Source of the DNA: a virus
Lineage: Duplodnaviria; Caudoviricetes
Direction: 5' to 3' (one strand)
DNA length: 27,173 nt
Virus record (IMG/VR): IMGVR_UViG_3300037506_000029
Span: 1 to 27,173 of that record
The notes under the pieces were generated by a model. The model made no database searches. It was not told where the DNA came from and saw nothing but the letters and a program-made list of their open reading frames with translations. The position numbers and the translations under genes were made by a program. Positions within the stretch are counted from its first letter, which is position 1; the number at the start of each line of letters is the position of its first letter. Below, piece after piece: positions 1 through 27,173 of the stretch.

Positions 1-28
1 ATGATTAGACTCATCCTGCTTTTACCTC
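1..28. repeat. 28-bp direct repeat, copy 1 (truncated by window edge)
   Basis: atgattagactcatcctgcttttacctc is identical at 1-28 and 323-350. Confidence 0.95.
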
Positions 29-65
29 AGCCGATGTACTTCTCTCCAACCTTGATCTAAAACAT
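22..65 (-). pseudogene. Internally deleted duplicate of the 344-595 gene
   Basis: Minus strand from 65 reads ATG TTT TAG ATC AAG GTT GGA GAG AAG TAC ATC (MF*IKVGEKYI), matching LFEFKIGEKYI at 595. It is joined after a few nt to the same 28-bp sequence that ends the 344-595 gene. Confidence 0.7.
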
Positions 66-99
66 GGCAGGCTCCACTCCCAGATACAACCAACGATCC

Positions 100-309
100 C
101 TACCTCAACCACGACCCCGACCCCGACCCCGACTCCGACCTCGACCCCGACTCCGACCTCGACCTCGACTCCGACTCCGACCACGACCTCAATCCCGACC
201 CCGACCACGACCACGACCTAAACCACGACCTCGACCTCGACCTCGACCCCGACTCCGACCTCGACCACGACCTCGACCACCACCCAAAGATTCGATTTGG
301 AAGTTTCAT
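100..309 (-). CDS. Small Ser/Arg/Trp/Gly-rich protein (MKLP family)
   Basis: MKLPNRIFGWWSRSWSRSES...; co-oriented with the operon; its N-terminus is shared with several other short ORFs in the window. Confidence 0.5.
   Translation of the reverse strand: MKLPNRIFGWWSRSWSRSESGSRSRSRSWFRSWSWSGSGLRSWSESESRSRSESGSRSESGSGSGSWLR
101..282 (-). repeat. Hexanucleotide tandem tract, about 30 units of (G/A)GTCGN
   Basis: Minus strand reads GGTCGA GGTCGT GGTCGA GGTCGG AGTCGG GGTCGA and so on. This tract generates the low-complexity PR/VG/SR ORFs seen in several frames. Confidence 0.95.
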
Positions 310-322
310 GAAGATCTAAATA

Positions 323-350
323 ATGATTAGACTCATCCTGCTTTTACCTC
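323..350. repeat. 28-bp direct repeat, copy 2
   Basis: Identical to 1-28. Confidence 0.95.
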
Positions 351-595
351 GGAAGAGAATGTCTCCAAATGGTAGCATCAACGATCATGGAAGCAGAAAT
401 CATCACATCATCAATAAAAGGTTCGATCTCATTCAACTTGCCTTCCCTGAGAGCGGTGCTCCATTTGCCAGTATCGTATACACAAGTAGCTTCTTCAAGA
501 ATCAACGTAGTCAACGAAGAGTGCTTGACTCTCCCGATGTAATAGTACGTCAGGGTACGAACAATGTACTTTTCTCCGATCTTAAACTCAAACAA
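344..595 (-). CDS. Small beta-rich phage protein (possible Sm/SH3-like fold), 83 aa
   Basis: TTG start at 595 after a GAAGGAG RBS. The pattern IGEKYIVRTLTYYYIGRV...LEEA..VYDTG.W...G.L.EIEP...IVDAT.W..LP resembles a recurrent phage hypothetical. The ORF is open upstream to 793. The fold is inferred. Confidence 0.6.
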   Translation of the reverse strand: MFEFKIGEKYIVRTLTYYYIGRVKHSSLTTLILEEATCVYDTGKWSTALREGKLNEIEPFIDDVMISASMIVDATIWRHSLPR

Positions 596-756
596 GGTAG
601 ACACTCCTTCTATTAACAAAGCATCCCACAGCATTGAAATTCCAGAAGGATCCCCAGAAAGAATCACTCCTTCAGCAATTCTTCTGGGGTCTGATCCTTC
701 TGGACACCTCAGTCCAAGATCTACTAACTCGTGCATGTCTTGCTCTCTTGCTGATA

Positions 757-1170
757 TTATAAGCAGGCTAAGGAAATTCGCTCCAGCTTCCATTCTCGCA
801 CGTCGTAATTAGTCCACAAGACTTCACATCGCTTGTCCTTCGTGGAGTGGATGGTACGGGGCGGACTCTTGTGCTTCCGCCATTTCGGAGCCGGATAGGG
901 TCGGTCTAACAGCTCGCAATCATAATTAGATAGAGCTACCATTCCCTTTACGGAACTCAAAACCTTTGATACCTGCTCATGCTGCTCATTGGTCATTTCA
1001 TGCTTGTAAGCCTTGGAGTCTCCCTTTGTCTCATGAACGTATGGTGGATCACAGTAGAACAAGGTTTTAGGCGAATCGTAGAGCCGGATAACGTCAATCG
1101 CTGGCCTGTTATCAATCTGGACTCGCAGCAACCTTTCTGCAATGTCTGGCAGCATATCGACGGAACCGAA
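757..1170 (-). pseudogene. 5'-truncated Dam/D12-class adenine methyltransferase (C-terminal part only)
   Basis: LPDIAERLLRVQIDNRPAIDVIRLYDS..LFYCDPPY...ALSNY...EVLWTNY matches the D12 MTase C-terminus. The N-terminal SAM-binding motifs are absent; the ORF start at 1257 runs through a pentamer tract instead. Confidence 0.8.
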
Positions 1171-1171
1171 T

Positions 1172-1262
1172 GAGTAACGTCGTACAGATCCACGCATTGC
1201 CTGACACTGCATGGCAGTGCCAGACAAGGATAAGATCCACAGTATCGCGAATGCCAACAGAA
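1172..1262 (-). ncRNA. 5-nt periodic tract C (candidate guide RNA, degenerate/truncated)
   Basis: 1226->1172 reads TGTCT GGCAC TGCCA TGCAG TGTCA GGCAA TGCGT GGATC TGTAC GACGT TACTC. The register is lost upstream of 1226. It lies just after the RAMP-like stop codon. RNA status is inferred. Confidence 0.5.
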
Positions 1263-1263
1263 T

Positions 1264-1916
1264 CTACTCCCACAAGATCACTTCAAACTTCCCATAGGAA
1301 GGCCGGTTGGTTCCAAACCCAACAGCAATCCCACCCTATGTAAAGACGTTCAGAAGCTGCTGCTCCTGGAGAGTCTTGTTTGGCCACAGGATCATCCGGA
1401 ACTCCAGTTCCCACGGCATGGGGAGAACAGGACGAACTTTGGGGTTGGGGATGCCCTTTTCCAAACTAGCCGTGCTCCGATCAATATATACTCCGCTCAA
1501 CCATCTCACCACGAAGTTTCCCAAATCGGATCGGCTCCCCCCTCCCTGGTGAAGATAATATACCTGGGCTCAATCGTAACGAAGGAAGCACAGGCAAAAC
1601 AAAAGGACTTGTACTTACGACTGTCCAGAATCCTTTTTGGTGCAGAATCGGTATTTTGCGCCGAGAGGAACGACACTATGTTCGCTGCCGGCAACACCAG
1701 CGTCTCGCCATCGTCCGGCAGGAAATACAACTTCTGCCACGCTTCCAATTTTGTGTCGTTGTCCCCCGGATACCTGTCGAACATGATCGGGGCCAGACCA
1801 CGAACTTTTATTCTGCGGCATATCTTCTCCCTAGTTCCCTGTTCGGTCCTAGTAAGAGGACCAACACCATTGCCGCTGCTTCCAACCTTCGGTTCCTAAG
1901 TTTTAGTTTTTGCCAC
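1264..1916 (-). pseudogene. Stand-alone RAMP/Cas7-like (Vipr-like) protein, about 215 aa, disrupted
   Basis: AAGGAAGG RBS and GTG start at 1916. The reconstructed protein has IKVRGLAPIMF, LVLPAANIVSFL, RPVLPMPWELEF and a C-terminal Gly-loop GGIAVGFGTNRPSYGKFEV. In-frame TAGs occur at 1896-1898 and 1336-1338, with frameshifts at about 1540 (G6 run) and about 1503. Confidence 0.7.
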
Positions 1917-1949
1917 AAACGACCTTCCTTTCAGTTTAGAATAAAGCCA

Positions 1950-2039
1950 CAAACTGGCCCTACCGGGCACTGCCGAGCGGCATCTTGTATCGCAGCAACT
2001 GGCACATCCCCGAAAGGCACGGTCTTTCCTAGCAGAGCC
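1950..2039 (-). ncRNA. 5-nt periodic tract A, 18 units (candidate guide RNA)
   Basis: GGCTC TGCTA GGAAA GACCG TGCCT TTCGG GGATG TGCCA GTTGC TGCGA TACAA GATGC CGCTC GGCAG TGCCC GGTAG GGCCA GTTTG; intergenic between sbcD and the RAMP-like gene. Confidence 0.6.
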
Positions 2040-2056
2040 CGGGCAGGTAAAACAAA

Positions 2057-3040
2057 TTAGCCTTTCTTATTCTCAACCTCTTCCTTTACCTGAACGATTA
2101 GATCCTTTACCTCCTTCCTTTCTATCTCTGTTATTCTTCTGTTCAGTATTTCCCAGAAATCTACTGGCCTGTCTGTAAGAGACATCAGATCCTCCACAAA
2201 CTGATGCTGCCCGTCCTCATCAGGAATAATAATCTCGGATTCAAGGAAAATATCCCCTCTTTTTGGAATTTCGTGTCGAAAAACAGATCCATCCACACGA
2301 ATCATTCCTATCCAACATTGCCTGTTAGTCTCGTCCATCTTTCTGCGAAGAAACCCGCCACAGTTGAGGACAGTAGTTCCATTCACATTTTCCATAAATC
2401 CATCGTGATTGTCTCCAAAAATAGCCACGTCGTACCCGAACAGACGACTTCTCCACTCTTGAACATGCTCACTCTTTGGAGCACCAACGTAGGAGGATCC
2501 TCGATCTTTCCAGATGTAAGAATGGATCACAGCTACGTTTGTGCAGATATCCCTTCCAGAATAGGGAGTTACTTCTATCCCCCAAGGGAACCCATGCAAT
2601 CGAAGGAAGCCAATGTCCACCGGATTCCCAGGTTCCAAGTTTGTGATCTTTCCTGCCTGAACCAACGTCCAGTAGGCAGATTTCTTTCTGTCCTCGTAAC
2701 GATGGTACGGAAGATCGTGCTGTCCAGGAACAGCGTACATGTGTGGTAGGTGGGATAGTGCCCAGTTAATCACCTCCGGAGGAGAATTCCATCTGTCAAA
2801 AATATCTCCAGCGCAGATTACTGGAACCTTGTGCATCTCTGTCAGGTAGCAAAGTTCACTGGTATGCTTCTGCATTGCCAGATACCAGTCCGGCTCGCCA
2901 CTGCGAGCGGCTGGAGGAGTATGGCTCAGGTGCAAGTCTGACACTGCAATGGCTGCAATGTTCCGCACAGGGGACACTGCTTCTTCAGGATTTTTTCTAG
3001 ATCCTTTTTTGCTTCGGAATAATCGTCCTTCGTCTGGCAC
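2057..3040 (-). CDS. SbcD/Mre11-like metallophosphoesterase nuclease
   Basis: Motifs SDLHL, AGDIFD, PGQHD, IHSY, GDNH; GGAGG RBS before GTG 3040 (alternative start 2968); adjacent to an SbcC-like gene. Confidence 0.9.
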   Translation of the reverse strand: MPDEGRLFRSKKGSRKNPEEAVSPVRNIAAIAVSDLHLSHTPPAARSGEPDWYLAMQKHTSELCYLTEMHKVPVICAGDIFDRWNSPPEVINWALSHLPHMYAVPGQHDLPYHRYEDRKKSAYWTLVQAGKITNLEPGNPVDIGFLRLHGFPWGIEVTPYSGRDICTNVAVIHSYIWKDRGSSYVGAPKSEHVQEWRSRLFGYDVAIFGDNHDGFMENVNGTTVLNCGGFLRRKMDETNRQCWIGMIRVDGSVFRHEIPKRGDIFLESEIIIPDEDGQHQFVEDLMSLTDRPVDFWEILNRRITEIERKEVKDLIVQVKEEVENKKG

Positions 3041-3840
3041 AAAGATTCCTCCAAAGAAGTTAGCTCTTTTAGCAGTTGCTGTAATCTTTCCTTGCTGCTA
3101 TTGATAGCATCTATCTTGCTTTTGATCTTTTCTATTTCTCGGAATCTGGATAGGAAAGGAATTGATTCCCTGTAAACCTCTCGAAGACAATCCAGTTCCA
3201 GAAGTATATTGTTTAAACGATCTCTCTTCCTTCTGGAACTTTCTGTCCTACCGGACAGGCCTTCTATTTCTTTCAGTTCTTTGTCTGCTTCCCCTACCCA
3301 CTCCAGGTCCTTTGCCCTTTTCTTTGCCTCCTCTAGCCTAGACTTACAGGAGGATTCTTCTACTTTGAATGATCTTATCTTGCCAGCAATACAGAATAGG
3401 GCGCCATCAATTGTGTTTAGATTGACTATGGAATTTAGTTCCTTGCTAATTTCTCCAGGAGAAAGAAGGAACCAGAAAGGATAGTCATGTTGAAGTTGCC
3501 AGTTGATGGCATCTACATTAAGAATGGATCGGAATTCATCCGGGACAGAAGTTCCAAGTGCCTTGAATATTCTGCCATCAAGTTTGCATAGGTTGGATTC
3601 CCTCCCCCTAGAACGCTGGAGGAAACTACCATCCACTTGCAAATGAACAAAGCAAGATTCGGAACCCCGTCTAATATAGGAAGATCCGGAGGGACGATTC
3701 GTTGCCAACCATTTGATAGCTCGAAGAATGGAGGATTTGCCAGAGTCTGTCCTTCCAATGATAGAAGTGATATGCTGATCAAATTCAATTTCTATTCGAT
3801 TATGACACTGAAAATTTTCCAGGAATAGTTTTTCAATCAT
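2926..3840 (-). CDS. SbcC/Rad50-like ATPase, N-terminal half only
   Basis: LENFQCH, Walker A GRTDSGKS, Q-loop-like LQHD, coiled coil and terminal CPLCG zinc hook; no signature or Walker B motif. Confidence 0.85.
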   Translation of the reverse strand: MIEKLFLENFQCHNRIEIEFDQHITSIIGRTDSGKSSILRAIKWLATNRPSGSSYIRRGSESCFVHLQVDGSFLQRSRGRESNLCKLDGRIFKALGTSVPDEFRSILNVDAINWQLQHDYPFWFLLSPGEISKELNSIVNLNTIDGALFCIAGKIRSFKVEESSCKSRLEEAKKRAKDLEWVGEADKELKEIEGLSGRTESSRRKRDRLNNILLELDCLREVYRESIPFLSRFREIEKIKSKIDAINSSKERLQQLLKELTSLEESLCQTKDDYSEAKKDLEKILKKQCPLCGTLQPLQCQTCT

Positions 3841-4051
3841 CGCCGCCGCCGGGATTCTTTTCGTAAACCCCGCCTGCTACCTTTTCTGGAGGGGAGTCAA
3901 CTTCAATAATTTTATCTATTAGTTGATCCGATAGTTTCTTGCAGATCTTGTACTCGGTACTGTTCCACGACATGGTTCGCATTCTAAACTGTATTGCAGA
4001 TAGCAATACATTCAGGGAAACACGATCAACTTCAATCGTAATGTTGTTCAT
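3833..4051 (-). CDS. Hypothetical protein, 72 aa
   Basis: MNNITIEVDR...; overlaps the SbcC start. The start was chosen at the TAATG overlap at 4051 (ORF open from 4084). Confidence 0.6.
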   Translation of the reverse strand: MNNITIEVDRVSLNVLLSAIQFRMRTMSWNSTEYKICKKLSDQLIDKIIEVDSPPEKVAGGVYEKNPGGGDD

Positions 4052-4200
4052 TAAATTACTTTGCTGGTATTTACTTTGTAACATCTATGGCAAGCAAGGG
4101 ATCTGCCACAAATGTATTGTCTTCATGAATGACATGTGGAGTAGTAGTGTGACACCCATGTTATTCTAAAAGACATAATAATCCAATATGGAAGTCTCAT
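4051..4200 (-). pseudogene. MKLP-family short ORF with internal TGA
   Basis: MRLPYWIIMSFRITWVSHYYSTCHS*RQYICGRSLACHRCYKVNTSKVI*; the final TAA overlaps the next ATG. Confidence 0.45.
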
Positions 4201-4284
4201 AAAAGAAGGCGGTTGCCACACCTCCCCAAGGATAGGAACTTCTCTTGCCAGATACACCGTGGTTAGAGTAAATGGTAATAGAAA

Positions 4285-4899
4285 TTAGGAGAGCGACGAC
4301 CCCTCGCTGTTCTCCTCAACCACCTTTTTCTCCACAGAACCGCCTGCCCACAACTTTACTGCATGAGGACTAACTGTAGAAAAGAACTCTTTCAATTCCA
4401 TCCCACCAATATATCCACAAGGAGGATATGCGATAATAATTGCAGGACTGATCTTACAATCCTTCTTGATGAGATCTACCACTTCCCTAGGGAAAAACAC
4501 CAGCGGTGTTCTGGTGTTTCTTTTCGTTACTAACAACCAGTGACTTATGCCAGCATCCTCTTTGTTCTTGATCAGTTTATCCACCCATATTTGATATAGA
4601 GGATTTCTCTTGTGAGCCCTTTCGGATATATCCACCAGATCAATGATGGACTGATTAGAGTACCCATGCTTTAGTTCCACCACAAATAGATTTGTGAATG
4701 GAACTCCGTCTGGGTCTATGGCAGTTATGTCCCCATACTGTCCAGAAGTTCTCCTATTCTTCTTGGATCTAACAGTTGCCCTCGCACCAGATCCTGCCGT
4801 TCTCCAGAATATATCGTCCCTCTCTCCATTCGTCCACCACTGAGACAGACGGGTACAAAACCACCTTTCAAATGCTGGGCCTTTTCTAGCGGCAGACAT
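4285..4899 (-). CDS. Holliday junction resolvase-like PD-(D/E)XK nuclease
   Basis: KGPAFER...RTAGSGA...GDI...VELK pattern; located next to recA. Confidence 0.8.
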   Translation of the reverse strand: MSAARKGPAFERWFCTRLSQWWTNGERDDIFWRTAGSGARATVRSKKNRRTSGQYGDITAIDPDGVPFTNLFVVELKHGYSNQSIIDLVDISERAHKRNPLYQIWVDKLIKNKEDAGISHWLLVTKRNTRTPLVFFPREVVDLIKKDCKISPAIIIAYPPCGYIGGMELKEFFSTVSPHAVKLWAGGSVEKKVVEENSEGSSLS

Positions 4900-4900
4900 A

Positions 4901-5953
4901 TCAACTGTACCTTGGCTTGCGAAAGACCTTGCAGGCTTCCTCTATTCTCTTCCATACCACTTGCACCAAGGAAAACAATTCCTGTTCATTGTCGTTGCTT
5001 TCTATGAAGTCAATCAGATCCTCCTGATTATCAAACATTCCAAAATCTCCAGCGTTGATCTTCCTTCCTTCCTTTTTCCACTCTCCCTCTTCTATCAGGA
5101 AGTCTACACAAGATCCTGTATTATCAAACCCCAAAGAAGGATAGAACGGAACGCACACCGAGGGCTCCCAGCCTGTCTGTCTGTTCTTCCTCACCTGGAT
5201 TTGTAATACAGATCCAATCTTGTGCGACCTTCCATTAACTTCCTTCTTGATAGTCTCTCGAATGCTAAACCACGCCTCTTCGGCAGCAAAGAACTTTAGC
5301 GCCCTTCCCCCAGCCCTTGTTTTCTTTTCTCCAAATGGAACAGCATCTAACCTGTCTATGGTCTGACAAATGATCATGAGGATGCTTCCAGTATCCTCCA
5401 GTTCCCTCATCGTTCTTCGAAGTCCCTGCTTGATCTGCTTAGCCTTCTCTGCTCCATAAGAAGCGGGGACTTTCTTTCCCTTTTCCCTGGCAGCCTTTTG
5501 CCTCTCGTACAGTTCCTGATCTGCTGCACAGTCCAGAGCATCAGAACTATCTAGCACCCTGATAAATGGACTCTTCCCCTTCAGATCGTCATACATCCCA
5601 TCGAAAAATTCCTCGACATTTGACGAGTGGTTAACCTCTATTCTCGTTGATAGTTTTCCAAAAAACTTCTCCATATCCATCAAGGCCCCGCCCTCCACGT
5701 CATCGTAGATCAGGCGGTATTCGTCATACTGTTTGTTGTACGCCGCCTCTGCCATAGTGGACAGGGACAGGAAAGTCTTGCCGCTGGCGGAATCTCCTAC
5801 CAGAAGATAGTATTTTCCAGGAAGAATTCCATGGTCAATCTGGCCAGAAAAGGCCAGATTGACCATGGAGCACCCCGTACTCAATCCTGATGGGGTATCT
5901 CTCTCCTTGGCTTTCCTTTGTCCCTTGAGAGTTTTCTTGATCTCATCAATCAT
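4901..5953 (-). CDS. recA: RecA/UvsX-like recombinase
   Basis: LSTG, Walker A GDSASGKT, DVEG, VLDS, GGRALKFFA, VRKNR. Confidence 0.9.
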   Translation of the reverse strand: MIDEIKKTLKGQRKAKERDTPSGLSTGCSMVNLAFSGQIDHGILPGKYYLLVGDSASGKTFLSLSTMAEAAYNKQYDEYRLIYDDVEGGALMDMEKFFGKLSTRIEVNHSSNVEEFFDGMYDDLKGKSPFIRVLDSSDALDCAADQELYERQKAAREKGKKVPASYGAEKAKQIKQGLRRTMRELEDTGSILMIICQTIDRLDAVPFGEKKTRAGGRALKFFAAEEAWFSIRETIKKEVNGRSHKIGSVLQIQVRKNRQTGWEPSVCVPFYPSLGFDNTGSCVDFLIEEGEWKKEGRKINAGDFGMFDNQEDLIDFIESNDNEQELFSLVQVVWKRIEEACKVFRKPRYS

Positions 5954-5959
5954 AAAAGC

Positions 5960-6049
5960 AAACCTTGACTAGCAGAGCATTGCAATGCCCGACCACGCAG
6001 AGCAAAGTCCATCAGTAACTCGCAGCGCCAAGCATAGCAGTGCTTCCCA
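5960..6049 (-). ncRNA. 5-nt periodic tract B, 18 units (candidate guide RNA)
   Basis: TGGGA AGCAC TGCTA TGCTT GGCGC TGCGA GTTAC TGATG GACTT TGCTC TGCGT GGTCG GGCAT TGCAA TGCTC TGCTA GTCAA GGTTT; fills the SSB-recA intergenic gap. Confidence 0.65.
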
Positions 6050-6052
6050 AAA

Positions 6053-7237
6053 CTATCCTCGCTTCTTTTTCTTCACAGGAAGATCCTCCTCTTCTTTTTC
6101 TTCAGGCTCATCCTCCCACAAGTCATTATCCTCTCTCCAACCATCCCCATCATCTTCCTCTGGATCTTCCCTGGTCTTCTTGGAAGAAGAAACCTTCTGC
6201 ACATCGGCAGGAGCAACCCCACGACTCCGAGAATCGTCATCAATTCCTGCCAAGGTAAGGGAGGTTCCATCCCCAGAGATGGCCATGATCATGTATTCCT
6301 TACCGTCATACTTGACCTTCTGACCAACTTCCAGATCAAGATCCTCTGCTGTTGGACCAGCAGATTCCTTCTTATCCTCAACTTCTGATCGTCTCGTAGC
6401 ACCAACAGATCCCGATGGGATCTTTGCAGAATGGGTACTCCGGATCTCTTCTCTGTGCCCAACCCCGTTTTCTGACGACTGTCCGTTGTCAATCGCCAAA
6501 GGCTCCTGCAAAAAAATCCTCTTGAGTTCATCATAGGAATACTCGACAAGACAATTATCCAAACACACCGCATCCTCGACAATATCAAAATCGTATTGCC
6601 GGTCCCGCTCATCGAATTCAAGGGCAGTCACACGATTGTACTTACCTCCTGGATACTTGTCTTCCTCCACCTTGATCACAATGGTCAATCCCCTCTCAGG
6701 ATCATGGAAGTCATCAAACTTCTTGGACATCTGAAGTTTGTCCTTCAGCATCTTGCCGAAGGAAGGGTATTTCACAGACCCAAAGGTGGTATCTAGTACT
6801 TGGATACCCTTCTTCTTTTCTGTCTCATCCGACACATCGATCACATTAAACAGGTGCCTCTGCTGTGGACGCAGCCCGTCCAGTAATTGCCTGTCAGCAG
6901 TTCCACCGTTCTTCTTGACCCAATCGAAGATCGGATCTGGCTTCCCAAAGGTATCTCTCAGCGATACATACCTCTGGTTCTTGCCGTTAGGCATAGGGAT
7001 CTTGTAGCACCAGTACGTTCTCTCGAAGTGCAAGAACCCCTCATCAGCACACGGATTCCCTCTGCCAACGTAGTAAGGGATCACATCCAACCGCATAATC
7101 CCAGATCTAAGTTGGAGGAAGGTCTTTCCTTCCGGCAGTTTAATGCTGGTGGGCTCGTAAACTCTCTCCTGTTGATCCGCCCACGCTCTGCCAGAAGTTC
7201 TGCGAGTCTGCGCCTCTGCCTTTCGCTTCTCAACCAT
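6053..7237 (-). CDS. gp32-like single-stranded DNA-binding protein
   Basis: LDVIPY, KPDPI, RHLFNVID, FHDPERGLTIVI resemble the gp32-like core; acidic tail; position between UvsY-like and RecA. Confidence 0.7.
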   Translation of the reverse strand: MVEKRKAEAQTRRTSGRAWADQQERVYEPTSIKLPEGKTFLQLRSGIMRLDVIPYYVGRGNPCADEGFLHFERTYWCYKIPMPNGKNQRYVSLRDTFGKPDPIFDWVKKNGGTADRQLLDGLRPQQRHLFNVIDVSDETEKKKGIQVLDTTFGSVKYPSFGKMLKDKLQMSKKFDDFHDPERGLTIVIKVEEDKYPGGKYNRVTALEFDERDRQYDFDIVEDAVCLDNCLVEYSYDELKRIFLQEPLAIDNGQSSENGVGHREEIRSTHSAKIPSGSVGATRRSEVEDKKESAGPTAEDLDLEVGQKVKYDGKEYMIMAISGDGTSLTLAGIDDDSRSRGVAPADVQKVSSSKKTREDPEEDDGDGWREDNDLWEDEPEEKEEEDLPVKKKKRG

Positions 7238-7239
7238 AA

Positions 7240-7716
7240 CTACTTACCTCCCTTTGATTTGAATGCATTACGGGCTTCAACATCAAACATCTTCTTCCCT
7301 GCTTCTCCAGAGACTCGGGGCTCAGCATAGTAATCAGCAAGCCACAGCTGCACCAGATTCTCCAAAGTCCGCTTCCTGTCATCGATAGCGTCCAGGTATG
7401 CCTGAATCACATCAACATTATGCTTGGCAACCAGAGAGGCTTCCACTGCCTTCTGATACTCAGGCTGCACCAGAACAGTAGCCTTTACAGCCCCTTCTGT
7501 TACCTTTTCCAGATCAAAATGAGATGGATTTTTGCGGATCGAAAGCTCGATTTCGGCTTCGACCACATTAAGATTTGCCTTGGCCCGATCATGTTCCTTC
7601 CGTGCTTCTGCCAGTTTTTCTCCCCACTCTCTGCGAAGCCTTGGCTGAAGCAACCACTCCTCGTCCAGTCGGTGCCTGTCCAAATCAAATACTTCATTTT
7701 GCATAGAAGACTGCAT
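7240..7716 (-). CDS. UvsY-like recombination mediator (helical)
   Basis: Coiled coil with LDEEWLLQP...KVTEGAVKATV...DAIDDRKRTLENLV; synteny with SSB and RecA. Confidence 0.6.
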   Translation of the reverse strand: MQSSMQNEVFDLDRHRLDEEWLLQPRLRREWGEKLAEARKEHDRAKANLNVVEAEIELSIRKNPSHFDLEKVTEGAVKATVLVQPEYQKAVEASLVAKHNVDVIQAYLDAIDDRKRTLENLVQLWLADYYAEPRVSGEAGKKMFDVEARNAFKSKGGK

Positions 7717-7811
7717 CTGATGTCTCTAAAAGAAGACCATGATTAAGCATGGACGCAATACGCTTCTCGTTCGATCCCCTTACCCATTTGAGTGTTGCCC
7801 TGTCTCGAAGT

Positions 7812-7837
7812 ATTATAAGCGCCTATCCCAGAGTCAA
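7812..7837 (-). promoter_or_regulatory. Possible promoter for the recombination genes
   Basis: TTGACT-14 nt-TATAAT with an upstream A-tract in an intergenic gap; the spacer is shorter than the canonical 17. Confidence 0.35.
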
Positions 7838-7872
7838 CACATACTTTTTTCTAGTTTTCTTGGATTCTTTCA

Positions 7873-8094
7873 TTACGAACATAGGTTCTCCTTGAACAGG
7901 GACTTTATGTGATCCAATTGATCTTTCCGAATCAACTCCTTAGTTTCGGGAGTAAGAAATTCGAGTAGTCTTTCCGCAAACATAATTCTGTCGTGGACTT
8001 GCATATTCAGAACCTCTCCCCTTACAAAACAAAGCAGTCGAGAAAATCGGTCCGTCTCTCGTTCGCAAAAAGTAGCTTCGTCCAAGAGGATCAC
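7873..8094 (-). CDS. Hypothetical protein, 73 aa
   Basis: GTGA overlap with the clamp-loader stop; this is the C-terminal part of ORF 7873-8232. Confidence 0.5.
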   Translation of the reverse strand: MILLDEATFCERETDRFSRLLCFVRGEVLNMQVHDRIMFAERLLEFLTPETKELIRKDQLDHIKSLFKENLCS

Positions 8095-9032
8095 TCCGTA
8101 AAAAAGAAATCGTGGCAGGCCAGCACCAGACCAGCCTTCTTGGTGTCGTGCCAGTTGAACTGGAACTTGCTGATCAAACGTGCAGCCCTCTCTCTGAGAC
8201 CAGAGTTCTTCAGCAGTTCCTTCGTAGCACAAGAAAGGATCAGATAGCGAATCCCCTCCCAGTCCTCCCCGTCTTCCAAGTTGTTAAGTATTTCTACCGT
8301 CTTGTTCCAGTCCCCCCTATCCCAAAGCATGGACTTGGCGAGATCGAAAGCGGACTTTCGAGCATCCGATTTCTGCACCACATTTAATTTCTCCTCCTCC
8401 CCTTCAATACCAACCACCTGATCCAGAATTACCAGCGCCTTTCTCGCTGACCCATCTGCCACTTCTGCAATCCGACCAAGCACCTTTTCGTTAGCCTTCC
8501 CTGGAGCCTCCTTTCCAAACTCCTTGATCAGTACATCCTTCATCAACCTTTTCAGGTCGTGAGCAGGGATGGACTGTAGATGGATTTCTGTACACCGAGT
8601 ATGAATCGTCTTGATTACCTTTCCAGGATCTGTAGTACACAAAAAGAACCAGACATGATTTGGAGTGTCTTCCAAGATTTTCAACAGGGCCGACTGTCCA
8701 TCATTGGATATCTTGTGGCATTCATCAATAAGCCAAACCCTGCTCCTACCGAACATGGGAGCCAGGCCAATCCTCTGACGAATTTCTCGAATAGTATCGA
8801 TCCCGCGAAAGTCGGCGGCATTGATCTCCTGAAAGTCCGGATCTCCACACCCCAAGTTCTCCTTGAGGATCCTTGCCAATGTAGTCTTTCCACAACCCGA
8901 AGCACCTGTAAACAGAATCGCGTGGGGAATTCTGTTCTTATTCACAAAGTCTTCCAGAACCCTGATTGCCTCCGCTTGTCCAATTACTTCCTTCAGAGAT
9001 GCAGGTCGATACTTTTTGTACAGTTCAGTCAT
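8091..9032 (-). CDS. dnaX: Clamp loader, DNA Pol III gamma/tau-like AAA+ ATPase
   Basis: LYKKYRP, GASGCGKTT, IDECH, ALLKILED, TRC arginine-finger motif. Confidence 0.9.
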   Translation of the reverse strand: MTELYKKYRPASLKEVIGQAEAIRVLEDFVNKNRIPHAILFTGASGCGKTTLARILKENLGCGDPDFQEINAADFRGIDTIREIRQRIGLAPMFGRSRVWLIDECHKISNDGQSALLKILEDTPNHVWFFLCTTDPGKVIKTIHTRCTEIHLQSIPAHDLKRLMKDVLIKEFGKEAPGKANEKVLGRIAEVADGSARKALVILDQVVGIEGEEEKLNVVQKSDARKSAFDLAKSMLWDRGDWNKTVEILNNLEDGEDWEGIRYLILSCATKELLKNSGLRERAARLISKFQFNWHDTKKAGLVLACHDFFFTE

Positions 9033-9421
9033 GACTTTCTCTTTGGTTTGGCCTTCTTAACTTTTACCTTGAACCTGACGACCTTGACCTTCAGTTTGGC
9101 CTTCCTTGCCTTTCGGAGCACGTCTGCTGTTCCTCTGGATTCTCCATCCCAAAAAGCAACAATAGCATCTGCTTTGCTTACCATTTCTGTATTCCTTATA
9201 GGACCAGCGGCATTCCCAAACTTGTCCCAATTTGGTCGGTACACTTCATATGAATGCCCCCTCTTCCAGGCCCACTCCTCTCCGAATATGTCTGCTCCGT
9301 TCGCATGTCCGGAAAGGATTACAACTTGCTTCAACTTTTGCTTGTGAACTAACTCATCCATGGTCTGAAACAACAGATCAATATCATCAAATGTTCTGGA
9401 ACCAGCAATGATTATTCTCAT
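9029..9421 (-). CDS. SLOG-superfamily (YspA/DUF2493-like) protein
   Basis: MRIIIAGSR, SGHANGAD, AGPIRNTEM, AFWDGESRGT. Confidence 0.85.
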   Translation of the reverse strand: MRIIIAGSRTFDDIDLLFQTMDELVHKQKLKQVVILSGHANGADIFGEEWAWKRGHSYEVYRPNWDKFGNAAGPIRNTEMVSKADAIVAFWDGESRGTADVLRKARKAKLKVKVVRFKVKVKKAKPKRKS

Positions 9422-9422
9422 C

Positions 9423-10856
9423 TTATCCCTCTGTCCACTCCCCATTCTTTTCCACATATTGTTTCTTCTCGTACCAGCTAGACTCCGCAACCTCCGCTTC
9501 TATCTCTAGTGGAGTAATGATCCAGGACCACTGCTTAGGAAGCCAGACAGTCATAACCTCCCTAGCAATATTCAGATAGTCTCCTACTTCCTCTACAGGA
9601 CTGTCTGCAAGGATACTGTCATGGATCTGTCCAACCAAGCAGGTTTGCATCTTGCTGTCCCTGATCCTTTTTCTGACCTCGACCAGACTTTTTAGAAGGC
9701 AGTGGAAGGCTGACCCTTGTACAGGATGGTTGATCACATCGTTTCTGGAGAACACTCCCTCTTCTGTGAACCCAGTCAAAGAAGTAAACCTCCCCATCTT
9801 TCGATATTGTTCCACCCAATCATTTTTCCACTGCTGATACACTTTGAACCTGCGTCCCCAGAAATCTTCTTCCACAGATTTTATGTGGGCTGCATAGGAA
9901 TTCCTTTCAGGAATTGCTCCCGGAGCACACAATCCAAGTTTAGTAATTCCCTTGCTGACAAGATGTTGCTTGATTGTCTTCCCTTCTGGACCCACCAATC
10001 TCATCCCGTCGCAGGCAGACCACAAGGCAGGAGCACACTGAAACCAAGCCGATCCATAAAATTGTGGGAACACAAAATTACTCTTCCCACAATACCTAAG
10101 TTGTTTGGCATTGGCCTTATCGAGACTGTTCCATTCTTCCGTGTTCAGAGCATAGCACTCCATCGCCATATCTCTGTGCATATCTTTGGAAGGATCATTG
10201 ATATACTCTAACATCGCCGGGTCTTTGTGATAGCAAGCAGCGATTCTAACCTCAATACCAGAGAAGTCAACCTCTACCAAACACCTACCCTTTCTGGGGA
10301 TGAAGGCTCTGCGAATCAACTTCCCCATATGAGGATCTCGTATAGGTAAATTCTGGAAGTTCGGAGAGTCCGAGCTGGAACGAAAAGTCCTGGTGGTGTG
10401 CAAGTTAAAGAATGGGTGTATGTAACCATCTACCACTTCCCTACGAATTCCTTCCAGAAAGGTGTTCTTTGCCTTCTTTACTCTTTGAAGAAAAGCAAAC
10501 TTCTTTGCAAAAGGAATATTGGTTTTATCCAACGTACTCTCATCAGATTTGTATCTGCCTGTTGAAGTAAGGAACTCCTCTCCTTCTGGAAATGGAAGAC
10601 GCAAGACTCCAAACAATATCTCTGTTAACTGCTGCCTGCTATCGAGATTAGTCCTTTGTCCAAATTTTCTTTTCCATACACCATAGATCTCATCTTCCTG
10701 TAGTTTGTGTGTAAGGAACTCAATCCTATTCCCTGTTCTGTGGATAGCAGCATCCAAGTAAGGAACGTCTATTCGTATGCCGTTGGACTCCATTTCTGCA
10801 AAAGCAATAGATCCTTCGTGGAAAAGTTGGTAGGCGTCTTTTGTGGAAAGACTCAT
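9423..10856 (-). CDS. polA: Family A DNA polymerase, polymerase domain only
   Basis: SSDSPNFQNLP, motif A DFSGIEVR, motif B RYCGKSNFVFPQFYG, NHPVQG, motif C QIHDS; begins at the EMESNGIRID region and has no exonuclease domain. Confidence 0.95.
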   Translation of the reverse strand: MSLSTKDAYQLFHEGSIAFAEMESNGIRIDVPYLDAAIHRTGNRIEFLTHKLQEDEIYGVWKRKFGQRTNLDSRQQLTEILFGVLRLPFPEGEEFLTSTGRYKSDESTLDKTNIPFAKKFAFLQRVKKAKNTFLEGIRREVVDGYIHPFFNLHTTRTFRSSSDSPNFQNLPIRDPHMGKLIRRAFIPRKGRCLVEVDFSGIEVRIAACYHKDPAMLEYINDPSKDMHRDMAMECYALNTEEWNSLDKANAKQLRYCGKSNFVFPQFYGSAWFQCAPALWSACDGMRLVGPEGKTIKQHLVSKGITKLGLCAPGAIPERNSYAAHIKSVEEDFWGRRFKVYQQWKNDWVEQYRKMGRFTSLTGFTEEGVFSRNDVINHPVQGSAFHCLLKSLVEVRKRIRDSKMQTCLVGQIHDSILADSPVEEVGDYLNIAREVMTVWLPKQWSWIITPLEIEAEVAESSWYEKKQYVEKNGEWTEG

Positions 10857-11197
10857 CGGTTATCTCCACTGCCCCTGAGAACCCCCCGGTTTTTCCTGTC
10901 TTGCAGTTTATCCAGATTATTAAGAGCAATCTCGCTCATGGAACAATCAATCTCCCGGCAAAGAGCCGCCATGTACCACAAAGCATCTCCAATCTCCTTC
11001 GCCAATTCCTTGCGAAACTCACTGTACATGGACTTGTAATCAGTAACATCCTTACGAAGAACCTTCTTTATCTTGTTGACAATCTCTCCAGTTTCTCCAG
11101 CCAAACCAAGAGCAGCATAAGCCAATCCGACAGCCTCCCCTGAATTAGGATACACAGAAGTTTCCTCAGACAGTCTGACATACTGATCGAACGTCAT
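10853..11197 (-). CDS. MazG-like nucleotide pyrophosphohydrolase
   Basis: LGLAGETGE...KEIGDALWY...NLDKL..R..RG.L.GSGDNR. Confidence 0.9.
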   Translation of the reverse strand: MTFDQYVRLSEETSVYPNSGEAVGLAYAALGLAGETGEIVNKIKKVLRKDVTDYKSMYSEFRKELAKEIGDALWYMAALCREIDCSMSEIALNNLDKLQDRKNRGVLRGSGDNR

Positions 11198-11352
11198 ACT
11201 ATACTCCTAATGCAAGCTGTAACAAAACTTTACAATACAGAAGCTAGAGACCGATATAGCACCGCCCCTTTCCTATATTCTGCTACTGTACTTGTAACGC
11301 ACCCACAACATTGCAACAGCATCTTTTGATGGTCCTCTGGTACACCATGATA

Positions 11353-11799
11353 TTACTTTATTATCCGAAATGATTTTTCTCTTATCCACTTTGTTCCACC
11401 AAAGAGTGGACTCAATACTAACCAGAATGGAATTTTCATGATCAATTGCCCACTGACACTGCCCTCGCCCACATCCATATTATTGACTATGATCTCGTAA
11501 ATGAGTCTGATCTAGATTTCGATTCTCTGGACTCTATACGATGTTGATTTTAGTCCTAGGATCCACAATGGAAGTTTCATTATTTATCTATAAAACCCAG
11601 ATCCAGACTTCGACCAGATACTAGACCACGACCATGCCTACGGGCCTGATCTAGATCCAGATACTGAGTATGGCCAATACTCTGATTTTGAAAATCTCTT
11701 GTGTCTCACCCCCTCCCTCAACGCTTCAACCCTGCTCTTCGATGCCAATCCTTCCCTTAACTACATACGAGACAAGAGAAAGCAATAATGAATTTTCAT
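11353..11799 (-). pseudogene. Three tandem degenerate MKLP-family short ORFs
   Basis: Starts at 11799 (MKIHY..., two in-frame TAGs, ends SGSRSGP*AWSWSSIWSKSGSGFYR at 11584), 11580 (MKLPLWILGL, frameshifted) and 11439 (MKIPFWLVL, 28 aa). Confidence 0.5.
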
Positions 11800-11800
11800 A

Positions 11801-12613
11801 CTACACCAACCCCGGCATTGTTCTCTCTATCCTTTCCGTTGCTACCTTGTGCCAGTGAGGATCTATCTCCATCCCTATAAAGTTCCTGTTCATCTCCTTG
11901 CAAGCAACACCAACCCAACCTGCTCCACAAAAAGGATCTAGCACTGTATCTCCAGGTCTGGTGTGGTTTTCCAACAGAATCTTGGCCAACTTCACTGGCT
12001 TGGGAGTAGGGTGATCGTTATCATCTCTTGTCTGCTCTCTTCTTATCCCCGTCTCGTGGGGGCGAAGAACATTCCACTCCCTGCTGGAGGAAGAGCACCA
12101 CCTCATGGGCTCTCCCACCTTATGACCAACTAGAACAGTCTCATAGCACCGGCGATATCGCCAGCCGAACCCAACTGGTCCCTTGTCCCATATTAACATT
12201 TGATCAAACTTCAGCACCTCGTCCATCCAGATGGACCACCAGGCAAACTGTGGCTGGAACGGAAACCCATCTCGTGTGCTGCCTCCTCCTCCTCCACAAC
12301 AAACGGCAGCAACTCCTCCCTTGAATAGAACCCTTTCAAACTCGACCAAAGCCTTTCGGTACAGATCGTTTGCCTCTACCCCATCGTTCTCCAATGTCTT
12401 CCCTCCTGACTTTCTTTCCTTTGTAACTGTCTTTCCCCCCCAAACTTTCTTTCCCTTCCTTACGATATTGTATCTTCTATTACAGAAGTCTCCCTTCTCA
12501 TTTTGTTCATGTCCGTAGGGAGGATCAGTTAATATAAAATCTATGGAACTGTCCGGGATCTTTGATAGTTCCTGAACACAGTCCCCAAGAATTATTTGAT
12601 ACTTGTTTGACAT
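11801..12613 (-). CDS. Orphan beta-class N4C/N6A DNA methyltransferase
   Basis: N-terminal TDPPY, HPTPKP, C-terminal LDPFCGAG. Confidence 0.92.
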   Translation of the reverse strand: MSNKYQIILGDCVQELSKIPDSSIDFILTDPPYGHEQNEKGDFCNRRYNIVRKGKKVWGGKTVTKERKSGGKTLENDGVEANDLYRKALVEFERVLFKGGVAAVCCGGGGGSTRDGFPFQPQFAWWSIWMDEVLKFDQMLIWDKGPVGFGWRYRRCYETVLVGHKVGEPMRWCSSSSREWNVLRPHETGIRREQTRDDNDHPTPKPVKLAKILLENHTRPGDTVLDPFCGAGWVGVACKEMNRNFIGMEIDPHWHKVATERIERTMPGLV

Positions 12614-12628
12614 ACTGAAGCCTACATA

Positions 12629-13846
12629 CTATTTTATTTCCTTGGAATGAATCTGAGCCACCTTCCATTCCATCAACGAATCCAATCCGTTGTATCGCAA
12701 AAGTCTGCATAGATCCATTTTCCACAATCTGTTCCCACTATTAGATCCATCTGACCCAAAATACTCTTCGACTCCCTTTGTCCAAGGATCCTGTCCAAGC
12801 AGCACAAATGCCTGGAATTTAATACTGGTTATCCCCGGCCTGCTATCTAACACATGAGTAGACAACATGGTATCCCAGTACCAATTCTTTACTCCCTCCC
12901 CAAATTCCTTGATGGTCCAACGCTCTTCAAACTTCATGTTGCTGGCTACCATGGGAATACCAGAGAACAACAGATCTCTGGTTGCTTCCTTTGCTCCTCC
13001 ATACCAAGGGTAAGCAATGGTAGTTTTACCATCACTGACAGAACAACTAACAATCCTCGATTCTGTACTATCAGGCTTCAATCTGTCTGTTTCGTAATCA
13101 AAGGCTACAAAAGGAGATGTTCTTCTGTCACTCCCTTCGTAGGTTATCTTCCTTATCTTCCTTGCCGCCTCTTCCGTGTCCAGTTCCACGACTACCTGAG
13201 ATTCAAAGTCTGGCTTTTTCTTCCAGGGCCTTCCTTCCAGCAGGACAGCACTCTTCAGATGTTCTTCCCACAACAACCGCAAGACACTGGAACTAATCGA
13301 TCCATCACTATTGGATCTAAGAACATAGGAAGGATGCCAAGTAGGACATATCCAAGCATTCAATTTCTGATGTGGTATTTGCCATCCTACCCAGCGAGAA
13401 ATGCTTCCGGGGTCTTCCCCCTGCAACCAACCAATTACTGAATTGACGGCTGAAGATCCTAGAGGCAGTATCACTTCCGGATTCAATTCCTCCACGGCTC
13501 GTATAATGTTGGGGCGACAGTATTCAATTTCTTTACTGGTCGGTGTTCTGTTTCCTTCTGGACGACAGATAATAGAATTGGTAATCCAGCAGTCCCTTCT
13601 AATCTCCACTCCAAAACCAGATAGGACTCTGGCCAGTTCTGCTCCAGAAGCACCAATGAACGGAATTCCCTTTTCGTCCTCACCGGCACCAGGAGCCTCT
13701 CCAACTATAAGAATCTTCCTTTTACCAAAACCGTCCACTTTCATCTTCGGGGTCTTGCATTCTGAATATAAACCACAGGATCCACACTTTGGGATCAGAG
13801 GAATATTTTTGCGAGAGATATCTTCTTCCTGGAACAGACTGAACAC
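12629..13846 (-). CDS. Family-4 uracil-DNA glycosylase-like domain fused to a PolA-type 3'-5' exonuclease
   Basis: CxxC, GEAPG..ED..G.PFIG, ICRP..NR.P, HPSY; then ExoI FDYET, ExoII NMKFE and ExoIII YNGLD. Confidence 0.9.
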   Translation of the reverse strand: MFSLFQEEDISRKNIPLIPKCGSCGLYSECKTPKMKVDGFGKRKILIVGEAPGAGEDEKGIPFIGASGAELARVLSGFGVEIRRDCWITNSIICRPEGNRTPTSKEIEYCRPNIIRAVEELNPEVILPLGSSAVNSVIGWLQGEDPGSISRWVGWQIPHQKLNAWICPTWHPSYVLRSNSDGSISSSVLRLLWEEHLKSAVLLEGRPWKKKPDFESQVVVELDTEEAARKIRKITYEGSDRRTSPFVAFDYETDRLKPDSTESRIVSCSVSDGKTTIAYPWYGGAKEATRDLLFSGIPMVASNMKFEERWTIKEFGEGVKNWYWDTMLSTHVLDSRPGITSIKFQAFVLLGQDPWTKGVEEYFGSDGSNSGNRLWKMDLCRLLRYNGLDSLMEWKVAQIHSKEIK

Positions 13847-13871
13847 AATTACACCCCTTCCGCCTCTGCCA

Positions 13872-14150
13872 CTATCTATTACTTTCTTTTTTATTCAAAG
13901 GAAAAACCACATCTATTGATTTCAGTTTCTCGATGAACTCTCTGGCTTCTTCCTTCCCATAAAATAGATCTTTCGTGGATGAAAGAGCAATCCTCATGCT
14001 CAACTCATACCCACTCAGGTAGCTGTCCCACAAAACATTGATTACATTAGGATCTGTCTCGACCAAAACAATGAAATGCTTGGCCAACCAAACAACAAAC
14101 TCCCCCCACAACGGGTGGTTTCTGTTGTCCCAATTGGGGAAATCAACCAT
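13872..14150 (-). CDS. Hypothetical protein
   Basis: 92-aa ORF in the operon with a GAGGA RBS. Confidence 0.65.
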   Translation of the reverse strand: MVDFPNWDNRNHPLWGEFVVWLAKHFIVLVETDPNVINVLWDSYLSGYELSMRIALSSTKDLFYGKEEAREFIEKLKSIDVVFPLNKKESNR

Positions 14151-14161
14151 ATGTTTTTCCT

Positions 14162-15184
14162 CTACTCGTTACTGTCAGGATGTAACAAACTCGTAACATA
14201 GACGTACTTCTCGTTTCGGATCAGCAATTTTCCAGACAACACCTCGCAATCTTCCTCACTAATAATAAGACGAGAAAGTATCTCTGGGCTCATATAAAAA
14301 GAAATGGAAGCTCCAGAATAGTCCAACTTCCCCCACTCTTCATGACTCCCAGTGATCCCTTCTCCTACAATTCGTACCTTCCCCGGCTTCAGATCCACCC
14401 GGAGAAGATCCTCCCCTCCCCGCTCCGAAGAGAAGATTCTCGCAGCCTTGGTTGCTGCAGCCAATTGCTTTGATAGTTTGATCTTCTCCCCTGTTCCTTC
14501 CAAACAACTGCCAAGGTCAGGAAAAGTTTCTCCTTGGTATCTTCTGCACATGAAATTCACATCTGTTGACTTGAAATGAATCCATGTTTCAGAAATAAAC
14601 CAGTGACTAACTCCAATGCCGACTATTTCTTCCATGCAGTTAGCACGAACCAGCACCGAGGAATCGTTCCCACAAATCATGGGCCAGCGAAGAATCTGAT
14701 GTCTGTCTGTTGCTTCAATCCACTTTGGATGGATATGAAGGAATATAATGACTGTACTTTCGTCCCTGCCAGCACAACCGCAAGTTTCCTTTGCTGCTGC
14801 ACAGAAATTTTCTGGCAGCGTCTCCCAAGAAGAAGGAGTCTCTAAGGAATTAACTGGGAGAATAATTTCTTTCTCCAGCAAGAATTTACTTCTCCTCCCC
14901 CTTCCAGACAGTACCAGTTGATTTTTATCTACATAAACTTGGAGATCTTCATCTGGAGTTCTCCGCAAAACATCCAGCAGTTTGTCTGCCTTCACTGCTC
15001 CAACTACTTCATCACCAAACGGGCTGTCCCTACAACAAGCTACCTCGTCGTTGAAAGTAATCAACTTCCCATTAGAAAATACGAAGTGTTTGGATTGCTC
15101 CAAGGTTACTACGTCTTTGGCCACACCAGGAGTAACAGACTCCAGTTGACCTAATAGAATATTTTTCTGAATTCTCATCCCCAC
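14162..15184 (-). CDS. Sliding clamp (Pol III beta-like), divergent
   Basis: 340 aa, repeating beta-rich pattern, EATDRHQI (cf. ATDGHRL), FPD motif; a clamp loader is present in the same operon. Confidence 0.7.
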   Translation of the reverse strand: MGMRIQKNILLGQLESVTPGVAKDVVTLEQSKHFVFSNGKLITFNDEVACCRDSPFGDEVVGAVKADKLLDVLRRTPDEDLQVYVDKNQLVLSGRGRRSKFLLEKEIILPVNSLETPSSWETLPENFCAAAKETCGCAGRDESTVIIFLHIHPKWIEATDRHQILRWPMICGNDSSVLVRANCMEEIVGIGVSHWFISETWIHFKSTDVNFMCRRYQGETFPDLGSCLEGTGEKIKLSKQLAAATKAARIFSSERGGEDLLRVDLKPGKVRIVGEGITGSHEEWGKLDYSGASISFYMSPEILSRLIISEEDCEVLSGKLLIRNEKYVYVTSLLHPDSNE

Positions 15185-15218
15185 TATTCCTCTTGGAGTC
15201 CCACTAGGTATCTCATAT

Positions 15219-15266
15219 CTATTCCAACCTCGACCTCGACCGCAAGATCCAGTTTGAAAGTTTCAA
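15219..15266 (-). pseudogene. MKLP-family remnant
   Basis: TTG start, LKLSNWILRSRSRLE*, with GGTCGA GGTCGA GGTTGG hexamers as in 101-282. Confidence 0.45.
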
Positions 15267-15400
15267 AAACAACTCAACGAATGTCTTTTATGTGCGGATC
15301 AGACCGACAAACTTTGATATGTTTATTTCCATAAAAAGAGTGGTTGGAACCTAGCCACACAAGCCTAGATCCCAACCACCTTTCCAGGCCAACCGAAATT

Positions 15401-16237
15401 TTACGACTTGAAGAATTCTGGTCCACTAATGTGCCGACCTACAATCTTTTCAGCAACCGCAGTCAAGCTCCTGTAGGTCTCACCATCCAGCACAAATCCT
15501 TCCTTTCCAACCAGAACTCGGTACTCCTTGCCCTTGTATTTTCTGACCAGAACACTCCCATGCTTACCAGAGCCAGATCTCTTCAGCCTCTTGTCAGACC
15601 TGCTTTGCACCAATCGCTTTTTCTTAACAATCACATCCCCATCCTCTTTTGAAATCTCTTCAATGCTTTTCCTTAGTTCTTCCAATCGTTGTCGTGTTTC
15701 CTCTGCCTTTCTGTCCTTCTCTTCTTTCAGCCTTCTTTCCAAATCCTCCGCTTCCTGAAGCCTGCTCTCCACCTTGGTTTGATCCAAGGGAACAGTTCCC
15801 CATCCTAGCCTGGCTGTTGGATCGGATTTCAAATCCCCTTCCACAACAACAGGAAGAACATCACTCCCAATCTCACCAATATATTCCTTGGCCTTCTCAC
15901 TTGCCCTTTCTAGGATCAAATCTGTAATATGGTTCCTATCCAGACCAGCTTCGCTTAGAATAGACTCGCTGTCTGGTCGAGACAAGAATGATGGTCCAAA
16001 CTCTATTACCAAATCATTCACAATCTCCTGAATGACTTTCTGTGTAAGGTTTCTATACAAAAGTTTCTCCCGGATAACCCGACCGCACCACTTTTCAAAT
16101 CGATCTCCAGGAATCCTGTCTGCCAGTTCCAGAAGTTCCTGCGGCATGGGAACCTCTCCACGAACCTGCGCCTCCGTATAGCCATTACGTCGGAGGAAGC
16201 CGACAAACTCTCTGAAACTATTTTCTGGTAGTCCCAT
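15401..16237 (-). CDS. Protein with C-terminal DUF2924-like domain
   Basis: GSVLVRKYKGKEYRVLV...GF..DG..YRSLTAVA..I.G...SGPEFF. Confidence 0.75.
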   Translation of the reverse strand: MGLPENSFREFVGFLRRNGYTEAQVRGEVPMPQELLELADRIPGDRFEKWCGRVIREKLLYRNLTQKVIQEIVNDLVIEFGPSFLSRPDSESILSEAGLDRNHITDLILERASEKAKEYIGEIGSDVLPVVVEGDLKSDPTARLGWGTVPLDQTKVESRLQEAEDLERRLKEEKDRKAEETRQRLEELRKSIEEISKEDGDVIVKKKRLVQSRSDKRLKRSGSGKHGSVLVRKYKGKEYRVLVGKEGFVLDGETYRSLTAVAEKIVGRHISGPEFFKS

Positions 16238-16691
16238 CGTATTCCTCCTGATTGCAGTTAGAACAAACAGACAGAGAGATCCTTCCCATCCTCAACCCAC
16301 ACCCCAGTTCATTCATCATCCTTGTCCACAACCCCTTTCTGTCAAAGATGTTAGATAGTCCTTTGCTGGTAAGCCACACAACGAAATCCAATTTATCGCT
16401 CCCACAAACGTCAATTCCGATCCATCCATTCTTGGAAGCGTACCACACACTCTTCCATAGCTCTTCAACCTTCCCCTCCATGGAAGCCTCTTCCGGATGC
16501 AGCAGGGCTTTTTGAGTTCTGAGAGCATTAGATCCACACCTGCTGTACGTCCTTACAGCGACCTGTAGAGAGATCAACTCCGTTGCCCACGAGAAACATT
16601 CCCTTAGCGTCTTCTTCTTCCCATCCATGAGAAGAAGATACAGTCTGGGAAGAGTTCCCTTTTTGAACCTCGTCCCATTGGCCACTCTCAT
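16218..16691 (-). CDS. Hypothetical protein (possible winged-helix)
   Basis: TGATG coupling to the upstream gene; a terminal VWLTSKG suggests a wHTH wing (weak). Confidence 0.55.
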   Translation of the reverse strand: MRVANGTRFKKGTLPRLYLLLMDGKKKTLRECFSWATELISLQVAVRTYSRCGSNALRTQKALLHPEEASMEGKVEELWKSVWYASKNGWIGIDVCGSDKLDFVVWLTSKGLSNIFDRKGLWTRMMNELGCGLRMGRISLSVCSNCNQEEYDGTTRK

Positions 16692-17665
16692 CACCACACC
16701 TCCTGAAGGATTCTTTCTATTCCGGGACGAATAACCCCCCAGCACTTGCGGACGATCTCAACATGAGCAGAATCCAGCACCTGTGCCTGAGATGCTGTCT
16801 TGTTTGTCTCAAGAAAACGAGCCAGTCCCTGAAGCAAACCGAACAGGCGAGCCCGGTTCACTTCCCGATGGGGCAGCTTCTCAACCTTCTTCTTGGGCTT
16901 TGCTCGTTCGGAGAGAACCGACTCCCACTTCTCCAGCTGAATGATCTGCTGCGCCTCCGTGTCAACCCCACGAACATCGCCGATCACCTGCTCCGCTTCA
17001 CTGCCCCTTACCTTGTAATCATGCAACACCCTTGCCGCCTTGCGAAGGACGTTCGCGTTCCCAGAGATAGTGTGCAGATTGTCCAGGATGCTCATGCTGA
17101 ACCCGCCGTTCGGCACACCGAGAGCACCGATCTTTTCTCGAACTTCTTCGGCTCGCTTGGTCTTGTAAATGGTGTTCACCTTGAGACCGAACATCTTGGC
17201 TGCGTCCGCAACCAAAACCCCATGTTTCTCGATCATGAATCGAGCATTCACAATCGCCTCTTCGCGACCCATCCCCACCACCGCTTCCCAAGTATTCACC
17301 ACTCGGGGAAGCAAATCCTGCATAACAGGATCGAAAACCTGAACTGTGTAGGCATCAACAGTCTTTAATCCACTGGTGTTCGCCAGATCAAAAGCAGCGA
17401 GCCGGTGGTTTCCAGACCAGGGGAAGAACAACTTTCCATTCCGTTCCTTCTGAAGGATGCACATGGGGAACACCGAATCGGCATCTTCCATGTTTATGGC
17501 ATAACGAACCACCACATCATCCATCAGCCTGCCGGACAGGCGAACCTGCCGCCGCATCCCCTCCTCCCTGTCGATGGAAGACAGGGGGATGTTGTTCTCA
17601 ACATTGAACTTGATTCCCAGCCGACGAAGATTGGACTCGACCTTCTGATCCTTGATCCAGCGCAT
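16691..17665 (-). CDS. ParB/Srx-like domain plus HTH protein
   Basis: GGAGA RBS before ATG 17665; WSGNHRLAA ParB-like motif; VADAAKMFGLKVNTI HTH-like segment. Confidence 0.65.
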   Translation of the reverse strand: MRWIKDQKVESNLRRLGIKFNVENNIPLSSIDREEGMRRQVRLSGRLMDDVVVRYAINMEDADSVFPMCILQKERNGKLFFPWSGNHRLAAFDLANTSGLKTVDAYTVQVFDPVMQDLLPRVVNTWEAVVGMGREEAIVNARFMIEKHGVLVADAAKMFGLKVNTIYKTKRAEEVREKIGALGVPNGGFSMSILDNLHTISGNANVLRKAARVLHDYKVRGSEAEQVIGDVRGVDTEAQQIIQLEKWESVLSERAKPKKKVEKLPHREVNRARLFGLLQGLARFLETNKTASQAQVLDSAHVEIVRKCWGVIRPGIERILQEVW

Positions 17666-17735
17666 CTGAGAATCTCCCAAAGTGAAAAATAAAATCACCC
17701 GCTCCTGCAAACATAATAAGTAGGAGGCAGTTCTC

Positions 17736-19190
17736 CTATAAATCAAAAACCGAAACAATTGCTGGATTTGCCACAGACAAGCATCCAGCCACATGCACAC
17801 ATTTCGATACCGAATACTCTCCGTCACGAAGAACTACCCAGTTCAGTCGGCAAACTCCTTTCTGCTTCTCCTCTCCGAAAATGTTGATACCAATCATCCC
17901 GTTAACGTGTGCTAACTTACGCTTGTCCTCGCTAAAGTTCCTCCTGTCCAAGGTCTTTCTGGTGTAAGCATCTGCGTCCGATTGGGTGGCAGTAATTACC
18001 AGACAGTGCTTCTCCTGAGACATCCTGCGAAGTTCCTTCCATGTCTCATTTATCTGGTCCCTCTTTTCTGCCCTCTTGTCTATGGGCTCCAGCAGGTCTG
18101 CATAGTCAATGCAAACAATGTCAGGGACGAAACCTCCCATCTCCCAAGACTCCAGAACTGAACGAATGCCGTGTACGGAAATGCTGTTGTTCGGATGGCA
18201 CGACAGGGCCAGGTAGGAATTCTTCGATTTCACCTTGTTGTTGATTACTTCCCTGCAAGCCTCCCAGGCAATACTACTATCCAAAGGTTCAGTAAATTCC
18301 CTCTCTCTGAAGGACACCACCGAAGTATACTCCACTCTGGTTTCATCGCTGCCTTCCACCCGAAATTCCCTTTTGGCAAGCCGTATATCTGTGGGAATCT
18401 TTATCAGGCAGGGCCACTCCGCTGCCTTGTATGGATGTTCAGCGGCCCGAACCATGAACCGAATTCCTATCTGGTGTTCCGACATATCTCCTACTTCAAA
18501 GAATGCCACCCTCCTTCTTTGTAGTACCCCCTGCCAGGCAATCTCCTGAAGCCAGTAAGATTTGCCAGACTTGTCTGGACCCATGAATGCTATTAGCGAA
18601 TCCCTCTCCAATTGACCGGAAAGGAACCTGCCAAGTCCCCCCACCATTTCTACTAATGGATCTCTTTTCCTGTCAAACCAGGAATGAATTGCCTCTCTGT
18701 CCATCAGCACGTCTACCCTGCTTCCAACACCAAGTTCTACTTTGTTATACCCAACTATCCTGCTGTTAGCCTTCTCTAATTCTCCAGCCTGCAAGTCTGC
18801 CTGAATCGTCTCTGCCACCCTTGCCAACCTGACCTTGTTAAAATATTCTCCAGCTAGGTCAAGAACGTAATCTACCCCATCTTTCCCAGATTGTGTGTAT
18901 TCCCTGAATACCCCAGATAGAAACCGCTCCATCAATCGGATACTGTCTTCATCAGATCCATTGCGGCGCTCTGCCCAGGATTCCAATATTGTGGAGATCC
19001 CTCGCTCTGGAGCCACACCATACTTGCGGAAATGGCATACACAGAAGTCTCCTATCTGGTTGGCCCAAGGGGAACCAAACATCCTCCCGTCCCATCTGGA
19101 ACTGATTCGGCCCAGCACCTGGGTATCCATGACCATTGCTGCCAGAATCTTCCTTTCGATGGGACCACCTTCCATCGTTTCTATTTTCAT
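17736..19190 (-). CDS. DnaB-like (SF4) replicative helicase
   Basis: GPDKSGKS, FEVGDMSE, IDYADLL, ITATQ, SEDKRK. Confidence 0.88.
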   Translation of the reverse strand: MKIETMEGGPIERKILAAMVMDTQVLGRISSRWDGRMFGSPWANQIGDFCVCHFRKYGVAPERGISTILESWAERRNGSDEDSIRLMERFLSGVFREYTQSGKDGVDYVLDLAGEYFNKVRLARVAETIQADLQAGELEKANSRIVGYNKVELGVGSRVDVLMDREAIHSWFDRKRDPLVEMVGGLGRFLSGQLERDSLIAFMGPDKSGKSYWLQEIAWQGVLQRRRVAFFEVGDMSEHQIGIRFMVRAAEHPYKAAEWPCLIKIPTDIRLAKREFRVEGSDETRVEYTSVVSFREREFTEPLDSSIAWEACREVINNKVKSKNSYLALSCHPNNSISVHGIRSVLESWEMGGFVPDIVCIDYADLLEPIDKRAEKRDQINETWKELRRMSQEKHCLVITATQSDADAYTRKTLDRRNFSEDKRKLAHVNGMIGINIFGEEKQKGVCRLNWVVLRDGEYSVSKCVHVAGCLSVANPAIVSVFDL

Positions 19191-20146
19191 ATCACGTCAT
19201 CATGCCTGTTAGGGTCTCTCGGAACTACGGGAAGTTTTTTGGTAGCAGACTTTTTCATTTCGTTTTCTATCCAGTCCAGACACCTCTCGAAGTGTAGGGG
19301 GTTAGTAATCACTAACTTAGTACCATCCCTGTTGATTATGTCCTTGCTTCTGTAGAAGGACAGCGCATTCATAATACGTTCGGGGTCTCCTACCCTGTCC
19401 AAAATGGATTGGAATGCTCTTGCAGATACTACCAGAGTCTTCCTGATTCTCCTACCAGACTTCTTTTCTGCGGCGGAGTGTAACATCTCCGACCAGTTGA
19501 AGAAGATCGGATCCGGAAGAGCCGAACCCTTCCTAGGGCGGCGAGGTTCTTCCGGTTGGATCTCTTCCTCCTTTTGATCCATGACCTCCTTCGGATCGGA
19601 AGATTGGCCATTCTCTTCGATTGTAGCACCACCGCGAAGCGGGGTGCTATTATGTAATTCATCTATCCGTATTTCATATATATTAGTTCCGCCCTTTTGA
19701 CCTGAACCAGTTCCGCCCTTTTGACCTGAACCAGTTCCGCCCTTTGGGCGGAACTGGGAGGGCGGAAACTCGCTCCTCTGGTAGTATTCATCTAGATCCA
19801 TCTCGATCTTTTCTACGTTTACTCGGACGAATCTTCTTCCGGGAACCCCTCTCTTATCTCGGTTAATGTACCCTCTTTCTTCTAGTTCTGCCAGGATCCC
19901 TCTCTGCTCCTTCTCCGTCCATGCCAGGGACTTCTCTAAAAACTCCTCTGTACACAGGAAGTATTCGTCCTCGTGGATGATTGCGTTTGGTCCAGTAGCA
20001 TGGTTGATCAGGTCTTGCAGCATGAGTGCTTGCTGTCTGGATAGCAAGCCGGAGATAACGTAATCTCTTCTAAAAATCAGATAGTTTCCGGTAGCGCTTG
20101 CTCGGAGCAGGTGGCGGCGGTAGGACTCCGACGAGATACTGGACAT
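19187..20146 (-). CDS. Replication initiator-like protein (N-terminal wHTH, internal repeats)
   Basis: LAELEERGYI..KRGVPGRRF wHTH; repeated KGGTGSGQ linker; directly upstream of the helicase with an ATGA overlap. Confidence 0.7.
   Translation of the reverse strand: MSSISSESYRRHLLRASATGNYLIFRRDYVISGLLSRQQALMLQDLINHATGPNAIIHEDEYFLCTEEFLEKSLAWTEKEQRGILAELEERGYINRDKRGVPGRRFVRVNVEKIEMDLDEYYQRSEFPPSQFRPKGGTGSGQKGGTGSGQKGGTNIYEIRIDELHNSTPLRGGATIEENGQSSDPKEVMDQKEEEIQPEEPRRPRKGSALPDPIFFNWSEMLHSAAEKKSGRRIRKTLVVSARAFQSILDRVGDPERIMNALSFYRSKDIINRDGTKLVITNPLHFERCLDWIENEMKKSATKKLPVVPRDPNRHDDVI
19648..19770. repeat. Iteron-like repeats / candidate origin
   Basis: 24-bp agttccgcccttttgacctgaacc at 19685 and 19709, a partial copy at 19733, the palindrome ccagttccgccc-ttt-gggcggaactgg (19731-19757) and an AT-rich stretch at 19648-19684. 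Confidence 0.7.
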
Positions 20147-20197
20147 GGGTAGCCTCCAAGAGAATTGAAATAGAGTTACAAGAGAGACTGTTCTGCC

Positions 20198-20545
20198 CTA
20201 TTTGTAGGAATCATTCCAGATGGAATAGTAAGAACAGTTTAGTTTTGTATGAACATCGTTATACCAATCCACCAGTTGTTGTGGAGTCATGTTGTCAACG
20301 CATAACAGTTCCAGATGGAACACATGTCCATCTTTGGTCTTTAGTTGGGCAAAGGAGTCCATGGTGTCTTTTACTTCCATGTTCGGCTTGGAATACTTGC
20401 TGAATGCCCAGAGTCTTACCTGAACGAAGAACTTCTTCCCGACACAATCCTTGCGGCAATATTGCCAGTGTCGGTCGTGCCTGTCCATGTCCTTGTTGAC
20501 AGACCATTCCTTGAATCCAAACGACACCAGTTCGTCAATGGTCAT
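20198..20545 (-). CDS. Hypothetical protein
   Basis: ATGA overlap with the RNase H stop; 115 aa. Confidence 0.65.
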   Translation of the reverse strand: MTIDELVSFGFKEWSVNKDMDRHDRHWQYCRKDCVGKKFFVQVRLWAFSKYSKPNMEVKDTMDSFAQLKTKDGHVFHLELLCVDNMTPQQLVDWYNDVHTKLNCSYYSIWNDSYK

Positions 20546-21027
20546 TTGATTGTCTCCATGTAGTTCTTGGCCAACAGGGAGCATTCCTTGTCACAGAAGA
20601 TATTCCACTTGCTGGCTGGGAAGCCGTTCTTTTCTCGGAATCCCATTTGCATTTCCTTTCTGGTTGGATGTCCAGCCACCAGATGTACCGACCACATCTT
20701 GTCCTTTCGGACGGAAAGGGTATCTTCTACCAGCCAGTCTGGGATGCCAGAGAATCGGGGACTTCCTAGAAGCCTTAGCATGGTTACTCTGCTGTCGGTA
20801 TGAAGAGTACCATTCCATTTTTTTGGTGCAGACGACAGGGCTGCGACAGCAGCGTATAATTCGGTAAGGTTATTGGTAATCTTTTCAACTCCCATCAGTT
20901 GCGGAGTAACAATTCCGGAAGCGTGTTTGATTATCTGATTGTTCTCTACTTGGCACCAACACCAGGTTCCACCGTATCTGGATGGGTTGGGACCGATGAC
21001 TCCACCATCACAGTATATGGAAATCAT
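20542..21027 (-). CDS. Ribonuclease HI-like
   Basis: IYCDGG, TNNLTEL, HTDS, AGH, WNIFCD catalytic pattern. Confidence 0.88.
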   Translation of the reverse strand: MISIYCDGGVIGPNPSRYGGTWCWCQVENNQIIKHASGIVTPQLMGVEKITNNLTELYAAVAALSSAPKKWNGTLHTDSRVTMLRLLGSPRFSGIPDWLVEDTLSVRKDKMWSVHLVAGHPTRKEMQMGFREKNGFPASKWNIFCDKECSLLAKNYMETIK

Positions 21028-21059
21028 TATTTCCCCCTAGAAGATTCATTTCTTCCATT

Positions 21060-21935
21060 TCAACATACTAGAAACCTTTCTCGTATGTAGTCCACTTCTT
21101 CTAGTGATGCTTCCCCTGGATCTTTTGCTTCTAGTTGTAACCGATGGGTTTTCCCTGGAAAGGATCCAAGTTGGCGGCATAGTTTCTTTGCTCTCTTCTG
21201 TGCTTCTGGTTCATTGTCAAAGCATACAACTCGCATGGGGTACTTGCTCATCCTCAGAATTTGTGAGGTAGAGTAGGCGAGTCCCATGGTTGCTACTGCT
21301 CCTGGACCTATTCTCCATACGTCTGTTGGTCCCTCCACAATTACGATGGCATGCCTAGCATAGTCCTCTCCGTACAAAAGTGATCTGGAAGACAACTCCT
21401 CCCATTCTGGTCTGGCGTTGATATATCTGGGATATACATCTCCGAGTGATCTAGTCGTCCACGTTACTGTTCTACCATCGTTGATTATTGGAATCCATAT
21501 CCTCCATGCCAGGTCCGAGGCAAGACCAATGCCCCCAATCTTCCAGAACATTTGCAGTATGGTGGGCTCGAAACCTCTTGATGTCAGGTAGCTCTTGTGT
21601 ACGGGCAACAGCGGACCTAGCCCCGTTGGTAGTCTTACTTTGTTTCTTGTCGGCTTATGTCTGATCCTGATCCGATCAATGGATCCAGATATCTCTTTGG
21701 CCTTGCCATAGGGAACATCTAGCAGGGCAGATATCACCTTGGTTATGTGGTGGAATCCACAGGTCCAGCAGGAGCAGTTCCCCCGGAGAAGACTGTATCC
21801 CATTCGGAATCTTCCAGAACCTGGTGAGCAGAACGGGCAGTCAAATCCGATCCAGTTGGCAGTAACATGGTGGTGCTCTCCTCCTTTTCGATAATCAATG
21901 TTGTTCTGTTTCAGCAGATCAATAAAGGATAACAT
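21060..21935 (-). CDS. DNA primase (Zn finger plus TOPRIM)
   Basis: CPFC...CWTCG, IVEGPTD, CFDNE, KDPG. Confidence 0.88.
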   Translation of the reverse strand: MLSFIDLLKQNNIDYRKGGEHHHVTANWIGFDCPFCSPGSGRFRMGYSLLRGNCSCWTCGFHHITKVISALLDVPYGKAKEISGSIDRIRIRHKPTRNKVRLPTGLGPLLPVHKSYLTSRGFEPTILQMFWKIGGIGLASDLAWRIWIPIINDGRTVTWTTRSLGDVYPRYINARPEWEELSSRSLLYGEDYARHAIVIVEGPTDVWRIGPGAVATMGLAYSTSQILRMSKYPMRVVCFDNEPEAQKRAKKLCRQLGSFPGKTHRLQLEAKDPGEASLEEVDYIRERFLVC

Positions 21936-21937
21936 GA

Positions 21938-23293
21938 TTACTCCCTTAGAAGTTCTCTTGTTAGTTGATTGTATATGTCGAAGTCGTCTCCCCCCTTATC
22001 TCCATCCAGGGTTTGGTTGAGGATGTTCTGTTTCTTCTGAATCAGCCCAAGCAACTTCTCCTCGATTGTGTTTATTGCTACCAGGTAGAACACGTCTGCT
22101 TCGTGCATATCATTTACTCGTGCCCAGCAGCGGTCTTCTGCTTGTGAATGTTCTCCGGGAGTCCAGGATAGCTCAGCGAAAACCACGGTGCTTGCTGTTG
22201 TCAGGGACAGTCCCTTGCCGGCAGCAACAATATTTCCTATGAATACACGAGTGTTCCTGTCGTTCTGGAACTTGTCTACTGCGGCTTCCCTTTTGATCGG
22301 TGATGTTGATCCATCAATTACTACACAAGAGTCCGAGAACTCTTTCTGGAGAGATCCTATAATACTCTTGTGAATAGCGAAGACAATAATCTTTCCATCA
22401 GAACTGGAGAGGAAGTCCTGGATCCACTCGACCACTGATCGTACTTTCAGTAAAGCAGCTAGTCTCTTCAATCTGCTTAACTTGGACAGTTGTTCAGCTC
22501 GCTCTGCTCCTGCTACCTGATCAGGGTTTCTCTCCCGCATCCATCTAAGGAAGTCATTCCTTGCGTATTCATATTCTCTCCTGTTCTCGATCTCTACTGG
22601 CAGGACTATCCTTCTCTTTGGAGGCAAGTCCTTGAACACATCCACCTTACGTCTTCTGACCATGATGGACTTTGACAGGATGTTGTGGAGGACATCCAGG
22701 TTAGCGGATCCCGAGAAGTCCCACCCCCATGGAGTCTTTCTGGGGGAACAGTACGTTTGCGCATAATCCCAGAAGTATGGGAACAGTCGTGGACGAAGCA
22801 TGTGCAGCACTGTCCATAATTCTGCTGGGCGGTTGGTCAGTGGGGTTCCAGACAGGGCAAGGACGTAAGGGATTCTCGATGCCAGTCGGAAGGAAGCCTT
22901 GGTCCTCTTCGCCTTTCTGTTGGTGATGTACTGACATTCATCAAAGATCACTGTCTTTGGTTGGACATACTTTCTCAAGGTCTCTTCCCACTGAGGGAGT
23001 ATGTCATAGTTGATCACATACAACGGAAAGTCGGCAGGGGGAACATTTGCTTTCCTTCCTTCAAGTATGCAAGAGCTCATCCCTCCGTGCTTTGCTGCTT
23101 CCCGCTGCCAGTTAAACTTGAGGACGGCAGGACAAACAACAACGGCTGGGAGGGTGGTTGTGGGGTCTTGGAGGAGGAACCTTACTGCTTGACAGGATTT
23201 CCCCAGTCCCATTTCATCAGCAAGTAGGGCTCTTCCTCCAAGTTCCCACAGCCTTTTTACTCCATCAATCTGATATTGGAATGGAGTGACCAC
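21938..23293 (-). CDS. SNF2-family helicase (HARP/SMARCAL1-like)
   Basis: ADEMGLGKS, DECQ, LSGTP..NRP.EL, IDGS, QAEDR. Confidence 0.92.
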   Translation of the reverse strand: MVTPFQYQIDGVKRLWELGGRALLADEMGLGKSCQAVRFLLQDPTTTLPAVVVCPAVLKFNWQREAAKHGGMSSCILEGRKANVPPADFPLYVINYDILPQWEETLRKYVQPKTVIFDECQYITNRKAKRTKASFRLASRIPYVLALSGTPLTNRPAELWTVLHMLRPRLFPYFWDYAQTYCSPRKTPWGWDFSGSANLDVLHNILSKSIMVRRRKVDVFKDLPPKRRIVLPVEIENRREYEYARNDFLRWMRERNPDQVAGAERAEQLSKLSRLKRLAALLKVRSVVEWIQDFLSSSDGKIIVFAIHKSIIGSLQKEFSDSCVVIDGSTSPIKREAAVDKFQNDRNTRVFIGNIVAAGKGLSLTTASTVVFAELSWTPGEHSQAEDRCWARVNDMHEADVFYLVAINTIEEKLLGLIQKKQNILNQTLDGDKGGDDFDIYNQLTRELLRE

Positions 23294-23414
23294 TGTATCT
23301 CCTGGTATAGTTATCGACTATAGGTCAAGTAATTGTGATGTCGGGGACATTCCCTTGGTAATGATTGAACTCTGTTTTTCACATCTGTTCCTCATATTCC
23401 TTGACAAGATGGTC

Positions 23415-24083
23415 TTGCGAACATCTTCAAGGCACTGGTTCGCCATCCTGACGACGTGTAACTTGTCGATGATGGCCGCCGCCTGCGGCATGGTCACGGT
23501 CACGGCATCGAGGTACGGCTTCCACACATCCATCATCACGACTTCTACGAGGTCGTTCTTGGGGAACTCGCTCAGGAAGTGGGTGGCGGCCTTCTTGGTA
23601 CGCTCCTCCAAGACGCCGACAATAGTGCGGTCCTTGACATTGGTGATGACGCACCGGGGCTTCCTGAGCAGGTGGACTTCATCTATGCCCATCCACTCCG
23701 GGGCGGCGAAGACAACCTCCTTGTCCAGTCGGTCGATGTAGGCATTGAACAGGTTCCGCACCGTCTTCTCGCTTACCCCCACTTCGTCGGCAATGCTGGT
23801 GAACGTGCGGAGGATGCTCTGTTCTTCGATGAAGGCGGCGAGCCGCATGGTCATCTGCGACCGCTCGTCCACGTCGGGGAGCGGTTGGAGGAAGGCCCTG
23901 TCGCAGTCCCGGCATTGGTAGCGAATGCGGTCCAGTAGGACGCCCACCAGCTTGCCGTGGGCGGTCAGGTCCATGATGAGTTGGGGCCGCGTACCGTGGT
24001 GGTACAGCTTCCCGGCGAACAGGTTCCCCCTGCCGCAGTGGACGTTCGTCAATCTGGTAGTCGGGCAGGTTGAGGAGGTTCAT
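23415..24083 (-). mobile_element. ISL3-family transposase remnant
   Basis: Zn-finger RYQCRDC, HTH, GIDE, MDVW..Y, IDKLHVV; frameshift/deletion after MNLLNLPDYQI; C-terminal half missing; visibly more GC-rich than the flanks; no terminal repeats seen. Confidence 0.85.
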
Positions 24084-24359
24084 TCAGCCTCCCTTCCGAC
24101 GCAGACACCGCTTGCAGGTGACGGGCCGGGCCTCTGGAAGGCCCACAGGCCGCACGTTATTCGGTTCCTCGATGCTGAAGCCGAAGTCGTCATAGCCGTT
24201 TTTGAGAAGTATGGTGTATCCCATCTGTAGTTCAGGCGAGAAATAAAGATCACAACTTTTGCACAACACAGTATCCTCGTCGTACATCCAAATCAACTTG
24301 TCTACATCTTGTTCCAAACAATATGGACAGTGAGGAGCACTAAGGATTTCGTCTATCAT
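24084..24359 (-). CDS. Small Zn-ribbon protein
   Basis: CPYC...CKSC...CKRC; GGAGAG RBS. Confidence 0.6.
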   Translation of the reverse strand: MIDEILSAPHCPYCLEQDVDKLIWMYDEDTVLCKSCDLYFSPELQMGYTILLKNGYDDFGFSIEEPNNVRPVGLPEARPVTCKRCLRRKGG

Positions 24360-24367
24360 GTTCTCTC

Positions 24368-24553
24368 CTACTCAAAGAATGACCATGTTTCCTTGGTATT
24401 TCTGAACTTGTTGTAGACAGTAACATCGATTCTCGAACCGACGTACAGAACATTTTCTACAATTACCTCTTCCGGTCCATCTGGACCTTGGATCTGAAAG
24501 CACTGCCCAACCTGATACGGGGAAGGGTTGTGGGGGAATATTCGTTCAGTCAT
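24368..24553 (-). CDS. Hypothetical protein
   Basis: 61-aa ORF with an AAGGA RBS, packed between neighbours. Confidence 0.6.
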   Translation of the reverse strand: MTERIFPHNPSPYQVGQCFQIQGPDGPEEVIVENVLYVGSRIDVTVYNKFRNTKETWSFFE

Positions 24554-24576
24554 GTTTGTTGATCCTTGGTAAGATG

Positions 24577-24608
24577 AGAGAGGAGAGGTATCCGTACCTC
24601 CCCTCTCT
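24577..24608 (-). terminator. 14-bp stem-loop (terminator or processing site)
   Basis: Minus strand AGAGAGGGGAGGTA-CGGA-TACCTCTCCTCTCT (one G-U pair), 10 nt after a stop codon; no U-tract. Confidence 0.5.
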
Positions 24609-24618
24609 TGAAAGTTGT

Positions 24619-25092
24619 TTAATCGATTAGAGCAGAGTTAACCTCCTTGAATGCCTTGGCCACTCTCCAGCGCGACCACCCCATTCGGATCAGCCTCTTC
24701 CTGGATTGTGCTGGAGCATTGGTATCCACCAGCAGTTTGGTTAGTTGTTGGGCATCTGGGCTCAGTTCAAACAGAAACCTGTCCAGATCAAATTGGGGAG
24801 TGCTCTTTAGAGAGTGCTCCTGATTGTCGCCCAGCCGAGTAGTCCTTCGGCTTTTGTACTTCTTGGCTTCCTTCTTGCAATACTGGATAAGGTGGATGGC
24901 GAGAATGGAACTGATCCACTTGTGCAGAGGACTTCTACCTTCCTTGTAACTGCGAATTGCGTACAGGAAACACCAGTTTGCTTCGCTGTACAGGTCTTGC
25001 GTATCCATTGAAGGGTAGTTTTCCTTGATTCTCTTGACGAAGTAGTGGATCATGTTCTTGTACTGGTGGTAGAGTTCATTCGTGGCCTGCAT
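24619..25092 (-). CDS. Sigma70/ECF-like transcription factor
   Basis: Region-2-like LYHQYKNMIHYFV...QDLYSEA...AIRSY...WI; region-4-like LSPDAQQL...MGWSRWRV. Confidence 0.65.
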   Translation of the reverse strand: MQATNELYHQYKNMIHYFVKRIKENYPSMDTQDLYSEANWCFLYAIRSYKEGRSPLHKWISSILAIHLIQYCKKEAKKYKSRRTTRLGDNQEHSLKSTPQFDLDRFLFELSPDAQQLTKLLVDTNAPAQSRKRLIRMGWSRWRVAKAFKEVNSALID

Positions 25093-25109
25093 GGTTGTCT
25101 TCCTTTCTG

Positions 25110-25790
25110 TTAGACTTGCAATACGTTGTAAAGGAATCTATGAACCTGCTCCATTTGTTTGATGGGAGGGTTCATCTTTGCCATTTCTGAAAACCGAACA
25201 AGCAACTCCCACTTACTGATCTTTTGATCTGGCTTGATGCTTTCCAGTAGCCTCCCTGCTCTGGACCAGGGCATTAGTTTTCTTCGACCCGCCACATCCA
25301 GACACCGGGCTGCTTCCTGATAGGTTAACTCCTTGTCTTCCAGACTGTTCATGGTGTAGTTGAAACCGTTTGCACGATTGGAGAACTCATCAAGTGCAGT
25401 TTCTACCTCCTCCTTTAGATTGAATTTGTCGTCGTGCTTTCTGAACAGAACTTTCGTCAGAGGAACGCCGTTGCCATTGATTACCACCCCTCCATAAAGG
25501 GCAGATCGAAACGTCATATCATTGCTGTTGATGACGGAGATCCCTTGCTTTAGTTCATCGCTAAAGCCGGGCAGAATGACCGTCATGCCTATGGCGATGT
25601 CCTTTCCCTTCCTTGATGTTTGTGCCTGTACATCGTGGGGGAACCACTCTCTTTCCTTGGCCTGATTGATCAGTTCTTCCACGATTGCATGTTGGGGAAC
25701 GAACTTCCATTTGTTTCCTGCCCTCTTGGATCTTTCTTCTTGGATGTTTTTGAGTTCTTCCGTGTTGTTTTTCTTTTTGGTATGAATCAT
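25110..25790 (-). CDS. DUF932/DUF945-like phage protein
   Basis: VPQHAIVE...ISVINSND.TF....GG....NG...RKH pattern; AGGAGG RBS. Confidence 0.55.
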   Translation of the reverse strand: MIHTKKKNNTEELKNIQEERSKRAGNKWKFVPQHAIVEELINQAKEREWFPHDVQAQTSRKGKDIAIGMTVILPGFSDELKQGISVINSNDMTFRSALYGGVVINGNGVPLTKVLFRKHDDKFNLKEEVETALDEFSNRANGFNYTMNSLEDKELTYQEAARCLDVAGRRKLMPWSRAGRLLESIKPDQKISKWELLVRFSEMAKMNPPIKQMEQVHRFLYNVLQV

Positions 25791-25921
25791 ATCTAGTCCT
25801 CCTATGTGTTCTCATCGTATAATTGGAGTTTTGCAAACCTCTTCCTAGTAGCCTTTTGAGAAAACACTCAGTTCAAATTCTTCTAGTACTACATGTCAGT
25901 GTAGATCCTCCTGTAGAGTGG

Positions 25922-26815
25922 TTACTTGGGCACAACGGTGTGCCCATCCGTCTTGGTGTCTTTCAAGTCGGCCCCTGTCAGGTTGGCCCCTTCCAGGTTA
26001 GTCCATCTCAGGTCGGCCCCTGTCAGGTCGGCCCCTGCCAGGTGGGCTCCTCTCAGGTCGGTCCCTCCCAGGTCGGCCCCTGCCAGGTTGGCCCCTCTCA
26101 GGTCGGCCTCTCTCAGGTTGGCCCCTCTCAGGTCGGTCCCTTCCAGGTCGGCCCCTGTCAGGTCGGTCCCTTCCAGGTTGGCCCCTTTCAGGTCGACCCC
26201 TGTCAGGTCGGCCCCTCTCAGGTTGGCTCCTTCCAGGCAGGCTCCTTCCATGTTAGTCCATCTCAGGTCGACCCCTCTCAGGTCAGCTTGACACAAGTTG
26301 GCCCCTCTCAGGTCGGCCTCTCTCAGGTTGGCCCCTCTCAGGCTAGTCCATCTCAGGCCAGCACTTTCCAGGATAGCCCTTTCTAGGTCAGCTCCTCTCA
26401 GGTCAGCCCCTCTCAGGTCAGCTTGACACAAGGAAGCCTGCGACAGGTCGGCCCCTTCCAAGTTGGCCCAACTGATGTTGGCTTCGGGATCGAAGCTCCT
26501 TTCGCTTGCTGCCAGGAAAGCCCTGATCCTGGCATCCTTGCCGGCAAGATCATGGTCCTTGGTAATCTCCTGATCCAAGCGGATCGATGAAGATACTGCC
26601 TTGTTCCCCTCTTCATCGATCACATCCTTGGTTGAGATTAAGAACAGTTTTGATCCCGGCATCCACCACTGGAGGGGACTGGTGGTGGAATGGTAGCCAT
26701 TCTTGCAGAGTTTGGCATTGTTGATCTCAGGAGTCCATTCCCCCAGAGGAGGGTAAGTATAATCCCCTCCGTGGCAGGATTTGTGATCAACTAGCACTTT
26801 GAATCGGTAATTCAT
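25922..26815 (-). CDS. Pentapeptide-repeat protein with an N-terminal globular domain
   Basis: More than 30 A(D/N)LxG repeats (15-bp DNA period, about 25960-26480); N-terminal SCHGG...GEW...LCKNGYH; AGGAGG RBS. Confidence 0.92.
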   Translation of the reverse strand: MNYRFKVLVDHKSCHGGDYTYPPLGEWTPEINNAKLCKNGYHSTTSPLQWWMPGSKLFLISTKDVIDEEGNKAVSSSIRLDQEITKDHDLAGKDARIRAFLAASERSFDPEANISWANLEGADLSQASLCQADLRGADLRGADLERAILESAGLRWTSLRGANLREADLRGANLCQADLRGVDLRWTNMEGACLEGANLRGADLTGVDLKGANLEGTDLTGADLEGTDLRGANLREADLRGANLAGADLGGTDLRGAHLAGADLTGADLRWTNLEGANLTGADLKDTKTDGHTVVPK

Positions 26816-26836
26816 TGGGAACCTCCTTTTATTTGA

Positions 26837-26853
26837 GACTGTATGATACAGTC
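26837..26853. promoter_or_regulatory. Palindromic operator-like site overlapping a TTGACT -35-like box
   Basis: GACTGTAT-G-ATACAGTC is a perfect 8-bp inverted repeat about 20 nt upstream of the pentapeptide gene start. Confidence 0.5.
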
Positions 26854-27173
26854 AAAGGATTAGGCAAGACCTAGATGAGCGACGATTCGTTCCCTTGTTG
26901 TTTCGTTCCAACACCCAAGGCAACCATGGTCGCACCCGAAGAGAAAGCCGGAAATGGACGATCCACATAGTGTACAGATCTATAGGCTGTTGTCAGTTGC
27001 CATGCAGCTGGAAGTGGGGCTTGCAAGGCCCCAGGTATAATCCATTACAGACGGATCATCTTCTCTTTGTTCGTGAAATGTTGCCGTCTTTTGAGCATAC
27101 ACACAGCAGAACCATTACCAGTATTCACTCCCCAGGAACACGCGGTACAACTTGTGGCCAAGACTGTCTGTTC

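Follow-up and report, generated by a model that had tools for sequence, protein, structure and literature searches.

A TGC-rich pentamer tract between SSB and recA of a phage is probably a dispersed, now orphan VIPR guide RNA

Why would the gap between two genes of a phage replication operon be filled by a regular five-base repeat? We analyzed a 27,173-nt stretch of DNA (hereafter the window) from a Caudoviricetes virus record that is 32% complete and contains phage replication genes (IMGVR_UViG_3300037506_000029). On its minus strand, a tract of 18 five-base units (5960–6049; tract C), each made of a fixed triplet and two variable bases (NN), occupies the gap between genes for a single-stranded DNA-binding protein (SSB) and RecA. 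An earlier note on this DNA regarded the tract as either a dispersed guide unit acting in trans or a protein-bound element that governs translation of recA. VIPR, which silences DNA under RNA guidance and is related to CRISPR, consists of the Vipr protein and a guide RNA (vrRNA) and was described in 2026 (10.64898/2026.04.26.720920). We consider it likely, on sequence evidence, that tract C is a TGC-rich vrRNA unit of this system, standing apart from vipr in the SSB–recA gap of the replication operon.

The tract and its place in the window

Read on the minus strand, units 1–9 of tract C are TGGGA AGCAC TGCTA TGCTT GGCGC TGCGA GTTAC TGATG GACTT, and units 10–18 are TGCTC TGCGT GGTCG GGCAT TGCAA TGCTC TGCTA GTCAA GGTTT. 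The 18 triplets listed in the earlier note match the reverse complement of these positions exactly, and the register is held through all units. The triplet begins as KGY in 12 of the 18 units, with G at position 2 in 15/18 and a pyrimidine at position 3 in 16/18. Canonical GGY is found in only three units (16 of the 54 triplet positions deviate from it), such that the period of five with alternating triplet and NN corresponds to a related consensus rather than to GGY itself, as predicted for a vrRNA in the broad sense. Across 100 order-2 Markov simulations of 27 kb, scanned on both strands and in any phase, the best run of 18 units contained 5–8 KGY units; the motif was the choice of the earlier note, hence post hoc, but tract C exceeds the simulations by a wide margin despite this. 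The window DNA may come from run X1, whose contigs are identical to it over 1000–7300.

Upstream of tract C lies the gp32-like SSB gene (6053–7237, minus strand), whose match to Pfam PF08804 is weak (E = 7e-4, under the curated cut-off) and which has no close relative in IMG/VR. Its stop codon TAG is followed by three nucleotides (TTT) and then by the tract. Downstream, a GCTTTT spacer (5954–5959, minus strand) leads to the ATG of the RecA/UvsX-like recombinase gene (4901–5953, minus strand), which confirms the 6 nt previously reported between tract end and start codon. The accompanying statement that no Shine-Dalgarno sequence is visible there needs a small correction: a weak AAGG is present 9 nt upstream of the ATG, within units 17–18. 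Pairing of this site with an anti-Shine-Dalgarno 10-mer was estimated at −3.8 kcal/mol, and the sites of 5 of 23 other starts were weaker, indicating that poor Shine-Dalgarno sites are not unusual in the window. We found no promoter-like site upstream of tract C on the minus strand and no structured 3′ tail (fold z of −0.05 relative to shuffles, with the recA ATG 6 nt downstream). Separately, about 90 nt downstream of the tract, the recA coding sequence contains in its 5′ part a perfect inverted repeat (5828–5869) with arms of 18 bp and a loop of 6 nt.

Scanning the window for further KGY tracts, a check proposed in the earlier note, yielded two, both flanking the RAMP-like gene described below, and among non-coding runs the grammar of tract C recurred only there. 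Tract A (1172–1226, minus strand) comprises about 11 clean units downstream of that gene and runs into a DNA methyltransferase fragment; tract B (1945–2034, minus strand) consists of degenerate pentamers upstream of the gene, past the stop of a metallophosphoesterase gene. Both present register slips. Two resemblances that had been drawn between tracts A and C were retained in part: their lengths are equal only loosely, tract A having some 11 units in clean register, and the stop codon followed by a T-run was observed before tract C but not before tract A, which has no real T-run. We also observed that tract A folds into a 14-bp hairpin (z = −2.8) and that the DNA adenine methyltransferase fragment it abuts (757–1180) matches only the latter part of family models, suggesting a deletion or insertion junction. 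The remaining matches of the scan were all in coding DNA, mostly in a gene near 26 kb with a 15-nt period (25922–26815; pentapeptide-repeat-like), a coding repeat unrelated to tract C. The same applies to a frame with a 6-nt period at the contig start (11–309; Gly/Val or Ser/Arg repeats). Finally, a high-GC open frame among low-GC phage genes (23318–24052) looks, by eye, like an IS transposase fragment.

The position directly before recA, together with one minus-strand frame that lacks stops over most of tract C, could be taken to indicate a cis element of recA independent of Vipr, a coding remnant, or a chance run. However, the recA frame has a TAG six codons upstream of its ATG, a period of five is not a codon period, and the simulations reached 8 KGY units at most. 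Tract C also had no Rfam match, no DNA among 50,697 phage records resembled it better than E = 0.6, and its grammar reappears in the window solely beside vipr. These explanations are already largely refuted, and we regard any of them as very improbable.

A broken Vipr gene and the tracts of its relatives

The RAMP-like gene (1262–1916, minus strand; a purine-rich site precedes the probable GTG start at 1916) was measured at about 4.1 kb from tract C, in line with the 4 kb given earlier. It is broken, which the earlier note had missed. Two frameshifts near 1500–1550 take the reading through all three frames and a TAG at 1336–1338, ahead of the G-loop, is a certain stop; another TAG at codon 7 is a probable lesion, since homology reaches upstream to the probable GTG start. 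Hence, no intact vipr adjoins tract C, and the broken gene is the only copy in the 27-kb window, that is, in a record 32% complete. We considered TAG recoding as a rescue of the gene and rejected it: many window genes do end in TAG, and the frameshifts persist.

Despite these lesions, the affiliation of the gene can be recognized. Its N-terminal piece matched 40 proteins, the nearest of which is about 70% identical. A profile built from 22 intact homologs matched the window at 1539–1784 (E = 6e-41) and 1267–1506 (E = 9e-37), and its sole PDB match at E ≤ 1 was the Vipr of SUSP1 (36pp_D; E = 3e-6), spanning the thumb and the G-loop. The AlphaFold model of one homolog (P0008; pLDDT 94) matched chains of type III CRISPR complexes (Csm/Cmr; best E = 2.7e-5). 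Taken together, the profile match, the type III fold and the pieces in the window identify the RAMP-like gene as Vipr (10.64898/2026.04.26.720920), and a RAMP of this family with RRM, thumb and G-loop is encoded, as judged from the intact homologs and the profile match to the pieces. The window gene retains 29 of 30 invariant residues (22/23 columns computed and seven G-loop columns by eye), a figure somewhat inflated by the choice of homologs for their likeness to it; an R to S change affects one column invariant among the 22 intact homologs. This retention suggests that the gene probably died recently.

We then analyzed the surroundings of related vipr genes, using the best 80 of 152 IMG/VR relatives. 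A pentamer tract with at least 8/12 KGY units was present in 79 of the 80 loci, and in 76 under a rule of 7/10 units on the same strand. Across 187 distinct same-strand tracts from these loci and five more (3,548 units; median of 16), the triplets were GGC (83%), GGT (5.6%) and TGC (3.8%, a figure that counts the 23 units of one antisense artefact), followed by GGA, GTC, AGC and GAC. Uncontrolled counts on mechanically defined ORFs placed the tract start at most 20 nt past a stop in 80/186 tracts and the tract end at most 40 nt from a start in 86/186 (at most 12 nt in 29/186). The sequence CAAGG closed 144/186 tracts at the 3′ end; the longer CAAGGT[TA] did so in 27/186 and stood at the 5′ end in one. 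Tract C has the same anatomy: it follows a stop, lies near a start and ends in CAAGGTT, its units 17–18 corresponding to the 3′ end signature of the clade.

Tract C resembles the published VIPR systems (10.64898/2026.04.26.720920) in that the phage carries a small RAMP homologous to SUSP1 Vipr and intergenic five-base repeats of triplet and NN flanking vipr. In that work VIPR is sorted into types I–VII by Vipr phylogeny and vap gene, and repeats with internal degeneracy and the consensuses NNNGG, YNNNG and NNNNG are described (10.64898/2026.04.26.720920). The locus differs from them in its broken vipr, with no vap gene identified, and in that tract C is dominated by TGC, counts 18 units compared with the 9–16 stated there, and sits 4.1 kb from vipr in a replication operon without a structured 3′ tail. 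With GGY in 3 of 18 units, tract C has neither the canonical spelling nor the ~40-nt structured 3′ tail of type II/SUSP1-like vrRNAs.

Two further preprints bear on this comparison. One describes solo or orphan vrRNAs of VIPR-null phages and satellites, proposed to borrow Vipr in trans (10.64898/2026.10.15.759431), and tract C, a predicted guide whose local vipr does not work, would have to borrow Vipr in the same manner. Those vrRNAs remain at the clean vipr-vap1 deletion site of SUSP1-like enterobacterial phages and keep GGY, whereas in the window vipr persists as a pseudogene and tract C occupies a separate site; it also differs from what is described there in lacking a match to the vipr genes of relatives (NN search, 162 loci). 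The other reports non-canonical VIPR-like arrays (WGT/NN, TGH/NN, GAC/NN and CAC/NN; 21 clusters; 10.64898/2026.10.21.760802). As in those arrays, TG-initial units accompany a Vipr-like fold here, but tract C mixes G and T at position 1 within a clade otherwise 83% GGC. Our literature search found no 2026 paper on vrRNA plus TGC, and no guides dispersed into replication-operon gaps in the accessible portions of the VIPR preprints, whose supplements or data files may cover them.

Dispersed tracts and the recA neighborhood

Six of the 80 homolog loci, two of them from the same phage, contained flagged tracts at distances above 2 kb from vipr. The loci L017, L019 and L159, which seem to stem from a single phage, have an SSB–recA pair like that of the window and tract copies 3.3 and 8.8 kb from vipr. 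Dispersal of predicted guides is a habit of the Vipr clade to which the window belongs. The dispersed tracts of this phage (L017, 6886–6955 and 10900–10969; L019, 1066–1155) stand behind a common AT-rich leader, which is absent at tract C. The copy 3.3 kb downstream is a near-exact repeat of the vipr-proximal guide, suggesting that whole putative guide units were copied. We also noted L150, a 90% complete record that shares the replication genes of the window. Its DNA polymerase and clamp-loader-like genes are separated by a GGT-rich tract of some 30 units (6555–6701), and the record yielded no Vipr of the window's family. This suggests a second candidate orphan in another gap of the replication operon.

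If tract C served recA, it should recur before related recA genes. We compared 83 recA loci (the best 80 of at least 391 confirmed relatives, plus three), in 66 of which an SSB stop lies within 600 nt of recA. None of the 83 presented a tract-like run (at least 6/10 KGY units) in the 400 nt upstream of recA, and the two loci that bear vipr, L016 and L159, were no exception. The comparison of SSB–recA gaps, which the earlier note had proposed, thereby leaves its protein-bound element without support as a conserved feature, and on these sequences a conserved recA element is excluded for tract C. The RecA relatives are distant phages, only 40–48% identical to the window RecA, and either gain or loss of a tract may account for the difference at this gap.

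Vipr bound to the SSB–recA mRNA may have an effect specific to this lineage. By masking the ribosome-binding site of recA, a Vipr filament on the uncut transcript would adjust RecA translation in cis, which would fit a tract that spans the gap, contains the sole AAGG and has no promoter-like site of its own, as well as the 29 tracts of relatives ending within 12 nt of a possible start in the uncontrolled ORF count. Yet the missing tract before all 83 related recA genes and the death of the local Vipr speak against this reading; in the clade, tracts commonly stop close to the gene that follows, and the neighboring genes vary. We judge such an operator improbable. The broader idea, in which guide units move on their own into replication-operon gaps and a Vipr filament there becomes a translational operator over the ribosome-binding site of the following gene, here recA, is equally doubtful. 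If true, VIPR would also regulate at the RNA level, as a second mode in which the KGY grammar is relaxed.

TGC spelling, targets and present activity

Considering again tract C as a probable guide, its most unusual property is the spelling of its triplets. TG-initial units make up 10 of the 18 units of tract C and 22 of the 47 units of tracts A–C, compared with about 4% in relatives. Where position 1 was not G in these three tracts, it was T in 25 of 27 units (p = 2e-10 relative to equal odds). TG-initial units are too many and too one-sided for decay. The six non-KGY triplets of tract C fit the set tolerated in the family better than random triplets (p = 0.0015), although their advantage over one-step mutants was not clear (p = 0.09). 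By rough arithmetic, neutral change of a few percent since the death of vipr would yield 1–4 departures from GGY compared with the 16/54 observed, which suggests that the TGC spelling is older than the decay of vipr. A similar loose spelling exists in a relative with an intact Vipr of 205 aa (L037), whose tracts are up to 40% TG-initial. The TGC-rich spelling thus looks native. In L037, about seven loose tracts (TGC, GGA and TGA units; 10580–11375) follow the intact Vipr, mostly split by a repeated AT-rich spacer in an array-like manner.

One protein feature was considered as an explanation of the TGC units and gained no support. The G-loop of the window vipr reads GTNRP in place of GT[FWY]RG, a variant that we found at no locus in IMG/VR and at one in metagenomes (L163). 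In L163, the closest relative by G-loop whose gene is intact, the tract is of the canonical GGC kind; TGC spelling was consequently not seen next to a close intact Vipr, and in this comparison with a single locus outside the window no protein change accounts for the spelling. In SUSP1 VIPR, AGY, GAY and GGA are reported among the GGY changes that abolish silencing, and TGY is not listed (10.64898/2026.04.26.720920).

We searched for DNA matching the NN code of tract C. In the window and 162 loci (2.19 Mb, skips of 0–2), the best match was 23/36 compared with 22–24 for shuffled guides; the best self-match within the window was 21/36, not above chance, and the codes of tracts A and B likewise gave no target in the window and the 162 loci. 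Exact matches to 11 units in metagenome contigs and to 9 units in IMG/VR numbered zero. Seeds of seven units gave 117 loci in IMG/VR (89 distinct sites; best 9/18 further bases) and, in a second search of 45/64 parts of IMG/VR, at least 120 loci (104 distinct sites; best 8/18), both at chance level. A related vipr occurs in a Pirellulales MAG (G001), whose phylum may not be that of the phage host; 401 genomes from this phylum gave no match to 14 units with at most three mismatches. As a control, 106 canonical guides of relatives showed no skip-1 excess over shuffles in the local set either, and these blank searches therefore say little.

The earlier proposal of a dispersed guide in trans is accordingly upheld in part. 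The identity as a guide is favored by the Vipr-family partner, the tracts beside homologs, the dispersed tracts of relatives and the CAAGGTT end; activity in trans would need Vipr from elsewhere, the local gene being broken, and no target match was found. Tract C is probably a dispersed, now orphan vrRNA. Its counterpart is a dead relic, a former guide neither expressed nor bound and decaying along with vipr. The two readings have a common origin and differ only in present activity. Decay would be consistent with a vipr that carries one or two TAG stops besides its two frameshifts, the register slips of tracts A and B, the empty target searches and the lack of a promoter or tail. It is at odds with a register and 3′ signature still intact over 18 units, a T bias unlike random decay and a vipr that looks recently dead; moreover, another vipr may exist, given a contig that is 32% complete. 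A dead relic is thus unlikely in our view, though the least so of the alternatives.

How would such a guide work? With no promoter-like site upstream, its RNA would derive from the SSB–recA operon transcript and would then be released or bound in place. Going by the published VIPR structures, each Vipr subunit would hold one triplet and present NN, DNA being read two bases on and one off (10.64898/2026.04.26.720927). By extension of published VIPR work, one subunit would clamp each triplet of tract C and the NN pairs would read double-stranded DNA, passing over every third base; about 16 units would be informative, the last two forming the end signature. By blocking transcription, the guide may shut down a gene in a rival phage or satellite. 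Because the local vipr is dead and the contig incomplete, such activity would require Vipr borrowed in trans, supplied either by a co-infecting phage or by another copy within the unassembled part of the genome, roughly two thirds of it; otherwise tract C would be a recent relic.

As a probable guide, tract C shows that VIPR guides can lie distant from vipr, outlast the decay of the gene and carry TGC for GGC in about half of their units. Orphan guides and TG-initial repeats already appear in 2026 preprints, which makes the gain incremental. If an intact Vipr of this clade accepts TGC units, guide design rules would be looser than GGY, and searches restricted to GGY next to vipr would miss guides.
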